Source: Leucoraja erinacea (lineage: Eukaryota). Taken from it: a stretch of 64,000 nucleotides of DNA. Below the pieces are notes generated by a model. That model ran no database searches and was not told the DNA's origin. It saw only the letters and a program-made list of their open reading frames with translations. This document shows positions 1 through 64,000 of this stretch, piece by piece; position 1 is the stretch's first letter, and each line of letters starts with the position of its first letter. The position numbers were made by a program, and so were the translations under genes. The DNA is taken from the NCBI RefSeq assembly GCF_028641065.1, contig NC_073413.1:7750001-7814000 (forward strand), read 5' to 3'.

Positions 1-221
1 ATGAAGAGAAATACCAGCAAGGAATAATTCCAGTCTCTCGACAGTGTCAGATGAGCACCCTTCGTTAAAACCGACATCACGAAGGTGGCAAATGCCATGG
101 TAACGAAAGTGACGAATTATCCATTTTTGCCAAACTACTCAATGTGTTTTCTAAACTATTGTTGCCATGTAGGCAATATTATTTCGCCTTTGCTAGCTGT
201 CAGTTTCAACTATTTAGTCAC

Positions 222-364
222 CTGATTGGCACCATCGAAGATCATGTTGGTGCGGCCCAGATCTAAGCTGCTGATTGTTGTCACGGTGACTGTGTGGTTT
301 GGATGGTCGTACTGAACGCATTCTCTCTTGGACGTTGTCAGTCGATCCAACTCGTCAGCTTCCT
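222..364 (-). CDS. NOL12: NOL12 exon 4
   Basis: EEADELDRL...[14 protein letters not shown]; ttttctgcag acceptor, gtgact donor. Confidence 0.9.
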
Positions 365-3300
365 CTGCAGAAAACAACACGAGGAAAAACGTTTTCACCC
401 AGAGAGTTGTGTATTTGTGGAATTCTCAGAAGGCAGTGGAGGACGATTCACTGGATGCATTCAAAAGATAGTTAGAGCGAGCTCTTAGGGCTAGCGGAAT
501 CAAAGGGCATGGGGAGAAGGCAGGAACGGGGTACTGATTGTGGATGATCAGCCATGATCACATTGAATGGCAGTGCTGGCTCGAAGGGCCGAATGGCCTA
601 CTCCTGCACCTATTGTCTATGTATCTATGAAACAATGTCATCAATTTCAAGCACTGTACTCCTGGAATGGGATGAACGGGGAGCACGTAATTAGAATCAG
701 CAGGTTTAGGACATTAATATACAAAATCTGCATTTGCATTTATATAGTGTCTTAAACCTGGTAAAATATCCCAAGCTTTACATAGGAGCAAAATAAGACA
801 GAATAAATGCGCGGGAAGGAACTGCAGATGCTGGTTTACACTGAAGATAGACACAAAAAGCTGGAGTAACTCAGTGTGTCAGGCAACATCACCAGAGAAA
901 AGGAATAGCGACGTTTTGGGTCTGAAAGGCCCGTTTCTGTGCTGTGTAACTAATACTCTAAGGTAGACCAGTCTAAAGAAGGGTCTCGACCCAAAATATC
1001 ATCTATTCCTTTTCTCCAGAGATACTGCCTGACCATCTGAAATACTCCAGCTTTCTGTGTCTATCTAAGACAAAATAAAAATTGCTGTTCAGTTCAAGAA
1101 TAAATAAAATCTGCAGCTAGTTTGATTAAAAGATGCAAAATTACCCAATGCTTCTTGCCTTTCTTTGAACATCTTCACATATTCTTTGCGTCTCTGCAAA
1201 TCAAAAAATGATTAGGAAATACTGCAGCATAGTTTAATTGTGAATCCCCAACCCTTGCTGCTTCAAGAGAGAATTAGATTTAACACTTAGCACTGAAGGA
1301 ATCAAGGGATATGAGGAAAAAGCAGGAACGGGGGGGGGGTACTGATTTTAGATGATCAGCCATGATCATATTGAATGACCTAGCTAGCTAGCTAGCTAGC
1401 TTGAAGGGCCGAATGACCTACTCCTGCTCCTATTTTTCTATATTGTTCATCAGTGGTTGTCATGCATTCAGCCTCCTAGGACCAAACTCTGGATGTTCTT
1501 CTTTAAACAAACTTGGTGGATTGGGGCCAGACAGTAAACCCTGGAAATAGTGAACCAGGGAGTGGGGGAGGTTGTCCGTAACTGCCGTTAGTCGGTCTGC
1601 TATAACCAAAATCCACTATGCAGAGGTCCCTTATTGCGAAGGTTTGCTGTGTAAGATGGTCACTAATAACCCCATTTACTTTAAACAAAGCTTGACCCAG
1701 AAATGTCACCAATTCCTTCTCTCCATAGATGCTGCCCCACCCGCTGAGTTTCTCCAGCGTTTTGTGTCTACCAGTGCTAATCAATGTCTCCCACCTCCTC
1801 CTTCACACGTTTTTGTTCCTCCTTCAGTTTTGTTTTAATTTCTTGCAAAGCCTTCTTTCTTCTCTCCACCTTCCGCTTGTGAAAGCCAGTCAGAAATTCC
1901 CTGAGAAACAAAATAGAAAAGAATGATAAAAAATAAGGGTCTAAAAATTGAAACTAATTTATAAATGTGTAAAGCAGCAGTGTATAGCACCAGTTTGAGC
2001 TTAGTTTAGTTTGTAGATACAGAATGGAAACATGCCCTTCAGCCAACAGATTCCACACTGTCTATCACCGACCTGTTCATGTTATTCTAGTTTCACACCC
2101 ACTCCGTGCACACTTGGGGCAATTTAGAGACTAATTAACCCACAAACCTGCACATCTTTGAGATGTGGGTGAAAACTGGAGCACCGGGAAAAAACCCACA
2201 TGGTCCCAGGGAGAATGTGAAAACTCCACAGACAGCACCCAAGGTCAGGATTGAACTTGGGCCTCTGGCACTGTGAGGAAGCAGCTCTTTCTGCAAGGGC
2301 TTTGGGTTTGGACATTCCAGTACTGACAAGGCCATGGAAAGGCCGGCACAAAGGTATTTTCTCCATGGCCTCATTCCATTGTAGAACGTAGAAATTTGGA
2401 CGTTTAGTTTTGGGACCAGACTGCTGAGGAAACAAAGATAGGAGTGATGCTCATCTGTGAAATTATCACAGGAGAGGCGTCGAGTGATGAACAGGAGGAC
2501 TACTGTTCATACTACTGTTTGTACATATGTATATATATTTACTGTTCATTATTCTATGTTCACTCTTCTGGGTGAGATGCTAACTGCATTTCGTTGTCTC
2601 TGTACTGTACACTGCACAATGACAATAAAGATTGAATCTGAATCTGGAGAGGGGGAGACAAGAGTCCATTCATCCACACGTGTGAATGTCCAAATCAAAT
2701 GATCAAAACATGTTCCATCCATCATTAGGTCAGAGATGTTCCCTAAACAATTAGCAACGCTTCAACAAGTGGCCCATGAAGTAAGACCAATATGACAGCT
2801 GAGGGTACACAAAAATGCCGGAGACACTCAGCGGGTGCAGCAGCATCTATGGAGCGAAGGAAATAGGCAACGTTTCGGGCCGAAACCCTTCTTCAGACTG
2901 ATCGGAGGTGGAGGTGGCGGGGAGAAGGAAGGAAAAAGGAGGAGGAGGACCCCGAGGTCTGAGGAAGGGGAGGAGACAGCAAGGGCTAACAAAATTGGGA
3001 GAATTCAATGTTCAGGCTAACAAAATTAGGAGAATTCAATGTTCAGGCTAACAAAATTGGGAGAATTCAGTCTGAAGAAGGGTTTCGGCCCGAAACGTTA
3101 CCCATAGGAACATAGAAACAAAGAAATTAGGTGCAGGAGTAGGCCATTCGGCCCTTCGAGCCTGCACCGCCATTCAATATGATTATGGCTGACCATCCAA
3201 CTCAGTATCCTGTACCTGCCTTCTCTCCATACCCCCTGATCCCCATAGCCACAAGGGCCACATCTAACTCCCTCTTAAATATAGCCAATGAACTGGCCTC

Positions 3301-4342
3301 AACTACCCTCGGTGGCAGAGAGTTCCAGAGATTCACCACTCTCTGTGTGAAAAAAGTTCTTCTCATCTCGGTTTTAAAGGATTTCCCCTTTATCCTTAAG
3401 CTGTGACCCCTTGTCCTGGACTTCCCTAACATCAGGAACAATCTTCCTGCATCTAGCCTGTCCAACCCCTTAAGAATTTTGTAAGTTTCTATAAGATCCC
3501 CTCTCAATCTCAAAATTCTAGAGAGTATAAACCAAGACAACTGAGGATGGTCATAAGACAGTCCTGAAAGCCTGGTCCATGGATGGGAAAGATTGCACCG
3601 GGTGGCGCTAATGTAAGATCCTCAGATTTGGAGACCAAAATTGTACGCAATACTCAGGTGTGGTCTCACCAAGACCCTGTACAACTGCAGTAGAACCGAT
3701 ACTCAAATCCTTTTGCAATGAAGCTCCCATTCGCTTTCTTTACTGCCTGCTGCCCTGCATGCCTACCTTCACAGACGTGTACCACTTCCCCACCACCCGC
3801 TGCATGCTGGTGAATCTAGGTGTTAGAAGGAACATGCAGATCAAAATCTCCAGCAGGGATCTGCTGCTGCAGATGCTGAGCTCTCCACCGAATTTTTGTG
3901 TACAAAATGCCAATGTTCAGGCTAACTCAGCGGATCGGGAGACAATGAGGATGGTCAGGTCGAGGAAAAGCCTGGTCCATGGATGGGAAAGATTGCACCG
4001 GGTGGCGCTGTGTAAGTGCCTCGCCAATAGTGCTTCGTCCTTTGTTATTTCTTAGTGTGTAGTTAAATGTTGTTTTAGTGCATCTTTAGTTTTGTATCTT
4101 CACGTCCACTGACTGGGGTGGAGACCCGGCTTCACTGGGCGAACGAACTAAAGGCCTCGGCGGTGACCCGGGGCCTCTCGGTCGGTTCTGCCCCCCACCC
4201 CGGGCTCGGCTTCCACCCGGGATCAGCCGGACTAGACCGCGGCCATCCTCCCTCGTCCCCCGTCCGGAGCTCACCTCCTATCCTCCTCATTGAAGGTGAG
4301 CACGCAGCGCTCCCGGCGCCGGCCGCCATTCCTCCTCGCCAT
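222..4342 (-). CDS. NOL12: Nucleolar protein 12, 5' part; exons 4342-4275, 1900-1795, 1193-1145, 364-222; continues beyond window start
   Basis: Spliced translation [110 protein letters not shown] matches recalled NOL12; GT/AG junctions in consistent phase. Confidence 0.93.
815..1068. mobile_element. Penelope-like terminal repeat pair in inverted orientation
   Basis: gacacaaaaagctggagtaactcag... followed by its approximate reverse complement; same family recurs throughout the window. Confidence 0.6.
1145..1193 (-). CDS. NOL12: NOL12 exon 3
   Basis: [16 protein letters not shown]; 49 bp, AG/GT flanks. Confidence 0.88.
1795..1900 (-). CDS. NOL12: NOL12 exon 2
   Basis: [22 protein letters not shown]; 106 bp, AG/GT flanks. 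Confidence 0.92.
2000..2290 (-). mobile_element. tRNA-derived V-SINE/HE1-like SINE
   Basis: V-SINE core and (TAAAC)n tail on minus strand. Confidence 0.7.
2805..3103. mobile_element. Penelope-like terminal repeats with two hammerhead-like cores (2869-2899 minus, 3072-3099 plus)
   Basis: CTGAAGA-AGGGTTTCGGCCC-GAAACGTT in both orientations; internal 31-bp tandem duplication resembling the ORF end (NIEFSQF). Confidence 0.65.
3104..3535 (-). mobile_element. CR1 LINE 3' fragment
   Basis: [24 protein letters not shown]...RTRGHSLRI...[14 protein letters not shown] is the CR1 ORF2 C-terminus; (TTCTATGT)-type tail. Confidence 0.9.
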
Positions 4343-4500
4343 CGCCCGCCCGCCTCGCTATGTTGTGCCGCTGACCTTCCTTTCCCCCGGCGGCCGTGCC
4401 GCACGTTGCTATGGGCAACAGTCAAAAGCTCCCGGGCCTGGCAGCTGAACCCCCGCTCCCCGCACAAACGTTCCACTTCCCCCACCACCCGGCTTGCTGG
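4110..4500 (-). promoter_or_regulatory. CpG island / NOL12 promoter with RFX X-box-like palindrome GTTGCTATGGGCAAC (4405-4419)
   Basis: High GC and CpG density around the NOL12 start; palindrome read directly. Confidence 0.7.
4275..4342 (-). CDS. NOL12: NOL12 exon 1 (coding part)
   Basis: GCG-ATG-G start in a CpG island; [23 protein letters not shown]; gtgagc donor. Confidence 0.88.
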
Positions 4501-4664
4501 TGAATGTGTTTAAGAGGGAACTGCAGATGCTGGAGAATCGAAGGTTACACAGAAAAGCTGGAGAAACTCAGCGGGTGCAGCAGCATCTATGGAGCGAAGG
4601 AAATAGGCTTTAAGAGGGAACTGCAGATGCTGGATTTAATGTGCTGGTGAATGTAGGTGTTGGA

Positions 4665-5005
4665 AGTCAAGTCAAGTCAAGTCAAGTTTATTTGTCACAT
4701 ACACATACGAGATGTGCAGTGAAATGAAAGTGGCAATGCTCGCGGACTTTTGTGCAAAAGACAAACAACAAAACAACCAAACAAATTATAAACACAATCA
4801 TAACACACATATTCTTTTACATAATAAATAATAGAAGGAAAAACGTTCTGTAGAGTTAGTCCCTGGTGAGAAAGGCGTTTACAGTCCGAATTGCCTCTGG
4901 GAAGAAACTCCTTCTCAACCTCTCCGTTCTCACTGCATGGCAACGGAGGCGTTTGCCTGACCGTAGTGGCTGGAACAGTCCGTTGCAGGGGTGGAAGAGG
5001 TCTCT
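4665..5005 (-). mobile_element. Rex/Babar- or RTE-like LINE 3' fragment with (CTTGA)n tail
   Basis: caagt tandem tail plus degraded RT-end sequence. Confidence 0.5.
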
Positions 5006-5677
5006 GAAAAGAACTGCAGATCAAAGATCTTATAGCAGGGATCTTTGCTGCAGATGCTGGCTCTCCACCGAAGTTGGACACAAGATGCCGGAGTAACTCA
5101 GCGGATCGGAGGAATAATAATAATAATAATATCTTTTTATTGTCATTGCACGTGAGTGCAACGAGATTTAGTATGCAGCTCCAACCGATGAAAAAGAAAA
5201 GTAAAATAAATAAATAAGCTGTGTGTCGTGACCATCCGATGGGAGACAGTCCGTGGTGGGTGGGGGGCACTCAGCAGGGCCGGTTCAGAGTTGCTATAGC
5301 TCTTGGAATAAAGCTGTTTCTGAGTGGAGGTTCGGGTCGTAGAATAGGTGACGTTTCGGGTCCAGATCCTTCGTCTGAGAGTCAGGGGAGAGGGAAACTA
5401 GAGGTATGATTAGGTACAAAGAGCAAATGGATACAAGGTATGCAAAGGGAGAAATCAAAGCCAGCAATGTTTGTATTCGCTCGTTATCATCTTCTCCATA
5501 GCCAACAATGGACCATTGTGGGCTCCAGCAAAGGTGGATACAAACAGTGAAACTATGCAGGACAACACTGAAACCAATATCTAAATCTAAATTGTGTTAG
5601 TTGTTTAAGTTATGGCTATCGGACGGAAGCTGCATACCAAATCTCGTTGCACCTATGTGCAATGACAATAAAATATA

Positions 5678-5686
5678 TTATCATTA

Positions 5687-5722
<36 letters not shown>
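5678..5722. repeat. (TAT)n microsatellite
   Basis: Read directly. Confidence 0.9.
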
Positions 5723-6912
5723 CAGGATGAGTTGGGTGAGGGGGGGACGGGGAGAGAGAGGGAATGCAAGGGTTACTTGAAGTTAGAGAAATCAATATTC
5801 ATACTGCTGGGTTGTAAGCTGCCCAAGCAAAATATGACCAAACCAACTTGCATTTGACCTCGCTCTAACAATGGAGGAGGGACTTTACCACCTCAAGTGT
5901 TTGGCAACCGGGAGATTGCCAAAAAACTGGTGGAAATCAATGTATTTATCCCATGGATTTTGAATGGATCATTCTGGGGTGGGGATTGGAGTGTTGTTGA
6001 TTGGCAAGGGTAAGGGATAATGCATTCTGGGGTTACCGCTGACTTGCCACTGATAACCTGGGGCAGTTCAGATATGATCATATTGAATGGTGAGGCAGGC
6101 TTGAGGGGCCGAATAGACTAAATCTCACGTTCTTAAACCTTAAAGACTACTGATGTCAAGATAATTGGAGTGTTTTAAAGATTGTAGATCCATTAACATA
6201 TCTTAACTAAATTATGATTTCTTTTTCAAAATCCTCTCACAATTTGATATTCCTTCTGCCTGCCCAGAATTATTCCCTACAATTAAATCTGTCACTGCCT
6301 GTTCTTTTCTATATTTGAAATTTAAGATTAAAAACAATCCTGGACATATCTTAATAATTGAGACGTTTATTGCGACATATTTTATAGCTATATAAAATAT
6401 GACCAAAGCAGCAACCTTTAAGGGGCAGAGATTTAGGGGAAGGGATTCCAGATCTTAGGGCGTCAGCAACAAGGGATGAGAAGTAGGACATGCAAGAGGA
6501 CAGAATGGAGGCTGAACAACATCTTGGTCAGCAGGGACAGGTTGGGCTGAAGGGTCTGTTTCCGTGATGTATGCACCAAGACACAGTAGGGGTAATTAAC
6601 AGAAACCAATTAACCTACAAACCTGCACGTCTTTGGAATGTGGGAGAAAATCAGTTACAGGGAAAACGTACAAACTCCGCACAGATAGCACCCATAGTGT
6701 ACGATCCTGTAATTGTTTTCAAGAATAGAATGCCTCGCATTCCTCACGTTAAGTATTACTCTTTTTTTAGCAGAGAATATCTGCTTCTGATCTGAACCCA
6801 CATAAAGCATGTTCCATTCACCAACACTCAAGGTTGGAAGAACGTTTGCGACTGAAGCAGGTTTAATATCTGAAAATTAAAAACCAAGAAAGTAAAGATT
6901 ATTCAAGTAGAC

Positions 6913-6918
6913 TTTATT
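6913..6918 (-). terminator. Candidate poly(A) signal AATAAA for the profilin gene
   Basis: About 55 nt downstream of the stop codon. Confidence 0.55.
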
Positions 6919-6972
6919 ATTAACTTAGAAATTCGTATGGCCAAAGAATAATCCCAAGCGACCCTTTCTCTT

Positions 6973-7386
6973 TTAGATGCCCTTCTGCTTCAGATAGCTG
7001 GCCATCTCATGGACCTTCTTGTTGAGGACTCCACCGTGGACTCCTCTTTTGCCCATTACAAACACCATGGTCTTGATGGTTTTGCCGATGCAGATGCTCT
7101 TGCATTGTCCGCCTTTCATCCGAACGTCCATCACCCCATCGTTATTGACCAGCAGGTTGTCCCTGATGACGGAGCATTTCTTCCCTCCGATGGTGATGCC
7201 CGTTTGCAAGAAAGCCTTGCGATCTTGCCCAATTAACATGCTGACCTCTTGAGGGGAGATGGCGGCCAGTATACCACCGGGCTTGGACGCCCACACTGCC
7301 TTGTTGTTGACGTGGCCCACAATGGCAACGTCTTCCACGTTCTTATCCTTCAGGATACTGTTGATGTAGTTCTTCCAGTCCGACAT
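6973..7386 (-). CDS. PFN3: Profilin-3-like, intronless, 137 aa
   Basis: MSDWKNYINSILKDKNVEDVAIVGH...VWASKPGGILAAISPQEV...CSVIRDNLL...MGKRGVHGGVLNKKVHE resembles recalled PFN3 (single exon, 137 aa); ATG at 7386 in AAGATGT context. Confidence 0.88.
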   Translation of the reverse strand: MSDWKNYINSILKDKNVEDVAIVGHVNNKAVWASKPGGILAAISPQEVSMLIGQDRKAFLQTGITIGGKKCSVIRDNLLVNNDGVMDVRMKGGQCKSICIGKTIKTMVFVMGKRGVHGGVLNKKVHEMASYLKQKGI

Positions 7387-7452
7387 CTTCTCTTCAATTG
7401 ACAATTTGGTTCAAGTACAACTCTCCGTCACGATGTCTTACCAACAGCAGAT

Positions 7453-7550
7453 CATTAATATAACAGTACCCAAGAGATAACAATGATGTAAAATGATGAA
7501 TCATTATGACATCAAAATAGCAATTTTTGTGACACACAAAAATGACATCA
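7453..7550 (-). promoter_or_regulatory. Non-CpG profilin promoter: TATA-like TTATATTAAT plus two CRE-like TGACATCA (7507-7514, 7543-7550)
   Basis: Motifs read directly; function inferred. Confidence 0.45.
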
Positions 7551-8254
7551 TCTCTTCATATACATCAAGATTTCTCACTGGTGCTGTGACAAATAACAAA
7601 TTTGGTCCAATTTATTTACAAGTTTTGTATTTAGAACAACTTATGAACTAATAAATTTTAATAATTCTCTATATATATTTGTAATTGTTGCTCAATATTA
7701 ATCAATATCTGAATGAGACGGGTTAACTCACTTAAGATCATGAAGGATTTGAAAGAGTAAATGTATAAGAAAATGTTACTATTTGTAAGGGGAGGAAAAT
7801 AGACAGGTTTTACCTATCAGACAATCACCAGTAAATCTGATTTTGGGGAATTTGTTTTCTCCCCACCCCACCCCCTCCCCCCAAAGAGTAGAATGTTGGA
7901 TTTGCTATCATATGAAGTAACTGAAGCCGGTAAGAAGTTGAGGATGTTTCTGCGCTGTTATCTCTAAAGTCTAAAGCCATTATTGATGAGACATTATAAA
8001 CAGATCTGGGGGAATTGTGTTCATAGTTCATTGAAAGTGGCAGGGCAGATTGAGAAAATTGGCTGAAAAAAGCACACAGAGTCCTTAACCCTAGATATAG
8101 TACACGAGTAAGAAAGTCACAATTGAACATTTATAAAACATTGCTTTGGCCACAATAAGAGCATTGTGTCCGCACTTTAGGGAAAATGTGAGGGTGCAGA
8201 AAAGATACCATGTTTCCAGTGGTGATTCTCCTTAGAACAGAGAAAGCTGATCAG

Positions 8255-8635
8255 ACATAGACATAGAAACATAGACAATAAGTGCAGGAGTAGGCCATTC
8301 GGCCCTTCGAGCCTGCACCGCCATTCGATATGATCATGGCTGATCATCCAACTCAGTATCCCATCCCTGCGTTTTCTCCATACCCCCTGATCCCTTTAGC
8401 CACAAGGCCACATCTAACTCCCTCTTAAATATAGCCAATGAACTGGCCTCAACTACCTTCTGTGGCAGAGAATTCCACAGATTCACCACTCTCTGTGTAA
8501 AAAATGATTTTCTCATCTCGGTCCTAAAAGACTTCCCTCTTATCCTTAAACTGTGACCCCTAGTTCTGGACTTCCCCAACATCGGGAATAACCTTCCTGC
8601 ATCTAGCCTGTCCAACCGCTTAAGAATTTTGTAAG
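8255..8635 (-). mobile_element. CR1 LINE 3' fragment
   Basis: [31 protein letters not shown]...[14 protein letters not shown]. Confidence 0.9.
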
Positions 8636-9387
8636 GGGAGGAAAAAGTCAAAGGTTTTACAGAGGATTTAAAATTTAAAAGGGCGGTACGTACATGGAAC
8701 AAGCTGCCAACGAAAGTGTTTGCAGCAGTTACTATAACAATATTTAAAATACATTTTTGGACAGGTACATGAATAGGAAAGGTTTTTTTAGATTAGATTC
8801 CTTTATTGTCTTTCAGACCTTTCGGTCTGAACAAAATTTGAAGGGTATGGGTCAAACACAGGCAAATGGGACTAACGTAGATGGATATCTTGGTCGGCAT
8901 GGACGAGTTGGACTGATGGACTTGTTTTCGTGCAGTATGACTCCATGACCACAATGAAAGGAAGATAGAAACAGTTCCTACTAGATGGGGAAGGCAGGAG
9001 AAGGGAATTTTTCACACCAATTAGGATTTGGAACTCAGTGGCAGTAGAGACAGAGACATATTTCAAAGGGACTGGATAAATACACAAAAGGAAAGGTATT
9101 TGGGGGTTATCAGAGGAGAACAGAGGAGTGTGATTAGCTTAATTGGTCTTGCATTAAGTTGGTACAGCAACAATGGGCCCAATTGCCTCCTACCTGCTGT
9201 AATCATTCTGTGATTCAGTGAAGTAAAATTAGAAAGCATTGGAAACATGCCAGATAGCTTTATCATTGACTCCTGTCACACTGGTTCAATGTTAATTTTC
9301 ATTTTCATCCACTCCCTGCACGTTCGGGGCAATTTTATAAACCCGCAAGTCTTTGGATTGTATAAATGCCAGCAATGTCTTTAACAT

Positions 9388-9742
9388 TAAGGGTTTGGAG
9401 CCGCTAGAGGCAGGAAACATGTTCCCGATGTTGGGCGAGTCCAGAACCAGGGGCCACAGTTTAAGAATAAGAAGTAAATCATTTAGAATGGAGATGAGGA
9501 AACACGTTTTCTCACAGAGAGTTGTGAGTCTGTGGAATTCTCTGCCTCAGAGGGCGGTGGAGGCAGGTTCTCCAGATGCTTTCAAGAGAGAGCTGGATAG
9601 GGCTCTTAAAAATAGCGTAGTCAGGGGATATGGGGAGAAGGCAGGAACGGGGTACTGATTGGGGATGATCAGCCATGATCACATTAAATGGCGGTGCTGG
9701 CTCAAAGGGCCGGATGGCCTACTCCTGCACCGATTGTCTATT
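9388..9742 (+). mobile_element. CR1 LINE 3' fragment
   Basis: [17 protein letters not shown]...FSQRVVSLWNSLP plus conserved 3' UTR. Confidence 0.9.
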
Positions 9743-10087
9743 ATATTTGGAAGGTTTTGAGTTGTGCACTAAGAATTGAATGGTCAACCTCAAATTGACA
9801 TCTTTTAGATGTGACTGTTTTTGTGTTATGGGAAATCCAAGAGATTGGACCTTCTGCCAACAACTCTCCAGCATTCCTTCATACTTGAGAGAAGTGGAAA
9901 TGAAGACCACCAGATCCATAGGAAGATCATTATTTGGAATAAGGTGAGGGACAGACTGGTTGTGTCTAGAGCTGAGGATTTTGGAAGATGACAATCCTGG
10001 ATTAACTGGCAAATACCACAAAATATTTACTGTTTCAGTCATACAATAAACACGCCAGGCAAATAAAACGATTCAGCACTAAAGTAG

Positions 10088-10093
10088 TTTATT
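10088..10093 (-). terminator. Candidate SREBF2 poly(A) signal (3' UTR about 2 kb)
   Basis: AATAAA followed by GU/U-rich sequence on minus strand. Confidence 0.4.
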
Positions 10094-10859
10094 ATTTTAG
10101 CATAAAATTCCTTTAGATCTCCCCACACATCCATTACATTGCTTATTTAAATAAAACACCAATTATTACTGAAACAAAAATATCATTACATACCCAACTC
10201 AGATGAGAAATGACAGAGGCTTTCACTTAAATATTTACAGATGCGCCTAAAGCCTGATGAATCTGAGCAGCCTTCAGCACTATACCCAGCTAATGCATCA
10301 TTCCCGTGTATGTTTATAAAAAGTTAAGATAGCTCCACTGTACATTTTCATAAATTGTGGTAGCAAATAATCTTCATACTTAATCTATGTTGCTATCTTG
10401 GATAAAAACAGGTAACATTCTTACATGACAAGTCCTTTACAACATATTTTTATGGCAATATTCATTTTATGCTTGAGTTATTTAAAAAAAAGACACAACA
10501 AACCAAAAGATTTAAAACCAGCTGACCTGTGATTTATACCATTACAGCTTATACCATCAGTTGTGACTCGGTCATTATATAAAGTATAGTAGAACATTAA
10601 CGAGTAGATTTGCATCAGTTACGAGTTTTATCATTTGTTTAATGACTATGGACAAGACCATTTTTTGCAAGGTCCAACCAATACTACAATTGTAGTTTTC
10701 CAAATGTCTTTGAAACTGAAACGTATTGGGAATGTCTTGCAGGTTGGGACAGCACCAGTCTGCTTTTAATGTAACTTGGAAGTAGAGCTTGGACAGGTAC
10801 AGGTTGTTATAATAAAAATAGTTATGGTAAAAATGTATCAAAGGAAGTCCGCTCAACAG

Positions 10860-11110
10860 GTGAATTGATCAACTTAGGTCAATCTAACTTCAGATAGCCC
10901 TTGCTTTCCCTCTCTCTCCATCCCCTTCCCAGTTCTCCCACTAGTCTTACTGTCTCTGCCTACATTCTATCTTTGTCCCGCCCCCTCCCCTGACATCAGT
11001 CTGAAGAAGGGTCTCGACCCAAAACGTCGCCCATTCCTTCCCTTCAGAGATGCTGCCTCACCCGCTGAGTTACTCCAGCATTTTGTGTCTTGTCTTCGGT
11101 TTAAACCAGC
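10860..11110 (+). mobile_element. Penelope-like 3' terminal repeat inside the probable SREBF2 3' UTR
   Basis: ctgaagaagggtctcgaccc-aaaacgtcgccc core at 11001 (GAAA mutated). Confidence 0.65.
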
Positions 11111-12051
11111 TAAGGTCAACATAGATAACAGAGACCTAACACTGTAAAAACAAACTCTTTCACCCGACAAACCAGCTTTAAATGGTGTTAAATATTTCAA
11201 CGCCAGGGGCACAAAAGTTGTGGCTAAATTAGGAGGAAAGCCCACCATAGTCGAGAGTGTAAGTGGGCTTGAGAGGTCAATCAAATGAAATAGGTTTATA
11301 TATAGAAACATACAGGATACTAAGTTGGATGATCAGCCATGATCATATTGAATGGTGGTGCAGGCTCAAAGGGCCGAATGGCCAACTCCTGCACCTATTT
11401 TCTATGTTTCTAAACAAGGAGCTGCAGATGCTGGTTTACATAAAAGGACACAAAGATCATTGCAGGTACACAACCGAAAATGTTACCTATCCATGTTCTC
11501 CAGAGATGCTGCCTGACCCACTGAGTTACTCTAGCACTTTGCACCCTCTAGGTTTATATGGACAGAAAGCAATAATTCCTTGATTATTTATAAAACAAAA
11601 TTGCCGTATCTTCACATATAAAATCTTAACCATAAAAAATATTTTACAAATGCATACAGAATAACTTACATTCCCATAGTTCAAAATGTGAGATTGTGAG
11701 GATGTTTCTTATTTAAGAAATTACTTGGAATATCAGATGAGTGGAACTTGGTGGATTTTAACTCAGATTGAGTAAATGACCTTCAGAGGAGGGAACAAAT
11801 AAAGCAAACACAAGGTAACAGCCCTCATCAGTAAATATCAGATTTTATGTTCCAATTCCAATCTTGGTTTAAATAAAACTATGAAAGTATTTTAATGAAT
11901 TTGCCAAATTGCCGTTTCTTGGAAGGAGATTACTCACAAACACCCACAGGGGGGTTGGGGTCTGCACTCGATGATGAGAACATTAGGGTAGGATTTGATC
12001 TGAAGATACAAGGCATCTACCATAAGCTGCAGTCTGGCCTCGCATATTCCT

Positions 12052-12272
12052 TCAGCTTGCTGCGATTGTGGTGCCACTGCCCAGCTTCATGATAATCTGC
12101 TGGCAGTCGCTGAGTGACCGCTTGTCCCCGAGTTTCTCCAGCGTGCGTGCGGCCTCGGCCAGCATGACTGCTCTCTGACCCGGAGAGGAAAGAAATGAGA
12201 GGGGAAGGTGGCGGCACGCCAGGAGTATCGCTGTCGCTTTCTCCCTTTGGCCAGGTAGAGCATCCAAGTCAC
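12052..12272 (-). CDS. SREBF2: SREBF2 exon 19 (last coding)
   Basis: [49 protein letters not shown]...GTTIAAS*. Confidence 0.93.
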
Positions 12273-15200
12273 CTAATTTAAAAAAAAAAAGTACAAATAA
12301 ATTTCACAGGCTTGTTTAGTGTGGGAGGCGAGCATTTATTGGAATCCTAACGTAGCACATGGTAGTACATCTACTTCCTGTTGCACTGCACAGGACAGAA
12401 TTCATAAAAATATCTGCGAAGGATCAGCAAGCTGAACAATCCACCACTATAATTTTCTTGAAATCGAGTTGTTTCCCAAAATAAAACAAACACTGTTGTG
12501 AGGCAAATTAAACTTTACACTACTTGTAAGTTACTTAACGTTATTTAAGCTTTAAGCAATTCATTTCTTTAATACATAAACTCAGAAACGTCTGGCAAAC
12601 ATGGCTGATTCCGCAGGCCTGTCCCGCCCGAAATCTCTGCACAAGCGCACACTCTAGAAGAGCCCCGCACATGCGCCCACTTCAAACACCTACAGTGCAA
12701 TCATATTAAGGAGGATGAATGTGAAGTTTTGAAAAAGATAAACAAAGCACAAGGACAGGTCAAGGGGTTTAACATTTTTAAGAGTGGATCAACAAGATTT
12801 GTCCTTGGCTTTTAAAAGATGCAAGGATTTGACCAAACCTTTCAAAAGTTTCTTGGCTACACGGAACTGGAAGATTGCTGAAGTGACACTGCTGATTGAA
12901 GTAGAAGATAGAAATAGGTCTATGGACCAAAAGAGAACTGCAGAAGCTGGAAATACAAAATAAAAACAGATAATGCAGGAGAAACTCAGCAGGACACACA
13001 GCATCACAGGAAAGAGAATCAGTTAAAGTTCCAGATCCAGAACCGTTCATTAGAACTGAAAATGAAAGAAATACGTTGGTCTCGGCAGCAGAGAAGTCAA
13101 AAGAGGGGCAGTAATAGTGAAATAATGGAGTAGATAAACTTCTTTGTCTGCTGCAATGTTGTATAATCTGACTAAGCAAAACAAAATGGAAAAGATGAAA
13201 GGTTGGCAGGCACAAATGGCTAGTTCTCATACAAACAGAATGAAAGAGCGAGTTATCTAAAGTTGGAGAATTCAATATTTAGTTCTGCAGGCTGCGACAT
13301 GCCCTGACAGAAGGGATTGTTCCTCAAACTTGTGTTAGGCTTTATTATAACAATGTAGGAGGCCACAGACAGAGCGAGAGATGGTGAATTAAAGTGGCAA
13401 GCAACTGGAAGCTCAGAATCACTCCTACTGACTGAGTGCAATGGAATCACTCAGTCTATGTTTGGTTTCTTCGAAGTAGTGGAGGCCACGCTGGGAACAC
13501 TGACTTGCAGCACAGTGGAACAAAGTGCAGTGCAGCACTGCCTTCAGCCCACACTGTCTGTGTCAAGTATGATGTTGAGACCGACTCCTATCAGCTCACA
13601 CTTAATCCATGTTCCCCCATTCCCTGCATATCCATGTGCCTATCAAAAGCCTCTTAAACGCCACATTCGATTGGAAGGAAGTTCAGTTGAGCGCGACATT
13701 AGTTGTGGATATTTAGACACGAGTTGTTAAAGAAGGGAAATCAACATTGACTTGCTGAAGGCAATGTCAGGACTGACCAAATTGAATGTAATTGTTTTGT
13801 GCCAGTTACAAGAACTTTCATGAGGTAAACAACTTTGTGTATTTTACAATAAAACTCCAATAATCCATTAGCTCAAGACTTAAGCCAGGCTGGTAGATTT
13901 TCCAGAATATTGGATTTCACTCCATTAAGATGACACACATTTAATTCTCTCTTTTTAAAAAAAAAAATGCTACCCAGAGGATGGTGATTTTAAAAGGAAT
14001 TTTAATAGGATTTTAAAAGGAATGTGGGAAACTAAAGCTGATGCATTTTAGAGGGAGCATTGGAAGTGGGTCTTGGTAGGTTAAAAGGGATCGGGGATTT
14101 TACACCTAGCAAGCAAATGGAGAACCTTTGGGATTGCCAAACCATCGGATAGCAGAGCATGGTGTTTGACAAAGTCAAATAAAAAGCTTTGGAACGAAAA
14201 ATGTTCCATGGGATCCATGGGAAAGTGGCAAGTTGGTGTAAAAGTGGGCTTAGCAACAGAGCAATAGATAATGGTCAATGGAAGATTTAGTGACTGTAGT
14301 GGTACGCAATGGGATTCCACAAAGATCAGAGGACTTTTGTGATCTTTGAGATATATGTGGATGATTTGCTTTGAATTGTAATTAAGAAAATTGGTGATTA
14401 TACCCAAGATGATAATGAGGAAGTGAGTTACAGTGCGAGAAGAAATCAGCGGACTGGGTAGGTGGGCATAAAGTGGAATTCAGCCTGGAAAAGCGTGAAC
14501 TAGTGCGCTTGGATTTGGCAAAGAATGCGAAGAAATGTAAGATGCAATGTAGAGGTCGAGAAATTAAGAGGAACAGCAAGATCTTGTAGTGCATCTTCAC
14601 AAATCTCCCAAGACAGGTAGATAAGGTGAATTAAGGAGGAATATGGGATACCTGCCTTTATAGGCTGAAGTACAGAATACAGAGCAGGGAGGGTTATGCA
14701 AAAGATCATATGGCCACAGCTGGAGAACTGAGGAGAGTTTTGGCTGCCAAAATAGAGTAAGAGTATGATCGCAAAAGCAGTATGTGCAGAGAAGATATGC
14801 GAGGACTATCAGGGTGGAGAATTATCACCATGAGTAAATCCTATCAAGGCACAGGTCACTTGAGGGAACAAAGGTGAGGAAAGGAATATGTACAATTATT
14901 AAAGCCCTAGACAGAGTAAACCTCCTTTTCTTAGCAGAGATCAGTAAGTAAGAAACTAAAATATAAATTAGTTGCTAAAAGGATTGACTGGGGGGTGGGG
15001 GGGAGAGTGGGTACAGATTAAACAATAACATGGAAAATGGATAATACTCAGTACTGTGGGAAAAAATGCCAGAGCTGAAGAGAAAGAACAGGATAGATCA
15101 AGAGGTGGCACAAGCACAATAGGCCAGGAACACAAGTAAATGCAAACAGTAACATACTTTAAGCAGTTTAAAAGCAAGTGGATGTTTTTGCTTGCAATGG

Positions 15201-18200
15201 TCTCTGTTGCTAGGACAAGGTAATGGATGTTACATATGAGCCTCCAGCAATGGCGGCTGGAAGACAGGTGTGAAATGTATTTACCTTTTTGGACGGGGTG
15301 TGAAATGCGTCTCCTCAGACTGTGCTCCAGAAGCTGGTGTGTTCTTGTTGGACTTGCACCCGCCATCAACCTCACTGTCGTTTCATGCAAAAACATCTGG
15401 AAGAAATTTCCAGCATGTAAACCATTTAAAGAGAGAATATTACACTCACTTTAGTTTAGTTTAAAGACACAACGCAGAAACAGGCCCTTCGGCCCACCGA
15501 GTCTGCGCCGACCGGCGATCGCTGTACACTAGCACCATCCTTCACACTAGGGACAATTCTCAGTTTATACCAAAGCCAATTAACCTACAAACCTGGACGT
15601 CTTTGGACTGTGGGAGGAAAAAGGAGCACCCAGAGAAAACCCACCCGGTCACGGGGAGAATGTACAAACAGCGTCCGTAGACAGGATCAAACCCGGGTCT
15701 CTGGGGCTGTAAGGCAGCAATTCTACCATTGTGCCACCGTGCCGCCCCATCACATTTCATTCACCCATCCCCCTGAATACATCCTCCCTTCTAAAACCCT
15801 CTACGACCCAACCCTGTGGCCTCAACCACTTGCGGGTTCTCATTTCAATAACTGTCCAAGTAAATCAATTCAAACACCAGCAACACTGATGGTCCTACCA
15901 CTAAAAATAGCTTTTTCCCCCCAACCAAAACTTAACTTTTAAAACATTTTGTGCATCAGTATCACAGCTGCCTCTGCAATAATAGAACTGTTTCATGTCT
16001 TTTAAAGTAGAAATCCCTAAAGGGAAAATATTAAAGCAGCTGCAACTGGTCTTGGATTGAAAGGTATTCTCCCATAATTATACTCTACACCCTCAGACAA
16101 ATAACATTGTGTCTTTACCAGCTGAGAAGTCGATGCCTATTTTGTGACATTACCACCCAAATACAGAACAGGAATAGGTCCCGGCCAACGTTCCATTATT
16201 CATGAATGGACTCTCACCACAATTATTACACAAAATATTGCACAAATCAGTTGATAGCAGGGTATTGCTATAATTGATAGAAAAATTATGGGCTAATATA
16301 ATTATGATCTTTTGCCCCAATTTGTAATAAGTGTCGAGGCCCTGAACATGTTCTGTTTACTTACCTTACGATGTGCTGGTTTAAAAGTCTGTCCAAGCTT
16401 CCTGAGACTGCTCAAGTCTTGTTGGAATCCTTTCAGTTCCAGACTTGATGCTTGATAGGCCTCTCCCACGGCTTGGCTGGAATTTGCTTGTTTCTGCCAC
16501 AAGGTTGTACGAATTGAGAGCAAAATGTCGCAGATCAACAATTGCACTGCCTGCCAAGAACAGAAAAAATCAAAATGTCATTGCCAGACAAGTAAGCAAT
16601 GATAATCCAAGCTTTCCCCCCCCCCCCCCATCTTACGATAAAATATATTTCACATCACCATCCTTTCTCCAATTTTGCATCAATCCATCTTAAAAAAATG
16701 AAGGGATGTACATTAAAAATAATGAGAACATATTATTGCATCTGCAAGGTTGCTCATAGAAACATAGACATAGAAACATAGAACATAGGTGCAAGAATAG
16801 GCCATTCAGCCCTTCGAGCCTGCACGGCCATTCAATATGATCATGGCTGATCATCCAAATGCTCCGATAGTTCACTGCTCTTGGGACTTTGGTAGAGCTG
16901 TATTGACAAGATTTACCAGACCTTGGTTGTTACTCCAAAACCCCAGCAAACTTTTCTATTGCTTTTCTTTAAACATGTTATGCACTGTTGTGAATTTTCC
17001 AGTGTAAATGAGTATAAAAGGGAGCAGGAAATATAAAAGCAGCCTGAACCTCGGCTCCAGCCTTGCTCCTGACCTCTGGTGTTTGGGACCCCAACCCTTC
17101 CTCCAACTGCACACCAGGCCCACAGCTGGAGCCCAGCCTCAGCTAAACTCCACACCCTCACTCAGGCACATGGCCCTCATGCATCCTTGACCATCGACTC
17201 ACATTCCAGACTAACGTGTGAGCCACATGCTGAACCATCAGGATCCATATCTATTTGATGATATCAATGCGAAAAATGGAGAAATCAAGAAGATATTTTT
17301 CTTATCAGTGGTGGGATTGCAGGACTCACTACCCTTTATACCATGTAAATAAATAGCAGAGGTGTATTTGATGGGAGGTTATACGTGCAGCTACAAGCTT
17401 ATAACAGTTGGGTAAAATGGCCAGTTTCCTTTGACAGACATATTCAAGGCTGGGTATTGTTCAAGAAAGGTCAGATGTGCAGTTAAAAATCTTGCACACT
17501 GGCCTCATGGTGAAAGGACATCACCAGCCATGAATGAATTGTAAGACCTGGATTATGGTGAATCGTGTGTTCACTTGCCGATGCCCAGGGCACACCTCTG
17601 TATTGCACTGCAGACACATTGCACAACATCGCAGGCACATGCAATGCAACTACAATGCACCCCAGAGGCCACCATCTCATTTTTGAAAGACCTGAGCACA
17701 CCTTTGCCCTGCCTTCAACTACAAAAGCAGCAGAATTTCTACTGCAATATGGCTGATTTGTAGGTTTTAAAGCTGCAGTTTGGACAGTGCAAGTGTTTGC
17801 TGAGATGCAGGAACCTCGTTGCTATTGCTAAGGCGCGGAAACCATATGAAACAATGGGATGACGCCAACGAACAGCTCCGTACCTGGTGAAGCTTCGTAT
17901 CCTGGTGTGGGCTAGAGACGGACAAACTGTTGCATAGATATCCACTGGCCCTCTCACAGCGCAGGAACGTTGTCTGGTGAGCATCTCGTTTCCCCAAGAG
18001 AGTTGTCTGCATCGCTTTGCAGATGTGAAGAATAGCCTTTGGCAATGAGCTCCTATATTTGGGAGACAAGAAAATAATTATGCAATGGTGACAAAAAAAA
18101 TCAATATTTTCTTGCAGAGTTAGATTAACACCGTTGTTGAAGAATAAATGACGATTAGAATGTTTGCAATTATAATTCTCGTGCCCCCTAGTTTTACATG

Positions 18201-21200
18201 GTGAGTGAACAGCTTCAATTAAGAAGTAGGGTCTTCTTCTTCTTGCGTATGGCGTGCACAGCCTAAAATTGTAAGACAACTTGTTCTGTTTAATCTTCTG
18301 TTTGTGCACGCCAGGTTGATTGCATTCGTCGAAACAGGGTGGACCACGTGAAGGTTGCAATCTCCCACCCCAGGAAGTAGGGTCTCGACCCGAAATGTCG
18401 CCCATTCCTTCTCTCCAGAGATGCTGCCTGTCCTGTTGCCTGACCAATTAGTATCTCCTGCACATAATCAGTCCCTCTATCCCTTGCATCTCCATATCAA
18501 GTGTGTTTAACTCAACCCTCCATCTCCCATCAGGAAGGCCTTAAACTCCTCCGTTTCATTCTCCACCGCAGAACCATCCAATTTCCCTCTACTAACACTA
18601 TTCCGCCTAGCAGAGCTGGTCTTTTTTTAAATTATTTTTTATATAAAGAGTCTGAAGGGTCTTGACTCGAAACGTCACCCATTCCTTCTCTCCAGAGATG
18701 CTGCCTGTCCCGCTGAGTTACTCCAGCTTTTTGTGTCTATTTTGTGTTGAATTAATATATGTACTAAAATGGAAAATTCTTACTTGCAGCAGCACAACAG
18801 GTTTGTAAACCCAGTACTCAATAGATAACATAATAAACAAACAAAAACATGTTAAATAAGTAAAACATCCAATGTAGTGCAAAACAAAACAAAGCCCTTG
18901 TGCAACATGGCCGTTTGTAGTGTAGTTGGAGTTAGTAGTGTTCAACAGACCCTTCGGACTATTGAGCCCACTCTGAACATCGTTCACCTGTTTACACTAG
19001 TTCTATGTTATCTCCCTTTCTTATCCACTCACTACACACCATGGGGAATTTACAAAGACCAATTAACCTAGAAACTCGCACTTTTTTTTCGACCTGGGAG
19101 GAAAGCGGAGCACCCGGAGAAAATCCACATGGTCATAGGGAAAATGAACAAACTCCATACAGACAGCATCCAAGGTCAGGATCAAACCTGGGTCTCTGGT
19201 GCTGTGAGACAGCAGCTCTATCAGCTACACAACTGTGTCGCCCAAAGGAAAAAACTTTTTTGAGGAAAAGACTTTCCTTTAAAGCAGAGCATTCATAAAG
19301 CAAAGGTAGACGAAAATGCTGGAGAAACTCAGCGGGTGCGGCAGCAACTATGGAGCGAAGGAAATAGGCAACATTTTGGGCCGAAAGAAGAAAGAAGGAA
19401 GAAAGGAAGAAGAAAGAATAAGAAAAAAAATTATAAAACAAAACTCTGTACATGCAAGGGGATTATTTCACGTCCAAATTCACTGCCTACTGTTTAAAGT
19501 ATCAACCTTCACTTAATATGAGAAAAATGAAACACTGACGTACTCAGCCATCTGCAGAGATTTGGGTATCCGTTCTACTTCAGTGAACAATTCCTTTGCT
19601 GTTGTATCGTCACCCTGAAGCCAGTGTACAACAAACACGACAACGGATGCCCACCATTTACTGACAGGATCGGGACCTGATAAAGTGATTAGAAATATTA
19701 TTTTACTAACACAAGCAGTTACTTTTGTTTCCCCATGCAAAATAGTTGCGTTGCTTGCATAAATACAAAAGATGTAGCTTAGGTTTGAAGCAAGGCATTT
19801 TACCATTCAAAGGCATAAAAAAGTTTGAAGACTATCTGATGAAATTATTGAAAGTCGTTTCAGAACTAGTAGTTCTTTGCTAGCAATCCATCGAACATTG
19901 GTTGAGATGTGAGATCATGGGGACTCGGGATAGCTCAAGGGAATGGCAAATATTGTACAAAAAAAACCCATTTCAATTGGAGGGGATGTCAGAAGTTGAA
20001 ATCAGTGACATACAGCACACTTGTGTGCCCTTCGGTCCACCAAGTCCATGCTGACCATTTTGCCCATCTATATTACTCTCATTTGGCCACATTAGGTCCG
20101 CACCCTTCAAAAATAAACCAAAAAGTAATTTCTGCACAGACTTGTTTGCAGAGTAATCAAGAATGCTCCTTCAGAGCAGGAAGAGGATAACGGGGATCTC
20201 ACTGAAATCTAATGAATAATGGGTATCTATCTGAATCTAGATAGAGTGGATGTGGAGAGGATGTTTCCACGAGTAGGAGAGACTAGGATCAAAGGGCACA
20301 GTCTCAGAATTAAAGGGCACACCTTTAGAATGAAGATGAGGAGGAATTTCTTCAGCCAGAAGGTGGTGAATCTGTGGAATTAATTGCCGCAGATTGTGGT
20401 GAAGGACAAGTCATTGGGTTTTTTTTAAATCGCAGATTGATTCCATTTGGTTCTTGATTAGTGGGGCTTCAGGATTACGGGAAGAAGGCAGGAAAAAGGG
20501 GGGTTAGAGGGAAATATACATCAGCCATGATTGAATGGTGGAATGGACTTGATGGGCTGAATGGCCTAATTCTGCCCCTATGTCTTATGGTCATATGATG
20601 GGGAACATGGCATTTATTCACATCACTGCCTTTAATTGATTATTCTGCTCATTTTTAAATTATTGATCCAAAATCAAATCATTCCAAAGCTAAAAACTCT
20701 CACCTGCAGTTCTCCTCAGACTGGAATCAATGGAAAAAGCCTGTGTACAATTTCCAGCGGTGTCAGCACAACTTTTAAGTAACTGCAAGTACTCAAAAGC
20801 ATTGGAGAATTCTCTGCAATAGACAATACATTTTAGTTTAGTTTGGAGATTGGCAATGAAACATAGATCTTCCACTGAAAATCATCTTCAACTCAGCAGA
20901 TTATATAGTAAATCATATTATTCTTGGTTCCTGAAATTGTATGCTTGTACTTATGATATGCCAATGAATATATTCTCCATTCTGTGACCAATTGGGTTTT
21001 CTCCAGGTGCTCCGGTTTCCTCCCACACTCCAAAGACATACAGGTTTGTAGGTTAATTGGCTTTGGCAAAATTTTAAAATTGCCCCTAGGGTGTAGGATA
21101 GTGTTAGCGTACGGGAAATCGCTGGTCAGCATGGACTCGGTGGGGCGAAGGGCCTGTTTCTGCGCTGCATTTCTGAAGTCTGATGGAGAATTTTCTAAAT

Positions 21201-24200
21201 CCCCATTTATCCCTTTGTTTCAATACTTGCAAAGGTTTAGGATTCCAAAATGGAATTTTGGATTTTCATGTAATCTTTGTGAATAATATAATCTATAATG
21301 GTACAGCATTATCGGACTGATTTTGGTTAAGATTTGCCTTCATTCGCCAAAAATGATATTACTGGGGCAGGACAAAGCACTGCTAAAACAATCAAATCTA
21401 AATCTCTTCCAAAACAAAAACAAATAAATCTAATCGGAGAGTCAATTCCCAAAATGTAGGATAACAAAATTGTGAGGAGTAGGAGGTAATATAATCCGGC
21501 TTGATTCTATTTTGAAGACAACAAACTGCAGCAATTTAATCAAATATTCTGTTCCTCCCAAGAGCTAGACTGGAACGTTTATCCTGCAGAACCAAGGACC
21601 AATTTTTCTGATGTCAGGGTCAAGTCAGGACACACAATGATCTTTTCTTTAAAATATGTGTAATTTTCCGAACTAAAGGGGTGTTTGATTCAAATTATTT
21701 ACCATGGAGAGGCTGGAAAATGCAACTTTCCCACAAAAACTAATTATCCCTCATTTCATTTATATTAAAATCCTTTGCCTCGCGTAGAAACAGACAATAA
21801 AGAATTATTCAATTCACCAATTATCTTTCTGTAAAGGAGAGGGTTCAGGAAATTAAGGAATTATTTTCTCCAAGCTTCACAGTTAATGTTAAATCTACTT
21901 TTCTTCAGCTATTCGCTCTACCCCATATAACCCCCCGTCCCCACCACTTCCATTAGACCAGTGTACATACCCAGCATCCTCAACCTCTGGTTTGACCAGC
22001 GAGTATACAGCTTTCTCAAGCAAATTTTCACAAAAGGCCTGGTTCACTTGGGCTACTGGATCAACTGCGAAAGGCAAAGTATAAATCACAATGATTAGCA
22101 TCTCCAGTTCAGCCTCAAGATTGGATGCAAATTATGTATTGTATAAAATACACTGGTACAACGTACTCAGTCTACTGAATAACACAAAAAGTATGACATA
22201 AAAAATCTTATATTAGGTTCACTTCCTGCATCAATGGGAGATTCAAATACAGGTACATGGTTTCCAGAGATGATTCTTTCAATGCAGGTCTTCAATCTTT
22301 GTTCCGCTTTTAAAATTATACTTTATGCCTATCTCTTTGATCAAACCATCAGTTGTCAGCCTTGATATCTTATGTGAAATTTTGATTAATACCATGCTGG
22401 CAAAGTGCCTTATAATGTTTTGTGCTGCAAATTATGTGATATTAAAACAAGCTTTTTAGTGAGTTTCTCACTGTGCAACTATATAATATAGCTCTCTTTA
22501 CTTGCAGAATATGCTGCCATCCATGTGTAATTTACCAAAGAATAGCAAGTAATTGTTCAGAATCTCTGTCAAAAAATCCTGAATCTAAAAGAGCCAAATA
22601 AACTTCATTTGGTGGAAATATAAAATAAAATGCGAGAAATAAATCTTCGGCAAGTCAGACAGAGTCTGTGGAGAGTGAATAAATCTTCAGTAAGTCAGAC
22701 ATCATCTGTCGAGAGTGAAACAAAACTAATGTTTCGGGTTAATGAGGCTTCCTCACAACATTAACTATATCTCACTCCACAGATGCTGCCTGACCTCAAC
22801 ATCTTACGGCATGGAAACAGGTCCTTCGGCACAACTTGCCCATGCTGACCCAGATGCCCCATCTACACAAGTCCCGCCTGCTGATAATTTTTACTTAATA
22901 TACAAGAGGAGAACTGAAGCTGTGCGCCATCATGAAATATTCTGAAGAATCAGAGTTTGAAGAAGGGTCCCAACTGGAAACATCCTCTATCTATTCCTTC
23001 CACAGATGCTGCCTAACCTGCTGAGTTACTCTAGCCCTTTGCATTTCGCTCAAGATTCTTTGTGTTCCCTCGAAATATGCTTGACCTTACTTGTTAATTT
23101 GCTCTCTATTGGTCAAATTGTATTGCTCCAGTGTTGACCAGACACAGTAATGATTGGATTCTAAGTAGAGAACACTGTGACTCTTCCAATGAGCCAGACA
23201 ATATAAACGCCCTTCACCACCCCATTTTATTTCTTCTTTGCATTTTCAAGTATCATTAATCCAAGCATGTGTTCACATATCTACTATTTTCTTGTTTTTT
23301 TTTATTGTTAGATTTTAGCACCTGAACGATGTGAACAAAAAAAAGTTTAATTACTGAAACTCTGAGCCATCTGGAAAAATAAAAAATATGCATTTCTTTA
23401 TAATTCAGAAGAATTGTTGAGGACTTTGTACTTGTGGATCTTGGACAAGACTCATTACCCGGGTTCCTTGGAGAGCTGAAGAGACTTCCCTTAGGAACTG
23501 ATTTAAGCGTCCAATTACAATCCACAAAGAAACGGCGTCCCAGAGGATGGAAAAGCCATTGACAGGTGCCGGGATCAGAACCACACGGAGATTGGCAAAC
23601 CCGCTGGGCTCGACGCAGGAAATAACCCTGTGAGCATGAAAAACATAAGTAATACACAAACCACAAGCATATCAACTTGAACACTGAGTTTTGGCCCAGT
23701 AACAAAATCAGTCATTAAACATTTGCAATTGAGAGGAACGGATAACTTCATAATGTTCTTCTGTTGACACATTCCTGGCATTGATTGGAGAATTAGGATT
23801 TCAATGTTGTAGGGGGGATCTTACAGAAACATATAAAATTATAACAGGACTGGACAAGCTGAATGCAGGAAAAATGTTCCCAATGTTCGGCACGGACTTG
23901 TAGGGCCGAGATGGCCTGTTTCCGTGCTGTAATTGTTATATGGTTATATGGTTATATGTTGGGTGAGTCCAGAACCAGGGGCCACAGTCTTAGAATAAAG
24001 GGGAGGTCATTTAAGACTGAGGTGAGAAAAAAACTTTTTCACCCAGAGAGTTGTGAATTTATGGAATTCCCTGCCACAGAGGGCAGTGGAGGCCAAGTTG
24101 CTGGATGGATTTAAGAGAGAGTTAGATAGGGGCCAGTGGAGTCAAGGGATATGGGGAGAAGGCAGGCACGGGTTATTGATAGGGGACGATCAGCCATGAT

Positions 24201-27200
24201 CACAATGAATGACGGTGCTGGCTCGAAGAGCCGAATGGCCTCCTCCTGCACCTATTTTCTATGTCAATGTCTATGTCTATGTACACACTTGAACCATCTT
24301 TCATCATTCAAGGTTCCATACCAGCATAGGAAGTTGCCTATAAACAATCATCTCTACCTGCCTATCTGTGAGTCTGAGGAAGGGTCCCATCAGTGTCTCA
24401 TACATTAGACACTGAATGAACTATATTCTCCCAGAAATTGGATACAAAACCATTCATTAAAACTTTATCTTACTAACTTATTCCTAACAACCAAGCACAG
24501 CACAAAGTATCTACTTACCAACATGAAGGAGAGTCTGCCACTAAATTTGTTTTTTAGACAAATGGCAGCAGTTATATAGATTTCTGCCATGAGGCTTTGG
24601 GGGATTTTCTCCTCTGCACACTCAGCTAGATTAACTGCAGACAGAGCTAGATTTATAGCACTTCCACGGCCTTGCACCACTTTATCTAAAATGAAAAGAA
24701 ATGCAGATAAAGAATTGGCATCAACTAAATGTTTCCTATTTTGCACTTCAGATGATATGGTTTCCAGGCAAAGGATGGACAAAATAATTTTTCAGGACAG
24801 TTGAAGTCTGTTGCTACGTTCTCTGTCCAAGCCTTTCATAACTTGAATAATTTCTATAATACTGGATCGCAGTATCCAGCTGAAATAATTAATAACGTTG
24901 TAACAAAAAGGACTAATCGGCTACAGTAGAAATCAGTCAATAAGTGCATTATAAAATATAAAGTGTATATGAAGAAAGCAAATAGCAGTTTTGATTTCTA
25001 AATGGAAGGAGTGTCAGGCTGTAGACTATTTGAAGAAACCTGGGGTAGAAATCTCTGAGAGAATAGATAAATATGACCAATTCTTAAGGAGTTGGTCTCC
25101 TTTCATCGACTTTTTGGAATCATGTGATGCAGCGGTACCGTAAGGATTGCTGATTTCAGTTCATGACGCGGATAGATCTACATCTCCGAATACAGATTTG
25201 AAAAATTCTCTTTTAAGGGGCCTTCTCTTCTATTTCTACTTTCCACTTTCTCTCTTCCTTTTTTTTATTTTTTATATACACACTTCACGTTTTTCTACTC
25301 TCTACCATCTATTTTTCCACTTTTTCCCCTTTCTATTGTTTTCTTTTTCTTGTCCTGCTTACTTCCTTCTTATAACATAAAACTAGAGGTTGTACATAGA
25401 ATGGATTACGGTATTACATAGTTGGCATCTAAAATTAGGTGCCACTGTACTGTTTTGTGCTGTATTAACTTCTAATAAAATAAACAAAAAAACAAAAAAA
25501 ACAAAAAAAAAGAAATCTCTGAGTGAGGGTGCAGTCAGGATGCTGTTTAGAAAAAAAAATCCAGGCTTCCCCCCCCCCAGAGGTATGGAAAAAAGAAGCT
25601 TGGAAGCAATAACGAGACTCGATAAAATCATGTCAAGCCCTCAGAATTTTAGGCCTCATATGGAGCTCTATATCATAGGATATATTTTATACGGTGCTAT
25701 CCCCATCACAATAGTCACTGGGAGAAGAAAATGCAAACACAAAGAATTTGGAAATAGTCTCTTCAAGGAGGACAACATAACTTCCCATGATTCAGCCATG
25801 TGGTCTATTCCTTCTGTAATTAGAGTGGTGAACATTTTGCACACTGCAAAGGTGCCATAAACTGCAATAAGGTCACCGAATCTACATGCAGCCGTAACAT
25901 TTCAACCCCAGCTTTCCCTTTATGCAATCAGGTCAAATGAACTGCGAAATGTTACCACGCTCATCATGTTACAATACCTGTCAACTGCAGTTGATGCAGT
26001 TTATGATGCACCAGTGCAGCATCTCGTGCACTCATTTTGGCTTCCTCTTGAAGCTGCGCATCTTGCCGAAACCCTCTCGTCCACTTCAGCAGCCAACGCA
26101 TAAACACCAGCTTCTGAATGCTGTGCCGAATGATATTCCAGGAGAGGCTACAGGCCAGGTCAAACCGGGTGGCCGGCAGTGCACGTCCCAGCACCAACAA
26201 ACAAGTTTGCAAGTTTCCTGCAGCTGCAATAAAGGCACCCTGCAATGGAAAATTCATCCCTGATTTAATTATATGTACATAGTTTAGGGTCAGGACCTTT
26301 CTTGAGTATGAAGAAAGGCTGCGGTCTGACAAATTGTCTGTCCATTCCCCCCACACAGATGCTGACTGGCTCGCCGAGTTCCTCCAGCACTTTGCTCATG
26401 ATTCCAGCATCTGTGTCTACATAATATGCATAGGATCATCAGCAGCATATTCCCGATCTCAAGGGACATTTATTATTTTGTTGTATTCATTAATATCCTT
26501 GCAACAAATTTTAAGACGAGGGTCTGAAGAAGGGTTTCGACCCGAAACATTGTCTATTTCTATCAACAAAATTAAAAAATTCATATACCAGGTCCCATGG
26601 CACTAAATGTAATATTATAATATATTATAAAGATCTTTATCATGGGTCCATCTGAGTTACAGATTCCTTTAGTGTACAATAGTCTGGTGCCAAAAATTCC
26701 ATAAACAAGATCTCAAATCAATTTAATACAGAGAACAGCAGATTAAAGTTCCAGCCATTCTAGCCAAACACGTCCCCCATCTGTAAAACACTACTTTTGG
26801 ACCAAAAACAATTTTTTTCCCTTCATTTCTAACGCCTGCCTTCCAATGAACTTTGCATGAAATTTCCAAACAGGGGCCAATGTCAAGCTGTCAATGCTGA
26901 CTGGGAACAGAGTTAAGAATCTCAAAAATCACTCGACGTTAGATTCACAACCACAGGATCATAATCTTGAGTAGTTCTTACAGGATTAGAAACCTACACT
27001 GCAACATACGAGTCTGTTAAAAACTATGTGGCCACACTGCGTGTGATCAGTACAACTCAAACTTCATAGGTCAAGAAGCAGGTTGCTTGCTTGCTACTTA
27101 TAAAAAGACTAATAGGTTTGTAGTCGCAGAGTATTTCAACTTCCCAACCTAATCTTCCAACAGATTTTATTTCAGATTTCCAGCATTCCCTCCCCTCCAC

Positions 27201-30200
27201 AACCCACATCTCACTTTTCCAAATGTAATTCTTACCCTGGCCAGATCTAAGTCTGCTTGCTTGCGATACCTCCAGAATGTAACAGAGGACTGAGAATGCA
27301 GACGGGTGATGGGTTCACCGTAAATGAATAGCTTAATAAATACACCCAGCACAATGATACCGTTCACCAGCCAGAGGATTAGGGTGGGTAGCATCCAATC
27401 AAACCAGCCTTTGGAGCCTTCTAAAATAGAAAAAAATATATATATATTATAAACAAAAACTAACACTGCCCAATTGCTTCAGGACATATGTTACATCGTT
27501 TAGTCGAGACTTAAAATGTAATCAATATTAACAAATGATTATATCTAGAATACTCTCGTTTGTTTTTTGACTTTAGCATTGCCAAGTATAATTTTATCTG
27601 CATCTATTCAGCGATATGGAGAGTAGAAATGTGTATGCTGGATTTATATCTTTTAAGGGATTAGGGGGATAGGAATGTAGTGCTGTGGTAACAGATCATC
27701 TCTGATCTTAATGAATGGCAGTGCAGGCAAGAGCGACCAGACTTCTAATTGTTGTTTTTTGAGATTAAGATAAATTATAGGTGAATTATTTAAAGAAGAA
27801 TCAAGAGGCGTATAATATTTTACTAAGATACAATAAAAAAATTTCCCCTCAAATTAAGTGGTTGCGAGAGATAGCAAAACTTCAAAGGAAATTGTGCACA
27901 CATCCTTTTAAGAATTACCTGAGGTACCAGCTGCAATACATTGTGTAAATGCTGTGATTAAGTCTGTGACAAGTTACCACTTATGGTGAGATTACAGAAG
28001 ATAACGCGCTCTAAAGATAAAAGAGTTAGCAGTAGGGGAAAATCTGGTTTTAGAAGAGGAAAATTGTTACGTGGGGAAAAAAGGTATTGAGTATTTTTAA
28101 CGGTGGGATGCAAACAATGGCTGTACTTTGAGGTCACACCTGTTCAGTGGATTCATCAACGATTTAGATGTAGGGTTCAAATGAGAAATGCCAAAATTGT
28201 CAGGAGAATTTTTCAGAAGACCAAAAAAGCTATGAAAATTGTTGAGATGAGAGAATGGACTAAACTTAAATATTCTAAATAAAGCACAAAGTGCTCGATT
28301 ACTCAGCGGGTCAAGCAGCATCCATGGAGGGACAGGATAGGTGATGTTTTTCAGATTGATTGTAAATGGGGTGTGGAGGAGAAAGCTGGAAAAGGGGGGT
28401 GGGATGTAGTAGAGGGGAGAAAGTTGGAAAAGAGAGGTGGAATACGACAAAGCCTGACAAGTGACAGATAGATATAGGGGGGGGCGGGGGGGGGAGGGGG
28501 TTGATTGGCAGATGGGTGGATATTCAAGAACAGATGACAAAAGATGAACAAAGGAAATATAGAGAGTTGAAGGAATGCAGAAATAGGGCAGAAACGAGTC
28601 ATTAGGAATGATAGAAGGTAGACAAAAGTGCTGGAGAAACTCAGTGGGTGCGGCAGCATCTATGGAGCGAAGGAAATAGGCAACGTTTCGGCCGAAACGT
28701 TGCCTATTTCCTTCGCTCCATAGATGCTGCCGCACCTGCTGAGTTTCTCCAGCACTTTTGTCTACATTTGATTTTTCAGCATCTACAGTTCCTACTTACA
28801 CATTAGGGATGATATGTTCACCTAAAGGAAATTCTGTTAGGTAAATGAAAAAATATCAAATAAAAAAAATAAAAAATGTATTTCACCACAGGATTATTTA
28901 TGAAACAATGCTTACCAGGCTCGATTCCCAGCATACTTCTACCAGGGTGCCCAGAATCTTCAGGTGCTGATGAATGCATTCGACGTTGAAAAATTGAAGC
29001 AAGTGGGTTGAAGGAAAGACAAAGAAAGGTGAGGGTGCACAGGAGAATCCGAGAGCTGTCCAGCATTCCGAAGGTGGGGGGTGACAATGGCTCCTCCTTT
29101 ACCTGTAGAGAAAGGTTTCTTTGTAATTACCTGGTCGGTCATTCAGCCCTGTGTGCCTGTTATACTCTTATGCATCTATCCACCTTTGCTACACACACTT
29201 TGATGCTTCTTCCCATCAAAAGGATATTGATATTCTACCATCTACCATATATAGCCTTTTAGAGGAAGAACATTCCATATTTAAGCCAATAATTAACACA
29301 ATAGATATTTTCAGAGGTACACAAAAAAGCTGGAGAAACTCAGCGGGTGCAGCAGCATCTATGGAGCGAAGGAAAAAAGCAACGTTTTGGGCCGAAACCC
29401 TTCTTCAGTTATTTGAGATTTAATTTTTTGAGTTATTTAATTAAGGAATGGAAGACCAGCAAAACTAAGAGCATTATGTAATTCACTTATCTTCTCTTTT
29501 TATCTGACACCCTTACGCCCTCTTTGTATCTCCAACCTTTGTCATTGACATCAGCCAATCTAACCCCACTCACTTGTATCTACCCATTCACTGCCAGGCC
29601 TTGTCTCGCCCCCACCTTTTTTCCAGCTTTCTCCTCACCCCATCATCAGTTTGAAGAAGGGCATGCAAATGTTGCATCCACAGATGCAGCCTGACCTGTT
29701 GAGTTACTCGAGCACATTGTGTTTTGCTCAAAACTAAGAGCAAGGTGCAGGAACACAAGATATAAAAAAATGTTTAAACAAAAATATTCCTTAGGAGTTC
29801 CCAGCTTTTTACAAACAATATTATTGAAAAGGCTGCTACCATTGCTTCGTCAAGGAGAGGGCTTCCAGGTTCAGAATCAATGGAGCAAGGTGAGAACGTT
29901 CCAGCGGAGCCAGAATCTGAAGGTGGCGGTGACATGATCAATAAATGTGATTTGAAGTCATCGGTCTTCAGGTCCATATCAATGTCCAACAGGCTGGAAA
30001 TCTCAGATCCCTTCAGACCCTCTGCAATATTGGAAAAAGGATTACATTTAAATATGTAGCTGTAAATTTACAACAACTTAAATGAGATATCATGTTATAA
30101 TTCACTCGTGAACACAGTTGGAAGCATCTCATCTAAACTAGATTTCTCTAAAGTATTAACATTCAGTACAAGTATGCATAATAAAGCAATTTATTTTAAA

Positions 30201-33200
30201 CTTAATGTATAGATGACTAGAATTGAAAAAGTGCTTATTTCTATGCTTGCCATTGGAAGAGTTACATAAGTAGGAACCTCCCCTTTGATATAAACCTGGC
30301 ACTACTTACTGTTTTTCTGGTTGGCCATTTTTAGTGCCATGTTCTCCTGTCGTAGCTTGTGGTTGGTTTGTTGAAGGTATTTAATGTAATCAATGGCTTT
30401 TCTTAGAACTCCAGATTTGTTCATCTGCAAAATATGTCACATTAGCTTTTGGCATTTAAGTTTAGTGGTTATTTATTTTAAAAATTGTGCCATCACCATA
30501 ACGTATAATATCATACACAATTCTCAACCTAATTAAATGGTAAAAAGGTTGTATCTTGGAAGAAATTGCGTACAGCCTCTTCTCATGGATCAAATAAGAT
30601 AAATGAACAATTATTTCACTTTGAACATATTATATTGTACAGTGCCAAATTGTATCTAGTAATGCTTCCATGAAACACTTGAGATGTTTTAACTATGTTA
30701 AAGCTGTTACAAAAATGCAATCTGTTGTTGCTCAATCTTACTCGCGAATCATAACGCTACCTGCCGTTAGCGTTACGAGCCGCTAAGAGACATCCCCGAG
30801 CTCCGACATACCTGCTTCGTTCATTCTCCGTGCTTACCACGAGTTTGATTTTCTTTTTTAAACTCGGGAGAGCTCTTGGAATGAACTCGTACCGTGGGAC
30901 AGGGCTTTTAACACATCAAAATGGAATAACCCATAAAGAAAAATGAGTTATGCAACTGACTGACCTTAGCTTCTGTCCCCATTACAAGATCCTTGAGTTC
31001 TATAATTTTATCATTGATGGAAGACCTATAACGCTTCTCAATTATGTTGTGCGTTGTTCTTTTTTCACCCTCCTTCGGCCCTTCCATTGAGAGTTTTCCA
31101 TTTCCATTGATATGCTTGATCGGAACCTTCTCTACCCCAACCATCATTGGCATGGTGGTCAAAATGGTTCCATTACTGCTGACCAATGTCTGAGATAAAA
31201 ATAAACATGACATTAATTCTCAATACAAAAAGTTAATAAGTATTTAACTTTCATGTCTTCCAATAAACCCTTCCCTGACATACTTTCTGGATCCACTTGA
31301 GGTCCCCTTAAGACAAACCAAGTAACTTGCTCCAAGATACAAGAGCAGCAAGGGGAAATATGATCTCTGACTCAACTTTGCTGTTGGAATGTTGAACAAT
31401 ATACTTTTGGGAAAATCTGAATCAAGAGGATTTTTTGATCGAATGATTCAGATTTTCAAACAATAGCAGTCATACATTATGCATTGTATTCCAACTAACA
31501 AGGATTGAACTTCGAGCTGAACAGGTCACTCAGATGAATTAATCACTTGATGATTAAAGTGAGCTCTGTGTAACAAACAGATTGAGAAATTGGAAGAGTT
31601 AAAATAACATCTCCTCCACCACTGACAGAGGGCACCATCCACAAAATGTCAAGATACTCTAGAGCAACACACCAAGTTTTCTTCAACAACACCTTTCAAA
31701 CCTGTGATTTCTTATTATCTAAAATGAAAAAGGGAACAGAAATATTTTAACACCATCTTCTCAAAGGTCTATCAAAGGCATGTGGGATAATTCTTCAGAG
31801 TTGTTGTCAAATCTTCACGCTCTCTGATTAACAGTGGAGGAATTCCTCCACTGTTAGTTTAGTTTTCTCATAAATAATACTTTAAACATCAAAGGCAGAC
31901 TTTTGAAGTTGAGGAAGACTTATTTCCACGAACGTGCTCTGCGTTTGAGGCTGTTATTGAATCTAATGCAGGATCTGCAGAATCTGACAAAAGGTGATGG
32001 TAGTGGAAGAGGTTGCAGATGGAGCTTGCCAAGGGCATCGTGGCTGCTTGGTAAACATCACAGTTGCTGGGTTTGAGGTCTTGATCATTAATGGGCCGAT
32101 TGTCATGCTCACAACGCAGAAAGGATTTCATTATTGATATCTGCCCTCAATGAGATGGCTCCTGAGATACGAAGAGATCTACATAAACTATGAGCTCATC
32201 GTGAATCACAACAGTTGGTTGGGTGAGGTGGTGGAAAATGGCAATGTTGTGCAGTGGGGCAGCTCGGCGAGGGATCTTTATGTTCCAGATGTTTCATTTT
32301 GTCCAGTGAAGGAATCAAGGATGGTTTGGTCACCAGTGTGCAAATGTACTAGCATCGGCTGCATATTGTAAGCAAATTACTGAGGTTGGAGTAACCTTGA
32401 TTCTGGAGTAGATATGACGAAGGTTTGAACAGTTTCATCTTGCAGAGGTGAACTGGCCGGAGGTTAGCTGAAGTATTGAAGCAGAACTCTGGACAATTCT
32501 TCCCAATCGATCATCATCCCAGGATTCAATCCAATGAATCCTCATTCATACTGGGCAGCATGGAGAACCTTGCCACTGTAACCAGCCCACATTGAAACAG
32601 CCTGGGAGCATTTCTTATGGCAGCAGAGCATGTGCTTTATAATATATATTTAACTATCAGCATTGTTCGGGTACTTTTACCAGGACTGTCGTCTTTCAAG
32701 AAGATGGATCATCACTGTTTATCAAAGGTTATTAAGGGCAGAGAATAAATGTTGCTTTTGCCAACAATTCCCAGCTTCCAAATGATGAATGACAACCAGC
32801 ACTGTCAATCTCCTGTAACTGCTAACCAAGCTGAAAGCATTTAACTCACTGAGTTGGAACAGAATCCTAAAACATCCACATCTTGGACATGTGCTGCCTT
32901 TTAAACTATTAAAACCGCTGCTGAGCACAAGTGTCAAGTAAATCATTGGCCAAGAATTTGCATCCATGGACAACATATATTATTAATTTCAGGCCCTATA
33001 TGTGTCAAAGATGACATGCATTCAATAAAAATACCTACCGGGACTTGCAAAGCTGTGGTTTGCATGGGAGCAGTCAGAGTGGTAATGGTTGGATTCTGCA
33101 TAGCTGCAATAACAGGACTGCGATCCGTTTTCAGAGGCGTCAGGACTAAGGAGTCTGTCTTTATGATTTGAGGCTGCATTAGAACCTGGAATAAAATAAA

Positions 33201-36200
33201 ATGCACTCATACAATTCAAAAAGCTGGTAGTATTAACAGTCTTGGGAATGGTTGATGGAAATACGTTAACAGAAGCAGAAATAATTAAAAAGTGATCAGC
33301 TCTTCCACTCCATTTTACAAAAATGCATTTAGCTTTGATGTGCCAAGTGCAGACTATGATTCTTCTGAAGAGCATATATTTAATATTAAAATTTATCTTT
33401 GTGGTTAGCAACCCAAAAATTCAAGTTCCTTGCAAAAATCTAAAAGTAAAACTGAAGATGCTGAAAATAAAAAATAAAAATATAAAATGCTGGAAATACT
33501 CAGCAGGTCAGGCCGCATCTGTGAGAACACAAACAGTTAACTTTTCGGGTCGAAAACCTTCCTCAAAACAGCTGCCTTTGTTAACTCACAGGGGACAAAT
33601 GCCAAGAGCTAGGTCCTTCTATTTTTGATGAAACCGATAGTTTGGCATTAGTCAAAGGAAATTAAAATATTTAACAGGAAGAAATCTTTACAAGAATAAA
33701 TGAGATATCCACCTATCACTTGCCAGACTTTGCCAACCCCCCTCCTTTCTAGTATTCTCCCCACTACTATAATCAGTCTGAAGGAGGGTTCAACTTCTGA
33801 CCCAAATTGTCACCTGTCCATTCCCTCCACAGATGGTGCCTGACCAGCTGAGTTTCTCCAGCACTTTGTATTTTGCTTAATAGTCAGTTAATGTCATCCT
33901 TTTAGAGTGGATATTCCTACTTAATAGTCATCTAACAAGTAAATGGGTGACTTGGACCTTTGGAAAAAGCATACTTACTGGAACCTGCTGCATCTGTGGT
34001 GCGTGAGTTCGGACAGTGGTGGTGGTGGCGGGGGTTAGCGTCTGAATGGTGCCTGTGGTGGCTGATGTAAGCATCCTGTGGGTTGACAGGCCCTGCACTT
34101 GCTGCTGAAATGTGATTGGCTGCACCTGTGAGGAAGTGACCAGGTTCTGTAGCTGGGACTGAAGAACTATAAAAATATCCAAGATTAAAGTAAGCAAAGC
34201 CAAGTTAATGACAGAAACAATCGTAATATTCCTAATGCCCCTGTCCCACTTAGGAAACCTGAACGGAAACCTTTGGAGAGTTTGTTCTCCACCCAAGGTT
34301 TCCGTGCAGTTCCCGGAGGTTTTTGTCAGTCTCCCTACCTGCTTCCACTACCTGCAACCTCCAGCAACCACCTGCAACCTCCGGGAACCGCACGGAAACC
34401 TTGGGTGGGGTGCAAAGTCTCCAGAGGCTTCCGTTCAGGTTTCCTAAGTGGGACAGGGGCATTATTCCTCAATTAAATCAGGTACCACCCGATGCACAAC
34501 TCTACATATATACATTTGACAAATAGGTAGATGATGAGGAAATTCATTTGATTGCAGGGAAGGGCCACAATTAAGAGCCTGAGTGGGAAAGAGGCGAATG
34601 TTCCACGAAGACAGATTCACAAATCACAATGATTGGAATACAAGTTAATAGACACAAAGCAAAGTATTGTGAGTTCAATCTAGTGGGATATCATTGCAAA
34701 TCAGGAAAGTTATCCCAAGTTAAGAAAATATATTTTCAGAAATAACAGTAGTTTTTTTTTCTTCTTCCTCATAACACATCATTTTTCAATTGAATTACAA
34801 GAACATTATTCAGAATTATTGAATATAATAAAGGATTCAGGTGATTCCTCGTTTATCAAGTTTTTATATTATTCTCTGTTCATGCATGCCAACTCTCCTC
34901 AGATTCAATCACCCATCTATACATCGTGAAAAATTAGCAGCCAATTAACCCACTGTTCAGCATATTTTTAAGATGTGGAAACAGGAGCATCCAGAAGAAA
35001 TCCACATGCCGCAGGGATTATGTGTAAACTTCTCCTGGACAGCACCCGAGGTGAGGATTGAACCCAGGTGTCTGCACTGTGAGACAATGGCTCTAGATGC
35101 ACAACTGTGCTGTCCTTTTGATAAGAACACAAAACTCTTGGCCACAATGTATGAAGCTTAAACCTCAAGTGTACTGCTCCCTGTGTTGAAATCAGGATGT
35201 TATTTCGTACACCGACAATTAATGTGGATTCAAAGGCCACTTTAATCATGAATTCCACTCAACCACAAGATTCTAAAAAGCTATCTATGTAAACACATAC
35301 CTGAAAATCCTCCTTGATTCTGGTAAGCGAGCACAGGCTGTTGAATAATCCGAGTCTGCGTTGGTGCAGAGGTAAAATTTGATGTTATCATGAACGTTTG
35401 TTGTGGTTGTGTGTGCGGTGGGCGAGGGTGAAGAACAGGGGTGATCCTTTGGGTTACAGGTGAAGGAGTCTGTGGGAGTGTTGGTGGCATGGAGGTTTGA
35501 ACTTGTTGCTGCACCAGTTGCTGCTGTTGTACTAGTTGCTGTTGTTGTACCTGTTGCTGCACTAGTTGTACCTGTTGCTGCACTAGTTGCTGTTGCTGCG
35601 GCTGTTGCTGCACTAGTTGCTGCGGCAGTTGCTGCACTAGTTGCTGCGACTGTTGCTGCACTAGTTGCTGCGACTGTTGCTGCACTAGTTGCTGCGTGTT
35701 GCTGCACGAGTTGCTGCACCAGTTGCTGTTGCTGGGCCTGTTGCTGCACCAGTTGCTGTTGCTGCGGCTGTTGCTGTACCAGTTGCTGCTGTTGGAGTGG
35801 CGCTTGTTGCTGTACCAGTTGCTGCTGTTGAAGCGGCGCTTGTTGCTGCCCTCCTTGCTGTGGTAGAGCAACTGGAGGCTGGTCAAGCTTGTCGCATCCT
35901 GCCAGACCATTGCTGAATTGTTCAAACAGGTCAGGAAAATCACCAACTTGACCATTGACAAATTGCAGCATTTCTATAAAAAGATAATGAAATTATTATT
36001 ATTGTGGAACAAAGATACACTTTCATGTGAGCCACTTATTTCCTCACAACATAGCACTAAATACAACATGTTAATGCTCAAAACCAAGATCAGTAACCGT
36101 ATATTTAGGCTGTGGGCCGAGGAGCTTTTTCGTTCAAGTTCGTGACCCAACTCATGGAACTACCTGAATTTACAACATATTGTGTAAAAATATTATATAA

Positions 36201-39200
36201 ATCATACCTGAAACTCCTCAAGACCAAAACCTGCCCATTTAAAAAAAAATGACAAAAACTTCCAATTTTCCCCGAGTAGTAATTGTCCAATCAATGCATG
36301 TTTGACATCCAGGTCGGACGCAAATTGACCAATCCCTCGCATTGTTTTATGGTCGCTAGGCAGCAAGAACCCTGGGATCATGGCTGCCTACTCATTACAT
36401 CAAAACAATAACAAGGTTTCCAAGGAATAGAGGTAATGCTAACCTTGCTGATCATTTTGTTTTTCAATTGATTTATCTTTATAAAGTTATGATGTGAACT
36501 GTTAAATAAAAATGATAAATAACAAATGTAGGGTTAGGGTTAGAATTAGGGTTAGGGTCAGGGTCAGTCGGTCAGTCGGTCGGTCGGTCGGTCGGTCGAT
36601 CTGGCTTGTCAGTAGGCCGGTGGATGCTGTGGAGGATAGGTCAGGCTGTCGGGCCGCCGGTGGGTGGTGAGAGTGGTCGGGCTGCCTGGTGGGTGGGTGC
36701 TGCAAGTGGTCGGATAGCCAGTGGGTGCTGCGAGGGGTCGGTCTGACTGTCGGACGGCCTGTGTTATAGCGAGCGAGCGAGCGATGGACGGTCTATGGTG
36801 GAGCTGAAGGCGGCCCGGGCGGCGTGCAGGGCAGTGCTGCTCCCCACCATCATCACCACGATGATCGAGAAGGGCATGCTGGCCGAGATGGACGCGCTGC
36901 GGGGCCACGCGTACGGAGCCCACAGCTGGTCCCAAAGCGGCTCCAGCTCCAACCGTGGGCAGCGCTGGAAGGGGGGCAAGTTAGGGTTAGGGTTAGGCAT
37001 TTTTCTGTCAGTGGTAGATGCCTTAGCCTTCCTGCAGCCTGGCATTGCCCCAGTCCCACTATGGCTGTGACCCCTACTCTGCACACTGGCAGTCAATGGG
37101 GTTCAGTAAATGGGGGAACCCACAGGAACTGCCCTCACTCATTAATTAGGCTGGTTCAGGAGCCGGAACTCTGCGGCAGTCTCATTCAAAATACACACTC
37201 ACAATTATATTCATTATATTATTTTTATATAATGTAATTATATATGATTACAGCCATATTCACAAGTCATGGTATATGGTATAATAATATATGGTTTAAA
37301 TAGACTGCAACACGGAAATAGGCTCCCCATGGTGTAATATTGGTATTGGACTAGATCGCGCTTACTTTTTTGATCTCATTTTCTAATTAGTTCAATTAAT
37401 TAATGTGCAACTTTTGGCACTGACGAGTTACGACTTCCTTCTCAATTATATTTTATTTAAATTTGTGCAAAATGTCATGTAGTTCTGAGACATGGGTCAC
37501 AAAATTTGATTTCTAGATGCCTTTTTGATGCTTGGCCCACAGCCTAATTATCAGAATATAATTAAATGAGTTTTAAATTAATAAAGACGACTTCAAAGTG
37601 TTCGGTTCATGTGCTGATGAGAATTTCAATTGTAAAACAAGAATCCATTATAGCACATTAAAACAAGAGTCATTCAGGACTTTTCCAGTTTGCAGAATAC
37701 TGCAATCATTAACCTTGGAAAGATACCGATAGCATTTCCATGTACGGCAATGTGCTTCCTTTTGTTCAATGTGATGAGAGGCTCTTGTAATATTAACAAG
37801 AAAGGTTTCATCGTTCGAGATTTAATTGTGTACATTAGATTCCTTCACAAGAGCACTCACGCAGCCCCCACTATTAATTATATAATCAATTGACTATGAA
37901 TAAACATCTGTACTCTGAAGATAGACACAAAATACTGGAGTAACTCATCAGGACAGACAGCATCGCTGGATAGAAGGAATGGGCACATGTCCTTTAAACT
38001 TAGCTATCCAGTTTTTAACATTTCCTCCCTGGATATAAGGTTCTGACTGCCTATGCCTCTCTATTTTTTTTTAATTATTTTTAGATCAGATCTCCCCTCC
38101 ACCTCTGATTATCAGATCTCCCCTCTACCTCTGATATTCCAGATAAAACAATCCAAGTTTGTCCAACCTCTCTTTGGACTAATCCAGGCACCATTCTGGT
38201 AAACCTCTTCTGCATCCTGGTTCTCATGGTCAAATCTTTCACAGCCATTCCATTTTGATCCATTCCTCTGTGATCTTCTAACAACCATCCCAGCCCCCAC
38301 TTCTCCCACTACCTCCCGCAATTTCACTGTCAGTTTCACTGTCATTTCACTGAAAGTTAGTAGCTGTGCCAATCTTTATCTTTTTCCAGATCCATTTTTT
38401 TATTTACATTTTGATCAAACTTCTCATCAGCAATCACAACATTCTTTGGTTCTCTTAATTTTACACTCAAAATACTTTCCAAATTTAAAAGGTATTTATG
38501 AATGCAAGATGTTTTATTGTGTCCAAATTGAATTGTTTAATATTAGCTGAAGCTTGTACACAGCAGCTTAGAGAAAAATATACTCTAAATTTATGATTGT
38601 TTCAAAAGTTGCAGATAAATTTGAAAAGGTCCTTATTGAATTGAAGAAGTGATTTTCTTTTTTTTGAAAAAATTAAAATTACCTTTGATAGCATTCTTTA
38701 TTACAGAACATCTGAAAGCACTTTATAGCAAATTAATTACCTTATAAATGCAGCAACTATTTCAAACTAACATAGAAACATAGAAATTAGGTGCAGGAGT
38801 AGGCCATTCGGCCCTTCGAGCCTGCACCGCCATTCAATATGATCATGGCTGATCATCCAACTCAGTATCCCGTACCTGCCTTCTCTCCATACCCTCTGAT
38901 CCCCTTAGCCACAAGGGCCACATCTAACTCCCTCTTAAATATAGCATGTTTAAAACGAAATGTAATAACCAATTTAGAAATAGCAACAAAATAAAATAGA
39001 TATAATCTGCTTTTTTAATAAAGATGTCTGAATACTAAATATCAATGTGGATATATCAGAGAACATTCCTGTTTTCATTGGAACAATGTCTCAATTTGAG
39101 TAAAGAGATTTGACCTCCATTCTCCATTAAAACATTCCATTCAAAAGATGGCACCTTTAGCACTGCAGGACTTACCCTTGACTGCAGTATCTCCTAAATT

Positions 39201-41397
39201 ATATACTGAAGCTTGTGGAATTGCATTTCAACATCCAGATGGCGGTGAATGTGTGGAATTCATTGCCATAGATAGCTGGGGAAGCCAAGTCGTTGGATAT
39301 TTTTAAAGCGGATATTGATAGGTTCTTGATTAGCAAAGGCATCAAAGGTTACGGGGTAAAGGCATTTCATTGAGAGGGAAAAATAGATCAGCCATGATTG
39401 AATAACGGAGTACTCGAAGAGCTCAATGACCTAATTGTGATCTTATGTCTTATAAATTTATGAAACCTCAATTCCCCGATTCATACCTGAATACTAACAA
39501 TGAGTAAAGGCTGACAACATGGAATATTCTGTGTTATTCTTGAAGAAACACAGGTGCTTATAAATTCAAGATTCAAAACTTGCTAAACCTCAACATGTGT
39601 TCACTTATGTCAATGATTCTGGGTGCATTATTTGTAGAATATGACATGAAAAGGAAGTTAGATATGCATTTCACGGGTGGATAATAGTCATCATTGGGAT
39701 CAAGCAGTTTTTCCTCAGGCCATTTAGGATTGAGATGATGAAAAACTTTTTCACCCAGAGAGTTGTGAATCTGTGGAATTCTCTGCCATAGAAGGCAGTG
39801 GAGGCCAATTCACTGGATGTTTTCAAGAGAGAGTTAGATTTAGCTCTTTGGGCTAACAGAATCAAGGGATATGGGGAAAATGCAGGAACGGGGTACTGAT
39901 TTTGGATGATCAGCCATGATCATATTGAATGGCGGTGCTGGCTCGAAGAGCCGAATGGCCTACTCCTGCACATATTTTCTATTTTTCCAAATTAAATTAG
40001 CGGTCATAAGGTGAAGGACAAATACTTGTCACATTTACAAGGTGATTTTCTAGATCAATATGTTGAGGGAATAACTAGGGAAATAGCTAATGTAGATCTT
40101 GTATGGCGCAATCAGACGGCATTATTTAATTAAAAAGTTCACAATGTGCTGGAGTAACTCAGTAGGTCAGGCAGCATCTCTGGAGAACTATGATAGGTGA
40201 CATTTTGGGTCACGATTACCTTTCTTCAGACTTATTCAGGATTATTTAATAAATTTGTTATTAGACATTTCACAATTTATTTCAGATCAAGATATTTTCC
40301 ATCATGAGTGATATTCAAAAATATGGACAGGCTAAATGAAAGGTAATCAGCAGATGGAGGAGAATGCAAGGTGGTGGAATAAACAAGAAAGGCAGAGATT
40401 TTCTTTATAAAGGTGAGAGACTTAAAGAAACGTGTTCAGGAAGACCTCAGCATTCTTGTATAACACGGGCACATGCAGATACGGGAAACAATTAGGAATA
40501 AATGGTAAATTGGTCTCCATTTCAAAAGGTTGTTTACCATGGCTGGAAGTCAATCATTCAGGACAGAAGAAATTACATCATCCAATGGATATGGGGGCTC
40601 ACTAGCTTTGTATATATAAGACACAATTCCATAAAGGTCTTGGATTTGGAATCCAAAAGTTATATTGTTATGGAAATCAATAGTTAAGCAGTTAGCACAG
40701 GAAAACGGTGCTGAATGAAAACACCAGCCATGGTCTTATGGAACTGACAGCCGATTGCCCTACTTCCACGTCTATTTACGTTTTTATTCAATTGTACACA
40801 GATAAGGTAATAGGTATAGGCGAGTTAACCTAAGCAGGAAGGTGAATAATCAGTTGGCATAGATTTAACATTAACAGAATCTTCAGGGAAAATGACTCAC
40901 TGCCTGAAAGTCTTTTGGAGGCAGCAGATTTCGACACATTTAAAAATGATGAGCTCGATCTGCTGTATAATGATGCCAAGCAGGAACTGGAAAATGGAAC
41001 AAGCCTCAATCGGATTTTATTAGGCAGCATGGGCATAGTGAGTATGATTGAAGACAAGAAACACTGATCAATAAAATGAGGTTCACTATTTTACATAAGT
41101 TACAAAGTCGTGATATATTCAAAAGCCACACTGAACTTGTTACCTCTTATTAATTAACCCCTAATGCTAAGGAAAGTAAATAACTAGAACTACCTTATAC
41201 CCACTTTCCCCACACATATATTCAAAACAATATATTTTCTATGGGTGACATCCAATATCCAGGTGTATCGCATCCTGAGAGATCGGGTAAGCTGAGCAAA
41301 ATATCGACTCACCATCTATATCCCCAAAATTGAGTCCCTCACTGAACTCAGTCAGTGAGGGGTCCATATTTTCAAGCGACATGTCTTCGTTCTCCAT
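12052..41397 (-). CDS. SREBF2: Sterol regulatory element-binding protein 2; 19 coding exons, 3610 nt as written (3612 nt = 1203 aa if the 2-bp exon 2 gap is restored)
   Basis: Acidic N-terminus FGDIDEMLQFV; bHLH with SREBP-specific Tyr ([10 protein letters not shown]); SPPxSDSG degron; two TM helices; RxxL S1P site; C-terminal regulatory domain; intronic miR-33; CCDC134 upstream as in human. Confidence 0.96.
13250..13445 (-). mobile_element. Penelope-like element ORF C-terminus (GIY-YIG region), degraded
   Basis: [11 protein letters not shown]...[13 protein letters not shown] resembles the Penelope ORF end; terminal repeat follows at about 12930-13050. Confidence 0.65.
14000..14930 (+). mobile_element. 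Old, heavily degraded CR1-type RT fragment
   Basis: Relics of RT-domain motifs with many stops and frameshifts. Confidence 0.5.
15285..15396 (-). CDS. SREBF2: SREBF2 exon 18
   Basis: [30 protein letters not shown]. Confidence 0.93.
15450..15748 (-). mobile_element. Full-length tRNA-derived V-SINE/HE1-like SINE
   Basis: A-box TGGCACAATGG, B-box GGTTTGATCC, core GTGGGTTTTCTCTGGGTGCTCC...TAGGTTAATTGG, (TAAAC)n tail. Confidence 0.8.
16365..16550 (-). CDS. SREBF2: SREBF2 exon 17
   Basis: [21 protein letters not shown]...[12 protein letters not shown]. Confidence 0.93.
17595..17667 (-). ncRNA. MIR33: miR-33 precursor hairpin in SREBF2 intron 16; 5p at 17660-17640, 3p at 17621-17601
   Basis: Minus strand reads GTGCATTGTAGTTGCATTGCA (canonical miR-33a-5p), loop, CAATGTGTCTGCAGTGCAATA; flanks CCTCTG/CAGAGG pair; same host intron as in mammals. 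Confidence 0.97.
17884..18052 (-). CDS. SREBF2: SREBF2 exon 16
   Basis: [14 protein letters not shown]...[12 protein letters not shown]. Confidence 0.9.
18930..19240 (-). mobile_element. V-SINE/HE1-like SINE
   Basis: Same family as 15450-15748. Confidence 0.7.
19544..19676 (-). CDS. SREBF2: SREBF2 exon 15
   Basis: [12 protein letters not shown]...WLQGDD...VERIPKSL. Confidence 0.92.
20235..20595 (+). mobile_element. CR1 LINE 3' fragment
   Basis: ttcttcagccagaaggtggtgaatctgtggaat plus CR1 3' UTR. Confidence 0.75.
20704..20813 (-). CDS. SREBF2: SREBF2 exon 14
   Basis: [17 protein letters not shown]; phase 2/1. Confidence 0.9.
21971..22064 (-). CDS. SREBF2: SREBF2 exon 13
   Basis: [25 protein letters not shown]. 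Confidence 0.9.
23459..23627 (-). CDS. SREBF2: SREBF2 exon 12
   Basis: GYFLRRAQ...[11 protein letters not shown]...SLFSSPRNP. Confidence 0.92.
23810..24282 (+). mobile_element. CR1 LINE 3' fragment with short nested insert
   Basis: CR1 ORF2 end and (CTATGT)n tail; extra segment 23888-23955. Confidence 0.8.
24519..24685 (-). CDS. SREBF2: SREBF2 exon 11
   Basis: [18 protein letters not shown]...EIYITAA. Confidence 0.92.
25060..25510 (+). mobile_element. 5'-truncated L1/Tx1-type retrotransposon insertion with poly(A) and 13-bp TSD
   Basis: ORF end [25 protein letters not shown]-tail; AGAAATCTCTGAG at 25047-25059 and 25511-25523. Confidence 0.75.
25978..26239 (-). CDS. SREBF2: SREBF2 exon 10
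   Basis: [22 protein letters not shown]...[18 protein letters not shown]. Confidence 0.93.
27236..27420 (-). CDS. SREBF2: SREBF2 exon 9 (TM2)
   Basis: [21 protein letters not shown]...[14 protein letters not shown]. Confidence 0.93.
28620..28795. mobile_element. Penelope-like terminal repeats fused head-to-head into a near-perfect palindrome
   Basis: gtagacaaaagtgctggagaaactc...ggcaacgtttcggccgaaacgttgcc...gagtttctccagcacttttgtctac. Confidence 0.7.
28916..29102 (-). CDS. SREBF2: SREBF2 exon 8 (TM1, S1P site)
   Basis: [34 protein letters not shown]...GRSML. Confidence 0.93.
29840..30021 (-). CDS. SREBF2: SREBF2 exon 7
   Basis: [10 protein letters not shown]...[15 protein letters not shown]. 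Confidence 0.92.
30310..30424 (-). CDS. SREBF2: SREBF2 exon 6 (helix 2 / zipper)
   Basis: [32 protein letters not shown]. Confidence 0.95.
30740..30907. mobile_element. Partial non-autonomous DNA transposon (Harbinger-like end)
   Basis: Ends gtgggacagggc-ttt, like the TIR at 34449-34461. Confidence 0.45.
30965..31189 (-). CDS. SREBF2: SREBF2 exon 5 (basic region / helix 1)
   Basis: [38 protein letters not shown]. Confidence 0.95.
33039..33185 (-). CDS. SREBF2: SREBF2 exon 4
   Basis: [16 protein letters not shown]...TTALQVP. Confidence 0.93.
33979..34166 (-). CDS. SREBF2: SREBF2 exon 3
   Basis: [25 protein letters not shown]...MQQVP. Confidence 0.92.
34236..34461. mobile_element. MITE (Harbinger-like) with about 85-bp inverted arms
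   Basis: TGCCCCTGTCCCACTTAGGAAACCTGAACGGAA...TTCCGTTCAGGTTTCCTAAGTGGGACAGGGGCA; TAA/TTA flanks. Confidence 0.85.
35301..35973 (-). CDS. SREBF2: SREBF2 exon 2 (Gln-rich; apparent 2-bp deletion at 35696/35697)
   Basis: [19 protein letters not shown] in one frame; [12 protein letters not shown]...YQNQGGFS in another. Confidence 0.85.
35500..35850 (-). repeat. Coding CAG/CAA-rich minisatellite encoding (QQQQLV)n
   Basis: Imperfect repeats of CAGCAACTAGTGCAGCAACAG. Confidence 0.9.
36108..37544. mobile_element. Non-autonomous DNA transposon with TA flanks, 14-bp TIRs and internal (TTAGGG)n tracts
   Basis: GGCTGTGGGCCGAG ... CTTGGCCCACAGCC; subterminal inverted similarity GTGACCCA...GAACTAC. Confidence 0.7.
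39720..39985 (+). mobile_element. CR1 LINE 3' fragment
   Basis: tttcacccagagagttgtgaatctgtggaattct plus 3' UTR. Confidence 0.85.
41313..41397 (-). CDS. SREBF2: SREBF2 exon 1 (coding part)
   Basis: [28 protein letters not shown]; gtgagt donor, phase 1. Confidence 0.9.
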
Positions 41398-41499
41398 TGC
41401 TTTAACAGTGTGGTGGTGAAAATATTACTTTCTGGGGGATAGTGATAATGGGAGCGTGACTATCCCCAACCCCACTCCCTTATTGATAAGAAACGTTGG

Positions 41500-41810
41500 C
41501 GTATCCGCCACTTTCGGGCAGCATTGTTGTTGTTATTCTCGATGGCGGCGGTGCTTCCTCGGTGACAGCGGCGCCATCTTGCCGGCCGTTCGAGCCGCCC
41601 TCCCTCCCCAGGCCCCGCCCCCGCCCGCGCGGCGTCCGGCTCGAACGGTGGCGCGAGCGGCGGCCGTTCGTCGTGTCGGGGAACACGAGATAGCGGACGG
41701 CCAATGGGCCCGCGCTCCGCCCGGTGGGGCGATGCGGCGTCACGGCCGGTCGTCATGGTGACGCGGCCTTAGTCAGAGCCGCCCGCCCGAAGCCTGCGGT
41801 CTCGGTGAGG
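41500..41810 (-). promoter_or_regulatory. SREBF2 CpG-island promoter: SRE-like ATCGCCCCAC (41733-41724), inverted CCAAT (41701-41705), GC box (41613-41620), YY1-like AAGATGGCG (41580-41572)
   Basis: Motifs read directly; SRE plus NF-Y is the established autoregulatory architecture of mammalian SREBF2. Confidence 0.75.
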
Positions 41811-41823
41811 TAACCCACTTATT

Positions 41824-42310
41824 ATATGCGCTGAAGTAGTTGTAATGAGGTACACGCAGTTGCATTGAGTAATATGCACTGAAGTCGACTTGTAATGAGG
41901 TACACGCAGTTGCATTGAGTAATATGCACTGAAGTCGACTTGTAATTAGGTACACGCAGTTGCATTGAGTAATATGCACTGAAGTCGACTTGTAATGAGG
42001 TACACGCAGTTGCATTGAGTAATATGCACTGAAGTCGACTTGTAATTAGGTACACGCAGTTGCATTGAGTAATATGCACTGAAGTCGACTTGTAATTAGG
42101 TACACGCAGTTGCATTGAGTAATATGCACTTGAGTAATATGCACTGAAGTCGACTTGTAATTAGGTACACGCAGTTGCATTGAGTAATATGCGCTGAAGT
42201 AGAGTTGTAATGAGGTACACGCAGTTGCATTGAGTAATATGCACTGAAGTCGACTTGTAATTAGGTACACGCAGTTGCATTGAGTAATATGCACTGAAGT
42301 CGACTTGTAA
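41824..42310. repeat. 50-bp minisatellite, about 9.5 copies, plus a detached copy at 42978-43070
   Basis: Unit GCACTGAAGTCGACTTGTAAT(G/T)AGGTACACGCAGTTGCATTGAGTAATAT. Confidence 0.95.
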
Positions 42311-42977
42311 GGAATCATATGGTGCAACACAATTGTAAAACCTAACTGTTTCAGGACTGGATGAGGGATGGTCAAGATTATAAACAATGATCTCCTTACC
42401 TTTTTGTTTTTGTTTATTTGTTTATTTATTTTATGTCTTATTCTCTTCTTTCTGAACAAGGGGTCACAGTTTAAGGATAAAAGGGGGAAATCTTTTAGGA
42501 CCAAGATGAGGAAAACATTTTTCACACAGAGAGTGGTGAATCTGTGGAATTCTCTGCCACAGAAGGTAGTTGAGGCCACAGTTCATTGACTATATTTAAG
42601 AGGGAGTTAGATGTGGCCCTTGTGGCTAAAGTGATTAGGGGGTATGGAGAGAAGGCAGGTACAAGATACTGAGTTGGATGATCAGCCATCATCATATTGA
42701 AGGGCCGAATGGCCTACCCCTGCACCTAATTTCTATGTTTCTATTTTCTTTTCCTCAACTTTCCTCACTCATTCGTCTTTTTTCTTTTTCTTCACACACT
42801 ATATATCTCACGCCTTTCTATCCTTTACTATCTAATTTATTTTTCTTATTCTCATCTTTCTTTATTATAACAAAAAAAAAGAAGCTGTACATAAAATGTA
42901 TTATGAATATATATATTAGGCACTTTGGTGCCATATGATTGTACCTGTAATACTAATAAAATATTAATATTTTAAAA
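42311..42977 (+). mobile_element. L1-type 3' fragment with nested CR1 fragment (about 42458-42742), inserted into the minisatellite
   Basis: ggaatcatatggtgca resembles the ORF end of the 25060 element; AATAAA/A-rich end; CR1 [14 protein letters not shown] inside. Confidence 0.6.
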
Positions 42978-45900
42978 GAAGTAGAGTTGTAATAAGATAC
43001 ACGCAGTTGCATTGAGTAATATGCACTGAAGTCGACTTGTAATGAGGTATATGTACTGAGGTAGACTTATGACACGATAGAACTTTATTTATCCCAGGAG
43101 GGAAATTGATCTGCCAACTACAGTCATAAAAAATACAAAATACATGAAATTAAAGTGACGAGTGGAAAGGATTGGGGAGAGGAGAGTCAGTCTACTTCAC
43201 GACAGAAGGAGGAGTTGTACGGTTTGGTAGCCACGGGGAAAAACGATCTCAAGATTCAAGAGAGTTTATTGTCATGTGTCCCTGATAGGACAATGAAATT
43301 CTTGCTTTGCTTCAGCACAACAGAACATTGACTACAAACTATTGACTTAATCTCCTGTGGTGTTCTGTGCTGCATCTTGGTGGAATCAGTCTGTTGCTGA
43401 AGGTACTCCTCAGGTTGACCAGTGTGTGTCACGGAGGGGGCGAGCAGTTAGTATATTTGGCCCAAGCTGGAGGGGGTGAGCTGTATTGTCCGCAGTTTGA
43501 GGCAAAGATCCTATAGCGAGCTGAAGGATCTTTGGTTTGAGGAACATCCCGAGTACTCCCCTCCAAGACCACCTCCCATGAATCCAACTCCGTCCCCAGG
43601 ATAGAGTCAGCCCTCCTGATGAGTTTGTTAATCCTGTTGACGTCTGTCGACTGTCTTATAATATGCACTGAGGTTTGAGTTGACATATGTCCCAGATAGA
43701 ACAACCCGAAATGTCACCAATTCCTTCTCGGCAGAGATGCTGCCTGTCCTGCTGAGTTACTCCAGCATTTTGTATCCATCATTGGTGTAAATCACCATCT
43801 GCAGTTCCTTCCCACACAGAACAATGGAATTCTTGCAGCAGCACAACAGAATATGTAAACATAGTACTCTGTAAACAATGTAATAAATGATACACGTGTG
43901 TGTACATACTCACACACATAAAACAAACAAACTATAATAGTGCAAAAAGACAAAACCAATGCCCCTAGGTCTGTGTAGTTTAGAGCTTATTTGGAGGTTG
44001 CTGTGTTTAATAGCCTAATGGCTGTAGGGAAGATCCCTATCCATGTTCTCCAGAGATGCTGCCTGATCCACTGAGTTACCCCAGCACTTTTTTGTCCTTT
44101 CAGCCCTTGACTGCCATTGAAATGCAAATCATCAGAGCACAGAAGCAGGATTGAAGAATTTATTTTACCTTTGCCTCTCAAATTTTTTTACTCTGCTTCC
44201 TTTTTCTACCTTTTCTACACCTTTTTTTTCATCCTGTATATTTATTTGTTTATACCATATTTATTTTTCAGGCTTCGTATATCCTTGTGGTAAGGATGTA
44301 TATTACAATCAAAGAGCACAGGAAAAGGTCTTCATAATACAAGGTTCATAACTCTCCAACTCTTGGATATTATTTTGTCTTTGAACACATTTGTTTATCA
44401 GTCATAAAAATGCCAGAAAAGGCAAGGAGGGAGTTTATTTATATGGAGAGATATTGGGAGATGAGATGTTGTAATCTTGAAATCAACATTAGAAACCATT
44501 AAGTCATCGGTGGAGATGCTAAAATAGGCAAATATGTATCGCAATGACTGAAGGGAAAATCAGGGGAAAGCACATGCAACATCTTAATCAGTGTAAGTCA
44601 AATAGAAACTTAGAAAGGTTAAATCGGCTAACATTAAAAATTTCCATCATGTATGAACATTTTCAAAGAAAGGAAAAGCAGAGTTCAAGAATAAAGGACT
44701 TTATGAAACCTGTTAACAGTGTTGCATTGTAGTTGGTATTTGAATTTAACAGTTTTAATCAATAACAGCCCCTCAGGTTTTCTTGGAATTTAAAAAAATT
44801 TAAATCAAACAATATTCATGCCATTGATAAAAGCCATTACTATGTAATTTAAAACTTGCCTTAACAATGTTACATGCTGGGATATCTGGAGAGGGTGCAT
44901 ATAGGTGTACATCACAAAAGTAGGCCCTTCCTTCCACTAAATCTCTGCTGACCATAAAACAACCATTTACACATATCCATTTTATTCTGTGTAAGAAAGA
45001 ACTGCAGATGCTGGTTTCAATCAAAGGTTGACACAAAATGCTGGAGTAACTCAGCGAGTGAGGCAGCATCTCTGGAGAGAAAGAATTAGCGATGTTTCGG
45101 GTCGAGATCCTTCTTCACTGAATGTTATTCTCGTTTTATTCTCTCCGTAAGCCCATCAACTCCCACCAGTTTCTACCACTCAACTGCAAATTGGAGGCAA
45201 TATTTCCAATTAACTCCAATGGTAATGGCCAATTAACAGAACAACCTACACATTATAGTGACATACAGCACAAAAACAGACCCTTTGGCCCATAATTACC
45301 ATGCTGTTCATTGTACCTATCTGTATTAATTCCATTTACGTGCATTAGATTTCTAGCCTGTGTCTCAGCAACTGACTTATCCAGATAGTTCTTCAATATT
45401 GTGGGAGTATGGACCTAGGCCACCTCTTCAGACTCCAACTACCCTGTGTGAAAGAAAAACTCACTCAGACCTACTCTAAACCCAGTGTGCTTGGTTCCTA
45501 CTCCTCACCTTCATATGTACTTTTGTTCTAGACACCTCCACCACTACCTTATCAATCCCTTTCTTAATTTTATTTACCACTGTCAGGTCACCCACTGCCT
45601 CCTCTGTCTCAGGGTAAACAAAGGTCGCCTATCCGATCTTTTCCAATAAATGAAATGCTCCCATCCAGCTGAATTTCCTCTGCAGCCTCTCTAGCACAAT
45701 CCTGTCCTTCGCTCTAAGATCTTTGATCCTGTCCTTCGTTTCTTTAATGGGGTGACCAGAAATGTATGCAACACTCAAAGTGTAGCCATACCAATGTTTT
45801 ATAAAGCTGTAACATGATGTCCTATATTCCATGCCACAGCCAATGAAGGGGTATCCCATAGGCCTTAATTACTACTTTATCCACCTGTGTTGCCACTTTC

Positions 45901-46648
45901 ATAAATTTATGGACATACCCCAAACTCCCTCCGTACATCAATGCGCTCCATCACCCCGCGATTAACTGTGTTGGCCTTCCAAAAATGCATCACATCAGCT
46001 TTGTCACAATTAAATTCGTCCTTGAGAGGAAAGCTGAGCGCCCTCGATCACAGAGAGAATGTGTAAACTTCATACAGACAGTACTGGTGATCAAGATTGA
46101 ACCCACATCCGTGGAACTGTGAGGCAACCACTACACTAATTGTGCCACTCAATGCATCTGTGTGCTGGACTGGATATATAGGTTATGTAGGAACTCTCAC
46201 TAAGGTTTATGACTTCAAATATGTTATTACAACATCTTTTAATTTAGCTGCTTCGGTAGAGTTCACAAATTGAAGCATCTTTTTAATAACCTAAAATATC
46301 CTAATTTCAGGAAAAAATAAATAAAAATCTTAACATCCCAATCTGAACCACAATAGAAAATGAACTATTTAAGCCTCACATTAATACTGTGTATTAATAA
46401 ACTTTGCACAAATCTCCCAAAACAATGTAGTAATTATCAGAAACGGGTGGAATTTCTCTAGCCTCCCAAAATTACTGTTGTGTTCTTCCTGTTATCAAAA
46501 AATATTTTTCGTCCCTTCAATCACCTCGCTGTATAATTAAACGTGAACACATTAATTGTAGTTTATCTGTAACTTATGCAGTTCATTTTAATGCTATTTT
46601 TATAAAAATTGAGGATTTGGCTCATACTCGTGTGTATCTCCATCATCT

Positions 46649-47415
46649 TTTCCATGTCATTAAAACCTCCTTCTCTCATCTCCGCCACATCGCCAAACTC
46701 AGACCCTCTCTCACACCTCCTGCTGCTGAAAGACTCATCCATGCCTTCATCTCCTCCCGACTGGACTATTGCAACTCACTGCTCCTTGGCATCAGCTCCA
46801 CCTACATCAACCGACTTCAACTGGTCCAGAACGCAGCCGCCCGACTCATCACCCACACCAAATCCTGACATCACATCACTCCAGTCCTCAAACAACTTCA
46901 CTGGCTTCCCATCTCCCACCGGATCACCTACAAAATCCTGATCCTCACCTACAAAGCCCTCCACCATCTGGCCCCCCCCCATATCTCACTGACCTCCTCT
47001 CCCCCCACCAACCCTCACGGTCCCTCAGATCCACATCAGCCGGTCTCCTCGCCATCCACAAGTCCAACCTCCGCAGTTTTGGGGACAGAGCCTTCTCCAG
47101 GGCAGCTCCCAGGCTCTGGAACTCCCTCCCCCAACTGATCCACAATTCCGTGTCCCTCACCATCTTCCAGTCCCGCCTCAAGACCCATCTCATCACCTCT
47201 GCCTATCCTTAGCCCCACGTCCCCCTCCCTTTTCATCTGTGCATTAATTGCCTCATATTGTGTTTTGAATTGTATTCTGTCTTTACTTTGTGTACTAGTC
47301 ATGTCTCTACTATTTATTTCATTCTCCTTACATGTTTTTCCTCTACCTGCTAAATTTTGTAAGGTGTCCTTGAGACTCTTGAAAGGCGCCCATAAATAAA
47401 ATTTATTATTATTAT
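46649..47415 (+). mobile_element. L2 LINE 3' fragment
   Basis: LIHAFISSRLDYCNSLL...LQLVQNAAARL...LHWLP...GDRAFSRAAPRLWNSLP; (ATT)n tail. Confidence 0.92.
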
Positions 47416-49075
47416 TTTCCTCCTCAACTATTTCTCCATCCTCCCCATACCAATTATTCTTATCACTGAATTTTGTACCCAACTTCAAGATTATTCAGTT
47501 CCACTTCTATAACATTTCTGCCTCTGCTCTGAAACCATTTCATCATGTTTCATCGTCATGGCAAACTTTATATTAAATCATATGCAATTATAAGTTGCTG
47601 ATAATTTGTCCAATTTTTCCCCTTGATTTTTTTGTAACAGTGAAACTAATAAAAGATCTCAAATCCAAATTCTAATAACAAATCTCTACTGTATTTCTTT
47701 TTTGCTTTCTTTCCCACCATATTGGCAGAGGGATGAGCCAAAATGAGTTGCAATAAGTTGTAAAGCACATTATGGCTCAAACAAAAAGGAATTGTAAAAG
47801 ATTTATAAAATAAAACGTATGACAACTTAAAAATGTAATTTTTTGAATCTCATGAATCACATTTATTCTTTATCCCCTCAACTCGACATATCCTCTCAAA
47901 TGTCAGCAAGCAATAGAATTCTTTGCATTTAACAAAAAATAATATATTTACCTAACCACTGAGACACTTCTATAGCACCGGTAAATTACATGATTTGTAA
48001 AAGCAATTATGACCTGCATTCTTTAGTCAGATTGGTACAGTGCACTGAAATTCCAAAGACACTGAAGGGGCTCCTTGTAATTTACGTAAGTTATGAAGAG
48101 AATAATGGGAAACACAACCTTTTCCTGGTTCTCCCTCCATAGATGCTGCCTGATATGCTGAGTATTACCAAAATGTTTTGTTTTAATTCCACACAGATAA
48201 TATCCCAAACCTTGAGGTTCTGAGATGAATGGTGGCAGCATTAAATGTTTACATTCTTTTCCGTCCAAATCAGACGTATTGAATAATTATTTGGCTCTTC
48301 AAAAATTTACCTGGCTAACCTTTATATACATCCTAAGCATCATAGCAGGAGTTTATCAAGTAAAATTTGACATAAAACCATATACATATTAGAACAGAGG
48401 TAGGTTTTGCAAAATATCTTAGAGGCAAAAAGTTGGGGAAAAGGACTCCCTATATATAATATCTATATATGGGAGATGCATAATATCATTCATTATTTTA
48501 ATAATGCATAATATCATAAATGTATTATATCAGATGCATAATATCATTCATTATTTTAAATAAACTGAAAATCTCGTTTGGTGACCGTAGAATTGGAACA
48601 TTCAGCCTATGAGTACTATTTTATGTGTACTGCATAGGATTGAAGAAATCTGTCAGTATTTAAGATCATTCATATTTTTTTACAACCCTGCTTTTTATTG
48701 TGAAATTGGAAAACCAAAAGTTCAACCTATATTGCACAATAGCGTTGGTACCTGCTTAAATTAATTCATTATTTAACAGTCATGAAAGAAAAGGTTTGTT
48801 AGCTCAGATACTGGGATTTTCACCAGCATTTCAGGAATTACATTCAGTAATTCAGACCTATTTTATTTACATGAATCAAAACAAATGCAGGCTTGATGAC
48901 ACTGCTTCTTTCAATTAAAGGTAGCAGCTCCAATGATGGCAAATACATAAAGGCTACCACCATCTTGAAATAATTTTCTTCAACCTTGTATAAGTATTGA
49001 TGGCAATGAAATATTTGTAGCAGCTCCAGTCAACAGTATAGTAACAGTTTTAGCAATTGTCATATTGCTCAGTGG

Positions 49076-49201
49076 TCATAATTCAGATCTAGTCTTTGAA
49101 ATTCTTGGCCCTTTTCGAAGCTCCTTCCTCTTATCTTCTTTTTTTCTCCTTTTCTCCTCATCCTTAAAGGCTTTACGAAAGGCATCAGTAGTCTCGATAA
49201 A
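49076..49201 (-). CDS. CCDC134: CCDC134 last coding exon
   Basis: [41 protein letters not shown]. Confidence 0.93.
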
Positions 49202-52200
49202 CTGTAAAATACAAATTACAGTGGATCAATTTGCAAATCTGATTATATATTTAAAATATTTCTCAACCTAAATTTAGCTCTCTCGGTGTTATTGTAGCTT
49301 TGCTGGTTACTGATTTATAGGCTGAACACAACAGCACATCATTTGTCCCATTAACAGTAATTAAACTATGAAACATTTTATTAGTTTGAGGGAAACAATA
49401 AGGCCTTGCAGCTTTGGATGCGATGTTGAAGCTCATCACATATATGTTGTTTGTGGACAATGACTTCTGACATTTGAAAAGCGTAGCCAGACTCAAAGCA
49501 CGTAATTGGACAAAATATGAAAGTTTTAACAATTAATTCTGTGTTTTGGCAAAGTCACTGCATTATGGAACAACCAAATAACTGGAAAAAAAGACCAACG
49601 CAAAATTATGTTATTGAAAATAATTTCTGAACAGTCACAAAATATGTCACATGTAAGAAATTACTTGAAAGATGCACAGTTGTCTTTACATGTATTACTA
49701 CAACTGGAATTACATGACAGTTACACCTGAGAAACAAGTCATTCAGCCCAACTGGAATAAAGGTTTTATGCTCCACATAAGCTTCCTCCAACCCTATCTC
49801 TTCATGCCGTAGCAGAAACCTGACGTCCTACACCACCAAAAACGACTATTGTTCCCACAACTAACAGGTTCTCGACCAACCTGCACAACTCTTATCTTAC
49901 CTCGATAACTGAAGATGACGGTTCACCTCTTGCACTTGTGTTTTCTTCTAATTGTGTTTCCAATTCATGTCTTTTTGTTTTTGCAGTCTTTTAGCCATTT
50001 TATGTGTAATTTAAGTAGAATTTATTTTTGTATGTTTGAGTCCATGGTGCTAATGCACCCAAGATTTTCATTGTACCTGTGCCTTACTGTACGTGTGTAT
50101 ATAACAATAAACTCGCTTTGACTTGGCTTTTCTTTTCTCCATAGCAGAAACATATAAAACTAGAGGGCAAAAGTAAAGGGTGAGAGGTTTACCTAGAATT
50201 TGAGGAAGATTTTTTTTCCTCTGCATTAGGTACTTGGCATGTGAGTGGCAGTCTAAGGGAGAGTGGTAGAGGCAGAGACTCACAACATTTAATAAGGATC
50301 TGTATGAGCACTTAAATATTTATGGCATAAAAAGACGACGAGCAGAATAGGATTAGTATAGACCCGTACCCGATGATCGGCATGGACAAGGTAGAATGAA
50401 GTGCTTGTTTCTTTACTATATGACTCAAGAAATCTATAACTTCCACTGAGATCCATTCATCCTTCAACGCTGTGCTGATAATTGGTTCCAGTTTTTGAAA
50501 ATTCTGAACCTTATTTTGAAATCCATTTGTGACTTTGCTTCTTTATCAATTTTGTCCACCCACACAGAATTGTGGGATTATTAGAACTTCTCCAATTCTG
50601 GTCTCTTGAACATCTTCACTTTTCATTTCCAACATCTTTATGATGCTCCTCAACAACTTGGTTATAAGCTATCTGTTTCCAGATTTCTAATATCTGTTTT
50701 AACCAACAAAACAATTCAAACTTGAAGTGCTGGAGCAAGTGACTACAAATATCCAGAGGGGAAATAATAGAAGAAAAGCAATTAGAAAATAATGAACAAT
50801 GGAAAAACAGACAATTATTACTGTACTTACATCGTCATCCTCATCTTTAAATGGATTTTTATAGTCAGGAGATTTTTCATTGATCCCAAGCTCCTGTGCC
50901 ATCTGTTGATCAGGGAAACAAATAAAAAGCATGTTGTAAATGCTGTCTTTTCTATCCTGCATCTCAAACTATTGCCATGATAACCAACAGATTACATGGA
51001 TTTAAATGATCTGTGGGAAATTAGAAATAAATATTACTGAAAAGAATTTGGTGTCAAAGTAAATATTTCTAAGATCTTTCATTAGAAATTAAAATCACAG
51101 AATTCCATCACATGGATATATTTGATTGCCAACCCACGTTATATTTTACCGGCATTAGTGCCCCAATTGATCACTATCAATCGCCCATTTAATCTAATCT
51201 CAATTACCCTACTTTTTAGTCTCCCCAACGTGCCATCAACTCCTTACGGATACTACCATTCACCTACAGATCAGAGGCAATTTACAAAGGCCAATTAACC
51301 TACCAAACCATATCTACAGGGTAGGGGGGATACCTAGAAACCCACATGCACAGAGAAAAATTGCAAACTCCACACACACACACACAGCACCCAGCCAGGA
51401 CTGAACCCGGTCTTTGGTGTTGTGAGGCAGAAGCCCTACCTGCAGCGCAGATGTATACAATAATAGTTAGATAAAGAAAGGTGCATGGAGGTTTGTGTAG
51501 AGCATACATTTTTTAATAGGCCAGTTGACCGTTTGGGGCAGTTGACTGAATGTATAAACATCAACACAAGTTATGTAAATAAATTGTTTTTCGAAAAAGT
51601 GTGCTGCTGGCAAAGCTGCTGCCTCACAGCCCCAGAGACCCAGGTTAGATCTTAATCTCTGGTGCTCTAGTGTGGAATTTGCACATTCTCCCTGTGGGAT
51701 CACTCCGGGTGCTCCGATTTCCTCCCACATCTCAAAGACCTATGGGTTTGTGGGTTAATTGGACTCTGTTAATTGCCCCAAGTTTGTAGGGGGTGGGTGA
51801 GAAAGTGGAATAATATAGAACTAGAGTAGGCGGGTGATTGATGGTTGACAGGTGGGTTCTAAGGCCTGTATCACTAAAAACTAACTGTTATTTGGCAGAT
51901 GGCAGTTCTACAATTTTCCACTAGGTGGTGCCAGTTAGCTTTTCTTCAGATTTTGATGGTTGACTTTCCTTTTACACTGAGTATAATTCCTCCAGAATTT
52001 GTATCTAAACACAACACAATAGTGTTATCTATGCAAATGGTTCCATTAAAAACAAACCCTTTAAACACATATTTTTGCTCACCAGATTCAGAAGGTGAGT
52101 GTGAGGACCTTCATCAAAAACTCCTGTTTGGTTACAGAAACTGATTCCCCATCGGATTAGGTTGTTCCAGTTAGAGTTTCGGTCATAGTAATAGTGGACA

Positions 52201-55200
52201 ATCTTAGGGAAACGCAGTGCGACATCCCCAAAGAAGGCCGTGTTTTCAACAATGTGTGAATAAGCTGAAAAGCAAATCAGGATTGGCTGTTAGAAAGATT
52301 TATTTGTATCAGTTTGGAAATAATATATTGGATAATATAATAATACATTGGATAATACATCAGATAATAAAATATTCAAATTTGCAAATATAATTATAAA
52401 TTCCATATATTGAACTCCACATGTGAGCTTTACTAAAGCTCCTGAAAGTGCTGGCATCCTGAAGACAATATGTAGATAGCATTCCCCTAATAATGAAGAG
52501 AGATGCAATGGAAACACGTCCTTTTTCTGTTAGAAGTACAGTTGATTGTTTTACATGTCCATCTATCATATCTGCTATAGTTGATCGTTTTATCAACTGT
52601 AGCAGATATGATAGCTGAACATGTATAGGAAGGAACTGCAGATGCTGGTTTAAACCAAAGATAGACACAAAATGCTGGAGTAACTCAGTGGGACAGGCAG
52701 CATCTCTGAGGAGAAGGAATGGGTGACATTTCAGGTCGAGATCCTTATTCAGCTGAACATAATCAGCCAATATCTACATCCAGTAATTTTAACTCATTCT
52801 TAACTTGTGGTTGTTGCTGGTAAGTTTAGGAGTTATTCTCCATCTCTAATTTGTTCTGGAAAACACACTGACCATTGTTAAACTGCTGGAGTTCGTTGGA
52901 TGAAATTGCAACACTGTTAGTAAGTAGACTCCCAGTAGATGCAGTGCGAATAATGATCAGACATGGAGATTGTAACTTGTTTTCCCTTCCATTGCTTTGG
53001 ACACTTAGACTAATCTAGAATCCAATGAATATAGAAATGGGCCCATTGAAACTACTTGCTTAGCTGGGAAAAGAGAAGTTTGGAGGATGACACAGAAAGC
53101 GTTGGAGTGTTGTAACCAACTGGTCAGCTCCTTCACTATCTTTCTCTTCCCACTTTCTGGTCCTTTGAAATCAATTAATCATCATCACCAGCCTACCAAG
53201 CAGTTTTACCCTTTTCACTGAATAATTAAAAAATTCTCAAACAATCCTTTTCTGGTCAATTAAAATAGTCCCCAGCCGCTCAAGCCTGAAAGCATAGTTT
53301 AGTGTATTGACACATGTACCAAGGTACAGTGAAAAGCTTTTGTTGCATGCTAACCAGTCAGTGGAAAGACTATACATGATTACAATCGAGCCACCTCAGG
53401 GAATGCTGCTATTCACTGCGAGTGTATCAGCTTGGAACAGATGCTGAAATTTAGTGAGACGTGAACCACAACGTTCTGACTAAGGGTCAAGCGGCACCAC
53501 TGACCCATGACTACTCTCACAAGCAAAGGGCAAATGAAATGTTGTAAATGATTTTGTTTCATACAGAGCATAACATAAGGAAAAGTTTATTCGAACTATA
53601 CCTACCATCTTTGAGTTTCTCATCATGAGGTAGTGGTCCATCAGCTTGTACATCAGCACCAATCAGAGTCGACTTGGAGTCTTCTAGTACCTGGAATGAG
53701 CAAAAATCAAAATGTGTTTCAACTGATTTTTCCCCAACTTATTTTTAAACCAGTTATGAAGAAATGAGTTTAGTGACAGCATCCTTTCACGGTGTCCCAT
53801 TTTTATTAAGATTTCTTTCTTTTAGACTCTGATTGTTGCTAACATGAGCTTGGTTTAAAAAAGGGAAAACAAAGGTAGTTGTGGGGGATAAAGTGGAGGG
53901 AAACGGGGGTGGGGGTGGTTGAAAGAGGTTATCTAAAATTGGAGAGTTCGATATTCTTATGTTGTGGGTGTAAATGGCCCAAGTGGAATATGAGGTTTTG
54001 CCTCACTCTGGCAAAAGTGACATTTAGACTATAGATTGGGTCAGGATCTTCAGACTAATAGAGGAAGGGGAGAAAGCTGGAAAAGGGAGGTGGGGATGGA
54101 GTCCAGCCTGGCAAATGATAGCAGGTAGTACATACAGGTGAGGGGGGAGGTGATTGGAGTAAACAAAGGCTTGATGTGAAAAGGAAACAAAAACGTGTCA
54201 GATATAGAACAAATGAATGAAAGATATGCAAAAAAGTAACGATGATAAAGGAAACAGGCCATCGTTAGCTGTTTGCTGGGTGAGAACGAGTACAATGAGA
54301 CTCAACGATGTGCCGTTTAGAGATTGCATTAATATTCCCTGTTTAATATATAAAGTGGGACATCTGTAGCATTTCCAAACAATACTTAAAAAATTCCACA
54401 ACATAAGGAGATAGCAGAGCAACAATGTAGAGGAACATCTTAAACAAGAGGAAATAATAAACTTGGGAGTAAATTAGCAAACATGTTTCAGAGCTCAGTC
54501 ACCAGCCTTTGGAAGAATAGCTAGCAGTGATGGAGAGTTTCAATAAAAATGGAGAAACATAAGAGGCCAGAAGCAGAGAAAGGAGAATCCCAGAAAGATG
54601 TAGGGCTGAGAGATAGACATGAAGGGATTTTTTTTTAAAGAAGAACATTTTACAATTGACTCTTAGCTTGACCAAGAGCTATAAGCAACTAACCAAAGGT
54701 GATGACGAACAGACGATGGAAATTAGGATAGGCAACAGAATTTTAAAATAACTCAAAATCTACGGAGGATGCAAATAGGAAAGCCCATTAGAATCTTAGT
54801 ACAGACCAGATGTAACGAAACCACGGTGTCAGGAGTATCCGAGCTCAGGGAAAGGTGGTGTCATGGAGGTGGAAGTAGGTGGTTTAGATGATGGGACATG
54901 TATGGTCGGATATGGCAAATGTATGCAAACTGTCTTGGTTGGCCTCGGAGTGGCCAGGGGGAATCTTGGTTTGGTTACATAGTTTGTGCAGGCACCATAA
55001 TAACGTTTGTGGAATTTATCCAAGCTACTTCTCTTTGCTCACCTTGAATAATCCTTTCAACATGATGTCAATAATCTTGTATTGTTGATTTATATCATTT
55101 AATTCAATCATGTTCTTCAATGCATGCATCTGGTCTTTGCGTTTAGTTTCAAACAACTTCCTATCTAAAGACCAGTGTCGTTCAGGAAAATATTCAGAAA

Positions 55201-56494
55201 CACAGTTTAGAAATTGTTCTTTATTTATTCGTTCACAGAATATGAACATCGCTGAATATATGTCAGTGTTTATCATCTATTCCCAATTGCCCCTGAAGTG
55301 AGAAGGCAGATAAGAGTCAACCTCTTGCCACAATAGATAAGGACAGTGGATTTTCTTCCCTAAAGCACATTGGTGAAGCAGGTGGGTTTTTCTGACAATC
55401 CAAACATTTTATGATTAATGTTACTGAAACTAGCTTTTGTTTTAGATTTTCAAAATTTCCTTATTTAATTAAACTTATATTCCCCAGTTGCCAATTTGCG
55501 ATTTAAACTCGTGCCTGTCATCAAGGCTCAGCACTCTGTCTAGCTCAGCAACTTAACCCCAATGTTGCAATTCTCTCTTCACCCAATAACTACATCTGCT
55601 TGCATGAAATACAGAAAAGATATTACAGGGTGCTTTATCACACAAAATAAATCAGAACATAAACAAAGAGGGGGCAAAGAGATAAGTTTTAAAGGAATAT
55701 AGAGGGGCGTCAAGGCAAGGCATGGACTTTCAGAGTTTAATGCCCTGGCAGGTGAAGGCACATTAACCAACAACAGACCAAGTAATATGGGGAAATTCAC
55801 TGCAAGTTACAAAGAGTTAGAGGATAGCAAGGCCATGGGAGGATTTGAGAACAAAGACGAGAATTTTAAAACCGAGACGTTGCTTAACTGTTGATCAGTG
55901 TGCATGAAAGTAATAGGATTGGGGCTCGGTGTGAGTTAGGAATATTTAGCAGATTTGAGTGGCTTCCACGTTGAAAAGGATTAAATGCCAAAGGCCAGTT
56001 GGAATTGCAATGGAATAGACGAGTCTTGATATAACCTCGGATGCAGCTGGGTCTGGAAGCAAAAACAGTCATTCTTAGTTATGGAACACAATTGAAGTCT
56101 GAAACTGAATTTGGGGCAAACATTTAACCTTAGTGTGTATCAGATTTGGTTTACAATGCTAGGAATTGATATCGAGCAAATAGGGAATGATGGTGCTAGC
56201 TTTTAAACGACATTTAGACATCTTGTACAAATTGAGTTCTAGTTGCAAGCATGGGCTGGAGCTGTGCTTGAAATGGTCACTGCACACTAATCCACTGCAC
56301 CCTTGCTGTTTCAGACATGTTTGTCTTGACTTTCCAGTAAGTTTGAGAAGATTATCGAACGAACAAAGCCCATCATTGCCACAAAGGATACAGATTTCTA
56401 GACTTGAATCCAAGTTTTGCTTTTGACCAATGGAAGGTCTGAATGCAGTGAAACACATGCTGATCACAATCACACAGATCTGCAGAACATCCAT
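49076..56494 (-). CDS. CCDC134: Coiled-coil domain-containing protein 134, 229 aa; exons 56494-56392, 55164-55043, 53690-53606, 52264-52083, 50902-50831, 49201-49076
   Basis: Signal-peptide-like N-terminus; [20 protein letters not shown]; [15 protein letters not shown]; C-terminal [12 protein letters not shown]; exons sum to 690 nt in frame. Confidence 0.95.
50831..50902 (-). CDS. CCDC134: CCDC134 coding exon 5
   Basis: [24 protein letters not shown]. Confidence 0.92.
51610..51870 (+). mobile_element. V-SINE/HE1-like SINE (opposite-strand copy at about 51290-51450)
   Basis: V-SINE core ctccgggtgctccgatttcctcccacat...ggttaattgg. Confidence 0.7.
52083..52264 (-). CDS. CCDC134: CCDC134 coding exon 4
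   Basis: [49 protein letters not shown]. Confidence 0.94.
53606..53690 (-). CDS. CCDC134: CCDC134 coding exon 3
   Basis: [28 protein letters not shown]. Confidence 0.92.
55043..55164 (-). CDS. CCDC134: CCDC134 coding exon 2
   Basis: [40 protein letters not shown]. Confidence 0.93.
56392..56494 (-). CDS. CCDC134: CCDC134 coding exon 1
   Basis: [34 protein letters not shown]; acceptor 3 nt upstream of ATG implies a non-coding first exon. Confidence 0.9.
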
Positions 56495-59400
56495 GATCTA
56501 AGAGACTACTTTAAAAGATAGACATTTGTTAAATATCAAAAGAAACAGATTTCCAAGACGAACAGTTTAAGGGGATTTTAGATCCATTCTATTTCTCACT
56601 GACATCTTTAACACACAGAAAGATTCTGGATGAAGTTTTTTGCACAGTGGAAAAATAATGAAAGCTGAATTGTACACACTTTATGCAAAATGCAAAAATT
56701 TTAATGTTACATTGAAAACTGAACTACATCTTACCCATTGCGCAGAATTCTCAAACTGGTCAACTGTTTCTAGTGGCAGCTACACCACATGTATTTCTGT
56801 TCAGTAAATGATAGCCCTCCCACACTCACATGCAGGCTAGCTTTACATTGTTCACTGTTCAGGCAAGGATTCCACATGTACCACATCTTAGAGCAGGTTC
56901 TGGATCTCTGTCCAGCAGTTCCAAGTAGTGTTGACTTCAGAGTATTTGCTGTCGGTGTCAACTTGTACAATGGGATTCACTAGCACTGATTAAAAAATAC
57001 ATCACTAACTGAAACATTAACTTTGTTTCTCACTCCATAGATGTTGCATGACCTGGTATTTTCCGTTTTACCTACATGAATGTCCCTATTTCCCTGATGT
57101 TGATGGATGGGTCTCATCCTGTTGGATAGGGTCATTCAGATCTGCGTCTGTTTTCTTGTTGTGCTCTGGAATAGATGTTCCAATTTGCCAGACTACTCAG
57201 AACATAGAAAAATACAACACAGGAACAGGTCCTTTGGCTCACAATGTCTGTGCTAAATATGATACCAAGATAAACTAATGTCATCTGTCTGCACATGATA
57301 GAGACAGCTCCCATCTCACTGCGTCCCATATTGCTGAAGTCAAATGACTAAACCTGCATCACTCCCCATTTCGGCAGAATAGCAGTGATAAAGTTGTAAA
57401 TCATACAACCATCACAACACAAAATTACAATTCTATTTATCTTGGAAATTTGAAATAAAAATAAGTTTCTGGAAGTGCTCAGTAGATTCTGCAACATTTG
57501 TCAGAAAATTGAGTTAATGTTTCATTCAGTGACCAATCAGTCAAAACACTCACTTTCTGCTTTTTTCCTATAGGGCAAAAAGGGTAAAATGTACATACAA
57601 ATACCCATGCATACAAGTATTATGTTTACATGCCCATCTGTAGTGACTGGGCCCTCCTGCTTACTATTTAAAAATCCAATTATCCACATTATAATACCCA
57701 TTTACTTCCCGTGATTATACGGTTAAGTATTATAGGTTAGAAATGTTAATTTAACATGCAACAAATCCTTTTGAGTGTTGGCTAAGTGTTCTCAATCAGT
57801 GTGGAATTACAGCTGCTGCTGTCTGGTGGAACTCTCCTTGAATCTAAGGTAAAATACCAGGATTGAGGAAACAGTCCAGTAGCAAAAGGAAGATTGAACT
57901 TTAGTAATGCTTCCGTGTTAATGACTTGAGACAAAAGGGCTTGAGAGGGAAGGAACTATTGTTTCATCTATCTGGTTAGAAACTGAGGCCCAAAGTTTAT
58001 TGTGATAGTTTAAATTTTCTGTCCCCTGTTATTCTCTTACTCGTGCCTATTACTTCATAAAACCACAGTCTGTGGTCAGGTAAATTATTGCTGTGAAAGA
58101 GTATTTATGGATCATATACTTTTCATACCAACACAGCAGAGATCAGCAGCTTATTTTAAAAACGCAACCAATATGGCACAATTCTTGCATTATTTTTGTT
58201 AGAAGCAACTATTTATATTCTTGAAAAACAGTTTAGTATTTCTAGTCATCTATCCAAGGCCTACAGCTGATAATTGAGGCTGGAAACAGAGTGTGTTTTA
58301 CACAATATGGTGTATCTGACAATATTGGTGGGAACCAACCTGTGCTGAAGAGAAATCCACCCATTCTCATCAACCTGGTAGGGGTGCAATATAACAATCA
58401 GGGGTGTAAGTACCAACTGATTTCCCTCCCTTCCTCGCCTCAGTCACCCAGAGATACGGTAGTCAATAAGTGTGACCATTGCTGAAGTTACCTAACACAA
58501 GACCAGAATTCAACCTGGGGTCTTCCACCCCATGCAGAACAGTTGAAGATTGACATTAGTGTCAGTGAGAAAAACACAAGCAGGCACTTTAGCCCATGAT
58601 CCAATGCTGATCATCAACCACCCATTTACACTAATCATGAGTACATGTTTTAATTCTCAGCACATTCTCATCAACTTCACCTACGTCCTACCACTCACCT
58701 AGGGAAGCAGGTACATGCTCTCCCTTCAAAGTGGCAACACAGGTAGACAGGGTGGTGAAGAAGACGTTTGGCACCCTTGCCATCATTGGTCAGGTTATTA
58801 AGTAAGGAGCTGGGATGTCATCCCAACTCCTTACTCTGTGCAAGACATTGGAATAGCCACATTTGGAGTACAGTTCTGGTTGCCCTGAGAAAGGAAGGTT
58901 TTCATTAAACTAGAAAGGGTGCAATAAAGATCTGCATGGTTGTTTAGGAAGGAACTGCAGATGCTGGTTTATACCAAAATGCTGCAGTAATTCAGGTCAG
59001 GCAGTATCTCTAGAGAAAGGGAATGGGTGACGGGAGGGTTTGAGTTATATGGAGAGGCTGGATCTTTTCCCTGGAGCCAAGGAGGCTGAGGGCTAACTTC
59101 TTAGAGGTTTAGGAATCATAAGGGCAATCAATAAGGTGAATAACCACAGTCTTTCCGCCAGAGTGGGAGAGTCTAAAACTCGAGAGCACAGGTTAGAAGT
59201 GACAGGGGACAGATTTAAAAGGAACTTGCTGGGAAAGCTTTGCACACAGAGGGTGGTGTGTACATGGAACAAGCTACAGAGGAAGTGGCAACAACTGCGA
59301 GTACAATTAAAATACATTTGCACAGGTACAAGTGGGGGGATATGGGGCCAAGCGCAGGTCGGCATGGAGGGGTCGGGTAGTACAAGGGCCTCCATCCCTG

Positions 59401-59539
59401 ATAGACACGAAATGCTGGAGTAACTCAGCGGGCCAGGTCGGGTCGAGACCCTGTTCAGACTCAGAGATGCTGAGTTGCTCCAGTATTTTGTGTCCAGTTA
59501 CGGTTTAAAGCGGCATGTGCTGGTCCATCTTCCACCCTC

Positions 59540-59826
59540 CATCCCTGACACCGGCCGACACCGAGTCCCGGGGCCTTCAGGAGCCGCTCACCATTCACCT
59601 GAAACAGCGAGCACTGCGGGGAGGAGCCCGGGGCTACCGGCGGCAGCAGTGGGCCGGCCCTCGGCTACTGCAGCGCAGCGCAGCGCAGCGCACAAGGGAA
59701 CGGTCGGGCCTACCGAGCGGGAGCGGGAATCATTGAGGAACCTCCGCTCACCTCCAATCCCAGCGCACAACTGACTGCGCATGCGCCTCCTGGCGGGCGG
59801 GGCTTTGCGCCACGCGCAGTGACCGC
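59540..59826 (-). promoter_or_regulatory. CCDC134 CpG-island promoter and non-coding exon 1 (donor near 59591); NRF1 site TGCGCATGCGC 59776-59786, GC box 59795-59803
   Basis: GC/CpG-rich; motifs and GTGAGC donor read directly. Confidence 0.7.
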
Positions 59827-59956
59827 GCTGCCAACGGGGCTGTCACTCAAACCCCAGGCTGCCAACGGAGCTGTCACTCAAACCCCAGGCTGCCAACGGA
59901 GCTGTCACTCAAACCCCAGGCTGCCAACGGAGCTGTCACTCAAACCCCAGGCTGCC
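59827..59956. repeat. 31-bp minisatellite, 4 copies plus a partial
   Basis: Unit GCTGCCAACGGAGCTGTCACTCAAACCCCAG. Confidence 0.95.
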
Positions 59957-61339
59957 GGAGTGCACAGGAGTCGCTGCAGCAAAGCCGCCGCCACATGCAC
60001 ATGCACAATACAGCTGTTTCAATACAATACAATTTATTTGTTGTCATTTGAACCCAGAGGTTCAAACGAAATTTGGTTTCTGCAGTCATACAAACAAGAA
60101 GAAGAACCAAGACACAACACAATTTACACGAACATCCATCACAGTTTGCGGGGTTCGGTGAGCCGCGGGACTGTTTGTGCCATCGCCCAGTGGGGAATCG
60201 CCTCAGCGCAGGGGGAGAAGAGGAGGGAAGAGACTGCAGCCCTAAGATTTTTGCCTCCACCACAGTGCTTGGAGGATGCACTGTGGTGGATGTTAATTTG
60301 TGTTTATTGTTGTTTATTATTGTATGATTGTATGTATGACTGCAGGCACGAAATTTCGTTCAGACCGTAAGGTCTGAATGACAATAAAGGTATTCTATTC
60401 TATCTATCTCCTCCTCACTGTGATGGAAGGCAAAGTCTCATCTCTCGCCTGCACTCCTCGTTCACCTCCCAATGTCAGAGTCAAAGCCCCCGGCGGGCGA
60501 TGGTAAATAAACACATACGACCTTAACAGTCTGCGCAGATTTTTGACCGACTTGCATTCTTTCTGAATCCAGGTTATTACCGTGGATTAAGAGTCCGGCA
60601 TTAATGGATGACATTAATTGTCCAAGGCCAACAGCATTATAAATGACCCCACACATCTCCATCATGGACTCTTCACTCTGCTGACCAAAGATACTAGTAT
60701 CTTTGCTGCTGACCTGGGCAAAAGGTATCGCAGTATTAAGCAGAACGGCCAGGTTCTGCAACAGCTTCTTCCCCCGAGCCATCAGACTCTTGAATTCCAT
60801 ATAATGTGCCGCCACTATTATCTATTTTATCCTTTTGTTATTTTATGTTGCGCGGTGAGCCAGATGCAACAAAATTACATTCAAACTTGCATTTGTTGGT
60901 ATATTTTTGAATGACAATAAAGTCTGAGTGATTGATTGACATTCAGTGCATTACTGCTGTCTCATAACAGCTGCTTTGAACAATTTCTAACTTTCATCCA
61001 GACAATCGTGTGTCACCAGCTTTTAAAGGGGGTTCCTGGTAGATTAGAATCATATGGCTCGGTATAAAAGCGGGGAATCTAGGACAGATACCACCCCTTC
61101 CCTCCAGCATTTTCCTTTTCCTGTTTTCATTCCCTTTTAAGAAGCTAATACTGCAGATTTAACTGCCAGTGTGCAGGACTGTCAAGCTTCCTGGTGCATC
61201 TCCTAATTTCATCTTTGTGAGAACGAATGACTTCAACTCTTTCTGCTAGTTTCTTACCTCTGTATCCGGTCATTGCAATATACATTTACAAAGTTAAAGC
61301 TTCCAGATACTAGCTATTCTGCATTAGAAATAATTCAAA

Positions 61340-61760
61340 CACCACGCCTGTCTTCATCAATGGGTCGGTGGTGGAGTTAACAACTTCAAGTTCCTGGGCC
61401 TTCATATCTCTGAGGATCTGTCCTGGACCCAGCACATTGATGCAATCTTAAAGGAAGCCCATTAATGCCTCTACTTCCTTAGAAGATTGAGGAGATTCAG
61501 CATGCCAACAAATACTCTATTGAACCTCATCAGGCGTGTGGTAGAGAGCATATTGACTGGTTGCATCATGCCTGGTTCGGCAACTCGAACGCCCAGGCAC
61601 GAAGGAAATTTTAAAACGTGGTGAACACTGCCCGGTCCATCACACAAACCGATCTCCCCACTTTTGAAAACAGTAATGTCCAGGTTCAGGAACAGCTTCT
61701 TGCCAACAACCATCAGGCTATTGAACACTACAAACTCCAACGAAACTCTGAACTACTAGA
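61340..61760 (+). mobile_element. Rex1/Babar-type LINE RT C-terminal fragment
   Basis: FKFLGLHISEDLSWTQHIDAI...LYFLRRLRRF. Confidence 0.75.
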
Positions 61761-62209
61761 TGCCCAGCATGCACTAAGAAATTTGGGCTTCGTTTTCTTT
61801 GTACTAAATTGTTTTTAAATTTATTGAACATTTGTTTGTTCATTCTATTTTCTATTAAGTACTGTATTTACAAACCTGTTGTGCTACATCTGCAAGTAAG
61901 AATTTCATTCATAGAAAGAACTGTCTCCATGTTGCAATACTCTTGTGAAATTGAGCGAGGTGAGGCAGAGGTAGGCTAGCCTGGATCTAACTGAATTGCT
62001 GGATTTTGAGGGAACTGCAGACCCCACCACACCACATTCAGAGATCCCCCACCTGAAACAGGATATGGAATTTCTTGTAACAATCTACCCCCCCTCCCCC
62101 CCCCCCCTTGTGCCTCACTACTAGTACTTGTCCTCTAGTCCTCCCTTTTGTTCCTCTCTTCATGTGGAGTCTGACTTATTTCCAAGCTTTATCCTTCACA
62201 TTTACACGT

Positions 62210-62424
62210 CGCTGGAATCCAGCAGAGGGTGGTTGAGGCCAGTTCATTGGCTATATTTAAGAGGGAGTTAGATGTGGCCCTTGTGGCTAAAGGGATCATG
62301 GGGTATGGAGAGAAGGCAGGTACAGGATACTGAGTTGGATGATCAGCCATGATCATATTGAATGGCGGTGCAGGCTCGAAGGGCCGAATGGCCTACTCCT
62401 GCACCTATTTTCTATGTTTCTATG
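62210..62424 (+). mobile_element. CR1 LINE 3' end
   Basis: Same 3' UTR and tail as other CR1 copies. Confidence 0.85.
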
Positions 62425-63449
62425 CCATGAAGATGCATTCATTAAGTTGGCCCAGCCAAAGGGTATCGCAAGTACAAATTCTGTTGGAAGTTCCAGCAAA
62501 AATAAATTGATTTTTTTGCTTGAAGTCTAACATTAACTCCTCATAACCAAGTTGTTTCATAAAGGAAGGCAGGGAATATGCACTAACCACTACCTCCTAG
62601 CTTTTTGACAAAGATTCATTGGACCAGATGTGCAGGAAGGAACTGGTTTAAGACTGAGGAAGGGTCTCCACCCAAAACGTCACCTATTCATTTTCTGCTG
62701 AGATGCTGTTTGATGCATTCAATTAGATCCAGGCTGGTTACTCCAGCTTTTTGTGTCTATAATTGGGCCAGAACCTGCTGTGCAGGATTCCTTTGCGATA
62801 TTTTCAACCAACAAAGGCATATTTGAAAGCAAACACACTTGTTGTGAAATAAAACAACAGAATGGGTCTAAATGTAGTAAGAAAAAACTGCAGATGCTGG
62901 TTAAATCAATATATTAGCACAGTGGAGCAGAAGTGACTAATACAGATTATAAATGAAATAGATGATTCATGCACAAGAGAGGAGGAAGTGAAATGCCATT
63001 TCATGTAATTTGAGTGTCCAGGAATATGCACGCTCAGGTTTATATTTTGATACCAGCTGAGGGCTGATAAGTTTCAGTAAGAGACACAAAAGTCTAGATA
63101 TTATAGTGTTTCAACATTGAGAGACATATTTATTCTGCATTAAATTATTTTTGTTAATATACATTCTCTCCCCGACCCACCCTCCCACGCTACCACCACC
63201 CAAAAATAATTGGTCAAGTTCATTGAATAATAGTACCATTGTTCCTGGGTTGCCAACCCTGATGTGTTGTGCTCCTGGGAGGATTCATCACAACCTCCCA
63301 GAGTAAACCACCTGACCCCTTGCTCCTTCTGGCACGCTGCCTTCTCAGTCCCGTGTTCCATTTTCTCCAACTAATAAGCATTCAAAGAAAATGATAAAAT
63401 ACAATTGTGCCTTACTACTGCCATGATTTTCTCTTTAATTTCCTTACAG

Positions 63450-63624
63450 TCGTGCCCTGGGGTGAAAGAGAGTGAATTCCAAGCGGCTCCGAGACAACCA
63501 AGGATAGCTGGCAGCCCTTCAGCTTCCAAAAGCTTTCAGAGCTGCACTGATCCATTGATGCAGCCAGTTCCAAAAGCTTTCAGGATGCAGGGGGAGAAGG
63601 AGCATTGGCCGTCCTACTGCATAG
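63450..63624 (+). other. Exon-like segment of unidentified gene or transcript
   Basis: Polypyrimidine acceptor tttccttacag, open frame, donor-like ag/gtaacc; no homolog recognised. Confidence 0.2.
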
Positions 63625-64000
63625 GTAACCCAATGAAGGAGTAAAGAATGCTGCCAATACAGCTGCTCACTTAATAGCAAATTTTGAACTTTGAGATCCC
63701 ATAAATCAGACTTAAGAGTGGACATGTAACTGACTGCATAACTTGGAGCCGGCACCTTTTACCCAATACACCAACGAATCCATGGCACACCAGCACTACC
63801 GAAGCTTTTAAAGTATAACAAGTTATAATTTAGAGTCAATTTCTAAGTTTATCTTACAAAAGATAAATATTCTGCACATAGATTTAGGAGAAGGAATACA
63901 TAAAATGGTATACTCTCAAAACTGCAGTTTAAATTATCTTCCAAACAGTTTGAAGATGAGCTATAAACTCACTGCTCCTGGCATCAATATATAATTGAAT

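Follow-up and report, generated by a model that had tools for sequence, protein, structure and literature searches.

In a window of 64,000 nucleotides from Leucoraja erinacea (contig NC_073413.1, positions 7,750,001 to 7,814,000 of the forward strand; all coordinates below are positions within this window), the DNA just beyond the putative SREBF2 promoter contains a 50-bp minisatellite whose units carry an 8-mer site for miR-33-5p, the microRNA encoded in an intron of SREBF2 itself. The explanation that we consider most likely, with a probability of roughly 0.5, is that this promoter minisatellite is neutral and that a divergent antisense RNA runs through it. The founding unit probably matches miR-33 by chance, its expansion by ordinary replication slippage and the neutrality of the resulting array are likely, and the array was later split by a retroelement, with all ten sites descending from one unit. 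On this best reading the consequences are small, the array being a promoter minisatellite with a striking, probably accidental likeness to a neighbouring microRNA.

The mir-33 precursor hairpin (17598-17665, minus strand) matches Rfam family RF00667 with 70.5 bits (gathering score 50), and the miR-33-5p sequence used here was taken from it. The exons flanking the hairpin align to the SREBF1 paralog and the bHLH exon matches SREBP structures; we take the gene to be SREBF2 rather than SREBF1 because of its synteny with CCDC134. Exon 1 (41313-41586, minus strand; ATG 41382, splice donor 41313) is defined by an RNA-type contig of run X5 that covers 41313-41586 and departs from the genome at 41313, and its translation runs MSLENM...GDID. 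Adjoining it is a GC-rich putative promoter (41587-41823), in which a motif scan finds what we take to be GC boxes, a CCAAT (41701) and an SRE-like 10-mer (41724). On the far side of the array is CCDC134, whose last exon (stop 49076-49078) and approximately 1.2 kb of 3′ UTR (together 47839-49201, minus strand) are identified from RNA-type contigs of run X1 and by translation, with PF15002 exons lying upstream; a search of metagenome contigs for CCDC134 loci returned none. The SREBF1 paralog hosts an identical miR-33-5p, and the 7.5 kb upstream of it contains no 8-mers, compared with 11 upstream of SREBF2, a difference that speaks for the neutral reading. An ancient element common to the upstream regions of the two paralogs was sought in the same 7.5 kb and rejected, the closest exact match of at least 10 bases upstream of SREBF1 being about 27 kb away.

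The array (41824-42310) lies upstream of SREBF2 exon 1, starting about 240 bp from the exon and about 90 bp beyond the SRE-like box. TRF reports a period of 50 with 93-97% matches, and division into units yields nine head-to-tail copies, with variants interspersed among them, each containing the 8-mer on the minus strand, together with two incomplete copies, one of 15 bp and one that closes the array. The ten plus-strand TGCATTG positions, the array, its period and its strand are all as given in the preliminary description, and because a T precedes every TGCATTG the minus strand reads the 8-mer CAATGCAA. That description spoke of ten tandem sites; ten 8-mers do exist, but only nine are in tandem (with the 15-bp partial among them), and the tenth (43008) lies in a split-off tail (42978-43073) that continues into a decayed monomer of one half-unit, half A, as recognized by alignment and by matches to the half-A pattern. 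The intervening 667-bp insertion (42311-42977, plus strand) is a 5′-truncated, A-tailed dispersed repeat with a second repeat nested inside it (42456-42744). It has 1737 candidates genome-wide, and among 11 copies compared eight align from exactly 42311 and all end at 42967-42983; a 15-bp near-direct repeat of unit sequence flanks it. The copy at 43008 was considered as an independent solo site and rejected; it is the array tail severed by the retroelement, and all ten sites therefore represent one event and one founding unit.

The unit is unique to this single locus and is not a dispersed satellite. Exact genome-wide matches to its 17-bp core all fall inside the array or its tail (10 of 10), DNA-search matches to the unit are all at the array locus (5 of 5), and so are 11 of the 15 half-A pattern matches, the other four being isolated elsewhere; the confinement of these matches mostly to the locus rules out a dispersed satellite or a transposon-derived unit. 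Another decayed half-A monomer, found by blastn of the unit, lies past more dispersed repeats at 43655-43690. The more decayed monomers pair poorly with miR-33 (predicted −7.5 kcal/mol for the one in the split-off tail and −13.9 kcal/mol for that at 43655-43690), an observation that supports the neutral reading.

The alternative register of pairing noted in the preliminary description is real, with 18 pairs over nucleotides 1-19, 10 of them contiguous and exact, one bulge, and −24.4 kcal/mol; when the entire minus strand of the window is scanned, only the 3′ arm of the miR-33 hairpin itself outscores it. The miR-33 likeness of half A, first counted as 13 of 19 positions, also holds up (14 of 21 ungapped positions), and half B is similar to each of the two arms of the hairpin family. 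The 8-mer is present in 14 of 5000 dinucleotide shuffles of the unit, and −24.4 kcal/mol is reached by 4 of 5000 such shuffles, by 1 of 5050 genomic 50-mers and, on the real unit, by 47 of 3000 shuffled miRNAs; the two-half score is equalled by 5 of 1500 dimer-type null units. Mock miRNAs for the chance estimates were shuffled miR-33 together with genomic or Markov 21-mers. Given about nine other tandem repeats of period at least 20 in the window, the chance for the 8-mer alone is a few percent window-wide. We conclude that a miR-33 8-mer in a tandem unit is unusual, not decisive. The unit may have grown out of short sub-repeats, TGCA-rich and about 10-11 bp long. Since miR-33 is itself a near-dimer of a TGCA-rich motif, a single lucky match would account at once for the seed, for the 3′ pairing and for the second register.

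In the seed register, 8 of the 10 array sites are predicted to pair nucleotides 2-8, 10-12 and 13-19 with one G:U. The same 3′ architecture arises in 92 of 5000 draws of the 8-mer with random genomic flank, and the 8-mer together with this architecture, a criterion set after the site had been seen, in 37 of 200,000 sub-repeat-type null units; the frequency of 3′ pairing given the 8-mer rises from 2/385 to 37/503 once null units have sub-repeat structure, a rise that favours the neutral reading. The TDMDfinder rules, as set out in the available text of PMC8887481 and as applied here, class these eight sites as 'predicted', a category that requires a matching seed, 7 or more 3′ pairs in a row with no more than one G:U, a bulge of 2-8 nt and an energy ratio of at least 0.7. 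The sites have 7 consecutive 3′ pairs including one G:U, a 4-nt bulge, and energy ratios of 0.70-0.76 as computed with ViennaRNA, not with the pipeline of the TDMDfinder authors. The high-confidence class calls for 6 canonical 3′ pairs and a ratio of 0.8 or more; the sites fall outside it because the G:U divides the 3′ block into 4 + 2 canonical pairs and the ratio is below 0.8. The predicted fit to published TDMD-trigger criteria is a borderline one.

The seed and 3′ pairing in eight sites, and their 'predicted' class, argue for a tentative alternative in which the sites form a selected miR-33-5p cluster on a rare or tissue-restricted sense RNA, comprising a few ancestral sites and a separate 13-nt site (below) and later amplified to ten. 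The carrier would be a long CCDC134 3′ UTR isoform or a promoter-upstream SREBF2 RNA, and the cluster would act as a miR-33 decoy, decay trigger or nuclear docking site in an SREBF2/miR-33 feedback loop. Mammalian miR-33a/b are described as ZSWIM8-sensitive with no trigger proven by deletion in the portion of PMC13631368 available to us, which would leave room for such an element. Against it stand the exclusion of the sites from the high-confidence class and the predicted partial pairing of the array seed (unpaired probability 0.38).

A single-copy site that is absent from the preliminary description was found by the minus-strand scan at 44722-44735 (minus strand), in a region unique in the genome. 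It is a perfect 13-nt complement of miR-33-5p nucleotides 2-14, with A opposite nucleotide 1, on the same strand as the array sites, and lies about 1.1-1.5 kb from exon 1 after subtraction of inserted repeats. The chance of such a site is about 0.002-0.04; as a held-out match it is equalled by 157 of 100,000 mock 21-mers on one strand of the intergenic region. Its 14-mer is not enriched genome-wide (33 observed against 46 expected under a Markov model; 10 for the reversed control), which we count for the neutral reading, and its flanks have no homology to the 32 other genomic copies. Structure prediction puts the site in an open minus-strand loop and rates it more open than 31 of those 32 copies, none of which has as good a predicted flanking stem; the site does not have the 3′ block needed by the TDMDfinder rules. 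An independent, predictedly accessible site on the same strand is a point for the selected cluster, and with the rarity of the 3′ architecture in null units and the low depth of the RNA data (below) we count it against the neutral reading.

Both features might also reflect descent rather than function, miR-33-like pieces having been copied in by an old hairpin-arm duplication or a templated insertion and having then decayed, with one of them seeding the minisatellite. We regard this as unlikely. In its favour, miR-33 is read in the sense direction on the plus strand at the array and the 13-nt site alike, half B resembles both arms as noted, and an 8-bp direct repeat bounds the 25-bp stretch that contains the 13-nt match, an arrangement shared by 2 of 32 control sites. 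Against it, homology to the loop or flanks of either mir-33 locus does not extend beyond 10 bases, Rfam gives no mir-33 match with E of 10 or less within 41780-45000, the plus strand shows no hairpin signal (fold z 0.20), and the putative insertion has no A-tail. A degenerate mir-33 gene cluster was rejected on the same RF00667 and plus-strand fold results. The minus-strand fold z of −2.23 was set aside as evidence because the shuffles destroy tandem structure.

RNA evidence comes from contigs of X1 and X5, two of 17 runs that are presumed, not registered, to be RNA (the small shares in the other 15 carry no weight here), and from raw reads of the stranded RNA run X24; X18 and X22 are two of six probable DNA runs. 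X24 is a poly(A)-selected library of unstated tissue from another, related organism (organism D), of which about 6% of one run was used. Reads were placed on the first unit and the split-off tail, the two points from which we judge position and strand within the array. Five X24 reads on the unit are plus-strand and none is minus-strand; the first mate is on the minus strand in all five, opposite to CCDC134 reads, which indicates plus-strand RNA. The five were found in two separate read placements and may be the same molecules, and three of them carry a change that turns the 8-mer into a 7mer-A1, a weakening of the seed that tells against the selected cluster. Neither X1 nor X5 has a contig on the array, and depth in both X24 and X1 is zero over five unique intergenic bins, one of which contains the 13-nt site. 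Depth is very low (3-5x on CCDC134, and no reads at all for SREBF2 exon 1 or for one real CCDC134 UTR bin), and the finding of no minus-strand RNA over the unit excludes only abundant poly(A) RNA in these samples.

Transcription of CCDC134 through the array, as first proposed, is not borne out in these low-depth data: the 3′ UTR contigs end at 47839, just past an AATAAA at 47867 and 5.5 kb from the array, the five bins are empty, and 18 minus-strand AATAAA lie between the CCDC134 stop and the array, so many intervening poly(A) signals also weighing against the selected cluster. Of the suggestion that the locus encodes a miR-33 sponge, the sites themselves stand, with the predicted 3′ pairing, the 13-nt site and the unique unit now added to them, and no minus-strand RNA is seen to carry them. 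The suggested plus-strand divergent RNA gains from all five stranded unit reads being plus-strand, few as they are and from a relative. In the neutral reading, a divergent plus-strand transcript from the SREBF2 promoter would cross the array, as these reads suggest; miR-33-5p sites would be read backwards in it, and it therefore could not bind miR-33-5p. The plus-strand orientation of the sole stranded reads is also what recommends the idea, which we think very improbable, that plus-strand repeats pair with miR-33-3p or the 3′ arm of the nascent precursor and alter miR-33 processing; there are just five reads, and either 3p arm is predicted to form a weak duplex (−18.0 kcal/mol vs −24.4 kcal/mol for 5p on the other strand).

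The first unit occurs at the same place in two related organisms, and the array is present in three organisms. In organism D a 50-bp tandem junction contig has about 2x single-copy depth (contigs give no copy number), and 42 extra bases adjoin the 13-nt site. The 10-bp core is unaltered in the first unit of both relatives, as a selected cluster would have it, but the relatives differ by just 10 and 16 substitutions in 681 bp, too few for unchanged sites to carry weight. Presence in three organisms, so close to the SRE-like box, would also suit an array acting as DNA, a copy-number-variable promoter element tuning SREBF2 through repeated factor-binding cores independently of miR-33. A GCGTG core and a CANNTG occur once each per unit, and we presume them to be such cores. 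This too is improbable: cores this short are common, a motif scan of the unit turns up neither an SRE nor an octamer nor a full TNGCGTG, and the array has tolerated a retroelement within it.

Were the selected cluster real, a microRNA would have a decoy or decay trigger encoded next to its own host gene, and the number of repeats would set the scale of that element. It is conceivable, if doubtful, that the DNA upstream of SREBF2 in this cartilaginous-fish lineage encodes its own miR-33 counter-regulator, a sense RNA that has a single near-perfect site along with a repeat-amplified block of as many as ten sites shaped like decay triggers; the copy number of the minisatellite would in that case determine miR-33 survival. 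A natural multi-site trigger would be directly useful for miR-33, which the accessible part of PMC13631368 presents as a ZSWIM8 substrate without an endogenous trigger proven by deletion.

Literature searches on miR-33 with CCDC134 gave no link by title or abstract, supplementary target tables aside (one paper concerns miR-330); those on miR-33 with the SREBF2 promoter and tandem repeats, on promoter-associated miR-33 autoregulation through its host gene, and on minisatellites as miRNA sponges through tandem binding sites gave only unrelated work by title or abstract, and one on miR-33 and SREBF2 in elasmobranchs found nothing. Several known systems are nonetheless comparable. Nuclear miR-589 acts at the COX-2 promoter, according to the consulted portion of a review (PMC5822656), and here too the microRNA sites are just upstream of a transcription start; miR-33, however, would act at its own host gene, and promoter RNA of the right strand is not seen here. 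At the human SREBF2 promoter an antisense RNA, SREBF2-AS1, is described in PMC10940719, whose main text, so far as available, makes no mention of miR-33; our five plus-strand reads fit such a transcript, and the human case is a point for the neutral reading. Known TDMD triggers include Cyrano for miR-7 and NREP for miR-29b, with ABCA1/HADHB a candidate for miR-33 (PMC8887481 and PMC13631368, in their available parts), and the array sites resemble them in the predicted duplex, where a central bulge separates the seed from a 7-pair 3′ block, and in that the miR-33 family is already reported as a ZSWIM8 substrate (PMC13631368, same part). They differ in being borderline in energy, in lying in a repeat with no sense transcript seen, and in standing beside the microRNA's own host gene. 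CDR1as/ciRS-7 is a natural multi-site sponge for miR-7, and the array likewise repeats seed sites for one microRNA, but no abundant carrier RNA was found for it in low-depth poly(A) data, and its copies are one recently amplified unit rather than separately conserved sites. Promoter-proximal single-locus minisatellites, of which the insulin-gene VNTR is the textbook case, resemble the array in its head-to-tail 50-bp units, its restriction to one locus and its position a few hundred bases upstream of a promoter; the difference is that the neighbouring gene hosts a microRNA for which the unit described here carries a site.

The window carries on its minus strand an SREBP gene whose bHLH exon matches SREBP structures and which, from synteny, we take to be SREBF2. 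A mir-33 hairpin identified with Rfam lies in one of its introns (17598-17665), exon 1, known from an RNA-type contig, occupies 41313-41586 (minus strand, ATG at 41382), and CCDC134 (PF15002, stop at 49076) lies upstream on the same strand. A pattern search for mature miR-33-5p gave two matches, both within SREBP genes, the only one outside the window lying on contig C20 in another SREBP gene, taken as SREBF1, with an identical 21-mer. The hairpin of this SREBF1-like paralog (G000:C20:17050626-17050716, loci L019 and L022) shares its 5p sequence with the SREBF2 copy and differs in its 3p arm. The array upstream of exon 1 was itself considered as a mir-33 gene and rejected. SREBF2 exon 2 (35285-35992, minus strand) includes a long low-complexity tandem repeat (∼35500-35860) with two open frames, of which one is rich in glutamine and the other in Ala/Thr, and one more miR-33-5p 8-mer lies on the sense strand (7100-7107, minus), about 8 kb past the last aligned SREBF2 exon. 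The CCDC134 3′ UTR contains a 28-bp tandem repeat (48474-48559) with several indels in relatives, and a GC-rich island at 59001-60400, possibly the CCDC134 promoter region, has a plus-strand open frame of 255 codons as well as a tandem repeat of 31-bp period (59827-59956).

The array (41824-42310, period 50) consists of nine site-bearing units, an internal 15-bp partial unit and a final partial unit. The preliminary description counted ten tandem miR-33 sites, and all ten TGCATTG positions are correct, each with an 8-mer on the minus strand, but the tenth (43008) is not an independent copy, since it belongs to the same array, which has been split. The interruption (42311-42977) is an A-tailed dispersed repeat of 5′-truncated type; among eleven fetched copies, the top matches of 40 scored from 1737 candidates, eight start aligning at exactly 42311 and all eleven stop at 42967-42983. 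A 15-bp near-duplication of unit sequence flanks the repeat, and decayed monomers of half A, one of the two ∼25-mer parts of the unit, lie further on at 43047 and 43655 amid more dispersed repeats. Together these features indicate that one ancestral array, derived from one founding unit, was split by a retroelement and that its left part then expanded. The unit is confined to this locus (10/10 exact matches to a 17-bp core and 5/5 DNA-search matches), and the array is thus a single-locus minisatellite. The eight full units vary at four columns, one of them within the 22-nt pairing footprint. A splice-donor-like GAG/GTAACC lies directly before the array (41806-41815, plus strand), and a divergent transcript splicing there could leave the array intronic.

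The array is also present in relatives. In both organism B and organism D a DNA contig joins the promoter and the first unit, that nearest the promoter, in one piece, so the array is older than these splits, and organism D has a contig with a 50-bp tandem junction. A 10-bp core is unaltered in both, although substitutions relative to the window (10 in B and 16 in D over 681 bp) represent a distance too short to test constraint.

How unusual is the match to miR-33? In a shifted register the unit is predicted to pair 18 of miR-33 nucleotides 1-19, with an energy of -24.4 kcal/mol; on the minus strand only the 3′ arm of the mir-33 hairpin itself ranks higher. This energy is reached by 4 of 5000 shuffled units, 1 of 5050 genomic 50-mers and, on the real unit, 47 of 3000 shuffled miRNAs; the 8-mer occurs in 14/5000 shuffled units. 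A score for both halves of the unit is reached by 5/1500 dimer-type nulls, 1/1500 genomic 50-mers and 2/1500 mock miRNAs. When plain DNA is aligned, 10-base matches are frequent, the paralog region giving 22 and 29 of equal score for each 120 kb strand. Descent from miR-33 with no present function seems improbable.

In the seed register, eight of the ten sites are predicted to pair nucleotides 10-12 as well as 13-19, the duplex spanning the unit junction. As applied here, the 'predicted' rules of TDMDfinder accept these sites (ratio 0.70-0.76) and its high-confidence rules do not, both as set out in PMC8887481. Given an 8-mer, 92/5000 random flanks have this architecture; 8-mer and 3′ pairing arise jointly in 2 of 200,000 plain 50-mers. 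Among 200,000 units assembled from four decayed 11-bp sub-repeats the count is 37, and this is the fair null because the unit has an internal periodicity of ∼10 bp and miR-33 is a near-dimer. All these figures overstate rarity because the criterion was fixed after the site was seen.

A further site, absent from the preliminary description, lies in unique sequence at 44722-44735, where the minus strand is perfectly complementary to miR-33-5p nucleotides 2-14 and adds A1. Any exact match of at least 13 bases has a chance of ∼0.002 on one intergenic strand (157/100,000 mock 21-mers). This rises to 0.003-0.004 when either strand is allowed and to 0.04 for the window. Genome-wide the 14-mer occurs 33 times (model expectation 46, reversed control 10), and the flanks here share nothing with those of the other 32 copies. 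Features chosen post hoc are a predicted open 29-nt loop with a seed more open than in 31/32 control copies, a 7-bp flanking stem (0/32 controls) and an 8-bp flanking direct repeat (2/32). The 7.5 kb upstream of the SREBF1-like paralog contain no 8-mer. Organism D (run X22) has ∼42 extra bases at 44719, directly beside this site. Other 14-mer copies (L056 at G000:C25:28092507, L037, L034 and L038), with stronger predicted pairing (-29.3, -25.2, -24.7 kcal/mol) or two copies less than 1 kb apart, are candidate natural miR-33 targets. An explanation that is unlikely but not negligible is that the array and the 13-nt site are miR-33 sites under selection, carried by a scarce sense RNA that would serve as a decoy, as a decay trigger or as a nuclear docking site. 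By a rough reckoning rather than a computation, the prior for function is low; the 13-nt site and the 3′ pairing lift it some twenty-fold, and the RNA result cuts it roughly by half.

That RNA result comes from contig sets X1 and X5 of organism A, guessed to be RNA (no data set is recorded as such), and from X24 of organism D, stranded poly(A) raw reads of unstated tissue, of which ∼6% were read and in which non-polyadenylated RNA is invisible. X1 contigs span CCDC134 from 49201 to 47839, ending just past an AATAAA at 47867; from the CCDC134 stop to the array the minus strand has 18 AATAAA. X1 and X24 have zero depth in five unique bins (44175-44873, 45340-45572, 47437-47669), the 13-nt site included, X24 being weak as a negative in that it has no read on SREBF2 exon 1 or in one real CCDC134 UTR bin. 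Reads were mapped to the first unit and to the tail beyond the retroelement. X24 first mates on CCDC134 are exclusively '+' (3-5x), and those of the five reads on the first unit (five starts) and the five at 43059 (three starts, organism D allele), possibly the same molecules, are all '-', so that both groups derive from plus-strand RNA. In three of the five first-unit reads a G>A change at 41867 reduces the 8-mer to a 7mer-A1.

We favor, at about even odds, a neutral promoter minisatellite. Slippage would have expanded a founding unit whose match to miR-33 probably arose by chance, and a divergent antisense transcript would read the array in the orientation unable to bind miR-33-5p. The array is probably an ordinary element, yet there is a real chance that it is a self-regulating miR-33 element.

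A literature search at listing level, covering few subscription papers, found no published account of this array. Among known systems the insulin VNTR is the comparison for a minisatellite and CDR1as that for a sponge; the array resembles a sponge or trigger on paper only, in its predicted site architecture. Seed pairing and 3′ pairing go together in most known triggers (PMC12863257), and miR-33a/b are ZSWIM8-sensitive, with ABCA1 and HADHB as candidate triggers assayed by overexpression alone (PMC13631368). For nuclear docking there is miR-589 at COX-2 (review PMC5822656). The divergent transcript proposed here would resemble SREBF2-AS1, the human antisense transcript described in PMC10940719.
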